64,000 bases of DNA from a virus (Duplodnaviria > Caudoviricetes), in the IMG/VR virus record IMGVR_UViG_3300035502_001274, positions 124,842-188,841 of that record; one strand, written 5' to 3'. The notes below the pieces were generated by a model. That model ran no database searches. It saw nothing but the letters and a program-made list of their open reading frames with translations, and had not been told where the DNA came from. Both the position numbers and the translations under genes were made by a program. Below are positions 1 through 64,000 of this stretch, in pieces; positions within the stretch are counted from its first letter, which is position 1; each line of letters starts with the position of its first letter.

Positions 1-498
1 GTATGTGATACCACGCCGGCCATCGACAAGTACAATCCCAACACCGGCACCTATGAAGTGGTGGAAATCCAGTCTCAGCTGTATGTGATCATCGAAGCTC
101 TGCACTGCTTCTCTCTGCATGCTGCCAATCCCGTAGGCCACAACGTGAAGAATGCGGCGGCCTGGAGCAATGACATGATGCAGAGCTATCTGCGTGCCAT
201 CGCTACTCGTCTGGGCGCCACACCTGGTCAGTATGGCCAGTATCGTGGAGCCGATGGATACAATGGTGGCTACAATGGTGGTGCCAGCTACGGCGGATTT
301 GGCGGAGGAAGCAGCAATCCTCCCTTTGTGCCGGCTGCCTCTGATGCCTATGCGGGTCAGCCCGCTCTGAACGTGCCCACCGGTGGCAATGAGAACGTGA
401 CCTGGTCCACTGGCTTTGCTGAGCAGGCCAACGTTGGTGCCAATGCGGTGCCTCAGCAGATTGAGCAGGTCTCTTCGCTGGACAGCCTGATGGGCTAA
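1..498 (+). CDS. 5'-truncated protein with Gly/Tyr-rich flexible C-terminus (possibly ssDNA-binding-like)
   Basis: Frame is open from base 1 to TAA at 498; GGYNGG repeats near the C-terminus; followed by a terminator. Confidence 0.6.
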   Translation, partial: VCDTTPAIDKYNPNTGTYEVVEIQSQLYVIIEALHCFSLHAANPVGHNVKNAAAWSNDMMQSYLRAIATRLGATPGQYGQYRGADGYNGGYNGGASYGGFGGGSSNPPFVPAASDAYAGQPALNVPTGGNENVTWSTGFAEQANVGANAVPQQIEQVSSLDSLMG

Positions 499-504
499 GG
501 CGCT

Positions 505-546
505 GAAGCGGGTATGAGTTCATCTCATACTCGCTTCTTTTTTTTT
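505..546 (+). terminator. Intrinsic terminator
   Basis: GAAGCGGGTATGAG/CTCATACTCGCTTC stem followed by a long T run. Confidence 0.85.
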
Positions 547-568
547 GGTAATATAGAGAGGTGATCTC

Positions 569-1330
569 TTGAATTACGATATGGCAGACTTTCTCCGGCC
601 AATCGCCGGAGGCAATCGCGATGAATACATTCTGGTGGAGTTTCATCGCACCTTAAAGAATACCAACATGGCTCTGCTGAATAATCTCTTTGCCAGGGCC
701 AAAGACGATCCTGAGCTGATGCAGATCTTTCCTAAGTTGATCGAGTATGCAAAGATGACCTCCGACACTCGTTATGATGCATCGGTGGTTTTCAATAAGC
801 CGCGGGATCTTATCTTCAATCTCTCTGGGGAGAAGCTCAGCGAAGAGTTGTGCCAGCAGTACGCTGATGCCTTCAAAGAGCCTTACAAGTTTCCCAACCT
901 TCATACCACCAGGATGGAGGTCGTCTTGCATCATCTCTGTGAGCAGGACTTCGTGAAGAAACTATATATCTTTGCAGACAAGTTTTCAAACGAGATGAAG
1001 GCCTACGTTGCCCAAACTTTTGGGGACGTGGGTGTAGGTACACGGGTGGTCGCGTTAGAGGGTAATTTGGAAGATTGCCTCCTCTCAATGCCGGAGATTA
1101 CCACGGTTTTCATGAGCAATTTTTCAGATTTGGAGCCAATTTACAAAAGTCATATGGAAGTGATCAAAGGCAAATACATCATTATTTCCCATGGCTATGG
1201 TAACATGGTGCCATCTCAAGACCATAAGCGCCTGGAATATGCCGGCATGAGAACATTTGCCAAATGGCATAAGAAAAAGATCGCCGACGTTGCCTATGGC
1301 TATCCCTATGCCATCTATCGTGCCATCTAA
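569..1330 (+). CDS. Hypothetical protein
   Basis: 253-aa ORF, TTG start after GAGGTG SD. Confidence 0.7.
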   Translation: MNYDMADFLRPIAGGNRDEYILVEFHRTLKNTNMALLNNLFARAKDDPELMQIFPKLIEYAKMTSDTRYDASVVFNKPRDLIFNLSGEKLSEELCQQYADAFKEPYKFPNLHTTRMEVVLHHLCEQDFVKKLYIFADKFSNEMKAYVAQTFGDVGVGTRVVALEGNLEDCLLSMPEITTVFMSNFSDLEPIYKSHMEVIKGKYIIISHGYGNMVPSQDHKRLEYAGMRTFAKWHKKKIADVAYGYPYAIYRAI

Positions 1331-1356
1331 TCTCGACAGAAAGGATGATCTAATCA

Positions 1357-3465
1357 ATGGCCTATAACTTCGATAACCTTGAGAAAGAAATCCGAATGGG
1401 AATGAACCTGATTGACCGTGATGAATACACGGCTTCCATTAAGGCCATTTCCCACATTGCTGCGCAGACGGTCTGCAAGACGCTTGGGCCCTATGCGCAT
1501 ACCACCATCATTGATGATGGCAACTTTACCTATCCCACCAAGGACGGCTGGTCCATCCTGCAGCGCATTCGCTTCCAGGATCCGACTCACAACTCCATCT
1601 TCAATATGCTGAAGAATATCAGCTTCCGCATCGTGGATAAGGTGGGTGACGGTACGACCACCGCCATGGTCACCGCAGACCATTTCCTGGACTGCATGGA
1701 TGAAGCTCTGAAGAAAGATCAGGTTTGGAGCAGCTATCGTCAGGCCGACATTGTGAGCGCTCTGAACGATGTGCGTGATATGGTTATCAAAGACCTGGAA
1801 GAGCATGCTGTTCAGATTGCTCCGGACCCCTCTGAGGAGAGCCCCGATTATCAGAGCATCCATGATGTGGCATACATCTCTTCCAACGGGAACGAGAAGC
1901 TGGCCAGCATCATGCAGACCATTTACCAGAAGACCGGCAATCCCAACGTCATTGTGGATATGGACGGCGGCAAAGAGATCTCTTATGAGATCCAAACTGG
2001 ATATCGCTTGGACTGCTCTTTCCTGATGAGTGAGCGGTACAGCAATACCAGCGAGCACTATTACAACACCAACGGCCGGGAGCATATGCTGGTCATTTTT
2101 GATCATAATGTGACGTATCAGCGTCATGCTGAGATGATCAACTTCCTGTTGGGCATCGCACAGCGGACCCAGCGGCCCATCATTCTAATGGCTCCCTACT
2201 TTGACGATGTGATTTCGTCTCAGTTCTCCATCATGGTTCAGCAGTCTCTGAAGGAGAATCCCAACTCCATTCCGGGCCTGATGATCGTGCAGATTCCTGA
2301 CGTGACTCGGAAGGCCCAGAAGGACGCTTTCATGGACTTTGCAGCTTTGGCCAGCGTTTCTCCTGTGACGGCTACGACGGTGAAAATCTTCACCGAGATG
2401 CGGCACAACGATACGGCCAAAGAGGAGACCGACAAGATCCATGACAAGATCATGGAAATGCCGGAGTATTCTCAGTTCACTACTGCTCAGCAATTGCTGG
2501 ACAGCTGCTACGGTACTGTGAAGGATGCCACCATTGGCAAGAACTTCTTCACGCTTACCAACATTAACTACGACTCGGTGCTCTACAAGGAGCGTCTGGC
2601 TCTGGTTCAGAAAGAGTATGACGATGCCAAGAAGGCAGCCGCCGAATCTCCCACCAATCTCAATAAGGCATTCCTGGAAGCATCTCAGCGACTCAATAAG
2701 CTGTCTGGTGCTCTGGGCGTCATTCATGTGGGTGGCGTGACCGATTTGGAGCGCCAGTGCAATCGGGACATCGTGGATGATACGTTCCTGGCGTGTCGAT
2801 CTGCCTATGAAAACGGTGTCGTGGCGGGGTTGAACCTTGGTGTTCTGGCCTCTATGCACCGAGTCGATCAGCAGAAGTTGAGCACGCTGCAGAACTTTGC
2901 GCTGAAGGTGCTCCATGATTCCTATGAGAGAACCGCCATGGACATTCTCAGCAATAAGTACCATGACGTGGATGCCAAGTGCTGGGACTTCTTTGGTAAT
3001 CATCTGACGGCATCTGAACTGATCGATACGATGGAAGATGCCATCGTACGCGGCGAACTGACCTGCTACGACATCGAGGCCGAGGCTGCTTACGACAGTG
3101 CCATTCCGAGCGTCTGCAATTCTGTCTCTACGGACATCGAGATCCTGTACGGCATCACCAGTATTCTGGGCATGGTACTGACCAGCGATCAGTACATGTC
3201 AGTGAATCGGATGTATGATAAGCAGGCTGCCATCCGTCAGCAGGAAGCTCTGAATGAGCGTACCATGACGGCCAATGTGGAGACCGTGATGAAAGCCATC
3301 GATGGCTACTTCTACACGCACCCCACCAGTATGATTGGCGCCATTGCCAAACGGCTGGAAAACACTGTCGAAACTCCTGTGTATCAAACTCCGACCACTG
3401 TAATGGGTGGCACCAACAACGGTCAGGACGTAATGATGGAATACGACCGGCGTAAATACGACTAA
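1357..3465 (+). CDS. groEL: Phage chaperonin (GroEL-like)
   Basis: TLGPY, TKDG, GDGTTT, IHVGG and GVVAG chaperonin motifs; 702 aa. Confidence 0.93.
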   Translation: MAYNFDNLEKEIRMGMNLIDRDEYTASIKAISHIAAQTVCKTLGPYAHTTIIDDGNFTYPTKDGWSILQRIRFQDPTHNSIFNMLKNISFRIVDKVGDGTTTAMVTADHFLDCMDEALKKDQVWSSYRQADIVSALNDVRDMVIKDLEEHAVQIAPDPSEESPDYQSIHDVAYISSNGNEKLASIMQTIYQKTGNPNVIVDMDGGKEISYEIQTGYRLDCSFLMSERYSNTSEHYYNTNGREHMLVIFDHNVTYQRHAEMINFLLGIAQRTQRPIILMAPYFDDVISSQFSIMVQQSLKENPNSIPGLMIVQIPDVTRKAQKDAFMDFAALASVSPVTATTVKIFTEMRHNDTAKEETDKIHDKIMEMPEYSQFTTAQQLLDSCYGTVKDATIGKNFFTLTNINYDSVLYKERLALVQKEYDDAKKAAAESPTNLNKAFLEASQRLNKLSGALGVIHVGGVTDLERQCNRDIVDDTFLACRSAYENGVVAGLNLGVLASMHRVDQQKLSTLQNFALKVLHDSYERTAMDILSNKYHDVDAKCWDFFGNHLTASELIDTMEDAIVRGELTCYDIEAEAAYDSAIPSVCNSVSTDIEILYGITSILGMVLTSDQYMSVNRMYDKQAAIRQQEALNERTMTANVETVMKAIDGYFYTHPTSMIGAIAKRLENTVETPVYQTPTTVMGGTNNGQDVMMEYDRRKYD

Positions 3466-3474
3466 AGACGAGTG

Positions 3475-3508
3475 AAAGCTTCCTAACCTACTAGGTTAGG
3501 AAGCTTTT
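3475..3508. terminator. Bidirectional terminator between convergent genes
   Basis: AAAGCTTCCTAACCTA/TAGGTTAGGAAGCTTT inverted repeat. Confidence 0.85.
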
Positions 3509-3517
3509 ATGTCAACT

Positions 3518-4693
3518 TTAGGCGCTCCGCACGACCAACAGTTGCAGCGTGAAAGCTGTGGTGGGAGCCGTGCTGTACGCATAAAGGGTGATGGAATTGG
3601 CAGCTGTCGTGATGCGATTTACGTTTGCAAAGGCTTTGCCCTGCAACGTAGCAGCACTCACATCGTCCGACATAACGATACCCACAACGGGGACATCGGT
3701 TGCAAGAATTCCAGATACGGTGACGGTTTTATAGTAACCGCCAGAGGAGTTGGTAGTCCATGAGGTGTTGATGGACGCTGAATACAACGCCATCTTGGCG
3801 CCGCCCAGCGCTGACAGCGCAGCGGCAGCCGTGGTGGAGCCGGTACCGCCTTTGGCGATCGACAGAGTACCTGTGCAATCGGTCAAGGCGTGAGAATGGC
3901 TCGATGCTGCAGCACCCAGATTGGCAAGCGTGATGCCCAGATTGCTTCGGGCCGTGGCAGCATCGGTAGCGCCAGTGCCGCCCTTAGCAACCGTCAGGGT
4001 GCCAGTGCAGTCAGTCAATGCATGACTGTGAGAAGAAGCAGCTGCGCCCAGATTATCCAGGGTAATACCTAAGTTGGTCCGAGCTGTTGCTGCGTCGGTT
4101 GCGCCCGTGCCTCCCTTGGCAACTGTCAAGGTGCCAGTGCAATCGGTTAATGCATGAGAATGGGAAGAAGCAGCTGCACCAAGGTTATCCAGAGTAATCC
4201 CCAGATTAGTGCGTGCCGTAGCTGCGTCAGTGGCACCAGTACCGCCTTTGGAGACGGGGTTGGCACCAGTGAAGCCGGTCCAGGACGTGATGCCCTTCCC
4301 TTTATTGACGAGATTCCAGTTGGTCCCGTCATATTCAAAGATACAGACTTCGGACGCGACCCATGCATTGGTTACATCAGAGGAGCCAAGCCAATAAATG
4401 GACTTGGCCCCTGTGCTGTTGACATTCAGGGTCGCGGTTCCTGCCGTATTGGCATAAGTGAATTTCACAGCTACGCGCACGCCGGTCTCCAATGACTTGA
4501 AGTTCGTGCATTCCACGACCTTTGCATTGGTCTCGGCGGCGGTTGCGCATGTGCCGTGCAACTTTGCCTCAGTGGACGCTGTCTGTGCAGCGCTTAATGC
4601 ACTTTCGGCAGTCCCCTTGACAGCATCCACTAGGCTTTTGGTTTTGGTTACAAGCTCTTGCAATGCCGCAACAGCGACGTACTTGATTGCCAT
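3518..4693 (-). CDS. Fibre protein with tandem KGGTGAT repeats and C-terminal tip domain
   Basis: Likely start MAIKYV at 4693 after GGAAGG; ATLNVNSTGAKSI fibre motif; repeats of VAKGGTGATDAATARTNLG. Confidence 0.8.
   Translation of the reverse strand: MAIKYVAVAALQELVTKTKSLVDAVKGTAESALSAAQTASTEAKLHGTCATAAETNAKVVECTNFKSLETGVRVAVKFTYANTAGTATLNVNSTGAKSIYWLGSSDVTNAWVASEVCIFEYDGTNWNLVNKGKGITSWTGFTGANPVSKGGTGATDAATARTNLGITLDNLGAAASSHSHALTDCTGTLTVAKGGTGATDAATARTNLGITLDNLGAAASSHSHALTDCTGTLTVAKGGTGATDAATARSNLGITLANLGAAASSHSHALTDCTGTLSIAKGGTGSTTAAAALSALGGAKMALYSASINTSWTTNSSGGYYKTVTVSGILATDVPVVGIVMSDDVSAATLQGKAFANVNRITTAANSITLYAYSTAPTTAFTLQLLVVRSA
3860..4250 (-). repeat. About three tandem 41-aa (123-nt) coding repeats
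   Basis: KGGTGATDAATAR(T/S)NLGITL(D/A)NLGAAASSHSHALTDCTGTL occurs three times with synonymous divergence; coordinates approximate. Confidence 0.85.
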
Positions 4694-4805
4694 ATGCGTG
4701 AAACCCGCCTTCCTAGTGGACGTCACTCAATGAGTAATTGGCCTCAGCTTAATGGGGTCCAGAAGCTAGAGACCTATTGAGTGCATGAGACTGAAGCAAA
4801 GAGAA

Positions 4806-5513
4806 TTACGCAAACAGCGCGTCGACCTCGCTGACCGTGATCTCGGTCAGATCGCTGGACTTGACATAGTCAGCCAGAGCGGTGGAGATGGCGGAGTCAG
4901 CCTCGGTCTTGGTGTAGTAGTTGGTCATATCGACGAAGGTGTCGCCGATGGCCTCCCACGCGCCGTTCAGGTACATGTACTCGGTGTAGGCGTTCTTGGC
5001 ATCACTGTCGGCAGTCGCCTTGGCCACCATGTAGATGGTGGTGGTGGAGATATCGGCAGTGGGCAGAGCGGACACGATCTCATACTTCAGGTGGGCAGCG
5101 TTGGACACCGCAGAAGCGATGGCAGTATCGGCCTCGGTCTTGGTGTAGTAGCTACCCAGAGCGGTGGAGATGGCGGTGCCAACCTGGGTGGCGTTCTGGA
5201 ACTCGGAATCGTTGGTCAGATCACTGGTCTTGGTGGCCGTAGTGATGGCAGCGATCCGGGTATCGGAATTCACGGTGACGGCGGTGCCGTTCACGGTCAG
5301 ACCGATGATCACGTTCTTCTCTGCGTCGGAGGGAGCGTGGGCAGCCTGGCTGTGGGTATAGGCGGCGTCGTAGTTGTTCTTCAGAGCGTCGGTCAGGTCG
5401 TTGGTGGACAGACCCTTGCCGGTCTCGGTATCAACCTTGCCGGCCAGCAGGCCCTTAACTTTGACAACCAGTTCTTGCAGAGCAGCAGAACTTGCATACT
5501 TAATAGTAGCCAT
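4806..5513 (-). CDS. Fibre/head-fibre-like structural protein
   Basis: GKGLSTND and YYTKTEAD motifs typical of phage fibres; C-terminal EITVSEVDALF. Confidence 0.75.
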   Translation of the reverse strand: MATIKYASSAALQELVVKVKGLLAGKVDTETGKGLSTNDLTDALKNNYDAAYTHSQAAHAPSDAEKNVIIGLTVNGTAVTVNSDTRIAAITTATKTSDLTNDSEFQNATQVGTAISTALGSYYTKTEADTAIASAVSNAAHLKYEIVSALPTADISTTTIYMVAKATADSDAKNAYTEYMYLNGAWEAIGDTFVDMTNYYTKTEADSAISTALADYVKSSDLTEITVSEVDALFA

Positions 5514-5640
5514 AAATTTATCTCACCTTTCAAAAACTTTATGAGAAGGATTGAAATCTGATATATCACACATAAATGGCAATTCTCTGTCATAGAGGCA
5601 GAAAATCGCCCTTTATGATATGATCCGCACGAGTAGTAGG

Positions 5641-6177
5641 TTAGAAAGCTACGGATTTGGTGGTAACGCTTGTAGTTGTGGTGGCTTTCGTAGCTGCGCG
5701 ACTAGAGGCCGAAACCAGCGTATAGGCGATCTCGGATTCATCGGAATCTGCGCCGAAAATCTCGGCAAAGATCGCATCGACTTCTTCCGAAGTGATCTCC
5801 GTAGCGCTGCTGAGCCCGTCAGCCGTTTCCCAGATCTCCCAAGTCATACCACGGTCAGTCGAGATCCGCGTGTACGTCGCAGTGCCAGCGTACAAGCTCT
5901 GAATCAACTGAGGTTGACCATTGCTGTCCACTGACGATACGTAGATGTACACTGGAGACACGGCCGCAGCTGCACTAGGCGCAGTCACGTCATACACAAA
6001 TGCTGCTTTGTATAATCCAGGACTGCGCAAGAAATCCAGGTTGTAGGGGGTGGCGCTAGTCGACTCGAGCTCGATGATGCCGCCACTCAAGCTAGTGATA
6101 TCCAGATTCTGAATTTTCTCGATGGCTTCATCGACTTCAGGACCTGTATATCCCAGAGTGTAGATCTTAGAACTCAT
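5641..6177 (-). CDS. Structural protein with pyocin-knob-like domain
   Basis: N-terminal YTGPEVDEAI; NLDFLRSPGLY...YTR...TWEIWE pattern; late promoter upstream. Confidence 0.6.
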   Translation of the reverse strand: MSSKIYTLGYTGPEVDEAIEKIQNLDITSLSGGIIELESTSATPYNLDFLRSPGLYKAAFVYDVTAPSAAAAVSPVYIYVSSVDSNGQPQLIQSLYAGTATYTRISTDRGMTWEIWETADGLSSATEITSEEVDAIFAEIFGADSDESEIAYTLVSASSRAATKATTTTSVTTKSVAF

Positions 6178-6210
6178 TGAATCGCGACCTCCCTCGTGTG
6201 TAGGATATCG

Positions 6211-6223
6211 TTAACAAGCTGTT
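6211..6223 (-). promoter_or_regulatory. Late-type promoter
   Basis: AACA-gcttgt-TAA. Confidence 0.7.
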
Positions 6224-6247
6224 TCATCATACCAGTGAGGGCTTTTA

Positions 6248-6280
6248 GAGAGACTATGGCAGAAAATGCCATAGTCTCTC
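6248..6280. terminator. Intergenic hairpin/terminator
   Basis: GAGAGACTATGGCA/TGCCATAGTCTCTC. Confidence 0.7.
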
Positions 6281-6288
6281 GAGGGTCT

Positions 6289-7041
6289 TTACCAATACAT
6301 GATGTGCTCATAATCGAGCGCACAGCTCTCATCTAACTCGTCCAGCAGCTCTTTCTTCTTACTAGCAGCATCAGACCAGTCATCGATCTTGAGCTCAATG
6401 GAACCAACGCCCAAATCCAAGTTCTGGACACGGCGCAGCTTCATGTAGAGATACTCTTCCAAATCGTACAGACACAGCTGTACAAAGGTGGAGAAAGATG
6501 ACGGATTGAGCGTCGATAGAGAAGGATCATGGTCCATCGCCAGCTCGATCTCATAAGTACCGCCAGACCATCCATTATACAAGATGAGAATGTCAGGTGC
6601 TCTGAAGTCCCAGGTCAGTGAATGGGTCATCTGACGAGCCATTGCACCAACAGCCTGGATAGATGCCAAGCCCACCATAATGGAAGCGGGATCTCCAATC
6701 ATTCCCTGCGGGACATACAGGTCATTGTAGCCGTTGGGCTTCTGGATCTGTACATCGGGAACACCGAAGATGGTGTGCTCCTGATAATAGTGCTTGGGAA
6801 TCTGATACACCGCCTGATAGGAGTTGGTGTGGTTCATCGGCACTCCCACATAAGGTTTGCACATCCGGTTGTCATTGCCAATCAGGAAGCGCGCCAGATA
6901 GGGAGAGCGCTGTGAGAACTCCTTCAGGGCCGAATGCTGTAATCTCCAAAGCATGTCATTATCGGTAACAGGTTTGGGAAGATCTCTCAAGCCCATATTC
7001 TGCTTACAAATCGTCAAAATTTCAGATAAGCTCTGATACAT
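6289..7041 (-). CDS. Putative neck/head-completion protein
   Basis: ATG 7041 after GGTGA; late promoter; size and C-terminal helix recall T4 gp13-like neck proteins (recollection only). Confidence 0.45.
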   Translation of the reverse strand: MYQSLSEILTICKQNMGLRDLPKPVTDNDMLWRLQHSALKEFSQRSPYLARFLIGNDNRMCKPYVGVPMNHTNSYQAVYQIPKHYYQEHTIFGVPDVQIQKPNGYNDLYVPQGMIGDPASIMVGLASIQAVGAMARQMTHSLTWDFRAPDILILYNGWSGGTYEIELAMDHDPSLSTLNPSSFSTFVQLCLYDLEEYLYMKLRRVQNLDLGVGSIELKIDDWSDAASKKKELLDELDESCALDYEHIMYW

Positions 7042-7075
7042 AAAATCACCCAACTTTCAGATTAGGCCTTCTAGA

Positions 7076-7088
7076 TTAAGGGGTTGTC
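7076..7088 (-). promoter_or_regulatory. Late-type promoter
   Basis: GACA-acccct-TAA. Confidence 0.7.
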
Positions 7089-7145
7089 TGAAAGTTGGGT
7101 GAATGCCGGCCTTAGAGGACTGAAGAAAGCGACTAGATGTGATGC

Positions 7146-7685
7146 CTAATCGTTTTCTTCAGTGTTGGGAAACTGCTGATCGAGTGCGTCCAAGTTGGTG
7201 ACCATCGTGGCGTAGAAATCGCGCAGATTCACTGCCATGTCACGCATTGGGACGACATAGGGTGTCAATGTATTGATATCGCCGCTATCCAATACTCTCT
7301 GTAAGTCAGCATAGATCTTCTGGAACGTCTCGCGATCTAAATCAGCAGGATGAACGTTCTTATGAATGCTGTGCTCCGCTACAGCTAAGCCAACGGTCTG
7401 GAAGACCGTGTTAATGGTCGTGTCTGTCTCCTCGCTGAACTCTTCTTCGGGCCCAATATAGCAGACGAAAATCAGCTGAGGACGAGGCGTTTTCTCGGTA
7501 CTGATCACATAAGCATGCAGATAACCCTCGTAATATACCACATAGCCGAAGGTGAACCCATCCATCGTCTCCATGGCATGGATGCGTTCCTGGATGGCAA
7601 ATACGTTATGGCAAATCTCCGAGACATGAAAACTGATCGTCTTTTCTTGTACGGTGACTGTGATGGTAGATGGATAATGAAGCAT
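7146..7685 (-). CDS. Hypothetical protein
   Basis: Likely start MLHYPS at 7685 after AGGAGG. Confidence 0.7.
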   Translation of the reverse strand: MLHYPSTITVTVQEKTISFHVSEICHNVFAIQERIHAMETMDGFTFGYVVYYEGYLHAYVISTEKTPRPQLIFVCYIGPEEEFSEETDTTINTVFQTVGLAVAEHSIHKNVHPADLDRETFQKIYADLQRVLDSGDINTLTPYVVPMRDMAVNLRDFYATMVTNLDALDQQFPNTEEND

Positions 7686-7761
7686 TAAAAGCCCTCCTAT
7701 CCATGAACAAAAGCAGGCAGCGGGACTGTCCCCGTGCCCTGCACTGCCTGCTGCTGTGATA

Positions 7762-7774
7762 TTAGCTCGTTGTT
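7762..7774 (-). promoter_or_regulatory. Late-type promoter followed by a leader hairpin
   Basis: AACA-acgagc-TAA. Confidence 0.65.
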
Positions 7775-7848
7775 TCGGATGAGCACCTAGTTTTCCAAGA
7801 AATGGCAAGCTGGATAGTACAAATTTGCAGCACATCAGATCTTTACCA

Positions 7849-7863
7849 TATATCATCCTCATG
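7849..7863 (+). promoter_or_regulatory. Early-type promoter
   Basis: TATATCAT-cctc-ATG. Confidence 0.65.
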
Positions 7864-7894
7864 ACAGGAACTTATGAAGAAAGGAGGTCATTCT

Positions 7895-9367
7895 ATGGAA
7901 GCAATATTTACATCTACGGGCATGATGTTGAAGCCCTATTCGGCAAGCAAAGCTGGGATGATCTATAAAGCCCGATCTGTTTGGCTGCCTGCCGCGCACG
8001 CTCCACAACCTGTCACAGCCTATATTGAGACGGAGCCCACCACTGGCGGGAAGCGCTTACTGACGTATAAATGCCATCCCAAATGGCTTCAGGAACAGAT
8101 CCCTGAAATCGTGATTACCCATATGAAAGCCAATCACGTGGACCATTTGGGAGAGCCTTTTGCGTTGAACCCTGACATTATCCCCAATGACGTACAGCAA
8201 GCAGCCACCCAAGCAGTGATTGATAATGGCTTCAAGACGGCATTCTTCAATATTCCCACGGCTATGGGCAAAACCTTGTTGGCTGTTTATCTGACCAGCA
8301 TCCTCAATGTGAAGAGCTGGGCGATGTGCTATCGAACCATCGTGCTAAATCAGTGGCAGAGCACCATCGCCAAGATGACAACTGCATCGGAGACCAGATT
8401 GCGTGAGATTCACAGCACCAAAGAGCTTCTTGAGATGGCTGAAGGCGATTACCCCTTTGATGACTATGACATGTACTTCAGCACAGAGACAGTTCTCACC
8501 AAGTTTGCCAAAACCTATGGCTTGGAGATGCTCAATGACGTCTTTAATAACGCCGGCATTGGTGTGAAGTTCTTCGATGAAGCGCATCGCAACGTGGGAA
8601 ACATCGTTAAGATCAATGCGCTGACCAATGTCCCTAGAACCTACTACCTGTCAGCGGACTTTGGACAAGCAGACCCTGAACGAGAACGTCTCTACTTGAA
8701 GATGTTTGGCAGTACACCCATCATCAGGCCCACACAAGAGTATGCCAAGAGCATGCAGTACACCGTGGCAGTGTTGGTGAAGTACAACACGCATCCTAGC
8801 TTCAACGATGTAGGGACGGCATTCACCAAGTACGGGTTCAATCACAATAAGTTCATGGAATATGAGTTGGACCAGGATAACTTCTACCACGCCTTTGCCA
8901 ACGTGGTAGATTCCATTGAGCGAAGCAATCCAGATCACAAGTATAAAGTGCTGTTTCTCTGCACCCTCATTGAACACGTCAACTTCTTGAGGGAATGGAT
9001 TGCAGCATACTACGAGAAGTTCTACCCAGAGGCTCATCTGAACATCGTACGGTATCACAGTGAGATGTCCAATGAAGAGAAGGAAGAGGCCTTGGCACAG
9101 GGCCAGATCATCGTGTCAACCTATCAGTCGATGGGAGTCGGCGTGGATTTGAAGATGATCAGGCATGTGGTCGGCCTCACGCCCATCAATAGCATCGAAG
9201 ATAACCAGGCAGCTGGACGAGCGAGACCCTTGCCCGACGGGAGCGATTGCTTCTACTACATCTTCGTGGATGAGGGATTTGAATACGTTCGCAAGAAACT
9301 TCCCAATCGCTTGGACTATCTTCAGAAGCAAAAGATCAAGAAAATCGTTTCGATCAAGTACAGCTGA
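7895..9367 (+). CDS. SF2 DEAH-box helicase (UvsW/ResIII-like)
   Basis: PTAMGKT, DEAH, STYQSMGVGVD and QAAGRAR motifs; ATG 7895 after AGGAGG. Confidence 0.9.
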   Translation: MEAIFTSTGMMLKPYSASKAGMIYKARSVWLPAAHAPQPVTAYIETEPTTGGKRLLTYKCHPKWLQEQIPEIVITHMKANHVDHLGEPFALNPDIIPNDVQQAATQAVIDNGFKTAFFNIPTAMGKTLLAVYLTSILNVKSWAMCYRTIVLNQWQSTIAKMTTASETRLREIHSTKELLEMAEGDYPFDDYDMYFSTETVLTKFAKTYGLEMLNDVFNNAGIGVKFFDEAHRNVGNIVKINALTNVPRTYYLSADFGQADPERERLYLKMFGSTPIIRPTQEYAKSMQYTVAVLVKYNTHPSFNDVGTAFTKYGFNHNKFMEYELDQDNFYHAFANVVDSIERSNPDHKYKVLFLCTLIEHVNFLREWIAAYYEKFYPEAHLNIVRYHSEMSNEEKEEALAQGQIIVSTYQSMGVGVDLKMIRHVVGLTPINSIEDNQAAGRARPLPDGSDCFYYIFVDEGFEYVRKKLPNRLDYLQKQKIKKIVSIKYS

Positions 9368-9368
9368 G

Positions 9369-9401
9369 AAGCTAGGAGACTTATTCGTCTCCTAGCTTTT
9401 T
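9369..9401 (+). terminator. Intrinsic terminator
   Basis: AAGCTAGGAGAC/GTCTCCTAGCTT plus T run. Confidence 0.8.
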
Positions 9402-9453
9402 AAGCTGGCTTTAACGATGGCTTAATCTTTAAGCAAGGTGGGTGAGGAAACCT

Positions 9454-10089
9454 ATGGCAAATGATGTGGCCTATATGAGAACGCTATTCTCAGGCCATAG
9501 CATCAAAATTCAGACCTACATGAGACTGCCCAGCATCTACTTTGGCAATGGGAGCAATGTAGGCAACATTTCTAGTTATCCGGTGGTCATGATCAAGTAT
9601 GAACCACCTCGGTCGGTGCTGGCGCAGGGCACCTTTAAAAGTAAAGATGCGCAGTTCAAAATGAATCCGAGAAACCAGTTGCAGGTGAAGAATTTCTTCA
9701 GAGCAATTTATCGCTGGTTCTCTGCGGATTCATTCAAGGATCTCTTTATCCTTGATGAGCATACCGGCAAACTGATGGTCAACATGGAGTATCGCGATCT
9801 CCAAGCTAAGATTGGAAGTACGCGCTATGAGGCGCAAGCGATGTTGGCTATCCCTGCCGTGACGGAGTTTGACTCCGTGCAATCTGAAGGATGTGCATTG
9901 GCGATCAATAACACCAGTTACACCTGTCCTCTGACTGATGTGGAGATCGAGTCCATCCTTGGCATTCTCGAGGCATTCTCCTTCCAGGAGGAAGCGCAGT
10001 TCATCACACTGCTAGCTATGTCCGGGAATCGATTCCTTAGTGACAGACCGCCGTCCTATGGCGGCAGCTCTACCAAGATTACCTGGTGA
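9454..10089 (+). CDS. Hypothetical protein
   Basis: SD GGTGAGG; variant late motif AACG-N6-TAA at 9413-9425. Confidence 0.7.
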   Translation: MANDVAYMRTLFSGHSIKIQTYMRLPSIYFGNGSNVGNISSYPVVMIKYEPPRSVLAQGTFKSKDAQFKMNPRNQLQVKNFFRAIYRWFSADSFKDLFILDEHTGKLMVNMEYRDLQAKIGSTRYEAQAMLAIPAVTEFDSVQSEGCALAINNTSYTCPLTDVEIESILGILEAFSFQEEAQFITLLAMSGNRFLSDRPPSYGGSSTKITW

Positions 10090-10140
10090 TGGAGAGGGAT
10101 ACGACTTTATGAAGTTTACAGGCTTGGTAGGCTTGAAACG

Positions 10141-10148
10141 TATATCAT
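10141..10148 (+). promoter_or_regulatory. Early-type promoter
   Basis: TATATCAT in intergenic DNA. Confidence 0.55.
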
Positions 10149-10210
10149 CATTTGGCTGAACATCTCTAGGTTCGGCTTTACATACTATAGGAGAGGTTGA
10201 GGTTTAAACC

Positions 10211-11008
10211 ATGAAAAAGACCACAAATACTGACGTTGAGGCATTGGCATCCGAAATCATGGAGGCTGAGGGAGACAGTTCTAAGGCTCCCGAGCCCAAC
10301 GAGACCACTGAAGAAGTGGTGGATGCAACGCCAACCGTTGTGAAAATGCCGGTGCATAAGTCGGCAGACCTGATTGTGACCAACGAAGATGTCCTCAAAG
10401 CTGTCAAGCTCAATGTGGATAACATCAACGATGGGACACTGTATGACTACGGCATTGCGTACATCGCTTATCCCTATTACTACATCTATAGAGGGACGAC
10501 CCTGACCACAGAGTTTGAGCACCGTCTGCCGGGTATCTATCTGACACCCGACGACCGCTATCTTTGGATTCCCGTGACTCCTGGCAATGAAGATGACCAG
10601 TGGATGGTGGATGACAAGTTCGCCACCGCCGACATGAAGTCCATTGTGGATGTGCTGATTGATCGGGAAGACATCAGCTTAAACATCCCTGATTCCGGTA
10701 AGGTGTTCCGGCCTGAAGAGACCGAGACTGACGATATCTTGAAGAGACTCATTAAGCGTGTCTTGAAGAGCAAGGATATCGACATCGATGCTTATAAGGC
10801 ACGTTTTGCAGATAAGAATGCGCTGTTTAACTTCAAGCAGGTCATCAAGGGCGATGGCAAGTTGTCCATGCTCCTCTTTGAGAGAGGCTGTAACGCGCTC
10901 AATCTGAAGTATACCATTACCCTGGAAGAAATCGATCCTCGTGGAAGCGTGGGAACGCCTCTGGTGAATCCCGTGAAGATCTCCTCCGAGGATTCCTATA
11001 ACGTGTAA
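10211..11008 (+). CDS. Hypothetical protein, possible C-terminal HTH-like domain
   Basis: 265-aa ORF with SD; helical basic C-terminal region. Confidence 0.65.
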   Translation: MKKTTNTDVEALASEIMEAEGDSSKAPEPNETTEEVVDATPTVVKMPVHKSADLIVTNEDVLKAVKLNVDNINDGTLYDYGIAYIAYPYYYIYRGTTLTTEFEHRLPGIYLTPDDRYLWIPVTPGNEDDQWMVDDKFATADMKSIVDVLIDREDISLNIPDSGKVFRPEETETDDILKRLIKRVLKSKDIDIDAYKARFADKNALFNFKQVIKGDGKLSMLLFERGCNALNLKYTITLEEIDPRGSVGTPLVNPVKISSEDSYNV

Positions 11009-11026
11009 GAAAGGCAGGCAAGAATT

Positions 11027-11692
11027 ATGGCAGAACCCTTTGGCATCGCTCAACTTAGCGATGAACTTCGCACCGAGCTGAAGAATCATACGCAACAGGA
11101 AGTGGAATCTTCTGAATCCCGCATGAACGATGCAATGCAGAGGATGCGCCAGAGTATTCTTGACCATGACAGGGTGAGCAAAGCGCTCACCCTGTTAAGC
11201 CGTCAAGAAGAACTGAATCGCAAACGTAACTCGGTATATGCTGATATTCGCAAGACTGAAGATCGGATGACGGACATTCAGATTTATAAGGTCATTCCCG
11301 ATATCTCCCGGCCGACATTCGCCACTCTCATCATCGTTTTTCTTTTGGAATTTTGCTTCCAAACTGGCTTTGATCTATGGCTGTCCATGGGTATTGGCGC
11401 TGCTTGTGCCATCGCAGTTGGCCTAATTACCTGCATCGCCATCGATGTCGAACATCAGATTGAAATGCGGAAGCTGAAGAAAGAAGATCGGCGACTGCAT
11501 AAAGAACTGAATGACCTTGATAACGAATACAGCAAGAATCATGCAGACCCGGATTTCCAATACATCTATCAACATGGCTGCGAAGACATCATGCGCGAGC
11601 GGCCCATTCGTGACATTTTGGAGATCATGGATGGCGGCGAACACATCACACTGGAGGAGGCATTAGCCGAATATGGACAAGAAACTGAATGA
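11027..11692 (+). CDS. Coiled-coil membrane protein (2 TM)
   Basis: Two adjacent hydrophobic segments flanked by charged heptad-like regions. Confidence 0.65.
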   Translation: MAEPFGIAQLSDELRTELKNHTQQEVESSESRMNDAMQRMRQSILDHDRVSKALTLLSRQEELNRKRNSVYADIRKTEDRMTDIQIYKVIPDISRPTFATLIIVFLLEFCFQTGFDLWLSMGIGAACAIAVGLITCIAIDVEHQIEMRKLKKEDRRLHKELNDLDNEYSKNHADPDFQYIYQHGCEDIMRERPIRDILEIMDGGEHITLEEALAEYGQETE

Positions 11693-12293
11693 TAGAAACG
11701 ACGTTCTGACCGTTGATGAAGCGATGGAGTTTGCAAAGCTGATGACGCTACTTCATCACGATTATGAATGCGCTATGATTACGGAGCGTATGAATGAGAA
11801 GCTCAATCAAAATAACACACTCCGTCGCATGCGGATTGAAGAGCGTGATGAAGTCACTAAGATGCCCAAGTGGCCTTTCGCTCTTACGGCAGCCACCGCC
11901 ATCATTATAGCGACAATCGTCAATCTGGCAACTGGCGACATTTTCACGATGTCACTCTCAAGGTGGCTCTGTCAATCCGCCGGATGTGGTATTGCTTCAT
12001 GTATCTGTGAGTATTTCCAACTCAAGCACAAGCTCAGAGCTATTGAACTCAACTATGAGATGGAGCTCAGAGCTCTCGATCATTCCAGTAGTGAAGCTGA
12101 CCATCTCTATACGCTGGCCATTACCGATACCAACTACGCACTGTTTAGTGGCACTGCAGTAAAGTATGGTCTTAGAGCATCATCTTACACTATCAATGAG
12201 GTCATTAAATTGGCATATAAGTATCCGAAGTTGAGCGTGGATGACCTCGTTAAAAAGTACAGTGAAGACGTGGGAAAGACCTTCCTTGTCTGA
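11673..12293 (+). CDS. Membrane protein (about 2 TM)
   Basis: GGAGGAGG SD; hydrophobic segment WPFALTAATAIIIATIVNL. Confidence 0.65.
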   Translation: MDKKLNDRNDVLTVDEAMEFAKLMTLLHHDYECAMITERMNEKLNQNNTLRRMRIEERDEVTKMPKWPFALTAATAIIIATIVNLATGDIFTMSLSRWLCQSAGCGIASCICEYFQLKHKLRAIELNYEMELRALDHSSSEADHLYTLAITDTNYALFSGTAVKYGLRASSYTINEVIKLAYKYPKLSVDDLVKKYSEDVGKTFLV

Positions 12294-12351
12294 TCCTACT
12301 TCTTCCCAGACAAGCTACGTAATTTCCAATAAGAAATGAGGTCATTCTATC

Positions 12352-15006
12352 ATGCGTATCGAGAAATTACACATGAAGAATTTTGCCCCCATTTTCGTAG
12401 CTCTTGATAAGTCCGAAGTGACTCTGGATTACTCTGACCGAAAAGACAAGATCATCAACATCTTCATCGGCCAGATGGGCAGTTGCAAGACCTTTCTGTT
12501 AGGTCACCATCAGCCATTTGCCACTTTAGGCAATTTGGACGTACGCAACGCTGAAGACCTGGTGCTTGAAGGCAAGCAGGGAATCAAAGAGATCGTCTAC
12601 ACTCGTGGAGACGATCTCTTTGAAATCACCCATGTCTATACACCGGCAAAGAATACCCACACCATCAAGAGCTATATCAAGAAAAATGGGGTTGAATTAA
12701 ACGAGAATGGAAACTCCTCGTCCTTCAAGGTCATCATAGAGACTGAATTTGGACTGGACCAGAGTTTCCTCAAACTCTTCCGTATCGGCTCCAACGTCAC
12801 CAATCTTCCTGATATGACGGCGTCCGAACGGAAGACCTTCATCAGCTCTATGCTCTCCGATACCGAAGTCTATCTCCACCTTTATAAGAAGATTGGAGAG
12901 GAGAGCAGAGCCATCAACGCACAGACCACCATTCTCATCAATAAGCTCCATATGATTTCCAATCAGCCTCTGAGCCAATTGGAGCATGAAGCAGAAGTTG
13001 AAGAAGAGCTGTGTAAAGAGACGCAGGGCCAGATTGAAGAGGCTACCAAAGAGCGCTATAAGCTAGAAGGTACGATCAATGCCCTGCGCAATGACATGAG
13101 CGAAGAAGCTTATGCCAGCTACCATCAGAACCTGATTACCCAGACAGCCCTGATCGACAAGGAGATTGCCGATAAGACCGCTGAGCTGGATTCCATCAAG
13201 GATTACCCAGACCCTAAGCAAGTGAGCGATTCCATTGCGGCTTGCAATGCTCGTATCAGTCTTCGAATGTCTCAGAAGATCGAATACCAGAAGAAGATCA
13301 ATGAAGATACCTCTGAACGAGATCGTCTCAGAGACCAACTGGCGGTGATTGGCTCCCAAGATCACATCGAGACCTTGAGAGCTACCTATCAAAACCTGCT
13401 GGGAACCCTCAATAGTTACACCGAAAAGCTGAAGCACTTTGCATATCAAGGTTCTATGGGTTCCATTATTAGCATGACATCTGAGTTGTCCAATCTGGAT
13501 TCTCTCATCAATGACGTTGGACAGTATAACGCAGATGCCATCAAAGCCATTCTCCGGAATAAGAGAGGCGCTCTGCATCGAGCTGAACGAGAAGTGGCCG
13601 CTGCACAGAAAGCACGGGATAAGGTCCAGCAGGAAATGACCAATATCCGTCAAGTAACGCTGTATAAGTCCACCCATGTGATGGTTCGACCTTTCAATTG
13701 TCCAACGCCTGATTGTCCCTATTACAAGTATCATCCTCTGACAGAGCAAAAGGCCCAACTTCATACCAATGTGGACAAGGTCTTCCTGGAGAAGCAGAAT
13801 GAGCTGCGTCATTTGGAAGCTCACATCTATCTCTATGAGGAGTTTCCCAATATCGCTCGAAAGCTGGATACCATCAAGGCGATCTGGAATGCTATCCATG
13901 AAGAGGCCAAAGACCTGGGTGTCTTGAAAGAGGACGATCTGGAAGAGATCATTACCAATCTCATGCATCGGCAATGGTATGATCCTTCTAGGCTGCAGCG
14001 CATCAAAGAGCTCTGCGGTATTCGAGAGCAATGCTATGAGCTCACCGAGAAAGTGGCTTCTATGCGGAAGAGCTTGACCGATTATGAGTCTTCCAATGTT
14101 GAGCAGCTTAAGCAGAATCTCGAGCAGGCCATGCAACGTCTCCAAGAGAACATGAAAGCGTATGAAGCTCTCGAAGAAGCGAACCGCCAAGACAATGAAG
14201 AACTCGAGAAACTCAACGACGCTTATCTCAAAATCTCCTCGATGGAGAAGACCAAAAGAGAGTTGGAAGCCCTTGAAAATCAGTCCAAGGGTAACCACAC
14301 GGACCTTGCTAAAATAGAGGCAAATTTGGAGAATATAGCCTCTCAGACCTCAGCAGTTGCCGACATAAAAATGACCCTTCATCAGCTAAATGATGCTTAT
14401 AGAGTTCACGCAAGTAGCCTCGAAAAGCTCAAAAGAAAGATTGCGGACATCAAGTTGACTACTGATCAATATGAAGATACCCTGAAGAGGAAGCAACTCA
14501 TTCAGGATATCTTGGATGCAGTATCTTCCAAGAAGGGCATTCCTCTGGCATATGTCAAGCTTTTCCTCGTGGATTGCAAAGATGACCTCAATGACCTGAT
14601 CAGTGACGTCTTTGATGACTCCATCGAGATTCAGGACTTTGATATCCCAGAGGACGGTACCGAGTTCAATATCCCCTATACCCGCAATGGCACCCTGATT
14701 GACGATATCAACAAAAGTTCTCAGGGAGAGCGTGCCATTATCTCGCTGGCGTTGTCCTTTGCACTCATAAGACAGCGTGCTTTCACCTATAACATCATTC
14801 TGCTCGATGAGGTGGATGGCCCCTTACATAAGTCTGCCAGACACAAATTCCTAATGATACTTTTCAAGCAACTTCAGGCAATCAATGCCGAACAGGTTTT
14901 CATTGTGTCGCACAATAACACCTTTGACGGTTACAATGTCAACGTGATCAAAACCACCGATGAGCTGGTGGATGAAAATCCATTGACCACTGTCATGCGT
15001 GTTTGA
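12352..15006 (+). CDS. sbcC: SbcC/Rad50-like (T4 gp46-like) ABC ATPase
   Basis: Walker A GQMGSCKT, long coiled coil with central CPTPDC hook, SSQGE signature, LLDEVD, VSHN. Confidence 0.9.
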   Translation: MRIEKLHMKNFAPIFVALDKSEVTLDYSDRKDKIINIFIGQMGSCKTFLLGHHQPFATLGNLDVRNAEDLVLEGKQGIKEIVYTRGDDLFEITHVYTPAKNTHTIKSYIKKNGVELNENGNSSSFKVIIETEFGLDQSFLKLFRIGSNVTNLPDMTASERKTFISSMLSDTEVYLHLYKKIGEESRAINAQTTILINKLHMISNQPLSQLEHEAEVEEELCKETQGQIEEATKERYKLEGTINALRNDMSEEAYASYHQNLITQTALIDKEIADKTAELDSIKDYPDPKQVSDSIAACNARISLRMSQKIEYQKKINEDTSERDRLRDQLAVIGSQDHIETLRATYQNLLGTLNSYTEKLKHFAYQGSMGSIISMTSELSNLDSLINDVGQYNADAIKAILRNKRGALHRAEREVAAAQKARDKVQQEMTNIRQVTLYKSTHVMVRPFNCPTPDCPYYKYHPLTEQKAQLHTNVDKVFLEKQNELRHLEAHIYLYEEFPNIARKLDTIKAIWNAIHEEAKDLGVLKEDDLEEIITNLMHRQWYDPSRLQRIKELCGIREQCYELTEKVASMRKSLTDYESSNVEQLKQNLEQAMQRLQENMKAYEALEEANRQDNEELEKLNDAYLKISSMEKTKRELEALENQSKGNHTDLAKIEANLENIASQTSAVADIKMTLHQLNDAYRVHASSLEKLKRKIADIKLTTDQYEDTLKRKQLIQDILDAVSSKKGIPLAYVKLFLVDCKDDLNDLISDVFDDSIEIQDFDIPEDGTEFNIPYTRNGTLIDDINKSSQGERAIISLALSFALIRQRAFTYNIILLDEVDGPLHKSARHKFLMILFKQLQAINAEQVFIVSHNNTFDGYNVNVIKTTDELVDENPLTTVMRV

Positions 15007-15527
15007 AGAAGGGACTGATCATCATCGTCGAATCTGTCATTATGACGCAGGCAGGCGAGATGAATCAACCGTGGTATGGGCTGATCATGAAGTATGATCA
15101 GCCCTCCGCCATGGTCATCATTGTAAAGATTGAGCGTCATATTCTTTTTCTTGATCCTGCCGCACTATCCAGAGGCTCGATTCATATCCGCAATTACATG
15201 TCATTTGCCACCAAGTACAACGACGAGACGGAAGCTTGCCAAATGTTTGATAGGATGCTGGGTGAGACTTCTAGAAAGCCTTCTAGCGCATCCATCTTCC
15301 GCAATACAGGAGAAAAGATCGTATATCCTGCTGGACTTGTCAAGATTGTACGAGAGTTTCCCATCGATGATGGACAATTCTTTGCGACGGCTGCCACGCG
15401 GAATGCGCTGGCTCAGGTCTATGGCACCGAGAGACAGATCACCTCTCGTGAGAAACATCTCCAGCGGGAGCTCGACGCAGCCCATCACAAGAGAAAGAAG
15501 AAAAAGCGCATCCTGCCTGATTACTAA
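15003..15527 (+). CDS. Hypothetical protein with basic C-terminus
   Basis: TTGA overlap with sbcC stop; ends just before a terminator. Confidence 0.6.
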   Translation: MKKGLIIIVESVIMTQAGEMNQPWYGLIMKYDQPSAMVIIVKIERHILFLDPAALSRGSIHIRNYMSFATKYNDETEACQMFDRMLGETSRKPSSASIFRNTGEKIVYPAGLVKIVREFPIDDGQFFATAATRNALAQVYGTERQITSREKHLQRELDAAHHKRKKKKRILPDY

Positions 15528-15529
15528 AG

Positions 15530-15563
15530 AAAGATCCATATCCAATTTGGATATGGATCTTTC
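15530..15563. terminator. Bidirectional terminator
   Basis: AAAGATCCATATCC/GGATATGGATCTTT. Confidence 0.85.
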
Positions 15564-15568
15564 AGTTG

Positions 15569-16207
15569 TCAGCTTTCGGCAGCAGCCGTTGCAGAGTAGT
15601 CATAGGTGCCATCCAACATCGCAGCACCCACCTCAGCAGTTCCCCAAGTGGCAATATCGCCCTCAATTTGACTGACGCTATTGCTCAGGCCTTCGACCTT
15701 CTTCTTGAGCGTTTCGAACTCATCGGGTTGAACGACCTCGGGGTCTTCAGTATTGATGCCGCCAGACTGCATGGGCTTGGGAGACCAGGCAGACCAGGTA
15801 TCGCCCTCATCAGAGGAGAATCGAACCCAAACGTCGCCCAGGCCTTCCACCACTTGATACAGAACGCCATCTTTGGTGTAAACTGTGATCTTGGTGGGAG
15901 TAACGCCTTGCAGGTCTTCGGGTAGATCAGTGGCGCTAATGTAATTCGATGTGTATTCGCCGGGGTCAACCAGGCCATCGATATTGGCAGGCTTGCTCTC
16001 GGTGGACTGTACCACCTTGACGCCACCCACTTCGTCAACGTTCAGATCGATGGCCTTTTTGAGGGCTTGCTCCACGACCTCGCCAGACCATGGCAGATGA
16101 TAATCGGGAGTTTTGGCAATGCTACCAGTGCTTTCAGCAGAGGAAGCCATAGCCGTACGTTCAGCTGTGGTGGAGAGCGTAACGGCAGAAGAGCTTGTAA
16201 CAGCCAT
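15569..16207 (-). CDS. Structural protein, paralog of 5641-6177 (knob-like domain)
   Basis: WSGEVVEQAL; NIDGLVDPGEY...WVRF...TWSAWS aligns with the 6177 protein; AGGAGG SD. Confidence 0.65.
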   Translation of the reverse strand: MAVTSSSAVTLSTTAERTAMASSAESTGSIAKTPDYHLPWSGEVVEQALKKAIDLNVDEVGGVKVVQSTESKPANIDGLVDPGEYTSNYISATDLPEDLQGVTPTKITVYTKDGVLYQVVEGLGDVWVRFSSDEGDTWSAWSPKPMQSGGINTEDPEVVQPDEFETLKKKVEGLSNSVSQIEGDIATWGTAEVGAAMLDGTYDYSATAAAES

Positions 16208-16255
16208 AGTATTTTAACCTCCTATGAAAGGATTCAATGCTAAGCAGGGATAACG

Positions 16256-16268
16256 TTAAGGCGTTGTC
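16256..16268 (-). promoter_or_regulatory. Late-type promoter
   Basis: GACA-acgcct-TAA. Confidence 0.7.
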
Positions 16269-16300
16269 GCAATTTACCGTATTTCGCTGGATTTCTCCTG

Positions 16301-16315
16301 TATATCATTATTATG
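16301..16315 (+). promoter_or_regulatory. Early-type promoter
   Basis: TATATCAT-tatt-ATG. Confidence 0.7.
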
Positions 16316-16404
16316 AAGAAGGACGAAAGAATCGAGGGCAACTCGAGAGCTTTCGATTCTCCTCTTCAAAAATTTACATTGGCTAAAAGCCAGGAGGAAT
16401 CATC

Positions 16405-16737
16405 ATGAACACCAATAAGAAGAACGCGAGCATCAAGGCTATCCGTGGAACCCTGTCCTACGTGTGCGGAATCACGACCCTGATTCTGGGAACCAGTTCG
16501 GCCATCGCATCCGGCGCCCGTATTAAGACCCATGAGAAAGGCTCCATCAAGGGAACCATCAATGGCCTGTTTCTCAGCGCCGTTGGCATGGGCGCCATGA
16601 TCCTGGGGCAGGATGACATGTGCGACGGGCTCGTCGAGTACTCCGAAGCGCGCACCGCCGAGAAGGAAGCTGCGGACTTCGCCGATGATGTCGCAGCTGA
16701 GCAGCAGAAAACCATCGCCGTTGAGTTCGGCAAGTAA
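16405..16737 (+). CDS. Small early membrane protein (2 TM)
   Basis: AGGAGG SD; two hydrophobic stretches; GC-rich third codon positions. Confidence 0.75.
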   Translation: MNTNKKNASIKAIRGTLSYVCGITTLILGTSSAIASGARIKTHEKGSIKGTINGLFLSAVGMGAMILGQDDMCDGLVEYSEARTAEKEAADFADDVAAEQQKTIAVEFGK

Positions 16738-16814
16738 TACCCAGCATCCAGCGGGTTCCATTTTATTGGGATCCGCTGGGCAAAACCTCCGCAAAACACA
16801 CATTCCCTGAATCG

Positions 16815-16829
16815 CATATTATTTCTGTG
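16815..16829 (+). promoter_or_regulatory. Early-type promoter
   Basis: CATATTAT-ttct-GTG. Confidence 0.6.
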
Positions 16830-16903
16830 AGAAGGAGAGCGAAAATTCTTTACAATCGCCCTCTAAAATTTGTGAAGGCTATTAAGCCAGAAAGGAAAAC
16901 ATC

Positions 16904-17707
16904 ATGTTTACTTCTAAGAAATTTGCCAAGTCCGCCGCTCGTACCAGCATCCAGCATACGTTTAACCAGACCGCAAACGTCCCCGGCTACACCGAGACCG
17001 CCAACGCGTTCAAGATCTTCATCCAGTCCACAAAGGATGTCTCCAACATCGGTGGCATTCGCCAGTCGATCTTGCTGCTCGGCAGCAAGAATCCGGCGTT
17101 CACCGCTCTCTACGGCGCCAAGTTCTTCATCGTCGGCAAGAGCTTCATGGCCGCGTCCCACAAGGAGCAGCTGTGCATGATCGCCAATGAGCTGATGCGG
17201 AACGGGGAGTGCGATCAGGCCAACGCCATTTTGACCGCGGTCAGCACTCACAACTACAGCACCATTCTGGCTCGTGCGGATATGGCCGATGTCGACCTGG
17301 CCGACGGTGTTGCGACTCCCAATGACCTGGCTGATCGCCGGGTTGCGCTGTCTGGTGCCTTTGGAGCTCGCACGGCTAAGAAGGTCGTCTCGACTGAGGT
17401 GCGCAAAGCCATGCATGACAGCACCATCGACGCCACTGTTGTCGCCAAGGCCGGCAAGGTGGAGAAGACCTTGTACAACAAGAAGACCTGGAAGCCCGCC
17501 GTCAAGTCTGCCAAGGTTTTCAACGATGCTGCGATGAAGGGCGTCAAGACCGAGGCTAAGACTGCGAAGGCTCAGGCTAAGGCCGACGCGAGAGTTGCCA
17601 AGCAGGCTGCCAAGGCCGCTCCCGTCGACCTGGAGCAGGAAGCTGCCGACATCGATGTCGAGATTGTCAACGACATGGGTGCCGAGGCTGCGGCCGCTGC
17701 TTGCTAA
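16904..17707 (+). CDS. Early Ala/Lys-rich hypothetical protein
   Basis: AGAAAGGA SD; strongly biased codons; AK-rich C-terminal part. Confidence 0.8.
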   Translation: MFTSKKFAKSAARTSIQHTFNQTANVPGYTETANAFKIFIQSTKDVSNIGGIRQSILLLGSKNPAFTALYGAKFFIVGKSFMAASHKEQLCMIANELMRNGECDQANAILTAVSTHNYSTILARADMADVDLADGVATPNDLADRRVALSGAFGARTAKKVVSTEVRKAMHDSTIDATVVAKAGKVEKTLYNKKTWKPAVKSAKVFNDAAMKGVKTEAKTAKAQAKADARVAKQAAKAAPVDLEQEAADIDVEIVNDMGAEAAAAAC

Positions 17708-17714
17708 AGCACAT

Positions 17715-17750
17715 AAGAGTGCCTACCTAGGAAACTAGGTAGGCACTCTT
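17715..17750 (+). terminator. Terminator hairpin
   Basis: AAGAGTGCCTACCTAG-gaaa-CTAGGTAGGCACTCTT. Confidence 0.8.
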
Positions 17751-17800
17751 CAAGTTAAATTCAAAATAATAATTTCTTTTTTAACGGGATCGGTAAACCA

Positions 17801-17815
17801 AATATCATCACTATG
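17801..17815 (+). promoter_or_regulatory. Early-type promoter
   Basis: AATATCAT-cact-ATG. Confidence 0.65.
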
Positions 17816-17844
17816 AGAACGCATAGGAAAGGAGGAATTATTTT

Positions 17845-18939
17845 ATGCTCTCATTTAAACCTGTAAGCCGTATTCTGTGTATTGATGGAGTGGACGGATG
17901 CGGCAAAGGCACTATCACCCAACTCATTCTGAAGCGTCTGACTGAGGAGGGGCACTCCGTCGCCGTCATTGAACCGCCCTTCTACAACACCAATACTGGA
18001 AAGGCAGTCAGTGAGTACCTCACCAAAGGTTATGGCTGTATCAAGGATCGCCGCGTCGCGTCCATGCTCTACAGCAATGACCGCAACATGTACTACCGGG
18101 AGCACTTCGATGAAATCTTCACGAGCGGTAAGTACGACATCGTGCTCTACAACAGAAACTGGCTGAGCAACATCTTCTTCCAGACGACCGTTGTCTGCCA
18201 GTCTCCCGAAGACACATCGGTCATCCTTGGCGAGCCCTATAAAATCCAGACCCATGCCTTGGGTAACTTTATATCTGCATCTCTCCCCATCCTTCACACA
18301 TTCTGCAGTGACGTCTATCGTGACCTGGTGGATAGCAAGACGCTCGAGTTGCTGGGAACCGACGCTGAAGGCGTCCAAAAGCTTTATGAAGATCATCGTG
18401 AGCAGTATACCAGACTGGTCGATATCTACAACGATCTGCGAAGCCAGATGGTTCGCCAGATGGTAAAGCTCATGTACGATACGGAGATTGCGCCCTGGGG
18501 TATTGTCGAGGATAACGTCACGTACCCCTTCGTGGATTTCAGTATTTGCCGCAATGTGGTTCTGACACCTGCTGCGAATGAGCGCTGCCTGAAATATGTC
18601 CATGATAATCTCATGAAGCGCTATGAAGGCGACGCCACCAAGATGGATCGTAATGAGCAGAGTGCCAACTATCTGCTGGCAGTCATTGAGAATATCCACT
18701 GGATCCAGAAGCACTTCAAAGAGATCTTCTTCCAGAGACGCTACTCAAGCACTGAACTCGGGCAGTACGTCATTACACCCGAGCATAACGGCATTCGCTG
18801 GTCTCTCGAGAGCTGGGTCAAAGACGAGTTCCAATATAGGATCATTCATACCAATAAGGAGCCCATCGAAGATCAAGTCGAACAGCGCCTCATCGACGAG
18901 ATCGCCGATGAGGTCTATCATAAACTCATGGAGGAATAA
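17845..18939 (+). CDS. tmk: Thymidylate kinase-like dNMP kinase
   Basis: IDGVDGCGKGT P-loop, LYSNDR, NRNWLSN (DRY..S equivalent), DRNE lid. Confidence 0.8.
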   Translation: MLSFKPVSRILCIDGVDGCGKGTITQLILKRLTEEGHSVAVIEPPFYNTNTGKAVSEYLTKGYGCIKDRRVASMLYSNDRNMYYREHFDEIFTSGKYDIVLYNRNWLSNIFFQTTVVCQSPEDTSVILGEPYKIQTHALGNFISASLPILHTFCSDVYRDLVDSKTLELLGTDAEGVQKLYEDHREQYTRLVDIYNDLRSQMVRQMVKLMYDTEIAPWGIVEDNVTYPFVDFSICRNVVLTPAANERCLKYVHDNLMKRYEGDATKMDRNEQSANYLLAVIENIHWIQKHFKEIFFQRRYSSTELGQYVITPEHNGIRWSLESWVKDEFQYRIIHTNKEPIEDQVEQRLIDEIADEVYHKLMEE

Positions 18940-18944
18940 CTGCA

Positions 18945-19937
18945 ATGATTAAATACTGGATCAACGTTCATGACGTATTCACTGACACAGTCTTCAAGTA
19001 TTGCAATGAAGGCTATGGAGACTGGAATAAAGTGACGTGCTGCAACGAACTGGTGCAGCATATGATTGAGGTCCTTAAGAGCCATGGGAAATCGATCAGA
19101 GTTCTGGAGGGCCGTCCTATCAGTGACCCTGAGTTGATCGAATATGCAACTGATAACAGTACGGAGAAGTTGACGCTGCGTCTGGAGAATCAGGCCATTG
19201 TCGAAGATGCTCTGCAGCAGGGCATCGAAGAAGATGCCGTTATTTCCTTCTGCGGCAACTTCATTCCGTTCGTGCTGGACATTGATAAGATCAACAGTTC
19301 GATGATGCGTGAATATACCACCAAAATCGATACGACTGGTGACGACCCCGCTGCCAAGGCTTGGCGTATGCGCAACGATAAGCACAGTGAACCCTTCTGG
19401 CGGGATCATATCATGTTTGACAGTAAGTGGAACTACAAGAAGTCACTGTTGCAGCGACGAGCCCTCATGCATGCGGTCAATTTCTTCAAGCATTCCTGGA
19501 TGTTCGGAATGCCCGAGCTGGGAAAGGTGTATAGAGATGCCAACGGCGAGCCGATCGAGTGGCGAACTGTCAATCTGATCATCGGAAACCGGCTGGATAT
19601 CTATGGCGGCGAAGTGCTCGCTGGCCGTATCGATGCCGATGCTCGAGCAGCCATGAAAGCTGACGGCATTGATGATAGTGCGATGGTCGAAGCTGCCGAA
19701 AACGTCAGGCACGGCCTGAATATCCTGGAGAAACAGTATTGGAATATCCGCGATTATTATGATAACACGGATAAGTCCTATCTTTCCGAAGCCATGGGCT
19801 ATTACCTGACATACTGCGCTATCCAGATTCTGCACTGTGATGACGATGGATATCTTGAGTCGCAGTGCATTGAAGACATTCATAGCGATATCTTCAACAT
19901 GCTGGATACTATGATGGGTCTTACGCATCCGGCGTGA
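18945..19937 (+). CDS. Hypothetical protein
   Basis: 330-aa ORF with GGAGG SD directly after the kinase. Confidence 0.75.
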   Translation: MIKYWINVHDVFTDTVFKYCNEGYGDWNKVTCCNELVQHMIEVLKSHGKSIRVLEGRPISDPELIEYATDNSTEKLTLRLENQAIVEDALQQGIEEDAVISFCGNFIPFVLDIDKINSSMMREYTTKIDTTGDDPAAKAWRMRNDKHSEPFWRDHIMFDSKWNYKKSLLQRRALMHAVNFFKHSWMFGMPELGKVYRDANGEPIEWRTVNLIIGNRLDIYGGEVLAGRIDADARAAMKADGIDDSAMVEAAENVRHGLNILEKQYWNIRDYYDNTDKSYLSEAMGYYLTYCAIQILHCDDDGYLESQCIEDIHSDIFNMLDTMMGLTHPA

Positions 19938-19940
19938 CAT

Positions 19941-19977
19941 AAAAAGAGAATTACCATTTCTGGTAATTCTCTTTTTT
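19941..19977. terminator. Bidirectional terminator
   Basis: AAAAAGAGAATTACCA/TGGTAATTCTCTTTTT. Confidence 0.88.
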
Positions 19978-20298
19978 GGCCCAAGGGTAGTTCGGAAAGC
20001 CAGATATCTTGTGCGATGGGCTTAAGCGGTGCCCTACTACGAGACCCTTCTCCTCTCTGAAGACGGTTTCAAGTAGCCTACGCCTTGTCGATCCGGGCAT
20101 ACAGTAATGGTCACGCCCATTATATCACAGAATTCAGGAGTTGAACCGGCTCCCTCTGGATGTTACTCACATACGACTCTTCCTGATGGAAGTCCCTATG
20201 CTTTCACAACACGTTCCATGATAACGGCACTGTACGTTGGTCCCACTGTCTAGCGGGGCATTTATCCCTGCTGACCGCTAACTTGGCTCGGTAGAGCC
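19941..20298 (-). ncRNA. Putative structured late ncRNA (unclassified)
   Basis: Late promoter at 20299-20311, 5' hairpin GGCTC-tacc-GAGCC, many local stems, no credible ORF, ends in a terminator. Confidence 0.6.
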
Positions 20299-20311
20299 TT
20301 AAGACGTTGTA
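20299..20311 (-). promoter_or_regulatory. Late-type promoter
   Basis: TACA-acgtct-TAA. Confidence 0.65.
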
Positions 20312-20332
20312 AAGTGCCCAAGAAATGACGTT

Positions 20333-20369
20333 AAAGCGCCCTCTGCACTCAAGAACGTGCAGAGGGCTT
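20333..20369 (-). terminator. Terminator of the upstream baseplate operon
   Basis: GCCCTCTGCAC/GTGCAGAGGGC stem. Confidence 0.7.
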
Positions 20370-20454
20370 GTAGGATAGAGAGTTGTGTGTTGAGATTTGA
20401 GGTGGGCTTTATCGATTTTCAAGCTTACACCTTCGTACCCAGCTAAATATATTT

Positions 20455-20931
20455 TTATGAGAAGAGATCGATATTGATGTCGTCATTGCAAGTCTGCTTA
20501 TTGACCACAATATCGGAGATATCCTGCTCATTGTCATCCAGTCGACTTTGCTCCAGAAGACGGATCTCATTGATGACCGTCGTGACGCCCTTACTATAGA
20601 AGCGCACTTTGGAAGTCGGATGAAATTCCAGAGCTGATCTCATCTCGTTGGCATATAGCACAAGATACCAATATTCAGGCTGACCATAAAGGTCATATGA
20701 AAATAGCCGTGGATTATATGCGTAGTAATCCTGCTCCCGCTGCGTTAATGCCACCGAGACCAGATAAGCATTGAGCTCATTCTGGTACTTACTCAAAACC
20801 GTTTCATCGGTTAGAATCACAGCCAGGCTTCCATCAGAGATGGCCAACTTGGTAGTGAATGCATCAACGGTATTGGCTTCATTGCGAAACTGGGAAATCC
20901 ACTGCTCGAGGGTATAGGCACTGGTAGTCAT
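20455..20931 (-). CDS. Baseplate wedge protein (T4 gp53-like, LysM-like)
   Basis: YNPRLFSYDLYGQPEYWYLVLYAN matches the gp53-type pattern. Confidence 0.7.
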   Translation of the reverse strand: MTTSAYTLEQWISQFRNEANTVDAFTTKLAISDGSLAVILTDETVLSKYQNELNAYLVSVALTQREQDYYAYNPRLFSYDLYGQPEYWYLVLYANEMRSALEFHPTSKVRFYSKGVTTVINEIRLLEQSRLDDNEQDISDIVVNKQTCNDDINIDLFS

Positions 20932-20939
20932 CTACAAAT

Positions 20940-21356
20940 TCATCCTTTCTTCGAGGCATTGGAGGACGATGTAGAATTGTCAATGGTATTGGTGATGCGT
21001 AGATTATCCAAATTCTCATGGAGTACTTCCACTTCTAGCTTCATATCATGCGTCTTGTAAGCATGAGCGAAGCTGCAGTTATCGGGCCGAGTTGCCACGA
21101 TATAGTTGCGCTCCTTGATGGACTTCTGCACGACAGGTTTGCAGCTCTTCTCGTTCGCAAACATCGCCGAACTGAGAACCACTGTCGTTTCTTTGGGATA
21201 ATCCTTGGTGATGAGAGGCATGATCTTGGGAACGTAAAGTTTCCACTCCGAGGCTTCCGTGCTACTGGTGGTCTTTGCATCCTTCTCCAGGTTATAGGCA
21301 ATCTCGGTGTCATTGAGTGACCATGACTTTAGATTACCGATGGATTGACCAGCCAT
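20940..21356 (-). CDS. Putative baseplate/structural protein
   Basis: GGAGGTG SD; KLYVPKIMP motif; next to the gp53-like gene. Confidence 0.5.
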   Translation of the reverse strand: MAGQSIGNLKSWSLNDTEIAYNLEKDAKTTSSTEASEWKLYVPKIMPLITKDYPKETTVVLSSAMFANEKSCKPVVQKSIKERNYIVATRPDNCSFAHAYKTHDMKLEVEVLHENLDNLRITNTIDNSTSSSNASKKG

Positions 21357-24300
21357 AATTCAGCACCTCCACTTCATGTAACTCTTGTGTGGCAGAGTGA
21401 TACTCCGTATGAATGATCTTGCCCTCTTCCAGCACACGACGTACGATGTCATCAACCTTCATCTGCTTGATAAAGTCAGGATTCATCATGCTGTTGGGAA
21501 CCATGAAAGCGCCCACTTCGACATTGCGCTTGGCTCTCATCAGGTCTTGATCGGTTGTATTGACGTCTTTCAGCATCCAGTACGTACAGGCAGATACCGC
21601 ATCGTTGATATCCAGGACGTAGTAGAGGTTATTGCACTCATACTGCAGTCCAAACTCGGGATACAGGGCGCCATCTCTGAAGGGAATGAACACCATCGGA
21701 TGGCATCCATTCACATAAGTATCGCCATTCAGACAAAGCATGACTGTGAAGGGCTCATATTGTCGGGCTGCCTGCATGATGTACGCGGCTCTATCCCAGT
21801 CACGAGTATCGGCTCCATGACGGTCACACCTAGCACAAGCCAGCTGGATCGAGAGCTGGTAGATGTGATTCAGCTCGTCCATCTCTCTGACGTCCTCGAT
21901 GAGCTCGTACTGATGCGAGTCGACGTTCATATTGAAGGACTCCAGAGCATCTTCTTCCGTGTAGATCTGGTTGAGTGTCCTCACGTTGGGGTCAAACTTG
22001 ATCTTGGTGAGACTGCCCTGCTTGTAGATCCGAGTGAAGAAGTCATAGGCGTTCTCATCATATCTGCCGTAGTAAGACTGGGCTCTAATGAGCTCAATTT
22101 TCGTAACGGGCTTATTCCCACGGAGTTGATTGACGATGAAACTCACAATCTCGTCCAGGGACTTGGCGGTATAGACACCAGCCACCTTCTTCATGAAGGA
22201 TTCGGGATAGATATAGCGGTCGCCATCTTCCACGATGACAAATCCATGGCTGGTATTGATCTCAGGTAGTCTTAACACGAAGGGCTCCGGCAGAATGGCG
22301 TGAGATCTCAGATAGAGATCTTCAAAGGCCATGTAGTCGAAGCAAATGCCGCCCTTGTACTTGCCAAACTTACCAGGAGAGATGGAGGTGTAGTATTTGC
22401 TAACCTCTTCATCGGTGGGATTGACCGTGTACTTACCTTCCTTCACGATGCCATATCCGTAATCATTGAGACGCTTATTCATCTCAAGGATTGTATGATA
22501 CAGCTCATCGACGGCAACACTCTCAGTGGCAGGTGCTGCTTCAGCGTCTTCACCAAATTCAGCAGCAGTGATGGCGGTATCAAACATCTTGCCAGACCAC
22601 TCCAGAATCTTCTGCATACGGTCGGACAAATTCGCTTTCTTGCTCTTCATCTTGACCGTCCAGATATCCACTGCGTCAGTCTGGCCAATACGATGAATAC
22701 GGTCAGATGCCTGCTCAAAGTCGGTACTGCGCCAAGGCGTTCCAAAGAAGAACATCTGAGATGCCTCTGTCAAAGTCACGCCAACGCCCATGCACCAGGA
22801 AGTTGCTACCAAGACCAGAACGTTGGGATCTTCTCTGAAACGAGTCAGCGTTTCCAGACGGTTCTTGGTATCACCACTGATGGTAACAGCGCCAATGCCA
22901 AAATCGTTCAGGTCTTTGGAGATATATTTCACCACGGGAACCATCGTCGAGAAGATGATGGTCTTTTTACCCCGATTACGGATCCGCTCGTAGATGTCCT
23001 GCTTATTCTCCTCATAGAGCTTGATGAACATCTCAGTTCTTCTCTTGGGGAGAATGGAGCCAGCTGCCTTACCCATATCCCGTTTAGCAGCCGTGATGAA
23101 CTCGTTCTGCAGTTTCAGCAAGCTATCGGCAGTGGTTGCCGGGCAGTTCGAGTTGGGCCTGATGTAGGTATCAATGAACTCTTTATATTCCTGGATTGCG
23201 ACCTCATGGAAGTCGTTGTTATCACCACCGCGCAGAGAATCTGCGCTGGTCGTGACCCAGGAGATATATCCATTGCACATCCGCTTATCGCAGAGTGCAT
23301 ATTGATGAATCAAGTTAGAGAATCCCTGGATCGCCGGCTGAGATGACTTCATCCACTGCGCATGACGCTGTTTGAAGTCGTCCACGATCTCTTGATGAAC
23401 CACGTCGAGGTAGTATCTGTCTTCATTGGAGATTGCATACTCTAGCGTATCAGAGTGCTTGGGAGGCAGATCCACATTGACATCGGCCGGTCTGTAAATC
23501 ACCATGCCAAATCTCTTGGATACCAGACTCATAGCCATGGTATTGGAGAGGTCGAAGCAATGGGCATACATATTGGCTGCTTCATCGGTGAAGGTAGGAT
23601 CGATGATGCGCAAGACCGGTGTAATCTCAGCGGGAGCCGCCTTGATGGGCGTAGCGGAGACACACAGGACATTGCGAGAGCCAATCTTGTCACAAAGATC
23701 AAAAAGCTCTTTGGATCTTCCGCCATTGAAGTTGCGGAAGTTATGGCACTCATCCAGGATAAAGACAGAGTCGGAATCTTTGCTGACGATTGGAAGCATT
23801 AGTTTGATATTCTCGTTATTGGTGATGATGAAACGAGCTGTATCAGGATTGCCATACTTGGTGCCCAGAATACAGACGTCCCTCATCCAGGTCGCCTCGT
23901 TATCATACTTGGCGTAATACTTCTTGATCTCCAGTGCCCAGTTATCCTTCAGGTTATTGGGGCACACGATGTAGACCTTACGGGCACTCAGACACTCTGC
24001 CAGGCCAATGGCCGTCAGAGTCTTACCTTTACCCGGCTTGAATGCCAGCACATAACCATTGGTATTCAGCTGGTTCTTCAGCTGCGGCCACGCCTTGATG
24101 AACTTGACCTGATGCTCCATAAGCTCGATCCGCAGGTTCTTCAGAGGAGTAGTATCCAATTCAGGCACAGTCACGGCATCGGCCTTGCTCAGCCAGGATG
24201 CATCATAGATCAGACCAGCAATGCGCTTATATGACGCATCATGGTAATGATCGCCCAGCTCGTTGAAGAGGTCAACCAGCTCCAGGCAGAAGAAGACAGG

Positions 24301-25842
24301 TGCATACACGTAATCGATCTTCATGTCACCCTTGCCAATCCGTTTCTTCTGGTAGAGCTTATAAGACCGATCGTTGTATTTATACTCGAAGATGTACTTG
24401 AGCTTGGCTTCGCTATACTTCTCCTTGATACGATAGAGGAGCAGATTGCAGTTGATGCCCTTGATGACGATATTGCCATTCTCCACAGTGACCTTGGTGA
24501 AGGTCTTGGCAACCTTATCACCGAAGATCTTGGTATTGAAGAGGCGGTCTCTCCACTTGCCATACTGGAGGGCAGCTCTACCGTCAATCTTATCGGTATC
24601 GATGTTATCCGAAAAATCAAAGAAGCCCTCCATGGCAGGAAGCTTCTCATTATCCAGGTTAAAGATGCTGAAACACTCTTCAGCAGATGCGGTCGTTGCG
24701 GGTTCAGCGTAAGGTCCCAATTTGTAAAAGAGCATCGGATTTACCCCAACGATCTCCGACTCCTGATCGTCCTCATCATCGGAATTATCGTCTGACGGAG
24801 CAGGGTCTGGGTCATCATACACGTCCTCAATACGGAACGTGCCGTCTGCCTCTTCCTTGATGTTATCCCGCTCGATGATCTCTTGCAGAATGGGAAAGAG
24901 TTCCGGATCTTTCAGGTCTTCAGCAGACTCGGTGGCCTTTACGGGCTTCCTTTTTACCACAGATTTCTCGGAATACTTGTAAATGTATTGATCGAGAATC
25001 TTCAGGCAGTCATCAGGGATATAGTCCCGATACAGAGAGGTCAGTAAGGACCGAGAGATATACTTGATGGGCCGTTTCTCGCCGGTCTGATGCTGCTCTG
25101 CAATGTCGGAGAAGATCTGAAAGAAGACATAGTAGTCCTGCTCGTAGATCTTGCAGAAGTTCACCGCAGGATTGCGAATCATGGCGATGTCTTTGCAGGC
25201 ATCTTTCACGACGTCAATCATCAGATTGGCAGCCCGCTGGTTATTGGAGGCCTTCAGCTCAACCTCCAGATTACAGGACGGAATCCAGAAGTCCGGTACG
25301 TATGAATGAATGCCTTCATGCTCCTTATCGTTCTCATTGGTATAGTAGTATTCGTAACGATTGGGAGAGGGAGACATGATATCAGCGCTGGGAAATCTGA
25401 AGAACTGATCGAGCATTACCAAGAATGCTTTCTCCAGAGCGCCCATAAACTGGACTTTGCCACCATCCTGGAACGTATATTCTCCAGAGATGCGTCTGCC
25501 AGTCAGCATCCGCTCTCTGTATTTAGGATCCTCCAACAGATTGGCCTTTCCGTAACGAGCACGCATTGCCGCCATAAACCGATTACGGAATTTATCGGCG
25601 CATTCTTTGGATCCACACATCTTGGAATATGCACCGGTGGTTTCATTCCAAGGTGTTTCTCCGCCGCATTCTCTGCACCTTCCTCTGGATTTGCCAGTAT
25701 GCACAAAGTAGGCATAGCGAAGATCGGACCAGTCTTCGGGGATGGTCCCAGGGTGTTCTTTTCTCATATGGTTTCCAAAAGTGCCCACCTCTTTATAGGT
25801 TTTGCCACAGATGGGGCACTTCAATGAAGGGAACTTCTTCAA
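21334..25842 (-). CDS. Multidomain protein: zinc fingers, PD-(D/E)XK nuclease, SNF2-family helicase, Cys-His (transglutaminase/papain-like) domains
   Basis: TTG start at 25842 after AAAGGAGG; CPIC..HMRKEH; YVPDF..EVELK; PGKGKT, DECH, SATP, QASDRIHRIGQ; GGICFDY...SHGF. Confidence 0.85.
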   Translation of the reverse strand: MKKFPSLKCPICGKTYKEVGTFGNHMRKEHPGTIPEDWSDLRYAYFVHTGKSRGRCRECGGETPWNETTGAYSKMCGSKECADKFRNRFMAAMRARYGKANLLEDPKYRERMLTGRRISGEYTFQDGGKVQFMGALEKAFLVMLDQFFRFPSADIMSPSPNRYEYYYTNENDKEHEGIHSYVPDFWIPSCNLEVELKASNNQRAANLMIDVVKDACKDIAMIRNPAVNFCKIYEQDYYVFFQIFSDIAEQHQTGEKRPIKYISRSLLTSLYRDYIPDDCLKILDQYIYKYSEKSVVKRKPVKATESAEDLKDPELFPILQEIIERDNIKEEADGTFRIEDVYDDPDPAPSDDNSDDEDDQESEIVGVNPMLFYKLGPYAEPATTASAEECFSIFNLDNEKLPAMEGFFDFSDNIDTDKIDGRAALQYGKWRDRLFNTKIFGDKVAKTFTKVTVENGNIVIKGINCNLLLYRIKEKYSEAKLKYIFEYKYNDRSYKLYQKKRIGKGDMKIDYVYAPVFFCLELVDLFNELGDHYHDASYKRIAGLIYDASWLSKADAVTVPELDTTPLKNLRIELMEHQVKFIKAWPQLKNQLNTNGYVLAFKPGKGKTLTAIGLAECLSARKVYIVCPNNLKDNWALEIKKYYAKYDNEATWMRDVCILGTKYGNPDTARFIITNNENIKLMLPIVSKDSDSVFILDECHNFRNFNGGRSKELFDLCDKIGSRNVLCVSATPIKAAPAEITPVLRIIDPTFTDEAANMYAHCFDLSNTMAMSLVSKRFGMVIYRPADVNVDLPPKHSDTLEYAISNEDRYYLDVVHQEIVDDFKQRHAQWMKSSQPAIQGFSNLIHQYALCDKRMCNGYISWVTTSADSLRGGDNNDFHEVAIQEYKEFIDTYIRPNSNCPATTADSLLKLQNEFITAAKRDMGKAAGSILPKRRTEMFIKLYEENKQDIYERIRNRGKKTIIFSTMVPVVKYISKDLNDFGIGAVTISGDTKNRLETLTRFREDPNVLVLVATSWCMGVGVTLTEASQMFFFGTPWRSTDFEQASDRIHRIGQTDAVDIWTVKMKSKKANLSDRMQKILEWSGKMFDTAITAAEFGEDAEAAPATESVAVDELYHTILEMNKRLNDYGYGIVKEGKYTVNPTDEEVSKYYTSISPGKFGKYKGGICFDYMAFEDLYLRSHAILPEPFVLRLPEINTSHGFVIVEDGDRYIYPESFMKKVAGVYTAKSLDEIVSFIVNQLRGNKPVTKIELIRAQSYYGRYDENAYDFFTRIYKQGSLTKIKFDPNVRTLNQIYTEEDALESFNMNVDSHQYELIEDVREMDELNHIYQLSIQLACARCDRHGADTRDWDRAAYIMQAARQYEPFTVMLCLNGDTYVNGCHPMVFIPFRDGALYPEFGLQYECNNLYYVLDINDAVSACTYWMLKDVNTTDQDLMRAKRNVEVGAFMVPNSMMNPDFIKQMKVDDIVRRVLEEGKIIHTEYHSATQELHEVEVLNYGWSIHR

Positions 25843-25903
25843 CGGAAGCCCTCCTTTCAATGAAAGATTATGTTGTTTTAGATTATGGAAAGGTTCGGGG
25901 CCT

Positions 25904-25950
25904 AAAAGCAGTGGTATGGCGAACATACGTCGTTCTACCATACCACTGCT
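25904..25950 (-). terminator. Intrinsic terminator
   Basis: AGCAGTGGTATGG/CCATACCACTGCT plus T run on the minus strand. Confidence 0.75.
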
Positions 25951-25958
25951 CACGCACA

Positions 25959-26276
25959 TCATTTTCCGGATCCGTAAACATCAACGACTCCACAACGGTG
26001 AGGAGGATACACGCAATAGCATATACGAACTTCTGATGTTGGACCTACAGCGACCCAGTCGATCGTCCCCGAGGTAAGCATCAGGCCTCCGTTGTAAAAT
26101 GCCTCTAAGGTGGCACCGCCTGCCGATCGGGTCTTGATCGATACATTAGCGCCATTCTTATTGCTGCCAACCACCGTTGCCGTTACTGAGGGCGTTCCAG
26201 AAAAAGGGCCAAATGTGATCTTGGCGGTATTGCTACCGTTCAAGGTGATCTTTCCATAACAGACCCTTGTAGCCAT
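25959..26276 (-). CDS. Small beta-rich fibre/lectin-like protein
   Basis: ITFGPFSGTPSVTAT...IDWVAVG pattern typical of fibre C-terminal (H-type lectin-like) domains. Confidence 0.6.
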   Translation of the reverse strand: MATRVCYGKITLNGSNTAKITFGPFSGTPSVTATVVGSNKNGANVSIKTRSAGGATLEAFYNGGLMLTSGTIDWVAVGPTSEVRICYCVYPPHRCGVVDVYGSGK

Positions 26277-26287
26277 ACAAAATCACC

Positions 26288-27196
26288 TCACTTTTCAAAG
26301 AGCTTGGTAACCAAGACCCTTCTATTGAGGATGTATTCTGTGGCCAATCTGTACACGAAGTAGATCATGTTCACATATAGTGCCAACATTCTGTTGAGAT
26401 TCCTCTGATATTTTAAGATCGTTGCTTTATCCTGATCAGAGAAGTTATTGCTTCGCATCAGATTCTGCGCACTGCTCTGAACGGATTTGGCCAATCTTTC
26501 AGCCGAATTGATATTCTGGCTATAGGAGGTCTTCGTTTTCGTAAAGCTGCGAATCTCGTTGACGTATTGATTGACCATGTCTCCTCTATAAGTCTTCTGG
26601 CTCTTCTTGCCTCTAAATTGAGTCCTCAAGTGACCCATAAACTCATGAGGAGTTTCAATGCTGGAAGGAGCACCCATCGCAGAGATCAATGCTTTATCTA
26701 ATGCTTTGCCGCTTTGGGTGATAAGTGCATCACTGGGGATATTCTGCCAGTTATTCAGATAACCAGCATTGCGGGTAATGACTGCTCTCAGCTGGGTCAG
26801 TTTATTGATCAGATATTGGTCGGCATTGTGGCCGTAACTCCAGTTGATCAATGTCACCTGATCGAGCTGTTTGTATTGATTCTGGTAGTTCCCAAACTCC
26901 TCCAGGAACTTTTCATTGCTAGTCCAGGTGTTATTGAGCACCTTCAGGGTAGAAGCATGACGATTCTGAATCATCTTCAGGATCTTCTCCCCTTCATTGG
27001 TGGCTTTCTCAACGTTATCCTGGGTTTCATTAACGGCGCTCGTAGTCATTGTATTATTGGCCTGGTCTGTCTTCTCCGACTGCGCTGCTGACTGCGTCAT
27101 AGAGACTTCCATCGCACGTTCAACCGGATCGTCAAACTGATTCAGGTCATAATCTTGCGCCTCTAAGGCTTCACGGAAGCTAAGTCCGTAATTCAT
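26288..27196 (-). CDS. Putative inner-head protein
   Basis: Late promoter; EALEA and RAMEV A-x-E motifs near the N-terminus. Confidence 0.6.
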   Translation of the reverse strand: MNYGLSFREALEAQDYDLNQFDDPVERAMEVSMTQSAAQSEKTDQANNTMTTSAVNETQDNVEKATNEGEKILKMIQNRHASTLKVLNNTWTSNEKFLEEFGNYQNQYKQLDQVTLINWSYGHNADQYLINKLTQLRAVITRNAGYLNNWQNIPSDALITQSGKALDKALISAMGAPSSIETPHEFMGHLRTQFRGKKSQKTYRGDMVNQYVNEIRSFTKTKTSYSQNINSAERLAKSVQSSAQNLMRSNNFSDQDKATILKYQRNLNRMLALYVNMIYFVYRLATEYILNRRVLVTKLFEK

Positions 27197-27220
27197 AAGG
27201 CTTTTCACCGCCTTTCAAGG

Positions 27221-27233
27221 TTACAGGGATGTT
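27221..27233 (-). promoter_or_regulatory. Late-type promoter
   Basis: AACA-tccctg-TAA. Confidence 0.7.
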
Positions 27234-27255
27234 AAAATGACCCAATTTTCACAGA

Positions 27256-27270
27256 GATATCATTCTTGTG
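27256..27270 (+). promoter_or_regulatory. Early-type promoter
   Basis: GATATCAT-tctt-GTG. Confidence 0.65.
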
Positions 27271-27360
27271 AGATGTGAGAGGGTAAACTAACCGTTAACT
27301 GCTTTCACATTGCACCTCGATATCACTCGAGGTATCAAACGTAAAGTGAGGTATAAATCA

Positions 27361-28539
27361 ATGAGCGAAGAACACATCAACGCGGCATTGTCTGCCACTG
27401 GACTCAAAGTGTCCGTCATTGGCATTGGCAATGCAGGTGGCCAGGTAGCGTTGGCCGCCGCCAAGAAGAGCATCCCGGTATTCGTCATGAATACCAGCGT
27501 CAAAGACCTTGACGACAAGGTCCTCTCTGGTCCCATCAAGTGCTACCAGATTGGTGATGGTCGTGGATCCGGGAAGAACCGCGACAATGCCATGGAGCTG
27601 CTGAAGACCAACGGGAATTCCAGCATCAAGGATATCTTTGTAAACCCGTACTTCAAGCAGACGGTGGAGCCTGCTGACATCGTCTTCGTGACGTTCAGCA
27701 CCGCTGGCGGCACTGGGTCTGGTATTGGGCCTACCATGGCTCGTATGATTCACCAGGCCTACAAGAATAAGGTGGTCATTCCCTACGGTATTCTGCCCAA
27801 GAATGTGGAGAGCGTCATGGGCCAGTCCAACACCATCGCCTGTGTGGATGACATGACCGCCTGTGGCACGCCCTATATGCTCTCTGACCTGTCCTTCTAT
27901 GAGAACGAGTCCCAGGAGGTCTCCTTCAAGAAGATTGGCGAGTATATGGCAGAAACCATGTGTGTCATTCGGGGTGATTACCTGAAGATGTCTGCCAGCG
28001 GCATGGCCGATGAGCGTGACATGCTCACGATCATCTCTGAACCGGGCTATATGACGGTCCACATGAAGGATGGCATCACCGAGCAGATGCTCTCTGGGAA
28101 GACCTTGCAGGGCTATCTGGTGGACGAAGTGAAGTCATCTCCCGCCTGCCGCATTCAGCGCGATGGCCTGCTCCAGTACAGCCTGCTGATCAGCAACGTC
28201 AATTCATCTGTCTCCGATCCCATGAAGATTGGTGACTATCAGGAGTTGTACGACTTCATTGGCGAGCCTAAGGCTACCTACGCCAACTACGCTGTGGACG
28301 ATAGCCAGACCGAGTTCCAGGTCATCTCCATCACATCCGGGCTTACCATCCCCATGGATCGGTTCACCACTGCCCGGGCCAAGATCAAGCAGCATAAGGA
28401 CAAGTTCGAGAGCAAGAGTGCCCTCAATCTGAGCGACGATCGTGAGAAGTTCGGCGTCAAAGGCAATGACGACACCAAGAACATCATCATGGGCTCTCAG
28501 AAGAAGTCCGAAGCGGATCTGAGCTTCCTGGATGACTGA
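27361..28539 (+). CDS. Phage tubulin/FtsZ-family GTPase (PhuZ/TubZ-like)
   Basis: GIGNAGGQ, GSGKNR and AGGTGSG tubulin signature; acidic-hydrophobic tail DLSFLDD. Confidence 0.92.
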   Translation: MSEEHINAALSATGLKVSVIGIGNAGGQVALAAAKKSIPVFVMNTSVKDLDDKVLSGPIKCYQIGDGRGSGKNRDNAMELLKTNGNSSIKDIFVNPYFKQTVEPADIVFVTFSTAGGTGSGIGPTMARMIHQAYKNKVVIPYGILPKNVESVMGQSNTIACVDDMTACGTPYMLSDLSFYENESQEVSFKKIGEYMAETMCVIRGDYLKMSASGMADERDMLTIISEPGYMTVHMKDGITEQMLSGKTLQGYLVDEVKSSPACRIQRDGLLQYSLLISNVNSSVSDPMKIGDYQELYDFIGEPKATYANYAVDDSQTEFQVISITSGLTIPMDRFTTARAKIKQHKDKFESKSALNLSDDREKFGVKGNDDTKNIIMGSQKKSEADLSFLDD

Positions 28540-28550
28540 TTCCAGGACCA

Positions 28551-28565
28551 GATATCATTTTCATA
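28551..28565 (+). promoter_or_regulatory. Early-type promoter
   Basis: GATATCAT-tttc-ATA. Confidence 0.55.
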
Positions 28566-28684
28566 GCAATATCCCACTCTGGAAGAAAAGTTACATGCGC
28601 CCTAACTGGCTTGTAACTGGTCGGACAGAGTGGGCTTTTGTCCCCCCCCCTTATGTAACGATTAGAAAGGAAGTGTAACGTACT

Positions 28685-28906
28685 ATGTTGAACTTTGGCA
28701 AGGTGGGTGCTAAGAATCTGGCACGCATCAGCGAGCTGTGGGATCTCGCAAAAGACAATCCCACTCTGCGGGCTCTTTTCAAGAAGCTCGACGGCACCAA
28801 TGCAAAAGAAGCATACATTATCCTGAAGAATATGGATGATAATGAGCTCCGTTTGCTGGCCGCCTTGATTGGCCAAGCCAATAGTAAATTTGAGAGGAAG
28901 GGCTAA
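28685..28906 (+). CDS. Small helical hypothetical protein
   Basis: AGAAAGGAAG SD; coupled to the next gene. Confidence 0.7.
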   Translation: MLNFGKVGAKNLARISELWDLAKDNPTLRALFKKLDGTNAKEAYIILKNMDDNELRLLAALIGQANSKFERKG

Positions 28907-28907
28907 T

Positions 28908-29957
28908 ATGCGAAACGACATGAAAACTCTGTCCAAGGCATGCAACCTGCTGGATGGAGGAAACGGGTGGTCTGGAGACCGGTATCGTAAGAAACTGGTC
29001 GAAACGATCGCCGATGAAGACTTCCTGGCGGCAGTCTTCAAACCCGTAGCCGGCGAAGGCTACACCAAAGCCGATATTTCGGCAAAGCTGACCCAGCTGT
29101 ATGACAGCGCCACCAAGAGAAGCTCCATTCGCTTCATTGCCGAGGCTATCGACGATTATGGCTATGGCAATATGAATCGGGCATCGGCGGCATTTCTGGC
29201 AACGCTGGTCAATCTGGGCATGGCTACCATCGACACGAAAGCCATGGACCTCGGCAGAGCCAGAGATCACGATGAGATCTCCAGCCGGGAGTTCGACCGG
29301 AACATGGAGAAGCTGAACGAGTATCAGGAGAATCTGCAGCAGCTCCTCAAGTATGCCAAGCGCATCATCAAGGGTAAGGCAAAGTCCCTGGCTTCCAAGA
29401 CTGGACTGCCCAAGGACGTGTGCAGCTCTGCGTTGTTCACGGTGCCTGGCTATGAGTATGTGGACCAGTATAAGCTGGGCTTCTATCTGAAGACCGTACT
29501 GGGCAATCTCTATGGGTTCGTGAACTACAACCCGGAAGAGTTCGAGTATGAATTTGAGGACGTCGACTGGAAGACGTTCTTCGGCGTGGTCTTCGGCAAG
29601 GAACGGATTCCCGATATCGCATCCCTGATTCTGCTGGAAGGCGTGGAGTCCATCAACAAGTACAAGAACCAGCGGGATGTGAGAGCGTGCTGGGATGCGC
29701 TGACGACGTTCGCGCTCAAGTCCCTGAACCAGGCTCCGGAGAGCATCCGCGATCAGATGCTGGAGCTGTATCTGAAGCGTCTCAATAAGATGCTGGCAGA
29801 TCACAACATTGACCTGCGTATCGATCTGCGCATGGTTGATGATTTTCGCTTCGAGAATCTGGCCAACACGGTCTCGAAGTATAAGGCCAAGATCGATGCG
29901 GTGATGGGCAAAGCCAGAACGCTGGCCAATGCCCGTCCTGAAACTTCTCCGGTGTAA
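28908..29957 (+). CDS. Hypothetical helical protein
   Basis: ATG 28908 after GAGG; strong codon bias. Confidence 0.8.
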   Translation: MRNDMKTLSKACNLLDGGNGWSGDRYRKKLVETIADEDFLAAVFKPVAGEGYTKADISAKLTQLYDSATKRSSIRFIAEAIDDYGYGNMNRASAAFLATLVNLGMATIDTKAMDLGRARDHDEISSREFDRNMEKLNEYQENLQQLLKYAKRIIKGKAKSLASKTGLPKDVCSSALFTVPGYEYVDQYKLGFYLKTVLGNLYGFVNYNPEEFEYEFEDVDWKTFFGVVFGKERIPDIASLILLEGVESINKYKNQRDVRACWDALTTFALKSLNQAPESIRDQMLELYLKRLNKMLADHNIDLRIDLRMVDDFRFENLANTVSKYKAKIDAVMGKARTLANARPETSPV

Positions 29958-30006
29958 AGCCACCGGAGAAGTTAACTCTTAAATATCAGAAAGGAATTGA
30001 ATAATC

Positions 30007-30945
30007 ATGGCTAAGAAGAAAACGGAAGATACGATGGACGATATCATCACCAAGGCAACCACCAAGACCAGCATCAAGGGTGACGATACCCTGCACCGCG
30101 AGGCCATCTTCGGCGAGACTCCCGAAGAGAAGGCCGCTCGCAAGGCTGCCAAGAAAGAGAAGAAAGAGCGCAAGGCCGCTGCCAAGGCTGCCGAGAAGCA
30201 GGCTGAGATGGGCGACACCGAAGGCTGTGCTCATCATGAGCACGGCGAGGGCGGTTGTCCCTCTACCATGAACCGGCTGTTGTTGGATACGCTGCAGGAC
30301 AGCGTGGTGAACATCAATGCCAAGCTGGACGCCATTCAGGATATGATCCAGTGCATGGTCAGCAAGACCCAGGCCGAAGAGGTGCACCGTGACATCATCC
30401 AGCACATCAACAACGCCACCGTGAACCTCTCCGATGTCATCGAGGATATCACTATGGATAACATCCCCGGCACCACTATGCTGGCGTCGTCTGATGGAAC
30501 TCCTGATTTCAACAACTGCAGCATCGGTACTCTCGTGATTAAGCCCGGCAAGAAGAGCGTCATCAAGGGTGCCGAGCAGACTATCTTGCATGGCGATGCT
30601 GATGACGACTTCGACGATGATGATGACGATGAGTACGACGGCTGGCCCTATGACGATGAGGGCGAGGACGAAGATCCGTTCACATGCGGCGCATCTAGCG
30701 ACAGCGCGATCGACATCGATATGCCGAAGCCCTGCCCGCCCAGCGAACTGTGCCACGATCTGGCCTTTGAATATCTGCGGGACATCTTCCCGAATATTGC
30801 TCCCGACGGCATTGCGGTGAAGTATAACGCCGCATATATCTCCAACACGCTGCATATGCTCAGATGGACCGACCATGATCTTGAGCGGGCCATCCAGTTC
30901 ATCCAGGACAATCCGGAGGATGCACCGGAGAAATCCGAGGAATAA
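30007..30945 (+). CDS. Hypothetical protein with Lys-rich and very acidic tracts
   Basis: AGAAAGGA SD; KAARKAAKKEKK and DDDFDDDDDDEY tracts. Confidence 0.8.
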   Translation: MAKKKTEDTMDDIITKATTKTSIKGDDTLHREAIFGETPEEKAARKAAKKEKKERKAAAKAAEKQAEMGDTEGCAHHEHGEGGCPSTMNRLLLDTLQDSVVNINAKLDAIQDMIQCMVSKTQAEEVHRDIIQHINNATVNLSDVIEDITMDNIPGTTMLASSDGTPDFNNCSIGTLVIKPGKKSVIKGAEQTILHGDADDDFDDDDDDEYDGWPYDDEGEDEDPFTCGASSDSAIDIDMPKPCPPSELCHDLAFEYLRDIFPNIAPDGIAVKYNAAYISNTLHMLRWTDHDLERAIQFIQDNPEDAPEKSEE

Positions 30946-30960
30946 GGAGGTGACTATGGA

Positions 30961-32094
30961 ATGATCTACGTAGAATCGTTCCGGCACCTGGTCCAAGAAT
31001 GGATAGAGATTCAGCATCCTCGTGATGTTGCGGAGTGGCCTTGGGATCCTGATTCCAGACTGTTCATGATCAATCTCTATCCTGTCAGTTCTGGGGAAAC
31101 TCTCATGAAGCGGCCGACGCCTTTCATCTCCATTCTCATCAATCAGCTGGAGAAGGTGCAGCCCTGGCTTATCCATGAGGGTCAGTATCTCTACAGAAGC
31201 TACTTTGAGAGGCCCAGCTTCAAGCTGCCTCGCAAGTATGTATACGATCCTCTGGTCAATGGGGATAAGAGCCTGAAGACCAGCCGCTATACCTTCGAAT
31301 CCGACAGTTATGGCAACCTTGCCTCTGACTGGAGTGGAGAAGATCTGCGGCTGGCTCGCATTCTGGCGCATCGTCCCCATGTTCGCTACTCCGTCTATGA
31401 CTCCCATGAGTATCATTCCATCCGTGCAAGGTTGGATGCTCTGGAAGCCAAGGCCGATCATGGAGTGACTGTGCCCATGGCGGAGAACCTCTTCGATCTG
31501 ACAGAGTATGCAGAGAACCAACCTGCTCATGACATGGCGCTGATGCTGATTCAAGCTCCGGTCGTTGGCATTGTGAAACCGATGCGGAAATCCAAGGAGT
31601 ATAAGATCATCAATGGAGCTCTCATTATGGTGGATGACGTCCAGTTGTCCATCAATGAAGAGCCCTGCCATGAAGCTTATCAGAAGGAGCGGATTCCTTT
31701 CGAGCAGCTCGTAGGAGCAGAAGGCCATAAAGCGATGGGCGTGGAGAACAGCGCCAGAGCCATCGTGTATGTGGCCGCTGAAGTTCCCTGCGGGATCTTT
31801 ACCTTCCAGGAGGTCACGCCAAGTGATACCGTGGAGACTGGAATGAAGGACACCTATGTACGGGTGATCAATCACCAGTTCATCATCGCTCCTGAGGCCA
31901 GTAATAAGAAAGGCCGCAAGATTGAAGTTCGACTCCATCATACCATTACCGAAGGCCTCATGCCCAAGGTGAAAGAGTGCAATGCATTCTTCGCCAGACG
32001 CAATGAGAAGCTCTTCTATCGAAGCGACATGCCCAATGGCTTTATCAAACAGCAGGGCGGTAATGCTGTTTCGATGTCCATGCCAATGGAGTAA
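30961..32094 (+). CDS. Hypothetical protein
   Basis: 377-aa ORF after AAGGAGG; hairpin downstream at 32106-32139. Confidence 0.75.
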   Translation: MIYVESFRHLVQEWIEIQHPRDVAEWPWDPDSRLFMINLYPVSSGETLMKRPTPFISILINQLEKVQPWLIHEGQYLYRSYFERPSFKLPRKYVYDPLVNGDKSLKTSRYTFESDSYGNLASDWSGEDLRLARILAHRPHVRYSVYDSHEYHSIRARLDALEAKADHGVTVPMAENLFDLTEYAENQPAHDMALMLIQAPVVGIVKPMRKSKEYKIINGALIMVDDVQLSINEEPCHEAYQKERIPFEQLVGAEGHKAMGVENSARAIVYVAAEVPCGIFTFQEVTPSDTVETGMKDTYVRVINHQFIIAPEASNKKGRKIEVRLHHTITEGLMPKVKECNAFFARRNEKLFYRSDMPNGFIKQQGGNAVSMSMPME

Positions 32095-32306
32095 ATCATC
32101 TCCAAGAGAGGTCCCCGTGTCTACATACGGGGACCTCTCCCAGAACGGCAAATTAGCACACTTGTGTCTCTTTTTTGCCGGGATTTGCCGTCATAAAATT
32201 AAACATATCGTAACACATCTGGTAATGCACCAATTTCTAGAAATTGGTACGGGACCACAATTGCTCTACCAGTTGTGCTATCTTTATACTGAAAGGAAAC
32301 TGCTCT

Positions 32307-33137
32307 ATGTCAATTCATTACGTTAATGAGCACCTTATCACCGAAGAGGTTACCGGCGAAGGGACTTGGCCTCAGAATAACGATGAGGCTTACAAGAGAA
32401 TTATGATCAAGACGACTGAAGATGCGGTCCGCAAGCTGGAGGACGGCTCCTTTGAGCCCAACATCCGGACGATCTGCGCCCACAACTGCAGCCTGGTTCC
32501 CACGGCCTACACCCGGATCTCTTCTACCATTCGTGACGGCGCTTTTGCGCCCAAGATCACCATCCGCACTTCCACCGATACCCGCTACAACAGCGATATC
32601 TTTGTGGTCGCCCTGCCCTACGACGGCATGATCAAGCCCTTCACGCACAACACCAATGCGCTGAACATCTTCAAGAGCCTGATCGTGAAATCCGACAAGT
32701 TCAGCATCAAGCATGAGGACCACACCTATCGCCGCTGCGCCTACTTCATCGTCCGTCCCCATCATGACTGGCTGGGCAACGATGGCTGGTACGGCCCCGA
32801 CTGCGACCTGGTTCTGACCTTTGCGCAGTCCAACCGCAACAAGGCTACCCAGTCCGACGAGGAGCTGCAGTGGACCTTCAAGACGGTTCGCGTTCGGTTC
32901 GGCGAAAACGGCAAGTACGAGATCACCTCCACCGAGGAGACCGCCCCCTATGACACCTTCAATCCCGAGGACATCAAGTCCGCTCCCATTTGCGAGCTGG
33001 TGGCTCCCACTCAGCTGCATGATGACGGCACCGGCACTTTCCGTCGGGAAGAGCGTCACAATGACGGCGGCCGGGATCGCGATGACCGCGGCGGCAACCG
33101 TAATAACGGTTTCAAGAAGGGCGGCAAGCGCCGCTAA
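32307..33137 (+). CDS. Hypothetical protein with RGG-rich basic tail
   Basis: ATG 32307 after GAAAGGA; tail RDDRGGNRNNGFKKGGKRR. Confidence 0.8.
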   Translation: MSIHYVNEHLITEEVTGEGTWPQNNDEAYKRIMIKTTEDAVRKLEDGSFEPNIRTICAHNCSLVPTAYTRISSTIRDGAFAPKITIRTSTDTRYNSDIFVVALPYDGMIKPFTHNTNALNIFKSLIVKSDKFSIKHEDHTYRRCAYFIVRPHHDWLGNDGWYGPDCDLVLTFAQSNRNKATQSDEELQWTFKTVRVRFGENGKYEITSTEETAPYDTFNPEDIKSAPICELVAPTQLHDDGTGTFRREERHNDGGRDRDDRGGNRNNGFKKGGKRR

Positions 33138-33195
33138 GTAACGGCTTAAATGCACCTCTAGGCACTGCCTAGAGGTGCTTAAATCCCTATATTGC

Positions 33196-33203
33196 CATAT
33201 TAT
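33196..33203 (+). promoter_or_regulatory. Early-type promoter
   Basis: CATATTAT upstream of recA. Confidence 0.5.
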
Positions 33204-33257
33204 TTCATCGGCAAAAGTACATTAACTCTCGACTTTACGTAGAAAGGAATTTTGAGA

Positions 33258-34472
33258 ATGGGACTTATCGACGATTTGCATGCATCGGACAAGAAAGGAC
33301 TGTTTAAGTCCAACGATGACTTTGTGAACTACTCCACCGGTCTCCTGCCTTTGGATTATGCCAACGGCTTTTGGATGACCCAGGTGGATCCTGACACGGG
33401 AGAGACTTTCCGTGAACCTATCCCCGGTGTCCTGGGTGGCAAGTTGATACTCATGTTTGGCACCACAGGCTCTGGTAAGACGACCCTGGCGACCCAGATC
33501 GCCTATTCCATCATCAAGCCCTTTGAAGATGGCCTGCTGATGCTGGTGGATTGCGAGCAGACCGCATTGAAAGAGCGGATGTGCTCCATCACCAATAATG
33601 ATCAGGACGATCCCCGCATTATCCTTAATGTGGACAACACCAGCATCGAAGATGTGCTGGAGATCATCAACGAACTGTGCCAGCTGAAAGAAGATGGCGG
33701 CACGACCTACATGTACGAAGCGAAGAATCGCACATACCATCGGAAGACTGTCAAGAGGTATGTGCCGTCTGTCATCATCATCGACTCTTTGCGGCAGTTC
33801 AATCCCAAGAATAAGGACGTTGTCACGTTGGGCAATAACATGGACAATGCGCGTGAAGCGCAGGCCATTGCCCGGTTCCTGGATAACGTCATCAATCGCA
33901 TCAATAAGTACAACATCACCATCATCTACACCAACCACATCCAGCCCAAGATTGATGCCAACCCCTACTCTCAGCCGCCTCGTGGCTTGATGCTGTCTCC
34001 TCAGACGGAGACGCTGCCTCGCGGCACTCGTCCGCTCTTCTTGGCGCATACGGCCATTCGTGCCAACTCCATCAAGAGCAATATGTACACCAAAGAGGAC
34101 GTTGGATTTGATGGATTCATGGTCAACCTGATGCTGGCTAAGTCCAAGACCAACTTCATCGGCGCGACGCTGAACGTGGCATTCAACGCCAGTAAGGGAT
34201 TTGATCCCATCTACACGATGTTTGAATTCGCCAAGCAGTGCGGCATCGTCCAGGGCAAGAATCCCAATCTCTATCTGGAGGGATTGCCCGATATGAAGTT
34301 CTCTCGGAAGAACTTCTCTGAGAAGATGATCAATAATCCGGAGTTCAATACCAAGGTCATGCGGACGCTCCAGCCTTATCTGGAAGCGCTGCTGGGCGCC
34401 AAGGAAGTCACAGAGGACGACAGAGTCCAGTATGGTGACTATGCATCTCTGGATGTTGAAGACTCCAAGTAA
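33258..34472 (+). CDS. recA: RecA/UvsX-like recombinase
   Basis: YSTGLLPLD, GTTGSGKTT Walker A, VDCE, IIIDSL Walker B, IYTNHI. Confidence 0.88.
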   Translation: MGLIDDLHASDKKGLFKSNDDFVNYSTGLLPLDYANGFWMTQVDPDTGETFREPIPGVLGGKLILMFGTTGSGKTTLATQIAYSIIKPFEDGLLMLVDCEQTALKERMCSITNNDQDDPRIILNVDNTSIEDVLEIINELCQLKEDGGTTYMYEAKNRTYHRKTVKRYVPSVIIIDSLRQFNPKNKDVVTLGNNMDNAREAQAIARFLDNVINRINKYNITIIYTNHIQPKIDANPYSQPPRGLMLSPQTETLPRGTRPLFLAHTAIRANSIKSNMYTKEDVGFDGFMVNLMLAKSKTNFIGATLNVAFNASKGFDPIYTMFEFAKQCGIVQGKNPNLYLEGLPDMKFSRKNFSEKMINNPEFNTKVMRTLQPYLEALLGAKEVTEDDRVQYGDYASLDVEDSK

Positions 34473-34530
34473 CCGAATGAGAGGGTCGATGCCCTAACCA
34501 GGCATCGACCCTCAAGAAAGGAGAGTTTAC

Positions 34531-34929
34531 ATGAATGCTTTACCAGAAGAATTGGCATCTCGTATTGAAGAGATACGTCAGGAGAAGAAATACCAGTATA
34601 GAAAGCCCATCGAAGTACGTGAGGTAACGCGAAATCTCGCATGGGACTTTGATGGTGACGTGCTGGATCCTATAAAGGCTGACTTGCATCGCAAAGTTAT
34701 GGATACCTTGGCCACTTTGGCAACTATTCGAGGAGACGCTGAGATTCTTGAAAGCACAACTCCTGCGTATAAAGTGCACGATGAAACACCTAAGTCTCCG
34801 CTGGCAAAAATGCTCGAGAATTGGATCGCAGGAATTCGAGATCCTTTTGCAACGGCGTATTATCGTCCATATGAATACAACTCTGAAAGTGTCAGAGAAC
34901 TGATTTCAAATCTATCGAAAGGATGGTAA
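34531..34929 (+). CDS. Hypothetical protein
   Basis: AAAGGAG SD; 132 aa. Confidence 0.7.
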   Translation: MNALPEELASRIEEIRQEKKYQYRKPIEVREVTRNLAWDFDGDVLDPIKADLHRKVMDTLATLATIRGDAEILESTTPAYKVHDETPKSPLAKMLENWIAGIRDPFATAYYRPYEYNSESVRELISNLSKGW

Positions 34930-34932
34930 ACG

Positions 34933-35901
34933 ATGCCAAATATGAAAGTTATTAAGCCTATCCAGAAGTATCTGCTCCAGTTATTTCCGTTGAGATCGGG
35001 CCAATTGGCAGTGAATTGCCTTCTGGAGTACATCAACTCCAAGACCAATGATGAACTTGCCGAAAATGATGGCTTGATCATTTCGTGCGATTGCTCTCAT
35101 TTGTATGCAGTGGGCACAGATGAATCTGCATTCGAGCTCGAGTTCTATTTCGATCGACTCCGTGGCATGTTCACACATCGTCTAAGTTGGAATAAATATG
35201 GTGAGACGAGTTACAGACTTAGCATTGCACATCCATGCAATCTAGGGCTGAGATACTGGACGCTCAATGATGTGCGAGAGCGCGCCAAACGTGTTAGTGA
35301 GCATTATAATCAGGTGTTTTACGAGTACGTCATTGAGCTAATCGCAGGGCAGTTGCTTCAGGCCGATCCACAGCTCGCAGTGTATATTGCAGCTCTTCCA
35401 TGTGCGCAGATTCCAGAGACAATTATGGATTCAATGTATGCGCCATGCTTCTTTAACTCATTTCATACCTACTTCAATGATCAGTTTGAATATGGGCCTG
35501 TGCGCGAGGTCCTACTGAATTTGATCAAATACCTGCTCGTATTGAGCCCCGATCAAGTACAAGAGGCGAAAATATTTACGTCTTATACGACAGCCAGGTC
35601 CAAAAACTTTCAATTCGAACTCGTGCCGTACTTCCATTTGACCAGCGGCACATTTGCATGGGAATTATCATGGAGCAAATATGGGACTCATGTTAAATGC
35701 GTGATAAACATTACGATGCATCTGGGATCTTTCACTTGGACGCTCGATCAACTTCAAACGTGTACGGCAGAAGATCTCATTAGGCCTTTTACGTCCTATT
35801 ATCTCACAGATTTACTGGGTCGTTTTGTCAGGCCTATCATCGAGGCAGACGAGAAGTTAGCCAAACACCTTATCGCACTCGAATATCACACTCTATACTG
35901 A
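34933..35901 (+). CDS. Hypothetical protein with internal domain duplication
   Basis: FELEFYF..LSWNKYG and FELVPYF..LSWSKYG; more AT-rich than neighbours. Confidence 0.7.
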   Translation: MPNMKVIKPIQKYLLQLFPLRSGQLAVNCLLEYINSKTNDELAENDGLIISCDCSHLYAVGTDESAFELEFYFDRLRGMFTHRLSWNKYGETSYRLSIAHPCNLGLRYWTLNDVRERAKRVSEHYNQVFYEYVIELIAGQLLQADPQLAVYIAALPCAQIPETIMDSMYAPCFFNSFHTYFNDQFEYGPVREVLLNLIKYLLVLSPDQVQEAKIFTSYTTARSKNFQFELVPYFHLTSGTFAWELSWSKYGTHVKCVINITMHLGSFTWTLDQLQTCTAEDLIRPFTSYYLTDLLGRFVRPIIEADEKLAKHLIALEYHTLY

Positions 35902-35916
35902 AAGGGATGAATATCA

Positions 35917-36597
35917 ATGACAAATCATGACAATCTCGCTGAGATGATGCAGTTGCATCTCCTCAAAGAGCTCCCATACAATTGGGCACAGCTCTCCCTG
36001 AATAAACTCTTGGCAGCGATTCCAGATACGCCGGAGGAGGACTTCGATCCTTTCAATACGTACGAGCCATTTCAATTGAAAGGCCCGGGCGTTGTATCGA
36101 GAGATGGTGTATTTGAATTCAAACCCGGCTACAATCGTCGGAAGGGCGTCATGGTGTTCATGCTGAATTGGGACAGAGTTACTGGGCATGACGGTTCGAG
36201 ATGCAGATGCGTCATGGAAACCGCGTTACTGGCTCCCACGTTCCTCGCGCCTGAGACAATTCGCAAGCTTAGACTGACCCTCGTTGGGAATTTCACGCCC
36301 ATGATCTATTCAACATTCCTCATGAAGAGCGTCGATGCTATGATGCATGAAGACCCTGAACTTATCGATCAATTTTCTCGTCAGCATGAATGGGACAACC
36401 ACGATGACGATGAATGGGATGATAAAGATTCAACCGCTACGCAGCTCAGTCTGGAGCAGCAGCGGATGCAGAAGATCATTGGCGAGTATGGCATCTTTAA
36501 TTTGGATACACCCAAAGGGCTTAAGAAAGATCCTCTAAAGGATGATGGAATTCTCGATACTGATGCAGTTCGGAATCTTCTAAAGGATCTGGGCTAA
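35917..36597 (+). CDS. Hypothetical protein, possible paralog of the 34933 domains
   Basis: FEFKPGY..MLNWDR segment. Confidence 0.7.
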   Translation: MTNHDNLAEMMQLHLLKELPYNWAQLSLNKLLAAIPDTPEEDFDPFNTYEPFQLKGPGVVSRDGVFEFKPGYNRRKGVMVFMLNWDRVTGHDGSRCRCVMETALLAPTFLAPETIRKLRLTLVGNFTPMIYSTFLMKSVDAMMHEDPELIDQFSRQHEWDNHDDDEWDDKDSTATQLSLEQQRMQKIIGEYGIFNLDTPKGLKKDPLKDDGILDTDAVRNLLKDLG

Positions 36598-36652
36598 CTT
36601 TTCATTGACTGAAAGACACGCAAATTAAACAAAAGGAGGCTGGAGATAAAAT

Positions 36653-39136
36653 ATGGCAGTAATTGATCTTCAACAGTACCAGCGCATGAACGATGCGTTC
36701 AGCGAGCATATGTATCGTATGTGGGGACCAACTCTGATCGGATTCCCAAGCGATACGGACTCTTCAAGAGCCCTGATGGCCACAAGCCAGCAAAAGCAGT
36801 TTCTAACCTTGCTGAACCCTGACGTTCCCCACGTCTTGACTGGCTTCGAGAATGCGTTTGGACAGCACAATCGCTCCTACAAGAAGCTGGATGGCGAGTG
36901 GGAAGTAGTAGATCGCGTCGACAAGTTCGGCGACGGCTCTGTATACACCCTCGTTCTCTACAATAAGGACACGAGAACTTACGACATGATCGAGAAAGTC
37001 ACCGCTGTCACCAAGACCGAGAAGTTCGGCTATCTGAATAACACGGAAAAGATGGACTCCTTGGAAGTCGGTGACAAGGTCAAAGACGCAGTTCTCTACA
37101 AGTCCACTTCATATGACAAGAACATGAACTACCGCCTGGGTAAGAATGCACTTGTCATGTACTCCACTTCCAATCCTACCATTGAAGATGCCATCTATGT
37201 CAGAAAAGGCTGGGCCGATACCGTGCAGTTCGTAGAGCTGGACACGGTCACGGTCCCTCTGAATGACAATGACATCTTCATCAATCGGTATGGAACGGAT
37301 AATGAGTATAAACCTTTCCCTGGCGTTGGCGAGCATGTCGTGGATAGTGTCATTTGCACTACCAGACGGATCGTCAAAGAGCACCTGCTGTATGATTTTC
37401 AGAGCAGAAACCTGCGGCAGAGCTGCTCCACCGATGTGGACTTCTTCACGTCTAAGAATGCGTATGTCTATGACATCAACGTCTATTACAATGGCGATGA
37501 AGAATTCCCACAGAATCTCTTCCACAGAGAGCTGGGAGAAGTCTATAGAGCATGCTGCACCTACGCAGATCGGCTTACCATCATCGCTAGGGAAATCAAA
37601 GAGAAGTGCAAGGGAAACTCTCGTTACCATTACACTTCTCACATTCCGCAGATCATCAGCAAGTATCAGCATGTAAGCGACCCTGAATACAAGTGGAAAT
37701 ACAAGGATCGTGAATTTGCCAATATCTTGGTGACCTTTAAGACCTATGCAGTGGTCAGCTTGCAAGCTGGCTATAAGCTGGTCGGCCGCTATGGCGATAA
37801 GGGCGTCATCTCCCGCATTGCCAGCGATAACATCGCAGAGGACACCGGCGAGACCGCCTACATTGAAGAGGTGATCAAGAATGGCCTCGTCAATAACTTC
37901 CAGGAGGAACTGACTCCTGAAGAGATGGCCATGTTGGCCAAGCGCTTCCATGTCGTGGAAGACAGTGAAATGCCCTACATGGAAGACGGCACCAAGGTGG
38001 ATATCCTTCTGAATGCTTCGGGAGCTATCCGAAGGCTTAACAATGGCCAGCTGGATGAGGTTGACTTGGCATTCCAGATGGAGTGCATCCGCAAGGAGAT
38101 CGTTAAGACGGAGGACATCGAGGAGAAGTATGCACTGCTCTTCAAGTTTCTGGAGATCGTCAATCGAGATGAATACAAGTTCTTCTATGGAAAGTATGCG
38201 CAGTGGTCTCAGAGAGTCACTGTCGATGGCCGGACCATTCAGCTGTTGGACCAGGAAGAGCGTTTGAGATTTATCAAGGACGTGGAAGAGCACGGCATCT
38301 ATCTCGTGAAACCGCCTCATGCATGTATCCGCTATGATACCGTCAAGGCGGTCTATGATGCATTCCCCTTCATTCAGCCTGTCCAGCTCTACATTGACAA
38401 GTTTGGGATTCCTCGGAAGAAGATTATGCGGCGGTGCATCGTGGGCACCAAGTACATGTATGCACTTAAGCAGACCTCTAATAAGAACTTCTCCGCGCGG
38501 TCGATGGGCCGTGTGAATAAGAAGGGCTTACCGGAGAAGTCCACCGATAAGAGAGACAATCGCGCAGAGATCAGCCACAATCCGCTGAAGTTGGGTGAGG
38601 TTCATAACCTCATGAGCTCCATCTCCGGCAGAGAAATGGCGGAGCATAACATCTTTACGAGAAGTTCCCCTGTCGGTCGCAAGTCTCTGCGTCGTATTCT
38701 GCAGGCCGCTGGAGATCCTGGTCAGATTCATAAGCTGAAGCTCAAGGCAGATTACCGCAACGTCAATGCGGACATCTTCAACGCTTATTTGAAGAGCTGG
38801 GGTATCCGGGTCAACTTCATGACTGATATCGACAACATCGAGGACATCTACATGGACGTGGTGCAACCTTTCCAGGTTCACGGCTATACGGTCTTTGATG
38901 TGCCTTCCAATAGGGATGTCTATGCCGCCCTCTTTGATGCTTATGAGAAGATCAAGGATGAAAACATCATTGTGCTGGACGGCGATACTGACTTGAATAC
39001 GTTCATCTGGAATAAGGTCTTTGAAGATGAGCGCTTCAAGGATACGCCTGAAGACATGCGGCGTGTATGTCTGGGCGCTTCCAATGGCGAATATGCCATC
39101 AAGGAAGACAAGACGCAGGACGAAGATGACGACTAA
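36653..39136 (+). CDS. rpoB: Multisubunit RNA polymerase beta subunit, C-terminal part (probably non-virion RNAP)
   Basis: DSSRALMATSQQKQ, EDAI, GYKLVGRYGDKGVIS, MPYMEDG.KVDILLN, RRLNNGQL, VGTKYMYALKQ. Confidence 0.92.
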   Translation: MAVIDLQQYQRMNDAFSEHMYRMWGPTLIGFPSDTDSSRALMATSQQKQFLTLLNPDVPHVLTGFENAFGQHNRSYKKLDGEWEVVDRVDKFGDGSVYTLVLYNKDTRTYDMIEKVTAVTKTEKFGYLNNTEKMDSLEVGDKVKDAVLYKSTSYDKNMNYRLGKNALVMYSTSNPTIEDAIYVRKGWADTVQFVELDTVTVPLNDNDIFINRYGTDNEYKPFPGVGEHVVDSVICTTRRIVKEHLLYDFQSRNLRQSCSTDVDFFTSKNAYVYDINVYYNGDEEFPQNLFHRELGEVYRACCTYADRLTIIAREIKEKCKGNSRYHYTSHIPQIISKYQHVSDPEYKWKYKDREFANILVTFKTYAVVSLQAGYKLVGRYGDKGVISRIASDNIAEDTGETAYIEEVIKNGLVNNFQEELTPEEMAMLAKRFHVVEDSEMPYMEDGTKVDILLNASGAIRRLNNGQLDEVDLAFQMECIRKEIVKTEDIEEKYALLFKFLEIVNRDEYKFFYGKYAQWSQRVTVDGRTIQLLDQEERLRFIKDVEEHGIYLVKPPHACIRYDTVKAVYDAFPFIQPVQLYIDKFGIPRKKIMRRCIVGTKYMYALKQTSNKNFSARSMGRVNKKGLPEKSTDKRDNRAEISHNPLKLGEVHNLMSSISGREMAEHNIFTRSSPVGRKSLRRILQAAGDPGQIHKLKLKADYRNVNADIFNAYLKSWGIRVNFMTDIDNIEDIYMDVVQPFQVHGYTVFDVPSNRDVYAALFDAYEKIKDENIIVLDGDTDLNTFIWNKVFEDERFKDTPEDMRRVCLGASNGEYAIKEDKTQDEDDD

Positions 39137-39146
39137 GAGTCGTTGT

Positions 39147-39185
39147 AAAGAAGCTACTATCCGTTTGGATAGTAGCTTCTTTTTT
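39147..39185. terminator. Bidirectional terminator
   Basis: AAAGAAGCTACTATCC/GGATAGTAGCTTCTTT. Confidence 0.88.
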
Positions 39186-39503
39186 GAGGTGGAGAAATGG
39201 AGTTCTTCTTATGGGAACATACGAAAGGAATAGGTCGGAAAGAAAGGAAACACCATGTTCTTAGGAACCACACAAATACTGAAAGGAAGAGACCGCCAGG
39301 GGATGCCCTAACCATAAGGCAGCGTAGCGATACTGCCAGTTACGGCATCCCCTGCAGTAAAGGAGGGGTGATCATGCCGGCTCCCCGCACCAGCGTCATC
39401 ATCCGTTGGAGGGTTTCATCCGTGTATCCATGCCGCACCGAAAGGACGCGCCGAGCAGACATACTCGCCACGCGTCTCAACACGAGAGGTCTGACCCGAC
39501 CTC
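39147..39503 (-). ncRNA. Putative late ncRNA rich in anti-Shine-Dalgarno segments
   Basis: Late promoter at 39504-39516; 5' hairpin GAGGTC/GACCTC; 11-bp stem CAGGGGATGCC/GGCATCCCCTG; repeated TTCCTTTC; terminator at the 3' end. Confidence 0.55.
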
Positions 39504-39516
39504 TTACTTAGATGTT
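39504..39516 (-). promoter_or_regulatory. Late-type promoter
   Basis: AACA-tctaag-TAA. Confidence 0.65.
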
Positions 39517-39581
39517 TTGGCTTATTTTTATTGACGTGGTGCAGGAGAAAAGTCAGAAAACATCGTAAAATGCCGCCTTCA

Positions 39582-39594
39582 AACATCCGTTTAA
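39582..39594 (+). promoter_or_regulatory. Late-type promoter
   Basis: AACA-tccgtt-TAA. Confidence 0.7.
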
Positions 39595-39618
39595 TTAGCA
39601 AGGTAGGTGATTTGAATC

Positions 39619-40911
39619 GTGAATCAAACCCTAAGCTTAGAGCAAGAACTGGAAGCTCTCAAGTACCAACCTGCTATGGAAGTAACGACCAGCGAACTGT
39701 TGACCATCATTGGCGGCAGAAAGGAATTCTTCAATAAGTTTTACTTCACCATCGTAAAAACACTGCCTGGCAAGACTTCGAAGTTGATGAGAGGCATCAA
39801 TGCCTATCGAGACAAGAATATTGAGGCGCTGTCTAGTCCCTACTTTCTGAACTATACCGTCTTCAGCAAGGAAGGTATGGACGGGCAGCTCATCTGGGAT
39901 TGCTCTGGCGTGAAGTTGGACGATGTACAGAAAGAGATCGATATCTTCAAGAAAGAAATCAAGGACGGGTGTAAAATGCATGGATACACGTCGCCTGCCA
40001 AGGACTTTCAGAACTTGGAAGCGCTGCGTGTGATCATGGTCATGATGATCCGTTTCTATGTGGAACGAGGAGAGAAAGAGCACGTCACACAGATGTGCGC
40101 CTACTTTGCATACTCCTTGTACCATACTCTCTTTGTGAACTCGTTCCCATACGGTGTGCGAAAAGAGACCATGGAATACACCATGGCCAATATCACCAAT
40201 AAGCACAAGTTGAAGAATCAAGGCTCTGTCGACAGCGTGCTCACCTATGGCATTGAGCTGTGTGTTCAAAGCTATAAGAAGCGCCTGATGGACTGCACTG
40301 ATCATGATATTCTCTATATCATCGACCAGTTTAAGTCCCGTATCAGAGGCTACATCGTTGGTATCGCTCAGAAGTATTACCCCAATGATGAGAAGAAGGA
40401 AGCAATTTTCAGCAGTTCAGAGATGCTGGACACGGAAGATGGCGCTGACTTCGTAGAGCGAAATTCCCAGCTGGGTAATGTCGAGCAGATGGCACAGGAA
40501 TATGCCACCAAGTTCTTCCAGAAGCCCGTTGATGATGAGATCCTTCAAGTGTGCTCCAAAATGAATCAAGTTTCTAAACCTGAATTGAAAAATGCTGTCT
40601 CTGCTTTGAGAGCGGACAAAGCTCGCATCCCGGAGGTGAAGCAGTTCTATTCAGGCATTTTCTACCTGTTTTATGACAATGCCGGCGAATCGTCCACTGT
40701 CCACTCCAAGAAGTTCCTGGCGGAGATGGATGCCATCTACAAGAAGGGCAACTCCAAGGAGAAGAATATCACGATGGTGAAACGAATGCTGGATAACTGG
40801 CTGCAGGCAACTTCCCAAACTTATCGTGAGGTGAGTCGGTCTGCGACCATTAACAACTTCAGGAAGGCGCTGTTTCAGTACTTCGTCTTCGTAGTTGCAC
40901 TGCGTAATTAA
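39619..40911 (+). CDS. Putative virion protein in the virion-RNAP operon
   Basis: GTG start after AGGTGA; PAMEV A-x-E motif near the N-terminus; late promoter. Confidence 0.65.
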   Translation: MNQTLSLEQELEALKYQPAMEVTTSELLTIIGGRKEFFNKFYFTIVKTLPGKTSKLMRGINAYRDKNIEALSSPYFLNYTVFSKEGMDGQLIWDCSGVKLDDVQKEIDIFKKEIKDGCKMHGYTSPAKDFQNLEALRVIMVMMIRFYVERGEKEHVTQMCAYFAYSLYHTLFVNSFPYGVRKETMEYTMANITNKHKLKNQGSVDSVLTYGIELCVQSYKKRLMDCTDHDILYIIDQFKSRIRGYIVGIAQKYYPNDEKKEAIFSSSEMLDTEDGADFVERNSQLGNVEQMAQEYATKFFQKPVDDEILQVCSKMNQVSKPELKNAVSALRADKARIPEVKQFYSGIFYLFYDNAGESSTVHSKKFLAEMDAIYKKGNSKEKNITMVKRMLDNWLQATSQTYREVSRSATINNFRKALFQYFVFVVALRN

Positions 40912-40927
40912 GAGGTGAAAAATACCT

Positions 40928-41779
40928 ATGGATAAATATATTCTGGCTCTGGAATCCTTTGACAAGGAGTCCCAAGAGCTTTATGGTGAAATTCTGATGG
41001 GTCAGTTTATGGCCACTGAAGCATTGAGCCCGCAATTTACTGCCAAAGTCAAAGAGGGCTGGGCGACCGTGAAACGTATCGCCGGCCAGATCTGGGAATG
41101 GATCAAGAAGACCGCCCGTGGCATTGCCGATTCTGCTCGCAAGCTCGTTGCGATGTTCCGGAAATCCCCCACAGACTCCGAATGCAGCGATGAAGAGTAC
41201 AATGCAGCCGCCAACGGCGCCAAACAAGCCAAGGATAAAGTCTCCAAAGCCAATGCACTGCTGGCCAAGGTTAAAGGCTTCAAAGATCGTTTCCGCAAAG
41301 CCAGTCAGTCTTCTGGTGAAGAGGATCTGTCTGAGATGGACGCAGAACTGGCGGAGGCCTTGAAGGAAGCCGAGCAGGTCTTCGGCAGCGCTTCTATGGA
41401 TAGCTTCCTCGGGACTGCTATGGAGGCCATTGGTGGAAAGAGACGTGCTCGTAATGTCTCAAGCGTCAAGCAGACCATGGATGAAGTCTCCAATGAGGCT
41501 GCTAAGGGCTCTGCTGAAACTGAACGGGCGACTGCTGAGGTCAACCAGGCAGTTAATGAAGCGTCCGGCAAAGCTGAGCATGATGAAGAGGGCGAAGGCG
41601 CTAAGAAGCAGAATATCCTGCAGCGCATCGGCTCTCGTATTCTGCGCATCTTGGGCATGATTGGCAAAGCTTTTGCCAGCATCCCTGGCTTCATTGCCGG
41701 TCTCTTCAGAAAGCTCTTTCCCAAGAAAGAGAAAACTACCGTTGAGGACTATGATGGTCCTTCCCCCGAACTGGGGTGA
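40928..41779 (+). CDS. Putative inner-head protein
   Basis: LALES, MATEA and TAMEA motifs, each followed by amphipathic helices. Confidence 0.65.
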   Translation: MDKYILALESFDKESQELYGEILMGQFMATEALSPQFTAKVKEGWATVKRIAGQIWEWIKKTARGIADSARKLVAMFRKSPTDSECSDEEYNAAANGAKQAKDKVSKANALLAKVKGFKDRFRKASQSSGEEDLSEMDAELAEALKEAEQVFGSASMDSFLGTAMEAIGGKRRARNVSSVKQTMDEVSNEAAKGSAETERATAEVNQAVNEASGKAEHDEEGEGAKKQNILQRIGSRILRILGMIGKAFASIPGFIAGLFRKLFPKKEKTTVEDYDGPSPELG

Positions 41780-41783
41780 TTAA

Positions 41784-42506
41784 ATGAGACCAGTTCATGA
41801 GCGGAAGCAGCGTACCATTGACTATGTATGCAAAGCCCTGGACTTGATTGAAGGTGGAACTTCCAACTCCAGCCGATATCGGAAAGAGTGGGAAGCCATG
41901 AGTGATGCCCAGTTCACCAAGTTTATGGAGGAACTGCGGCGTGATGAGAATCGACAGATGGTATATCTGGAAGTGATTGAGTTTGAACGAGACCTGAAGC
42001 TGCACAACATTCAGAAATGTGCAGAGTTCATGAAGGTTCCTCTGTACGAATATGTCGCCATTCCAGATCTTACTGGAGATCCCAATAACGTCACGGTTAC
42101 TCCTGAACCCGTGCCTGTTGGATATGCACACTACAAGCGTATGCAGCAGACCGTGCTAAAGAAGAACTCCACCAACATTCGAGTCAATAAAAGAAATCCC
42201 AAAACTGGCCAAGTCGTTCAAAGCGATAAGACCGTTCGAAATACCGACGTGGAGACCTACGCAATGATGTCCCTGGGAGCCAAGCAAGCTCTGCGGGAGT
42301 TTATGGGTCCCCGAGGCGACGACCCGGTCATGGAGAATGAGCTGTACACCGCCATTGCCAATAATGGCTATGCACGGCTCGAAGACTTGACCAACGATGT
42401 CCATAATAAAGTCTCGATCAATACGTTAAACATTTACTATCTCATGATGGGTATGACCACCAACTTGGTGGGGCCGATCGGCGACTTACCCAAACCCAAA
42501 AAATAA
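41784..42506 (+). CDS. Stand-alone RNAP beta extreme C-terminal fragment (probably a virion RNAP subunit)
   Basis: PVPVGYAHYKRMQQ..KK..RNPKTGQ..ETYAMMSLGA..LREFMGPRGDD aligns with the RpoB C-terminus (VGYMY.LKL.H...VTQQ...EVWAL.AYGA..LQEMLT.KSDD). Confidence 0.75.
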   Translation: MRPVHERKQRTIDYVCKALDLIEGGTSNSSRYRKEWEAMSDAQFTKFMEELRRDENRQMVYLEVIEFERDLKLHNIQKCAEFMKVPLYEYVAIPDLTGDPNNVTVTPEPVPVGYAHYKRMQQTVLKKNSTNIRVNKRNPKTGQVVQSDKTVRNTDVETYAMMSLGAKQALREFMGPRGDDPVMENELYTAIANNGYARLEDLTNDVHNKVSINTLNIYYLMMGMTTNLVGPIGDLPKPKK

Positions 42507-42535
42507 AATCGGTAGAGAAGATTTTCACAGTGGTT

Positions 42536-42575
42536 AAAGAAGGAAGGAATGGCTGGGTACCATTCCTTCCTTCTT
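42536..42575. terminator. Bidirectional terminator
   Basis: AAGAAGGAAGGAATGG/CCATTCCTTCCTTCTT. Confidence 0.8.
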
Positions 42576-42581
42576 ATTAAG

Positions 42582-43007
42582 TCACTCGAGAGGTTCCGTG
42601 ATTACCTCATAAATCGATTGGCCGGCGACGCGTCCGTCGTACTGATAGGTGATGCTTCCGATGGCCGGGCCTACGATGGCTCGACCTGTGCACTTCAGAG
42701 TTACTGGATCCAGAATCCAGCCTTCTCCTCTGTGAATCCCAAGAGGGTTCTCAAAGCGATCGGGCCAGTAAATCCGGAACGGGTATTCAGGGACGTGGAT
42801 GTACCACTCCTCATCTACCGGATGAGGATTGCCATCCATGAGACATCCCTGGACAGATCCACATACGACTACACGAGCCGTCGTGTTGTTTGCGTGCCCG
42901 AGGTTCACTAAGGGCTCGTCCGGAATCGCGGGGAGTACTTCTTTCCCATCTAGGTTAAACTTGGACAGGAAATACAACGGAAACGTTTCAATTCTGCTCT
43001 CTTTCAT
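42582..43007 (-). CDS. Hypothetical protein, possible ADP-ribosyltransferase-like fold
   Basis: AAAGGAG SD; LYFLS...RVVVCGSVQGCL...GEGWI pattern. Confidence 0.5.
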   Translation of the reverse strand: MKESRIETFPLYFLSKFNLDGKEVLPAIPDEPLVNLGHANNTTARVVVCGSVQGCLMDGNPHPVDEEWYIHVPEYPFRIYWPDRFENPLGIHRGEGWILDPVTLKCTGRAIVGPAIGSITYQYDGRVAGQSIYEVITEPLE

Positions 43008-43045
43008 AATTTTCTCCTTTTACCACAAATTTTACTCATTGGTAC

Positions 43046-43168
43046 TTAGTCCTCATCTTCGTAGCTTTCGATGTCGCTTGGTGCTTCTCCATCCCACCCG
43101 GAATACAGGCAGACATCATCATCGAAACTGATGAAGCCACCATAGTCATTGGTGAAAACGTCGTCCAT
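43046..43168 (-). CDS. 40-aa highly acidic early peptide (not in the ORF track)
   Basis: MDDVFTNDYGGFISFDDDVCLYSGWDGEAPSDIESYEDED; AGAAAGGAAG SD; early promoter directly upstream. Confidence 0.75.
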   Translation of the reverse strand: MDDVFTNDYGGFISFDDDVCLYSGWDGEAPSDIESYEDED

Positions 43169-43196
43169 GGTTTTCACTTCCTTTCTTTCTAGGTCT

Positions 43197-43211
43197 CATA
43201 AGAATAATATG
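43197..43211 (-). promoter_or_regulatory. Early-type promoter
   Basis: CATATTAT-tctt-ATG on the minus strand. Confidence 0.65.
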
Positions 43212-43290
43212 TTTTTGAGCGGCTCTGGAATACGGAAGCAGTACACTGTCAACTCTAGCATAAGATTCCAAATGAAAGGATGGATTTACT

Positions 43291-44730
43291 ATGCCAAGCG
43301 TTGTCCCCAATAACATTGGCATCAAGCCGATGTTTACAGTGAAAAATCCAACCTACACGAGTCCCACCTATTGTAAGAAGACGAAGCTGATGCTGCACAG
43401 CACTGCCACGCCTGGTGCACCGGCGCAGAACTTCTTCAATGGCTGGAACTCGGCGAGTGCTGGGGCATCAGTCGAATTCGTGCTGGATGACACCCAGATT
43501 CTGCAATTCATGCCCATTGGCGATGGCAAGACAGCAACGGACTACAAGACCTGGCATTGCGGCAGCGGCAAGAATGGATCGGGCAATCGCGTGTATATCG
43601 CCACGGAGGTTTGTGAGCCCATTCAAGCCCAGCTCATCCCCATCAACTACAGCGGCGCTCCTCAGTCCATGAACTGCACATACCATCGTACCTACGCTAC
43701 CCAGCGCATCCAGATGGAGCTGAAGTATCGTGGCTACTATGATGGCGAGGTCGATGGTAGCTTTGGCGCCAAGACCGACGCTGCCGTGAAGGCATTCCAG
43801 ACTGCCAATGGACTGACAGCCGATGGCGTCGTGGGCATGGCTACCTTCTACAAGCTGAGAGACCGGTCTGGTTCTTACATGCTCTATGATGTAGAAGGAG
43901 CAACGGACTTCTTCAACGGTGCTTACAATAACGCCGTGAAGCTCTTCGCGTTCCTCTGCAACTACATGGGTGCCAAGCCGTCTGAGATCATCTGTCATCA
44001 GGAAGGCTATCGGCTGGGCATTGCGTCCAATCACTCCGACGTGGAGCACTACTTCCCGCTGCACGGTAAGGGCATGGGCGACTTCCGGTCTGACGTTGCC
44101 AAGTACATCGCCGGCACATATGTGGCACTGGGCACCAGTACGATTTCTACGGCCGATCAGGCTTACCTGGACGCTGTCGAGACGGTTACCAAGGCTGGCA
44201 TTATCAACACGCCTGACTATTGGAAGGGCTTGGTAGATGCAACGTCCGTGAAGAATAACTACGTCATGGCCTTTATCCGGCAAGCCGGCGCTTACTTCTG
44301 CAAGACGAGTTACATCTATGGCGTTGATGCCATGACCAATGCCCTGTCTCTGGAAGATCCGGACTACTGGAAGAATGCGACGAGCTTTACCTACAAGGAC
44401 GCTGTGGAGCTCTACACCAAGATTGCGGCTTTTGCACTGGGTAAGGAGCCCGCTGACTTCACGGAAGCCGTGCAGACTTGCGTCGCGCAGGGCATCATCA
44501 ACAGTCCTGCCTACTGGCTGGCCCGCTCTGAAGCGGCTGCGCCTTCCAAGGGCTGCATGCAAGCTTTGATGCGCCAGGCTGGTGCTTTTATCTGCGGCAA
44601 GAACTACCTCTACGGTATTGATGCCATTAAGTACGCTATCAACATGAACTCTGAGCCTTACTGGAAGGCCGGGTCTTATAATGTGGCGTGCACTAAGGCC
44701 CTCTTCAAAGCAGTGGCTAAAGTCATCTGA
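43291..44730 (+). CDS. N-acetylmuramoyl-L-alanine amidase (endolysin) with peptidoglycan-binding domain
   Basis: LMLHSTA, TWHCG, ATEVCE, ICH..NHSD Amidase_2 motifs; VDGSFG.KTDAAVKAFQ..NGLTADGVVG binding domain; C-terminal GIIN(T/S)P.YW repeats. Confidence 0.9.
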   Translation: MPSVVPNNIGIKPMFTVKNPTYTSPTYCKKTKLMLHSTATPGAPAQNFFNGWNSASAGASVEFVLDDTQILQFMPIGDGKTATDYKTWHCGSGKNGSGNRVYIATEVCEPIQAQLIPINYSGAPQSMNCTYHRTYATQRIQMELKYRGYYDGEVDGSFGAKTDAAVKAFQTANGLTADGVVGMATFYKLRDRSGSYMLYDVEGATDFFNGAYNNAVKLFAFLCNYMGAKPSEIICHQEGYRLGIASNHSDVEHYFPLHGKGMGDFRSDVAKYIAGTYVALGTSTISTADQAYLDAVETVTKAGIINTPDYWKGLVDATSVKNNYVMAFIRQAGAYFCKTSYIYGVDAMTNALSLEDPDYWKNATSFTYKDAVELYTKIAAFALGKEPADFTEAVQTCVAQGIINSPAYWLARSEAAAPSKGCMQALMRQAGAFICGKNYLYGIDAIKYAINMNSEPYWKAGSYNVACTKALFKAVAKVI

Positions 44731-44736
44731 GACTAT

Positions 44737-44768
44737 AAAGAGACTACGGAGAAATCCGTAGTCTCTTT
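44737..44768 (+). terminator. Terminator
   Basis: AAAGAGACTACGGA-gaaa-TCCGTAGTCTCTTT. Confidence 0.8.
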
Positions 44769-44932
44769 CAGTCCTGTAAGGACTGTTTCCAAGCGTCATT
44801 TTTCTGTCAAATCCCACGCCATCGAGAGCTTTATCAGGCTTAAGTTGGCCTAGCGGGAAGTTATCGAGCTGCGTAAATTTTTAAGCGGGATTACCGGTTC
44901 GGACAGGCGCGCTTCGCGCGCCATCGCTCTCA

Positions 44933-45409
44933 ATGAGTAATGCTGTAGGCTTAATAATGCCATTTAGTGCAGGATCGACTTCTATAACATTACTATCATC
45001 GGTCACACATACACTCAGTGACAATATCATTTCACTGGATTCATTATGTGATAATCCATTCATATTCGCAATAGTCGATGCTCCAAATCTTATCGTGACT
45101 GGTTCACTATATGGTGATAGATATTCGAAGTTAACCGGCACGTGCACATTGAATATTCGTTATGGACTTTCTAGTAGTGCAGATGAGAGCGTGCTATTAA
45201 AAACTGAAGTAATTTGTGAGAAAGCCGACTATGCTGCAGGCTGGAGCGCAACGTTTTCAGACTATCGTTATATTCCAGCACTATTTCCATCGTACTATTA
45301 TCTTACCAGTACGAAAATAACCTCGTCTACAACTACAACCACAAACACAGGTGGTCCTCAAACATCTATATCGGGTTCATACACGGTTTACTTCTATGGC
45401 TTTTCATAA
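44933..45409 (+). CDS. Ser/Thr/Tyr-rich beta-type protein (possible receptor-binding module), no SD
   Basis: 158-aa ORF filling the gap up to a terminator; markedly AT-rich; no SD or promoter motif seen. Confidence 0.55.
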   Translation: MSNAVGLIMPFSAGSTSITLLSSVTHTLSDNIISLDSLCDNPFIFAIVDAPNLIVTGSLYGDRYSKLTGTCTLNIRYGLSSSADESVLLKTEVICEKADYAAGWSATFSDYRYIPALFPSYYYLTSTKITSSTTTTTNTGGPQTSISGSYTVYFYGFS

Positions 45410-45444
45410 AAAAGAAGACTACTACCATGGTAGTAGTCTTCTTT
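45408..45444. terminator. Bidirectional terminator
   Basis: AAAGAAGACTACTACC/GGTAGTAGTCTTCTTT. Confidence 0.85.
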
Positions 45445-45453
45445 CAGCGGCCG

Positions 45454-47955
45454 TTACTTCGTCACAACTCTGATGATGTTGTCGCCAGAAGCTAGCTGAA
45501 CCCGGCGTACAGGCTTAGCCTTTCTTCCCAGCGTCTTGATATCATCAAGGGTCAGTGTCTCCATATCTAGCCTTGTGCAGACCTCGATTTCCTTCAGCGG
45601 TGTGTCCACATAAACCACGCCATCGTTGACATCCAATGTCGCCAGATAGCTGGTCGCCTTAGTGGCACTCGGCTTTCCGAGGAACTCCAGTTCACACTTC
45701 TTGGCACAGCCTTTCTCTGTGATCATCACCACGTACTTAGCCTCTGCATTGACAGCTGCACAGCCTACGCAGAAGTCGTCATCATTCATGATCACCAACT
45801 GATTGCCAACGGCCTCTCTGCTGTAAGTGGGAATGCTGTCAGCGTAAGCGTAGTTGTATTCGCCCTTTCTGGTGTAAATGATGAGCGGAGAATCGCCCAG
45901 ATAGTAGTCAGCGTGTGCCAGGAAGTCGTTGTTACGCATCTTGGTCAGACGCATATTCTTGATCACTTTCCGGCCATCTTCTGTCAATTCCACCAGATCA
46001 TCCAGCAGAATCTTCTTGGCAAACCCATCCCGGGAGATTGTAATGAGGAACATCTCTCCGGCATTGGTCTTCTTCAGCCACTTCTGGGCATCGGTTCCCT
46101 GGAAGAACTGCATCGAGATGATCTCGCCTTCCAGCTTGGTGACGGTGTAAGCCTTCTGCGGGACATCCTGCAGAGACATGGTGTCAACATCGCCAGCCTT
46201 AATGACAGAGAACTTGCCGAAGCTATCCACAAATAGGATGCTGTCCATGTTCTTGACACGAAGCACGTGCGTCGGATAGTCATTCTTCTCGAAGTTGCCG
46301 AAGCCCTTCCTGTAGCGTTCCACTGCTGCCAGAGACACCTTCTTGAGTCCACCACGCTTGGTAGTAATCAGGAAGTACTCAGTATCAGTGTCCATCTGCT
46401 TTCCAGTGTCCAGATTGATGAGCTGAGATTTCCGAGGCTTCACATACTTCTTGAGCTCGTCCAGTTCCAACGCAATGATGTCATCAATGTCTTTCTCGGA
46501 CTTCACCATGTTGTAGTAGTGGTCGAGCTTCTCTTTCTGCTCTTTCAGCTCATTTTTGTAACGTGCCAGTGCATCTTTGCTGAACGCACCCAGCTTCATG
46601 TCCGCAATCTTGTCTGCCTGATAGGACGACATGCCATACTCCTTGATGAGATTCTTGGCAATGTCCTTCTCAGCACTGCTGCGGATGATCTGCACGGTCT
46701 TCTCGAGGTTGGAACCAGTGCAGAGCTCGATCAGCACCTTGAGCAGCTCAATGCGCGCGGTGGTCTTGACGATGCTCTTATTGATGAGCCGTCTCTTATA
46801 CTCACGGCGTTCCTCAATCCACTGACGAATCAGGTCACCCAGAGATAGCTCTCCGAGCTCCAGACCTTCCAGAACCACTTTGAAGTTGATGGGGGCTGTC
46901 TCCTCCATCTTCGTCTTCCGGAAGAGCTTTTCCCGCACTGCATAGGGGTCATGGTCTTTACTGACGATGATCCAGAGATTGACCGGAGAGATAACTTTGC
47001 CATCAACGATGACTTGCTTGGTGCGATCCTGGACATCTTTGATGGGAAGCTGGCCAGACTTGGTGAGCTTGACCAACGTGTCCACGATATTTTCCTGGGT
47101 AACACCCCAAGGCAGATTGGCGACACGGATTGCCCAGTTCTTGCCTTCATCAACGATCTCAGCTTTGGCCCGCATCTTCAGCGTGCCTTTGCCGGTTTCA
47201 CAGATCCTCTTGAGCATATTCTGATCGTCCACAATGTCACAGCCTGTTGGTAGATCAGGTACCATGTAGACCTGGCCGCCGTCATCATTGTAGAGCATCT
47301 TCTTGGTCTGGTCGATGACCTCCTGGATGTTGTAGGGCGGAATGCGATAGGAGTTACCCACCGCAATGCCCTGGCCGCCATTGATCAGGATGTTGGGATA
47401 CCGAGAAGGCAGTGACACCGGCTCATAACGGTTTCCAGACGTTGAGAAGATCATCTGGACACAATCCGGGTCAAAGTCCTTGAAGAAGCAGTCCCATGCG
47501 TACTGGGTCATACACATCTCTGTGTATCGGTCAGCGGCATAGATGGCACTTACTTCAGTGCCACCTGAGCCGTAGACCCGAATCAGCGGGATCTGTCTCT
47601 TCCAATACTGAGACATGCCGATCATGGTAGCATAAGCCGATGCTCCACCATGGGGATGGATCTCAGTCACAGCACCAGTCACCGAGATGGACTTCTTCTT
47701 ATTGCCCGGTCTCAGAGCATGCTGGTACATCGTGTAGAGGATCCGTCTTTCGACAGGTTTCAAGCTGTCAGACAGTCGAGAGAGCTGCCTTGCGTAGTTG
47801 ACATTGGCGGAGAAGATCACCATCTTATCCTTGTCATAGGGAGCGAGCTCTACGTTCTCCACAGTCTCATTGGCCTCGTCGAAGTCCTTCGTGATATCGA
47901 CATCCTGCCAGAGGTATGAGGACGCTCCCTCAGAGTCTTTCTTATTTTTTGCCAT
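45454..47955 (-). CDS. gyrA: Type IIA topoisomerase subunit A (GyrA/ParC-like)
   Basis: DSLKPVERRILY, HPHG, AADRYT catalytic Tyr, PNILING..GIAVG, PDLPTG, beta-pinwheel-like C-terminus. Confidence 0.92.
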   Translation of the reverse strand: MAKNKKDSEGASSYLWQDVDITKDFDEANETVENVELAPYDKDKMVIFSANVNYARQLSRLSDSLKPVERRILYTMYQHALRPGNKKKSISVTGAVTEIHPHGGASAYATMIGMSQYWKRQIPLIRVYGSGGTEVSAIYAADRYTEMCMTQYAWDCFFKDFDPDCVQMIFSTSGNRYEPVSLPSRYPNILINGGQGIAVGNSYRIPPYNIQEVIDQTKKMLYNDDGGQVYMVPDLPTGCDIVDDQNMLKRICETGKGTLKMRAKAEIVDEGKNWAIRVANLPWGVTQENIVDTLVKLTKSGQLPIKDVQDRTKQVIVDGKVISPVNLWIIVSKDHDPYAVREKLFRKTKMEETAPINFKVVLEGLELGELSLGDLIRQWIEERREYKRRLINKSIVKTTARIELLKVLIELCTGSNLEKTVQIIRSSAEKDIAKNLIKEYGMSSYQADKIADMKLGAFSKDALARYKNELKEQKEKLDHYYNMVKSEKDIDDIIALELDELKKYVKPRKSQLINLDTGKQMDTDTEYFLITTKRGGLKKVSLAAVERYRKGFGNFEKNDYPTHVLRVKNMDSILFVDSFGKFSVIKAGDVDTMSLQDVPQKAYTVTKLEGEIISMQFFQGTDAQKWLKKTNAGEMFLITISRDGFAKKILLDDLVELTEDGRKVIKNMRLTKMRNNDFLAHADYYLGDSPLIIYTRKGEYNYAYADSIPTYSREAVGNQLVIMNDDDFCVGCAAVNAEAKYVVMITEKGCAKKCELEFLGKPSATKATSYLATLDVNDGVVYVDTPLKEIEVCTRLDMETLTLDDIKTLGRKAKPVRRVQLASGDNIIRVVTK

Positions 47956-47967
47956 GTTACACCTCCA

Positions 47968-50496
47968 TCAGTTATCGATGTCTTCCAGAGTGATGTCTGC
48001 TTCCTTTAAAAGCTTCCGACGGGCTTCACGCCACTCATCACCATCCCCATGAAGCAACTGCAATGTGGCCATTGCTTCCTTGGCGTCATGCATGGTGATT
48101 CTGAGCAGTTTTCTGGTCTTGGGATTCATCATGGACGGGAAAATCATGTCCGCATCAGATTCGCCAAGTCCTTTGTATCTCTGCTCGATGCCAACCTGGA
48201 AGCTCTTATCACACATCACGAGGAACTGGCCCAGCGTCATGAGATCCCAGTCATCAGAACGAGGATCATCTTTGCTCGCATTGCGATTCTCGCAAAGCAG
48301 ATAGAATGTCGGAGACTCTGCAAGGATGCGAAGGAATCGACGTGCCATCTTGAAGAAGATCTTATCAATGATGAGCGTGATGTTTTCTCCTTCATAGGAG
48401 CCCATGATACTTTCATAGTCTGCATGATAGTGAAGCTCCGGGAACTTCTTGGTGAGCATCTTCTGGAACTCCTTAGAACGCTTATCTTCAGGCAGTGCCG
48501 AAGTCAGCATAATGAAGTAGCAGATATATTCTAGAACCACAATGTTGCATGCAGAGCGTTTCACCAGTGTCTGAAGCTCAGACAGATAGTCCGTCGTGTG
48601 ACCCAATGCCTTGATAAGGTCTTTCTTGCTGAGACCAGTCACTTCGCCGGCACCTTTGACGGCATCTGCATTTGTCTGCGGATACACAAACTTCACCTTG
48701 ACGTTATCAGCAATGATACGATGATAGAGGTCATAATACTCTTTCTTGTCGAAGATGTAATTCTGGCCGCTCATGTACTTCTTGCTGCTCTTATCGTCAA
48801 TGCGATAGAGTGCCGGGATGACCTTGTATAGTCTTCCACTGGTGATAATCTCCGGCATGTGGCATGCAAAGAATACCAATAGTAAAGATGTGATGTTTGA
48901 GCCATCAACGTCGGAATCGGTCGCCGTTATTACAGCATTCCATTTGAGCTTATTCAGATCGAACTCATTACCGATGCCGCAGCCGAGAACCTTAATCAAT
49001 GCAGCGAATGTGGGATTTTCCTTCACTTTTTGCGTGGACCAGCCAAAGGTGTTAGGAATGACACCTGTGATGGCGAAGATTGCTTGGCATGCAGAGTTTC
49101 TTGCGGAGCCAACTGCAGATACAGCAGAATCTCCCTCGGATAAGAGGATCTCTTTGTAACCAGAGTAGTTACGGTCGGAGATGTTTACAAAGATCTTGCC
49201 GATGTCTGCGTCATCCAGGAATGTGGTAGGTTTCTTCAGGGTAGTATTCTTGATCTTCTTAGCCTCCATGCGAATCTTAGAGATCTGCCGGAGATACTGG
49301 ATGATCTTTCTCAGCAAGCCATTATTGGTCTCGAAGAATGCGCTTAACGCGTCCATGATAGGCTTACGTCCATACTGGATGATATTCTTTTGATCGACCT
49401 TGGATTTATGCTGACCTTCAAACTTGGGATTAGAGTGGTCGCAATTCACCACAAATACGAGTCCCTTCTTACAGTCATCTGTGTTGACCTCATACTTAGC
49501 ATTGGGATCCAGGGCCTTCGCTTGACGGCTAAAGAACGAGCAAATTGCCTGCTGCACAACTTGCTCATGGGTGCCACCTTCCTTAGTGGCCAGGTAATCG
49601 CAGAAAGATGCTGTGACCATGTCATCGAGAGTTCTATCATAGGAGAAGGAGAATTCCAGCTTGAAGTACTCAGTGTCATGATCGGGTTCATCGATCGTTT
49701 GCTCTGGAATGCTCAACGTGATTGGAGGGAATTCCAGAGACTGGGAAAGATACTCAACATTGGCCGCAATACCTTGCCGAGTATAGGTGCGTGCAGTTTC
49801 CTTGCCTCTCTTATTGATGCCCAGGAACTTGATCTTGATTCCATCAGGCATGACGTAACTCAGCCGTCTGAGATAGTCCTCAACATCGGCCAACTCCATC
49901 TTGAACTTGCCGAGCCATTTCTGAGAGGGAATGAACTCGGTGTAAGTGCCATGCTTACCGGGCTTAGCTTTCTTAGTGCCCAAATCAATCAGCTCATCAT
50001 TTTGCATGGCCACAGTTTTTGCCAGTCCATCTCTCGTAGATGTTACAAGATAATGATCTGACAGAGCTGCCGTGATGGTAGTACCAACACCATTCTGGCC
50101 TCCAGAGAACTTATTGAATTCCCGAGTAAACTTGGTGGAGTAATGCTTCTTGGAGATAACATCGGCCAGAATATTATGAGGAATGCCTCGCCCATCATCT
50201 TCAATGATGAACTTGCATTCCTTCTCCATGAAAGTGATCCAAATGGTCTTGCCAATCGTGTTGGGATTGGTCAACTCATCCAGGCTGTTGGCCGTTATCT
50301 CGTTGACCAAATGTGAGGCCGCTGTCTGTGCGTCACTGCCTACATACATGCCGAGGCACTGTCGAATCTGCTCGAACTCGTTGTCCTTGTACTCGTAGAC
50401 GTCATCATGAATCAATGACGCCGGGTTATCTGCAACGGTTTTTGGTTTTGCAGACTTGGTGTTTGTCTTAGAATTTGCCTTCATAGACGTCGGCAT
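47968..50496 (-). CDS. gyrB: Type IIA topoisomerase subunit B (GyrB/ParE-like)
   Basis: EITANSLDE, DDGRGIP, GQNGVG, EGGTH, EGDSA, DSDVDG, RYKGLGE. Confidence 0.93.
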   Translation of the reverse strand: MPTSMKANSKTNTKSAKPKTVADNPASLIHDDVYEYKDNEFEQIRQCLGMYVGSDAQTAASHLVNEITANSLDELTNPNTIGKTIWITFMEKECKFIIEDDGRGIPHNILADVISKKHYSTKFTREFNKFSGGQNGVGTTITAALSDHYLVTSTRDGLAKTVAMQNDELIDLGTKKAKPGKHGTYTEFIPSQKWLGKFKMELADVEDYLRRLSYVMPDGIKIKFLGINKRGKETARTYTRQGIAANVEYLSQSLEFPPITLSIPEQTIDEPDHDTEYFKLEFSFSYDRTLDDMVTASFCDYLATKEGGTHEQVVQQAICSFFSRQAKALDPNAKYEVNTDDCKKGLVFVVNCDHSNPKFEGQHKSKVDQKNIIQYGRKPIMDALSAFFETNNGLLRKIIQYLRQISKIRMEAKKIKNTTLKKPTTFLDDADIGKIFVNISDRNYSGYKEILLSEGDSAVSAVGSARNSACQAIFAITGVIPNTFGWSTQKVKENPTFAALIKVLGCGIGNEFDLNKLKWNAVITATDSDVDGSNITSLLLVFFACHMPEIITSGRLYKVIPALYRIDDKSSKKYMSGQNYIFDKKEYYDLYHRIIADNVKVKFVYPQTNADAVKGAGEVTGLSKKDLIKALGHTTDYLSELQTLVKRSACNIVVLEYICYFIMLTSALPEDKRSKEFQKMLTKKFPELHYHADYESIMGSYEGENITLIIDKIFFKMARRFLRILAESPTFYLLCENRNASKDDPRSDDWDLMTLGQFLVMCDKSFQVGIEQRYKGLGESDADMIFPSMMNPKTRKLLRITMHDAKEAMATLQLLHGDGDEWREARRKLLKEADITLEDIDN

Positions 50497-50541
50497 TTCC
50501 TGACACCTCCTAGACTAAATTTTCGTAGAATCGTCTGAGAA

Positions 50542-50554
50542 TTAAGGGTCTGTA
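50542..50554 (-). promoter_or_regulatory. Late-type promoter
   Basis: TACA-gaccct-TAA. Confidence 0.6.
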
Positions 50555-50579
50555 TCTACCCACTGACTATTCTAAATCA

Positions 50580-50587
50580 ATGATATA
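50580..50587 (-). promoter_or_regulatory. Early-type promoter
   Basis: TATATCAT on the minus strand upstream of gyrB. Confidence 0.5.
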
Positions 50588-50604
50588 TCGACATGCAATC
50601 TTAC

Positions 50605-50662
50605 AAAAAAAGAGCCCATCGTGGTTGAAGAGTCGAGGCACTCTTTCCACGATGGGTTCTCT
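50605..50662 (-). terminator. Long-stem intrinsic terminator
   Basis: AGAACCCATCGTGG...CCACGATGGGCTCT plus T7 on the minus strand. Confidence 0.8.
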
Positions 50663-50850
50663 GAGATGGCTTGTTATGGTCACCAGTACCGCGCCTAATT
50701 GCCGGTACCTTGGACTCAATGAAGAGTCCGCACGTTGTACGACAGTTCCACAGTCCATCAAAAGTCCCACGTGTCGACTTCCGATACTTTTCAATCAGAC
50801 TGTTCTACATTCTATCTGTCGCATTCTAGAGCGGTTTGGCAGTTTACGGA

Positions 50851-51327
50851 TTAGCGCAGATCCACGAAGTCCACACCGCCGCTACGACGGTTATTGCCGT
50901 TCCGACGCCGATTCTGCTTGGTGCCATTGGTAAGGGCCGTCTTATAGGCCAGCATCAGATAAGCGTTGACCTTGAGCTGGATGTCGGCGATGACCTCTTC
51001 GATCAGCTTCTTATCCTTCTCGCTGTCGTTGCTCATCAACTTGACGATGCTGCAGGCGTTGCTCACGGTGTTGATGGCCTCCTGGAGCTTCTCGTCGCTG
51101 ATGCGATTCAGATCGACGCGCTCGCCGCAGATCTTGCAAATCCAAATGGGTTTGCCGCCTTCCTCACGGAAAGCCAGCGCGGGCACGAACGGCTCCTTGG
51201 TGTGGGTGCAGAGCGCGCGAGCCTTCAGCTTGCGATGGCTTAAGCCCTTTTCTGCCTTGGTGATGTCTTGGGTATACTTTGCAATCGCCTGATTGCTACC
51301 CCTGTTCCTTCTCTTCTTGTCGGACAT
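50851..51327 (-). CDS. Early basic zinc-finger protein
   Basis: Start MSDKKRR after AAGGAGG; CTH...CKIC; Arg-rich termini. Confidence 0.75.
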   Translation of the reverse strand: MSDKKRRNRGSNQAIAKYTQDITKAEKGLSHRKLKARALCTHTKEPFVPALAFREEGGKPIWICKICGERVDLNRISDEKLQEAINTVSNACSIVKLMSNDSEKDKKLIEEVIADIQLKVNAYLMLAYKTALTNGTKQNRRRNGNNRRSGGVDFVDLR

Positions 51328-51530
51328 AATGGTATGCCCTCCTTCATAATGATTAACCACGCCTCCATTGAGGGAAGCTAGCATGGTTAGATATGCGTTA
51401 CATAGATCGTATTTTCATACAGCAAGCACCGCTCTCTTGCCTGCCAGCATTCCGACCCAAAGAAGAAGGGTTTGTGATTGTGATGCCTGGAGATAGCAGA
51501 GGCCTCGAACTCCGCATTCTCCTTCTTTCA

Positions 51531-51545
51531 CACAATAATGATATA
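51531..51545 (-). promoter_or_regulatory. Early-type promoter
   Basis: TATATCAT-tatt-GTG. Confidence 0.65.
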
Positions 51546-51604
51546 TGCGCTCAGAAAATTGGTAGAGAATCACATCTTAGTGATTCTCTACCAAGTAGAT
51601 CTTC

Positions 51605-53359
51605 TTAGAAGGACATAATCCGGACTTTGACCTTACCAGCAGGTGTAACTGCCAGCGTAGGCTCTTCCGATTCCTCTTCAGAGTCGTCAGCTTCCTCCGA
51701 AACGGCCACCGCTTCCAGGTTATAGGCAGCCGGCATGATGGTAGCTTCATCAGAGCTGGAAGTTTCTTCAGTCTCTTCCACCTCTTCGGGCAAGAAAGTG
51801 AGCTGGTTATCAATGCCGATAGTGAAATTCTCATTGGTGCCGAGGTCCACCACAGCAATCACGATGGGATAGCTCGTATCATCACCCACCGGAATGTCGA
51901 TCCAGAAGCCATTGACTTCACTGCCAGCATCCACAGCCACATTTACCTCGGCATAATACACGCCATCGGAAGAATGAACGCTGTCATCGTTCCCGGCCAG
52001 CTGTGAATAGACGGGGTTGTAGATGGCAATGCGCAGACCTGCGTCTGTCACGATCTTGGGATAGAAGACCGCAAAGTCCGTCAGGTTTCCGCTCAGACCA
52101 GGTTTGCTCGCAGAAACTACGGACTCCTTGGAATGGATCTCTCCGTCCAGGGTGATGGTGTACTGGTTATCAGCGTTCTGCACGATGCCCACGCTTCCCT
52201 CATTGGCTGAGAGGAAGTCATGCTGCAGCAAGGCATTGGGCCCAGAGCTTCCACGGAAGGACAGGTCGTTCTTGATGTGGAATGTCAGCGCAGCGGTATC
52301 AGGATCGTCACCATCCAGGTCATAGAACCAGATATGGATGTAGTCATTGTCACCAGAGGACTCGGTCAGCACGAACTTGTAGATGAACTCGGTTTCATCT
52401 TCACCAGTGGTGTAGTTCTTGTCCTTGGTGTAGATACCACCGCTTTCACCGACATAGGGGTCGCTCGTATAGAATGCCAGAGCGGGGTTCCGCTGCATAA
52501 TTCTGTAGCGATGATTCGCTTCTACCGGCAGATTGATACCGAAGTCCATCAATGTGCCATTCTGGTCATCGAAGGTCTCGGTATCTTTTACCTCGGCATT
52601 GAGGTCGGCGCCGGAGATATCCACGTTCCAGATCTTCCCCGAAGCATCGGATGTGATGGAGGTAGAAACGCCGTCATGATCGCAATAGACTCGCTGTTCG
52701 TACGCAGGCTCTTCAGGCTCAGGGTCGGGAGCAACTTCTTCCACATGCTTGGTGATATAGAGCACGAAGTCAGTCTCAGCATCGAGCGTCCTGAAGATAT
52801 TGACGATATAAGTGCTGAAGAGATTCTCCACGGAGAACTTGGGCACCAGATATTCAGGATTGCTATAAGTGCCAATGGAGATATCGTACTTCTCACCTTC
52901 AGGGCATACGAACGGCTCGGTGACTTCGAAGATGACCCGATCGATGAACTTGTTAGCAGCCAGCTTACCGAACGCATTGGAGTATCCATCTTCCAGATTC
53001 TCCACTGTCAAGTTCATAGGCAGCATCATGATATTGGCACCAGTCGTGCCGCCAGTCAGCTCCTTGATCTTTTCATCGGTATAATCGCTGGCGGCTGTTA
53101 CAGTCTCCTTCAACTTGGCATTCAGATTCTTCAGATTCACCAAATCTTCGTCATTTTTGGCATCAGCACCGCTGGTCAGAGGTGCGTCTCCACTGGACTC
53201 CACACCATTGACCTGCAGGGTTGCATTGATGGACAGAATCAGGCTCGTATGGCCATCTTCGTCCGTTACAGTTTTGGCATCTTGAATGATAGCTGTTTCA
53301 TCGTTGTATCCGATTCGGAAAGAGCTTCCAATAATGCCTTCAAGATTTGACAGATGCAT
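51605..53359 (-). CDS. Acidic virion surface/decoration-like protein
   Basis: 584 aa, beta-rich and acidic; second gene of a late operon. Confidence 0.6.
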   Translation of the reverse strand: MHLSNLEGIIGSSFRIGYNDETAIIQDAKTVTDEDGHTSLILSINATLQVNGVESSGDAPLTSGADAKNDEDLVNLKNLNAKLKETVTAASDYTDEKIKELTGGTTGANIMMLPMNLTVENLEDGYSNAFGKLAANKFIDRVIFEVTEPFVCPEGEKYDISIGTYSNPEYLVPKFSVENLFSTYIVNIFRTLDAETDFVLYITKHVEEVAPDPEPEEPAYEQRVYCDHDGVSTSITSDASGKIWNVDISGADLNAEVKDTETFDDQNGTLMDFGINLPVEANHRYRIMQRNPALAFYTSDPYVGESGGIYTKDKNYTTGEDETEFIYKFVLTESSGDNDYIHIWFYDLDGDDPDTAALTFHIKNDLSFRGSSGPNALLQHDFLSANEGSVGIVQNADNQYTITLDGEIHSKESVVSASKPGLSGNLTDFAVFYPKIVTDAGLRIAIYNPVYSQLAGNDDSVHSSDGVYYAEVNVAVDAGSEVNGFWIDIPVGDDTSYPIVIAVVDLGTNENFTIGIDNQLTFLPEEVEETEETSSSDEATIMPAAYNLEAVAVSEEADDSEEESEEPTLAVTPAGKVKVRIMSF

Positions 53360-53374
53360 CTTGTAATCCCTCCC

Positions 53375-53821
53375 TTATCGGAAATTCAGCTTTACATCCA
53401 CTTCGCCATAGGCTCTGGTGCTAGAGCAGACCATGGAGAAGACGGTGCCCACTGGATAGAGTTTATTGATGTAGTAAGTCAGGGTATCGCCAGTGGCTCT
53501 CATGAAGTTATTGGGGATCGATACAATGGCTGCATTATCCGCATCCACCTCATAAATGATATCTTTGGAAGAGGCAGAGAATGCTGTGATGCAGCGCAAT
53601 GTGACACTTTCGAGCCACATGTCTTTGGATAAAGTCGTAATCGTTGTCCTCGCAAAGTCGCCCGTCAGAGCGGCAGGAGGGACAACGATGTTTTGATCGA
53701 GGAAAGGCATCAGGGCCTTGGCCTCTGCAATGGCAGCTTCCAGTTCATCTCCCGTATATGAAGAAAAGTAGGAGCTCAATGCAGAAATTGCACTTTCCAC
53801 TTGTGCATTAGAAGTAGGCAT
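53375..53821 (-). CDS. Small structural protein
   Basis: YTGDELEAAI motif shared with the 6177 and 16207 proteins; late promoter. Confidence 0.6.
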   Translation of the reverse strand: MPTSNAQVESAISALSSYFSSYTGDELEAAIAEAKALMPFLDQNIVVPPAALTGDFARTTITTLSKDMWLESVTLRCITAFSASSKDIIYEVDADNAAIVSIPNNFMRATGDTLTYYINKLYPVGTVFSMVCSSTRAYGEVDVKLNFR

Positions 53822-53863
53822 GATACACCAGCCTTTCTAACTTAGTAATCAAAGGTCTTCACG

Positions 53864-53876
53864 TTAATGGGATGTT
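53864..53876 (-). promoter_or_regulatory. Late-type promoter
   Basis: AACA-tcccat-TAA. Confidence 0.7.
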
Positions 53877-53936
53877 TTTTGGGCCCAGTACTTTATGGGC
53901 TTTAAAAGCTGCCTAGAAACATCTAGGCAGCTTCAG

Positions 53937-55697
53937 TCATTTCACAATGATTTTACGCATGGACATCTTCATCGACCTGATCTCAGACTTGCTGGGAGTA
54001 GTGGCCGACTTCATAGCTCCAAAGTGCTTAGCGATGACCTGGGGATCAAACCTGCAGAAGAGCAGATAATCATCCCTGCTGGTATCGCCAAATTTCCCAG
54101 TGAGAATACGAGCACACGCGTCATCCAATTGAGCTTCATCGACGGGAGCTTGCTTCTTGGAGGGCATCTTGGCCACCATCTCCAAAACAGATCCTCTCAG
54201 TTGCCTGGCCTTATCCTTGGTAATTCCAAAGTTCTTGGCCACCGATGCGATATTCCGTTTATCGCAAGAGCGGATCTCTTTGATCTCGGCAGGGCATAAG
54301 GTTTCCCAGAGCTCTACCTGTTGCATTGCACTGGTATCGACCTTATTTGCAGCTACAGCTAAATCCATTTCATTCTGAATCTGTACGATGGTCTTGGCAT
54401 CATCAGGAAGTGGGGCCGTAAACTGTAGATTGGGATAGATGATTTGAATATCCGCTTGGGCCGCCTTGATGTAAGAGTGCGGCATTCCTGTGATCTCTAC
54501 AGCTCGATCTTCAGTGGCAGTCAGCATCTCTATCATCTGGTCTTTATCCAATTTGAATAGCTTGAACCGCCTTCTTGCACTTTTCTTAGCTCGCATTAGA
54601 TTGAGCATCTTAGCCGATAAGGTGTCATAGATGAAGGGATCGGGAGCATCTAGCTGAGCATCCACATCGGGATAGGCAGTATCCCGCAACGCTTTCCTGA
54701 TGCGAGAAGCTGTCGACTTAGATTGGATGCCGCTCTGCTGTACAATGTCGGTGATTGTCATCGTTGTCAGTTTGAGCTGGTCCGCAATGGACAGCTGTTC
54801 TGGCATCGACTTGACTTCCACTCCTTCCAGGAAATCGGATCCCTGATAGATTTTGGAAGTTCCAGCTACTGGATAGACGCCGCCAATGGTTTCTGTCAGG
54901 AATTTGGCGAACTGCTCCGTCTGCATGACGTTGTAATTGACTTCGACGTCTTTCTTGATCTGCTTCTGGGTTACAAATCCGTCATCTTTCTTGGGAGGTT
55001 CTTCTCCCAGTCTTGCAGAGTTGAAGGATTCTCCTTCTTCATAGATCTGCTGTGTTTCCCTGTCATATTCCGTCAGAGTTGCAATGAGATGATTCTCCAC
55101 GGTATAACTGTCTTTGGGAGCTTCTTGCAGCAGAATGGGATTGGAGGGTCCTTTAGATCTATGAGAAGAATGATCCCGCCGGCTCTTATCCAAAGCCAGC
55201 TCTTCCATGTCGCTAACGGCCAACTTGATATCATGCACGATGATATTGCGGTCGTAACCTGACAGGTGCTTCCACTCCTTCACGTAATCAGGGATCTCCT
55301 TGCTAAATCCCAGATGATACATGACACCAATCCGAACCTTTTCAAAGTCCTCATCAGAGAGGCAAAGCAACTTTCGACGATGATTGGTGGCGATCATTGG
55401 GAAAAGGAACTTGGTCTTGATATTGTAAATGAGATAGGGCAAGACAGTCCCGCCCTCTACCAGAGATCCATCTTTACAGATGGTGGATTCGATGGGAATA
55501 CCGCTTCTCCTATCAGAATGTGTCATGGGACAAACCGTGATGTTGTCGTTCCATTCGGGATAAAATGCTTGCTGAATGATCACTACAGGTCTCGAGGTGA
55601 CGGCGCCCAGCTCCTTTTTCCTTTCTTGGTCTTTGGAAGCTGAAGGATTATAGTAAAACCACACCTGACCTGGCATAAATTCACGAAATCCAGCCAT
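53937..55697 (-). CDS. PemK/MazF-domain protein with long C-terminal extension
   Basis: PGQVWF...RPVVIIQ...NITVCPMTH PemK pattern; start MAGFREF after AGGAGG. Confidence 0.72.
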   Translation of the reverse strand: MAGFREFMPGQVWFYYNPSASKDQERKKELGAVTSRPVVIIQQAFYPEWNDNITVCPMTHSDRRSGIPIESTICKDGSLVEGGTVLPYLIYNIKTKFLFPMIATNHRRKLLCLSDEDFEKVRIGVMYHLGFSKEIPDYVKEWKHLSGYDRNIIVHDIKLAVSDMEELALDKSRRDHSSHRSKGPSNPILLQEAPKDSYTVENHLIATLTEYDRETQQIYEEGESFNSARLGEEPPKKDDGFVTQKQIKKDVEVNYNVMQTEQFAKFLTETIGGVYPVAGTSKIYQGSDFLEGVEVKSMPEQLSIADQLKLTTMTITDIVQQSGIQSKSTASRIRKALRDTAYPDVDAQLDAPDPFIYDTLSAKMLNLMRAKKSARRRFKLFKLDKDQMIEMLTATEDRAVEITGMPHSYIKAAQADIQIIYPNLQFTAPLPDDAKTIVQIQNEMDLAVAANKVDTSAMQQVELWETLCPAEIKEIRSCDKRNIASVAKNFGITKDKARQLRGSVLEMVAKMPSKKQAPVDEAQLDDACARILTGKFGDTSRDDYLLFCRFDPQVIAKHFGAMKSATTPSKSEIRSMKMSMRKIIVK

Positions 55698-55726
55698 GCA
55701 TTCGTTCCTCCTTTCATTCATTTATT

Positions 55727-55739
55727 TTAAGAGAGTGTG
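55727..55739 (-). promoter_or_regulatory. Late-type promoter
   Basis: CACA-ctctct-TAA. Confidence 0.6.
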
Positions 55740-55792
55740 TACGTCCCAATCAATTTCGAGAATGCCTAAATACCGGCTAGATAGGGCCCATG

Positions 55793-55805
55793 AACACCTG
55801 TATAA
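55793..55805 (+). promoter_or_regulatory. Late-type promoter
   Basis: AACA-cctgta-TAA. Confidence 0.7.
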
Positions 55806-55896
55806 CCGTAAAACTACGTAATTTATCGAGATATTTTGCGATAAAGGGATGCATTTCCATCCCTTTTCATTGTCTGTGAAAGGAGGGTTTTACGGC

Positions 55897-56571
55897 ATGG
55901 CAACCACAAGTTATCCGACTCCATTGCCATTGCTTGGCCCCGATGGTAAGCCTCAGTGGCCCATCACCCATGCAGATGCGGTTATCGATGGTGTCAATAA
56001 GAAGAACCCCAAATTCGAAGGCAGCATTTTTCTGAATGGCATCTCCGTGTTCACGACCAGCACCGATTCCAGCGGCCAAGTGGTCGTAAATCCGCTTCCT
56101 GCGGAAAAGGGCGGCACTGGCTATGATTCACTGAACGATCTGGCCAATAAGATTGCGGAGATTCTCGGATTCACGTCCGGAAGTTCGTCCAATCAGACTG
56201 TCGGCATCATTCCCATTGCGAAGGGCGGTACCGGTGAAACGACTGCGGCCGCTGCCTTGACAGCTCTGGGCGCTGCCACTGCTGCTCTCTATACAGTTTC
56301 CATCCCCGTGAACTGGACTGAAAGCGAAGTCAACGATGCAACGCAGTACACCCAGACGATCACGGTCAGCGGCATCAAGTCCACCGACGTTCCTGTCGTG
56401 GGCGTGATTCTGTCCTCTGATGTCTCGGCAGCTGTGCTGCAGGGCAAAGCTTTTGCCAATGTCAATCGCATTACCACTGCTAACAACTCCATCACGCTGT
56501 ATTGCTATTCCCAGAAGCCTACCACCGCCGTGACAATTCAATTACTGGTGGTACGCGGCTTTACCACCTAA
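55897..56571 (+). CDS. Tail fibre protein
   Basis: WPITHADAV N-terminal motif, KGGTG repeats, tip domain shared with 3518-4693. Confidence 0.78.
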   Translation: MATTSYPTPLPLLGPDGKPQWPITHADAVIDGVNKKNPKFEGSIFLNGISVFTTSTDSSGQVVVNPLPAEKGGTGYDSLNDLANKIAEILGFTSGSSSNQTVGIIPIAKGGTGETTAAAALTALGAATAALYTVSIPVNWTESEVNDATQYTQTITVSGIKSTDVPVVGVILSSDVSAAVLQGKAFANVNRITTANNSITLYCYSQKPTTAVTIQLLVVRGFTT

Positions 56572-56595
56572 TAAATTGAAGGAGGAATTCCATCT

Positions 56596-57552
56596 ATGAA
56601 ACTCGTGTTTCGTGACCTGAACGATCTCGAGTTGCATGTCCTGAATAGCCCGGCAATTCGGTTCTCCGGTCTGGAGTGCCGTAGTGCCAGCTTTGCTCTG
56701 GAAGGCAACCTCGTTCTGGAAGAGGGGAAGACTCTGACCGGCGTGATCGACTTCATGGCCGACGATGACATGCCTCTCAATAGTTTCACCGTGGAAGATT
56801 TCCTGCGGTATGAACTGAGCAACTTTGATGACAGATGCAACCTGTTGCTGACCCAGGAGCCCATTCCCGAGCCGGCACCTGAACCCGATCCTCCCACGGA
56901 GGAAGAGTTGCTGGCATCTGCCAAGTCTGGTCGTCAGGACCAGATTTACTCCGAGATGAATAACGCCATTCTGGCGGGCATTGATGTGGAAACGTCATAT
57001 GGCCAGGAGCACTTTAGCCTGAACGAGAGCGATCGGGTGCTGCTGATGGGCATTTACTCCATGATGCAGCAAGGCATTACTGCGTATCCCTATCACTCCA
57101 TCAGCGCCGAAAGCAACTCCAATAACATCTGCACAGTCTACAGCGATGAAGACTTCGGCAAGATTGCCACGGCTGCGTTCGGCTTCATTACCTTCCATGA
57201 GAGCTATGCCAACATGCTGGTACAGTGGCTGGATCGGGAGACTGACTACAACGAGGTTTACAAGATCCAGTACGGCGCTACGCTGCCCGATGATCTGATG
57301 GATTATCTGGTCATGATTCTGGCGTCTGCCGGCATTGGCCCGGAGATGATTCCTGGCTATACCGCTGAGAGCACTGATGCCTCTGAAGAGAGCGGCGACG
57401 AGTCTGACTCTGAGGAAGGCGAGACAACTGAGGATATCGGTGAGGATGCTAGCTCTGAAGATGGTGAGCCCACCGAGGAAGCTGGCGAAGCTGCCGAGGG
57501 CACTGAAGAAGCCGGCGAAGACGCTGCTTCTGAAGAGCCTGCTGCGGAATGA
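56596..57552 (+). CDS. Tail fibre assembly chaperone-like protein with acidic tail
   Basis: AILAGIDV..EHFSL..D; YHS...CTVYS; IQYGATLP pattern; directly follows the fibre gene. Confidence 0.65.
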   Translation: MKLVFRDLNDLELHVLNSPAIRFSGLECRSASFALEGNLVLEEGKTLTGVIDFMADDDMPLNSFTVEDFLRYELSNFDDRCNLLLTQEPIPEPAPEPDPPTEEELLASAKSGRQDQIYSEMNNAILAGIDVETSYGQEHFSLNESDRVLLMGIYSMMQQGITAYPYHSISAESNSNNICTVYSDEDFGKIATAAFGFITFHESYANMLVQWLDRETDYNEVYKIQYGATLPDDLMDYLVMILASAGIGPEMIPGYTAESTDASEESGDESDSEEGETTEDIGEDASSEDGEPTEEAGEAAEGTEEAGEDAASEEPAAE

Positions 57553-57556
57553 TCTT

Positions 57557-57635
57557 ATGAGACTAGATGCGCATGCATCTAGTCTCATTTTCAAGCAAAA
57601 AAGAAGAGTAGAAGCAAATGCTTCTACTCTTCCTT
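57557..57635. terminator. Back-to-back terminators of convergent genes
   Basis: ATGAGACTAGATGC/GCATCTAGTCTCAT and GAAGAGTAGAAGCA/TGCTTCTACTCTTC. Confidence 0.8.
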
Positions 57636-57641
57636 GGTCAC

Positions 57642-58367
57642 TTAGTCGTCTTCGTACCGACGATCAGTGAAGCGGGGAATGGGACGGTTGTCCACCCGGC
57701 TGCCGCGAGAGCCTTCCAGATACTTGGTGACCTTGAATGCGGTCAGAGCCAGCCGCTCGCCCTTGTTATTGTACTTGCAGGCGACCTCGACCCGGCAACG
57801 CCGTGCACCTTTCTCGGAGCCATAGGCATCCTGGAAGCCGCGATTGTCGCTGTCAAACAGCCGCTGCAGCACCCGAACGATGTCCACGGGGATGCCCACG
57901 ATGGAATGGTCATCACGGATGTTCTGGACGATCTGAATCAGCTTCTTCCGAGAGATCTCGGAGCCATCGTCGCGGTGGGTGGGAGCAAACCGGTCAGCGA
58001 AACGCTTCAGCTCATCGCTGTAACGGTCCATCTGGGGATTGATGACCAGGTCAGCGCTGACCGTGCGAGACTTGTCAACCAGATGCTTGCTGTCCCGCTT
58101 CAGCCAAATGTAGGTGCGAGGCACCCGAGAGCCTTTCAGACCCGGCTCAATGGTCACGGTGCGGATTTCTTCACGGCCGAGGAACTCCTCAGCAACCTGC
58201 CGCACATAGCGCTCCATGTCTTCCAGCAGAATGTACCATGTGCATTCGCTCGGAATCAGATCCATCGCATTGAACATGGTGGGAGCGTTGCGGAGCACTT
58301 TCAGCTCGCGCTTGATTTCTTCGGACAACGAGCTCTTCTCGATGTCACCAGGTGTGGTGTTTGCCAT
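57642..58367 (-). CDS. Early hypothetical protein
   Basis: 241 aa; strong codon bias; early promoter upstream. Confidence 0.78.
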   Translation of the reverse strand: MANTTPGDIEKSSLSEEIKRELKVLRNAPTMFNAMDLIPSECTWYILLEDMERYVRQVAEEFLGREEIRTVTIEPGLKGSRVPRTYIWLKRDSKHLVDKSRTVSADLVINPQMDRYSDELKRFADRFAPTHRDDGSEISRKKLIQIVQNIRDDHSIVGIPVDIVRVLQRLFDSDNRGFQDAYGSEKGARRCRVEVACKYNNKGERLALTAFKVTKYLEGSRGSRVDNRPIPRFTDRRYEDD

Positions 58368-58444
58368 AGTTAAACATACCCTTTCGAAATAAAATTGCTA
58401 TACTGGGTGGTGACGGCCAAATTTCAAATCTGGCCATCGCTATA

Positions 58445-58459
58445 CGTGGAAATGATATC
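58445..58459 (-). promoter_or_regulatory. Early-type promoter
   Basis: GATATCAT-ttcc-ACG. Confidence 0.55.
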
Positions 58460-58529
58460 TGGTTGATTACTCTATTAAGGAGAGCTCAATCCTTTCTTTC
58501 ATATTTCCTATTGAAACTGTAGGGTGGAT

Positions 58530-58542
58530 GACATTATTTTAA
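58530..58542 (+). promoter_or_regulatory. Late-type promoter
   Basis: GACA-ttattt-TAA. Confidence 0.65.
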
Positions 58543-58597
58543 ACAGGCTCGACATTAGCATGCTAATGCCAAATTTTAGCCGGAGGAGATTTGACAA

Positions 58598-59506
58598 ATG
58601 GATTTCGTGAATCAGCTCTCTTCCTGTGTGCTCGACACGACTCTTCAGGAAGAATGCCAGGCTTCTATGGAAGGCTACCTGGACGACCTGCGCAGCATGA
58701 ATGCTGCCGTCGAAGCGGACGAAGGAAAGCCCAACAGGGCCGCCGCTATCGTAGCGGCGATTAAGAAATTCTGCAGTGACGCTAAGACCCGCCTTTTGGA
58801 ACTGGCTGGCAACATCATCAGGCGCCTGGGCGAGATCATTGGCACGTTGGGCAACCTCATTCATGTGGGTAATGTCAATGCGCCCAATGAGATGGCCGAA
58901 GCCTACAAGAAGATGGCCGACGGCATGGAGGATATCACTGCGAACTCTGGTACTATGGTCAACGATATGACGAAGTATCTTCAGATGTATAATGACTCTG
59001 CACGTCGCGCTGCATATACGGGTCGTATGGACTTTGCCGATAATATCCGTAAAGAAAATGACACGATGAAGGAGAAAGTCAAGAAGATCGCTGAGTACGA
59101 TGTGCTCAAAGGCCGCTCTGTGAAGGACTACATCGCGACGCTGGAAGAGAAGAATGGCCGTACTGCAGTCATCAATCCTTCTCAGGAACAGCGCAAAATT
59201 TCTGCCTGGCGAATGAAATGGCAGCGCATTCGGTCACAACTGCAGTCCACTGGCCAGCTCACCGAGTTGTCATTCTTGACTGCCGAGAACAACTCGCGCA
59301 ATGACACTGAAAAGAATGCTCTGAAGGGCGTTCATGCTCAGTTTGCGCAGATCTACAACTCTGCCATGGTGAAGGTTACTGGCGCTCTGACCATCATCTC
59401 CCATCTCCAGCAATACATCTCTGGATTCGTGATGATTGCTCGGAGCAAGGTCCCTGTCAATAAGGGCACCATCCACGAGAAGCCCGCTGGCTATCTCAAT
59501 GCGTGA
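58598..59506 (+). CDS. Putative inner-head protein
   Basis: ASMEG and AAVEA motifs followed by an amphipathic helix; GGAGG SD. Confidence 0.62.
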   Translation: MDFVNQLSSCVLDTTLQEECQASMEGYLDDLRSMNAAVEADEGKPNRAAAIVAAIKKFCSDAKTRLLELAGNIIRRLGEIIGTLGNLIHVGNVNAPNEMAEAYKKMADGMEDITANSGTMVNDMTKYLQMYNDSARRAAYTGRMDFADNIRKENDTMKEKVKKIAEYDVLKGRSVKDYIATLEEKNGRTAVINPSQEQRKISAWRMKWQRIRSQLQSTGQLTELSFLTAENNSRNDTEKNALKGVHAQFAQIYNSAMVKVTGALTIISHLQQYISGFVMIARSKVPVNKGTIHEKPAGYLNA

Positions 59507-59511
59507 ATTAA

Positions 59512-59547
59512 AGAAGCTACTACCGCAGGGTAGTAGCTTCATTTTTT
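59512..59547. terminator. Bidirectional terminator
   Basis: GAAGCTACTACC/GGTAGTAGCTTC. Confidence 0.82.
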
Positions 59548-60829
59548 AGCCGGAAACTGCGCCTGTCTCAGCGTCATAGTCTCCTTGAGATAATATATCG
59601 ATAGTTCCCGAGCGCCAGAGCTTCAGCACGCATACTCGAGACCCGTTCAGATCATCGATCAGCGGGATATACAGATAGTTGACAGTCGTTCCGTCATCGG
59701 CTTTGGGCTGAATGACCAGGAACTCGTTATAATAGGTATAGCCGCCAATGTTGGCCATTCGCATAAAGGCCATATTGGTGTAGCGATTTGCCCGATACTG
59801 CTTGTGCGTGTAGATGAAACTGAGCGCCTTATTCAGATCAAACATGTCCTGGACGTCAGGTTCGTCTTCAGGAGCAGTGCTCTTGGAGAACCGATCAATC
59901 ATGTCGTAGTTGTCGAGTTCATCTTCCAGCTCCGATTCAGTTGCTGGCAGATTGCTCATGGCTTTATTGAAGACGTCCTGGAAGGTCGCCATGGTGAGGT
60001 CTTTGGTCAGCACAAACATGTCTGTCTCAGCATCGGCGCTGTTTTGCAGTTTGCCAAGTTCGCCGAGATAGAAGTGGATATATACCCAACACATGTATGC
60101 AATGACAGAGCGCAAGTTCGCAAACTTGGGATTATCATTCATATTCCGTGCCAGGGTGCGCATAGTATCTAGGTCGGTGGTCTTGAAGTCCTCGCTGTAG
60201 ATCATATCCGCATTGAGCAGCAGGTCATCTACGATGCGATGTTCCATTACCATTTCTCGCATGGTCTTCTGAACGAAGTTCCAAGCATTGACCAGAGCGG
60301 CATTGCACCAGCTACGATGTGCCGGCTCCACTTCAGCTTCTACGTTCTCCTCTTTGGCTGCCAAGAGCTCTTCGGAGAAAGGCTTCTTCAGTGTGCCAGT
60401 GTAGGGAACGATGGGTCGGCACGCACAGACGACGCTCTCTTCCAGTGCTTTCTCAGCCTTCTGCTGGTCTCTGATGCGAATTCGGAGTTCGTCAAGATAG
60501 CCCACGAAGCCTTCATTCCAGTCGTAGGGAGCGCTGCCGATGGGATGCCTTGAGTAGACCAGTTCCTGAATATCATCCAGGCTGGACTTCAGTTGCCGGT
60601 AAGTCTTGGCTTCTTCAATGCGGCGGAGTAGATAGCCATGTGCCAGCAGCTGATGCAGCAGCGGAACATGCTCGGTATTCAGGATCATCGTTTCAATCCG
60701 TTGCTTTTCATCATGGAGCGTCAGTTCTCGCACTACCTTGATGCCTTGGCTCAGCAGCTGGAATTCTTTATCCTCGTTGGTAGGTTCATACAGGTAATCT
60801 TCAATCACCTGGTAATTATCAGGGATCAT
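59546..60829 (-). CDS. Putative virion protein
   Basis: Late promoter; KALEE and PATES motifs. Confidence 0.6.
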   Translation of the reverse strand: MIPDNYQVIEDYLYEPTNEDKEFQLLSQGIKVVRELTLHDEKQRIETMILNTEHVPLLHQLLAHGYLLRRIEEAKTYRQLKSSLDDIQELVYSRHPIGSAPYDWNEGFVGYLDELRIRIRDQQKAEKALEESVVCACRPIVPYTGTLKKPFSEELLAAKEENVEAEVEPAHRSWCNAALVNAWNFVQKTMREMVMEHRIVDDLLLNADMIYSEDFKTTDLDTMRTLARNMNDNPKFANLRSVIAYMCWVYIHFYLGELGKLQNSADAETDMFVLTKDLTMATFQDVFNKAMSNLPATESELEDELDNYDMIDRFSKSTAPEDEPDVQDMFDLNKALSFIYTHKQYRANRYTNMAFMRMANIGGYTYYNEFLVIQPKADDGTTVNYLYIPLIDDLNGSRVCVLKLWRSGTIDILSQGDYDAETGAVSG

Positions 60830-60864
60830 TTACGTTCACCGCTTTCTTTAAGTAGTGATTACAG

Positions 60865-60877
60865 TTAAGGATTTGTG
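60865..60877 (-). promoter_or_regulatory. Late-type promoter
   Basis: CACA-aatcct-TAA. Confidence 0.6.
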
Positions 60878-60909
60878 CGGCAGTTGCTTGTCTGAAAGCC
60901 ATACTTTTC

Positions 60910-60922
60910 GACAACGCTTTAA
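60910..60922 (+). promoter_or_regulatory. Late-type promoter
   Basis: GACA-acgctt-TAA. Confidence 0.7.
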
Positions 60923-60961
60923 TCTATATGAGAAATCATCCATGAAAGGATGTGCAATATC

Positions 60962-62311
60962 ATGGCAAATTACGCGGATAAGCTGGTTGTAGCAGAGCAG
61001 GCCATCTCTGATTTTATCAATGGAAAGCTTCAGATTGGCGGCCTTGAAAAGCGGCTCTCTGCATCCATATCTTCGTGCAACTTCAATAATAGAAAGAATA
61101 CCTTCGAGGTGAGCATCATCAGGACCGATGCATCCAAGGAGCCCTTCTTCGGCGCCAGAGTATATCCGGCTCTGGATCTCCTGGATGAGATCATCGAGGA
61201 TACCGTGGTGAACTGCAAGCCTTTCAAAGACCTGCGCATTGCCTGGCAGCATATCGACAAATGGATCATCGAACTGGACAGCGCCATGTTTGACCGTGAG
61301 ACGATCTCCCTGGTTCCCAAGGAAATTCTGGCGGCCATCATTCACGAGATCGGCCATACTGTGTATTCCGACCATGTCATTGAGCGTTTCTATCGCTGCT
61401 ACAAGAGCATGCGGATTCACATGAAATGCGCCGAGAAAGACACCGTGAAGCTGGGCTATGGCTTGTTCAGCATCCCTCTGGCGCTGTCCTGTGGCATCAG
61501 AAGCTGGGCTCGTGGACGGAATGGCATCAAAGAGGAATTCTTCGCTGATAACCTGGTCAAGGACTGTGGCTATGGCGAGTTCTACATCTCTCTGCTCAAT
61601 AAGATCATTGAGGCGTATGGCAATGCCACTTCTGAGACCAGTGAAGCAGAGAGCGATAACCGCATCTCTGAGCGGGTTCGCTGGGCGTCTATCAACATCG
61701 TGGATACGACCCGGCGGAAGAATAACCTTTCCAATGAGATGTATCTGTCGGCGGCCAGCACGCCCAGTCAGTACATGAAGGCACTGTATGCCAAGGTCAT
61801 GAACGATATGGGTGTCAATCTGCGGGAACGATACACTGGTGATGCTGTGGAGTGCAGCGTAGAGCTGTTTAACCGGCCTGATGTGCTGAAGGCCTATGAG
61901 GTCACATGCGATACCAACGCGTATCGTACCTGGGACTCCTGCATTGAGAGCACATTGCATCGGTCCAAGTATACGCCTGGTACGGCGGCCTTCGAGTCCA
62001 TTCTCAAGGGCAAAGCCAAGCAGGGCCTGCCTTCTTGGATCGAGATCGACCGCATTCAGATCGAGATCGACCGGATGACGAACCACCATGACAGGGAGTT
62101 CGTGCTGGATATGATTTACAGCAAGATCGATGATATCAACGAGTTCATGGACTACGTTGGTACCGATCCCAATATGCGGAAGCGGTATGAGCCGGAAGCT
62201 ATCAGAATGCTGGATGCGCTCAACGATATGCGGGAACAGGTTCTGCGGCGCAACTCTTTTGCCACCAAGTACAAGGTGTTTGTGAAGTGCCCTGAGGGGT
62301 ACGAAGGCTAA
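60962..62311 (+). CDS. Zincin-like metallopeptidase-domain virion protein
   Basis: EILAAIIHEIGH with downstream EEFFAD; DAVEC and AAFES motifs. Confidence 0.72.
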   Translation: MANYADKLVVAEQAISDFINGKLQIGGLEKRLSASISSCNFNNRKNTFEVSIIRTDASKEPFFGARVYPALDLLDEIIEDTVVNCKPFKDLRIAWQHIDKWIIELDSAMFDRETISLVPKEILAAIIHEIGHTVYSDHVIERFYRCYKSMRIHMKCAEKDTVKLGYGLFSIPLALSCGIRSWARGRNGIKEEFFADNLVKDCGYGEFYISLLNKIIEAYGNATSETSEAESDNRISERVRWASINIVDTTRRKNNLSNEMYLSAASTPSQYMKALYAKVMNDMGVNLRERYTGDAVECSVELFNRPDVLKAYEVTCDTNAYRTWDSCIESTLHRSKYTPGTAAFESILKGKAKQGLPSWIEIDRIQIEIDRMTNHHDREFVLDMIYSKIDDINEFMDYVGTDPNMRKRYEPEAIRMLDALNDMREQVLRRNSFATKYKVFVKCPEGYEG

Positions 62312-62323
62312 ACACCGATGTAA
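62311..62323 (+). promoter_or_regulatory. Late-type promoter of the holin
   Basis: AACA-ccgatg-TAA. Confidence 0.68.
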
Positions 62324-62350
62324 GTTATTTGGAAAGGAGTCATATACGCT

Positions 62351-62629
62351 ATGAAAGCTTCGACCGGTACCATTGTCCGGACCGTCCTGTTGATCATCGC
62401 GTTGATCAACATGGCTCTGTCCACCCTGGGCATCGTGCCCGAAGAGATCGTTGGCAATACCCAGGCCTATCAGATCGGCTCTTATATCGTGACGGCTATC
62501 ATATCTTTCATCACCTGGTGGAAGAATAACAGCTTCACCGATGAGGCGATCCTGGCCGATGAGTATTTGAAAGCTCTGAAAGAGCAAGGCTCTGGTGAAG
62601 AAAGCTCCAGCGATACCGAGACCAAGTAA
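62351..62629 (+). CDS. Holin, SPP1 family
   Basis: GTIVRTVLLIIALIN...WWKNNSFT..A..AD signature; two TM segments. Confidence 0.88.
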   Translation: MKASTGTIVRTVLLIIALINMALSTLGIVPEEIVGNTQAYQIGSYIVTAIISFITWWKNNSFTDEAILADEYLKALKEQGSGEESSSDTETK

Positions 62630-62631
62630 GC

Positions 62632-62665
62632 AAAGAAGCTACTACCGAAAGGTAGTAGCTTCTTT
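62632..62665. terminator. Bidirectional terminator
   Basis: AAAGAAGCTACTACC-gaaa-GGTAGTAGCTTCTTT. Confidence 0.88.
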
Positions 62666-62670
62666 AAGCG

Positions 62671-63999
62671 TCATTCAATGCCCAGTTTATTCTTGGCCAT
62701 CTGGACGTAGTTATCGCGGAAAGCACAGATCGGATCTTCCTCGGTGTAAGGAACGATCTTGGCCTCTTCAGAGGCATCGATGTGGGTAGCTTTGAGCCGC
62801 TCCACGAGTTCATCGTCGTGAATAGCGGAATAGTGCCACTTGAGCGCATACATGGTCACTTCGCGCATCATGTATACGACCCAATCAGCGTCTTCAGCGC
62901 CAAAGTCCTTCTCAGTTGCCAGAGATGCTTCAGCAGAGCCGTCATTTTCAACCTCGATGTTGATAGACGGCAGGACTCGCAGAGAATTGCGGCCATCGCC
63001 CAGGATATAGCGTTGGAAGAGCGTATTGAAAGTGTCTTCCTGGCTTGAGTTCTCAATGACCCGCTCTGTGAAGAACCAGTTGTAGAGCATACACTCCTTG
63101 TCGATGCCGATATTGTCAGGGCTGAACTCATAGACCGAGCGGTACATGGTAGCCGCCTCGCAGAGGACTGACTGGATAACGTTGCTCTGAAGTGATGCAT
63201 GAGCAGCCTTCAGGCAGGTTGCAAAGTCACTGATGTTATCATCTTCAGTGCGCTCTGCAATGGGATAGGAGAAATGATGGATCTGGTTGCTGTCGTCTAC
63301 CAGGCCAATATAGGCAATCATTGAATTATCCCGTTTGATTGTAATGATACCAGGCAGCACGGACTTGATGCGAATGGGATCTACGTTGGTAAAGAGCGGA
63401 TCTTCGATGGGCTTCTGCCGAGCCTCAATCACAATGTCCGTCAGAGAATTGAGAATGTCGAACTCGGCCATATCGAAGGCTGTAATGGGAATGGTATCAT
63501 GCGTTACCGGTGGATAATAGGGCATGGTAACTCTGGCACCGCTGGACATCTTGCGATCCAGGCCGGTATTGGTGAGATACCGATTGAACTCATGCAAGGA
63601 TTCATCGGTGCCCAAGCAGCCAGAGAATACTTCGCCAGACAGCTCGTCTTGATAGAGCCGCCGATCGATATCGTGGTACGTTCCATCGTTCTCATCAAAG
63701 AAGAGTGATGGGCATCGATTGCTGCGATATTCACCCTTGCAGATATCACCTTCCTCCAGAGAAGTCCATTCTTCTTTGGTTTCTTCACTGAAGGGTTGAA
63801 TAGCAGTCAGCGGCTTCCGCTTGACGATTCGACGAATGCGGCTCAAGAGCAGTTCCAGGCCAGCGAAATCGTTGATGATTTCATCATGCTGGTCGATGGC
63901 GTCCATCAGTTGAGGCAGGATTTCCTGCATGGCGCCCAGGTAGCACGAGCCAGGATCGTCGGTCTTTTGAAGTAATTGCAGTTCGTTCTCTGCAAACTC
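62671..63999 (-). CDS. 5'-truncated hypothetical (possibly virion) protein
   Basis: Frame stays open to the window edge; LATEK motif. Confidence 0.7.
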   Translation of the reverse strand, partial: EFAENELQLLQKTDDPGSCYLGAMQEILPQLMDAIDQHDEIINDFAGLELLLSRIRRIVKRKPLTAIQPFSEETKEEWTSLEEGDICKGEYRSNRCPSLFFDENDGTYHDIDRRLYQDELSGEVFSGCLGTDESLHEFNRYLTNTGLDRKMSSGARVTMPYYPPVTHDTIPITAFDMAEFDILNSLTDIVIEARQKPIEDPLFTNVDPIRIKSVLPGIITIKRDNSMIAYIGLVDDSNQIHHFSYPIAERTEDDNISDFATCLKAAHASLQSNVIQSVLCEAATMYRSVYEFSPDNIGIDKECMLYNWFFTERVIENSSQEDTFNTLFQRYILGDGRNSLRVLPSINIEVENDGSAEASLATEKDFGAEDADWVVYMMREVTMYALKWHYSAIHDDELVERLKATHIDASEEAKIVPYTEEDPICAFRDNYVQMAKNKLGIE

Positions 64000-64000
64000 T

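Follow-up and report, generated by a model that had tools for sequence, protein, structure and literature searches.

In the genome of an uncultured AR9-like giant gut phage, the 480-nt gap between two plus-strand genes very probably contains a gene for a structured non-coding RNA (ncRNA) that would be transcribed from the minus strand. Comparison of 13 lineages shows the unit to be conserved, non-coding, strand-specific and structured, and enriched in motifs that are complementary to Shine–Dalgarno (SD) sequences and start codons and are predicted to be accessible. The function of the RNA can be assigned only tentatively: its main action might be pairing with ribosome-binding sites (RBSs), which would make it a late, multivalent anti-RBS RNA. 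A minus-strand anti-RBS ncRNA had already been proposed in the preliminary description of this DNA; the proposal has gained conservation, covariation and anti-SD enrichment across the 13 lineages, and has lost the targets that it named.

The phage record is a single contig of 188,841 bp, and the window, that is, the whole 64,000-nt stretch analyzed, represents its last 64 kb. On one side of the gap lies the gene for an RNA polymerase beta-like protein of 827 aa (36653-39136), with a Pfam Rpb2_6 match and about 27% identity to the beta subunit encoded by the Bacillus phages AR9 and PBS1, in which the homologue is annotated as a non-virion RNA polymerase subunit. The gene on the far side (39619-40911) encodes a 430-aa protein that belongs to no Pfam family and is served by a divergent late promoter, AACATCCGTTTAA (39582-39594, plus strand), located outside the RNA; nearly all relatives keep a promoter of this type ahead of the homologous gene. 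The 430-aa protein family is conserved across many jumbo-phage contigs from gut, rumen and bioreactors, nearly always with AACA-N6-TAA 15-60 nt upstream, and a graded series of its metagenome homologues supplied the loci that were compared, the 13 lineages being the window and 12 others.

The interval between the two genes is a hotspot of gene gain and loss in which the RNA unit stays. Depending on the relative, it accommodates one to four minus-strand genes (2248-3520 in L001, 1419-2889 in L015, 2197-2904 in L040, and 765-2834 in L013, where an ABC-transporter-like gene is included). The RNA unit is an independent module: minus-strand protein genes are found upstream of it in L040 and L015, and downstream of it, behind the RNA's own terminator, in L001. 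A conserved A/T block, ATTTTTATTG (39524-39534, plus strand), is located between the two divergent late promoters and can be aligned in L006, L007, L010 and L014.

The predicted RNA starts at a late-type promoter core of the form AACA-N6-TAA, AACATCTAAGTAA (39504-39516, minus strand). The genome contains 25 such sites, 19 of which are intergenic, compared with an intergenic share of the genome of 9.4%, and nearly all precede a same-strand start codon by 13-70 nt. In this phage, AACA-N6-TAA can be counted as a true promoter-type element, and the site at 39504-39516 is the sole intergenic one without a gene behind it. The motif matches the late consensus of AR9, AACA-6N-TA/G, in which transcription starts at the last base (PMC5312081), and by analogy with AR9 the transcription start site is predicted to be the A at about 39505. 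Some AR9 late promoters have one or two non-consensus bases, and the late promoters of that phage also drive transcripts other than mRNAs, including antisense and orphan ones (PMC5312081).

Across the lineages, AAC-N7-TAA is kept at the same place on the minus strand in 13 of 13, with a free spacer, and only 7 of the 13 have an A as the fourth promoter base. The promoter had been described as perfect, and this is true of its core; its flanks and spacer are poor, scoring -12.4 compared with a leave-one-out median of about +6 for gene promoters (with a matrix built from 18 gene-proximal promoters of the same genome), a context unlike that of the other late promoters of the genome. Another motif, ATATCATT-N3-(G/A)TGA, is present at about two dozen intergenic sites, for example, at window positions 10143, 16303, 17803, 27258 and 28553. 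ATATCATT-N3-GTGA, which is distinct from AACA-N6-TAA, is probably the early promoter, and none is detectable in the 480-nt gap.

At the opposite end, a 16-bp hairpin with a T run (39148-39183) would close the RNA. The 3' end of the RNA is thus placed at a hairpin shared with the beta-like gene, the end of which is marked by a hairpin with A and T runs (39148-39189) that is taken as a bidirectional terminator. Compensatory changes are found in this hairpin among relatives and the same arrangement is seen in all lineages; a simple terminator scan did not call the 39148-39189 hairpin, its sole call being the apex of the big hairpin described below. The predicted RNA is about 360 nt long, running roughly from 39505 down to 39145, and its counterparts in relatives range from 125 to 430 nt. 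The main landmarks noted previously, namely the late promoter core, the hairpin at the start and the terminator-like hairpin at the end, are all present. The window contains a second stand-alone unit (19941-20311, minus strand), in which TACAACGTCTTAA (TACA-N6-TAA) is directly followed by a small hairpin, GGCUC..GAGCC, and, after about 350 nt, by a strong T-run terminator hairpin; CU-rich motifs are not obvious in this unit, and Rfam gives no match.

The gap is homologous in the closest relatives (protein identity of 75, 71 and 65%), and the parts that are kept include the terminator hairpin of the beta gene, a core at about 39290-39503, and the minus-strand AACA and TAA elements with a free 6-nt spacer. 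The core is organized around three hairpins on the minus strand. The first of these, P1 (GAGGUC / GACCUC, 39486-39503, with stems at 39486-39491 and 39498-39503), lies at the predicted 5' end; a hairpin directly follows TAA in all 13 lineages and its stem sequence is different in each, which amounts to covariation. The second, P2 (GACGCG..CGAGUA..CUGCUCG..CGCGUC, 39445-39476), is conserved in the closest clade and shows both compensatory and G-U substitutions there, together with an invariant U-G pair. The third and largest hairpin (39294-39357) combines an invariant apex CUGGC..GCC, a YYAU bulge followed by GG, and a fully covarying outer stem that is wholly rewritten in each lineage, with covariation complete across 7 lineages; it, too, includes an invariant U-G pair. 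Covariation in related phages, which the preliminary description had named as a check, is extensive: RNAalifold predicts 53 pairs for the close clade, 22 of which show compensatory double changes, and in the big hairpin such changes affect 14 of the 22 pairs.

The covariance model R1, built from five seed sequences, recovers the non-seed lineages L010, L014 and L042, on the minus strand only, and the big hairpin is present in a single copy in the genome. The minimal forms of the unit, L011 and L039 (about 125 nt), lack the big hairpin and comprise little beyond the 5' hairpin and CACCUCCG, to which a second hairpin or a CU tract and the terminator are added. Nucleotide search of the phage collection produced no match, and nhmmer, run with the close-clade alignment, recovered nothing beyond the seeds, so that a structure-based, motif-anchored comparison was needed; MAFFT alignments of the distant gaps (A3 and A6) were unreliable. 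A scan of IMG/VR with a pattern for the hairpin apex yielded only coding-sequence matches in P22-like contigs, which were rejected as false positives.

The motifs that had first drawn attention to this region are all present in the sequence at the positions listed. Read on the plus strand, these SD-like words are GAAAGGA at 39223, 39242, 39281 and 39440, GAGGTG at 39186, and AAAGGAGGGGTGATC at 39359-39373. Six orphan SD-like words of at least 6 bases within 370 nt represent the genome-wide maximum, with about 0.07% of the scanned segments reaching that number. The SD consensus of the phage is GAAAGGAGGTGAT, and GAAAGGA is the commonest 7-mer in the regions upstream of genes; the GAAAGGAA repeats are therefore copies of the typical ribosome-binding site of this phage. 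The gene called from TTG 32244 (window 32286-32310) probably starts at an ATG near 32307, behind a GAAAGGAA SD.

On the minus strand, the same region displays pyrimidine tracts between the hairpins. UCCUUUC is followed by GGUGCGGCAUGGAUACAC (39424-39446), which resembles the 3' strand of helix 45 of 16S rRNA. CU-rich motif 1, AACCCUCCAAC (39405-39415), has a CCUCC, CUUCC or CUCCU core at the equivalent place in 9 lineages and may pair with the conserved GGGGA at 39382-39386, in which case it is possibly sequestered. The second anti-TIR, CAUGAUCACCCCUCCUUU (39359-39376), joins a 16S-tail-like anti-SD to an anti-AUG directly 5' of the big hairpin; its mean unpaired probability is 0.59, and pyrimidine-rich equivalents occupy the same place in relatives. 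The remaining motifs belong to an insert specific to this phage (39186-39290), which carries CUCCACCUC with CAU, three copies of UUCCUUUC and one full anti-TIR, CAUGGUGUUUCCUUUCU, on the minus strand or, in the plus-strand reading, GAGGTGGAGAAATG and three of the four GAAAGGAA words. This insert is absent from L006-L009, and L010 has a different one; the conserved core carries only 1-3 anti-SD-type motifs. The multivalency claimed at the outset is, accordingly, present in this phage, with its six words, but most of it resides in the insert (39186-39290) that the closest relatives lack.

The enrichment of the RNAs in 16S-tail sequence can be quantified by counting exact tail k-mers (reference tail GAUCACCUCCUUUCU; PMC6107228). 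The 13 RNAs together contain 27 tail 6-mers, compared with 10.1 +/- 3.1 in dinucleotide shuffles, and 16 tail 7-mers, compared with 2.4 +/- 1.5, with neither number reached in any of the 1000 shuffles, although the lineages are related, and the pooled counts overstate their independence. The opposite strand contains 4 and 1, respectively. The window RNA alone has six 7-mers compared with 0.28 expected (0 of 1000 dinucleotide shuffles); when it is left out, the excess is smaller, 10 versus about 2.1, and most of the single relatives are not significant alone. Units in which CAU is followed, after 3-11 nt, by an anti-SD 5-mer number 16, compared with 3.5 +/- 1.9 in shuffled sequences, and are found in 11 of the 13 lineages, with three in the window RNA. 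The anti-SD motifs have a mean predicted unpaired probability of 0.68, compared with 0.36 for the whole RNAs; the preliminary supposition that the anti-SD segments are free to pair is thus matched by the prediction for most of them, but conservation does not extend to the copies in the insert.

Local alignment with the 16S 3' end reveals matches of 13/14 in both L015 and L001, of 13/15 in L007 and, with one gap, of 15/16 in L039, and the window RNA reads GAUCACC-CC-UCCUUU against the tail. Five lineages match 13-15 bases of the 16S tail, and the identity beyond the CCUCC core indicates an extended tail match.

The tail-like tracts are not the most strictly conserved part of these molecules. 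The strictest conservation is in the apex of the big hairpin rather than in any single CU tract, the CU tracts shift and change between lineages, and a lack of G is common in the unpaired tracts of RNAs at large. Furthermore, the enrichment is gone at a loose energy threshold: anti-SD sites at -7 kcal/mol number 84, compared with 75 +/- 5, and this count was replaced by that of exact tail k-mers. All these features would fit a structured ncRNA with another job, such as protein binding via the CUGGC..GCC-YYAU-GG hairpin or regulation of the polymerase, with the CU tracts being linkers. Such an RNA appears unlikely, however, given that L011 and L039, which have no big hairpin, still keep CACCUCCG, that the exact tail 7-mers and the CAU-spaced units exceed dinucleotide shuffles 4-7 times, and that tail matches of 13-15 nt recur in several lineages.

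The extent of the tail similarity itself brings up a further possibility, namely, that the RNA imitates the 16S 3' end (the tail and part of helix 45) and soaks up a factor that binds or cuts it, the candidates being a ribosome maturation factor and a MazF- or RelE-type nuclease, whether a host toxin or the MazF-domain protein that the phage itself encodes. The similarity reaches past CCUCC to AUCA/GAUCA. In the window and L010, it continues to GGUGCGGC(A)UGGA(U), like the 3' strand of helix 45, and 39424-39446 scores 22 against a Firmicute-type 16S 3' end, a value reached by 2 of 500 shuffles; no complementary 5' strand that would form a helix-45-like hairpin was found, and the helix-45 part of the reference is provisional. 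A search of control genomes for an actual Firmicute 16S end yielded no locus. Cleavage of the 16S anti-SD by MazF and RelE toxins has been described (PMC12274833, PMC12620021). The phage genome, moreover, encodes a 594-aa PemK/MazF-domain protein without a recognized antitoxin, which is kept in relatives. The gene for this protein (53937-55721, minus strand) has no recognized antitoxin adjacent to it; the N-terminal PemK/MazF match scores 26.7 bits (cut-off 23.1), and full-length homologues with 46-47% identity are found in two related viral contigs, with a partial one in a third.

Under the decoy reading, the multiple copies of the tail motif would be competing substrates, which could either protect ribosomes from host MazF-/RelE-type abortive-infection toxins or restrain these toxins or the phage MazF-domain protein. 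Nevertheless, a decoy of the 16S 3' end is quite improbable: the enrichment of CAU at start-codon distance is expected for TIR pairing and not for a 16S mimic, and it favors the former over the decoy model; the helix-45-like part, as judged against the provisional reference, is seen in the closest clade only; and co-occurrence with the MazF-domain gene does not discriminate between the readings. The chance that the RNA is a 16S 3'-end mimic, decoy or RNA antitoxin directed against nucleases that remove the anti-SD, and not an antisense regulator, seems slimmer still.

That the plus strand could instead be the functional one had been raised early on, in the form of micro-ORFs or of a GGA-rich CsrA sponge, to which decayed small genes can be added. 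The plus strand does have good SD and ATG geometry in most lineages, and genes have come and gone at this plastic locus. Nonetheless, no ORF is conserved across the lineages on either strand, and the plus-strand ORFs behind the SD-like words vary from 5 to 104 aa, are mutually unrelated and yield no conserved product. The stretch in question follows the terminator of the beta gene and precedes the plus-strand late promoter; no early promoter motif occurs there, nor does the gap offer a sponge any plus-strand promoter. After removal of the terminator, 11 of the 13 lineages have the more stable fold on the minus strand, with a difference of up to 29 kcal/mol, and G-U pairs are 2-3 times more numerous on that strand; the invariant U-G pair of the big hairpin would read A-C on the plus strand, and the conserved promoter and hairpin face the minus direction. 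Micro-ORFs and the sponge are both disfavored by this evidence, and any function of the plus strand is very improbable.

Searches for known RNAs came up empty, including the Rfam comparison suggested in the preliminary description: no Rfam 15 family reaches the gathering score in the window, with only noise at E-values up to 10 across 38900-39800; the csRNA, RsaE, LhrC and other Rfam models show no homology, and ARAGORN reports no tRNA or tmRNA. Covarying helices, strand asymmetry and the absence of a conserved ORF, taken together, are the hallmarks of a structured ncRNA. A DNA-level element (an origin, packaging site or protein-binding repeats) or an untranscribed spacer with chance motifs would agree with the weak promoter context and the fourfold occurrence of GAAAGGAA in this phage but has the least probability of all, considering that the helices keep their pairing through G-U intermediates on one strand only and that the hairpins and the promoter-hairpin junction are conserved, whereas the repeats are not.

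Anti-RBS pairing raises the question of targets, and here the early assignments did not hold up. The match of 39241-39259 to the RBS and ATG of the gene at 16904 (16889-16908) exists, with one gap and one mismatch, but represents generic SD similarity. Likewise, 39276-39288 is identical to 32286-32298, and 39238-39249 to 43178-43189 on the minus strand, at the 43168 peptide gene, but 13-mers and 12-mers, respectively, recur within the control range, the recurrence elsewhere in the window being not above chance (p about 0.06-0.09). The longest perfect complement to any of the phage's own TIRs is 13 nt. The RNAs of other phages match the TIRs of this phage as often as its own RNA does, and specific targets, including the genes at 16904, 32286 and 43168, were rejected on that ground; pairing would thus be generic and would also affect late phage mRNAs with the same SD. 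Comparison of the whole RNA with all TIRs using RNAduplex was uninformative because GC content dominates, with TIRs scoring worse than intragenic controls. With crude early and late classes, which leave 103 of the 189 genes unclassified, there is a weak bias toward early TIRs (p = 0.035).

The course of events that we infer, from transcription and its timing through the RNA ends to mRNA pairing and the identity of the mRNAs, would be as follows. The RNA would be transcribed, most likely, by the AR9-type non-virion RNA polymerase of the phage from the AAC-N7-TAA promoter; it would open with a protective 5' hairpin and close at the hairpin common to the beta gene. Between the covarying hairpins, pyrimidine tracts that copy the 16S tail (AUCACCUCCUUUCU-like) would be exposed, often preceded by CAU at start-codon distance, so that the RNA would present a mirror of the consensus ribosome-binding site. 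By pairing with the SD regions and start codons of mRNAs, it could compete with 30S subunits and lower the translation of messages with a strong SD.

If the RNA is made and acts in the proposed manner, AR9-like giant phages of gut Firmicutes would control translation via an RNA copy of the 16S tail, which would inhibit SD-dependent initiation in general, by competition, and would be the functional equivalent of T4 RegB. To our knowledge, very few regulatory RNAs of virulent phages have been characterized. The family lends itself to testing, as it combines a promoter and a 5' hairpin with modules that mimic the tail and can be exchanged, and minimal forms of about 125 nt exist in nature. The key question is how late phage mRNAs with the same SD would escape a generic anti-SD RNA, and the answer would separate an antisense RNA from a decoy.

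Several known systems share one or another feature with the phage RNA. The late units of AR9 have the same promoter grammar, AACA-6N-TA/G with the start site at the last base; downstream of the homologous beta gene, AR9 shows no synteny with this locus, and the available part of the AR9 report does not describe an anti-SD ncRNA (PMC5312081). CsrB/RsmZ and ToxI resemble the phage RNA in having repeated short motifs between hairpins, but the Csr sponges display GGA, which is the opposite polarity. ToxI neutralizes an endoRNase with the Kid/MazF fold and consists of 36-nt repeats in tandem beside the toxin gene, whereas the motifs of the phage RNA are not tandem and the MazF-domain gene is about 15 kb away. 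T4 RegB, an early phage protein, is an endoribonuclease that cuts early mRNAs at the SD (GGAG); the analogy is functional, a phage device that inactivates messages via the SD, but the phage RNA would mask the SD and not cut it. RsaE/RoxS, the hairpins of S. aureus RNAIII, SprX and LhrC come closer, with accessible C/U-rich motifs, several per RNA, that pair with G-rich SDs. Their motifs are short (UCCC or CCCC), and specificity comes from flanking pairing to defined targets; in contrast, the motif of the phage RNA reproduces as many as 13-15 nt of the 16S tail, and the search for specific targets detected none. The CiaRH-dependent csRNAs of Streptococcus (CcnA-E) are likewise stand-alone ncRNAs running from promoter to terminator, with unpaired anti-SD and anti-AUG (CAU) segments that mirror the TIR (PMC3091779). 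The csRNAs are encoded on the chromosome, measure about 100 nt, contain a single anti-TIR and two stem-loops, and are controlled by a two-component system of the host, whereas the phage RNA is phage-encoded, 125-430 nt long, preceded by an AR9-type late promoter, and endowed with several modules, without sequence or Rfam similarity to the csRNAs. On the best reading of these comparisons, the RNA would be a phage version of the csRNA, RsaE or LhrC kind that lies outside the Rfam families.
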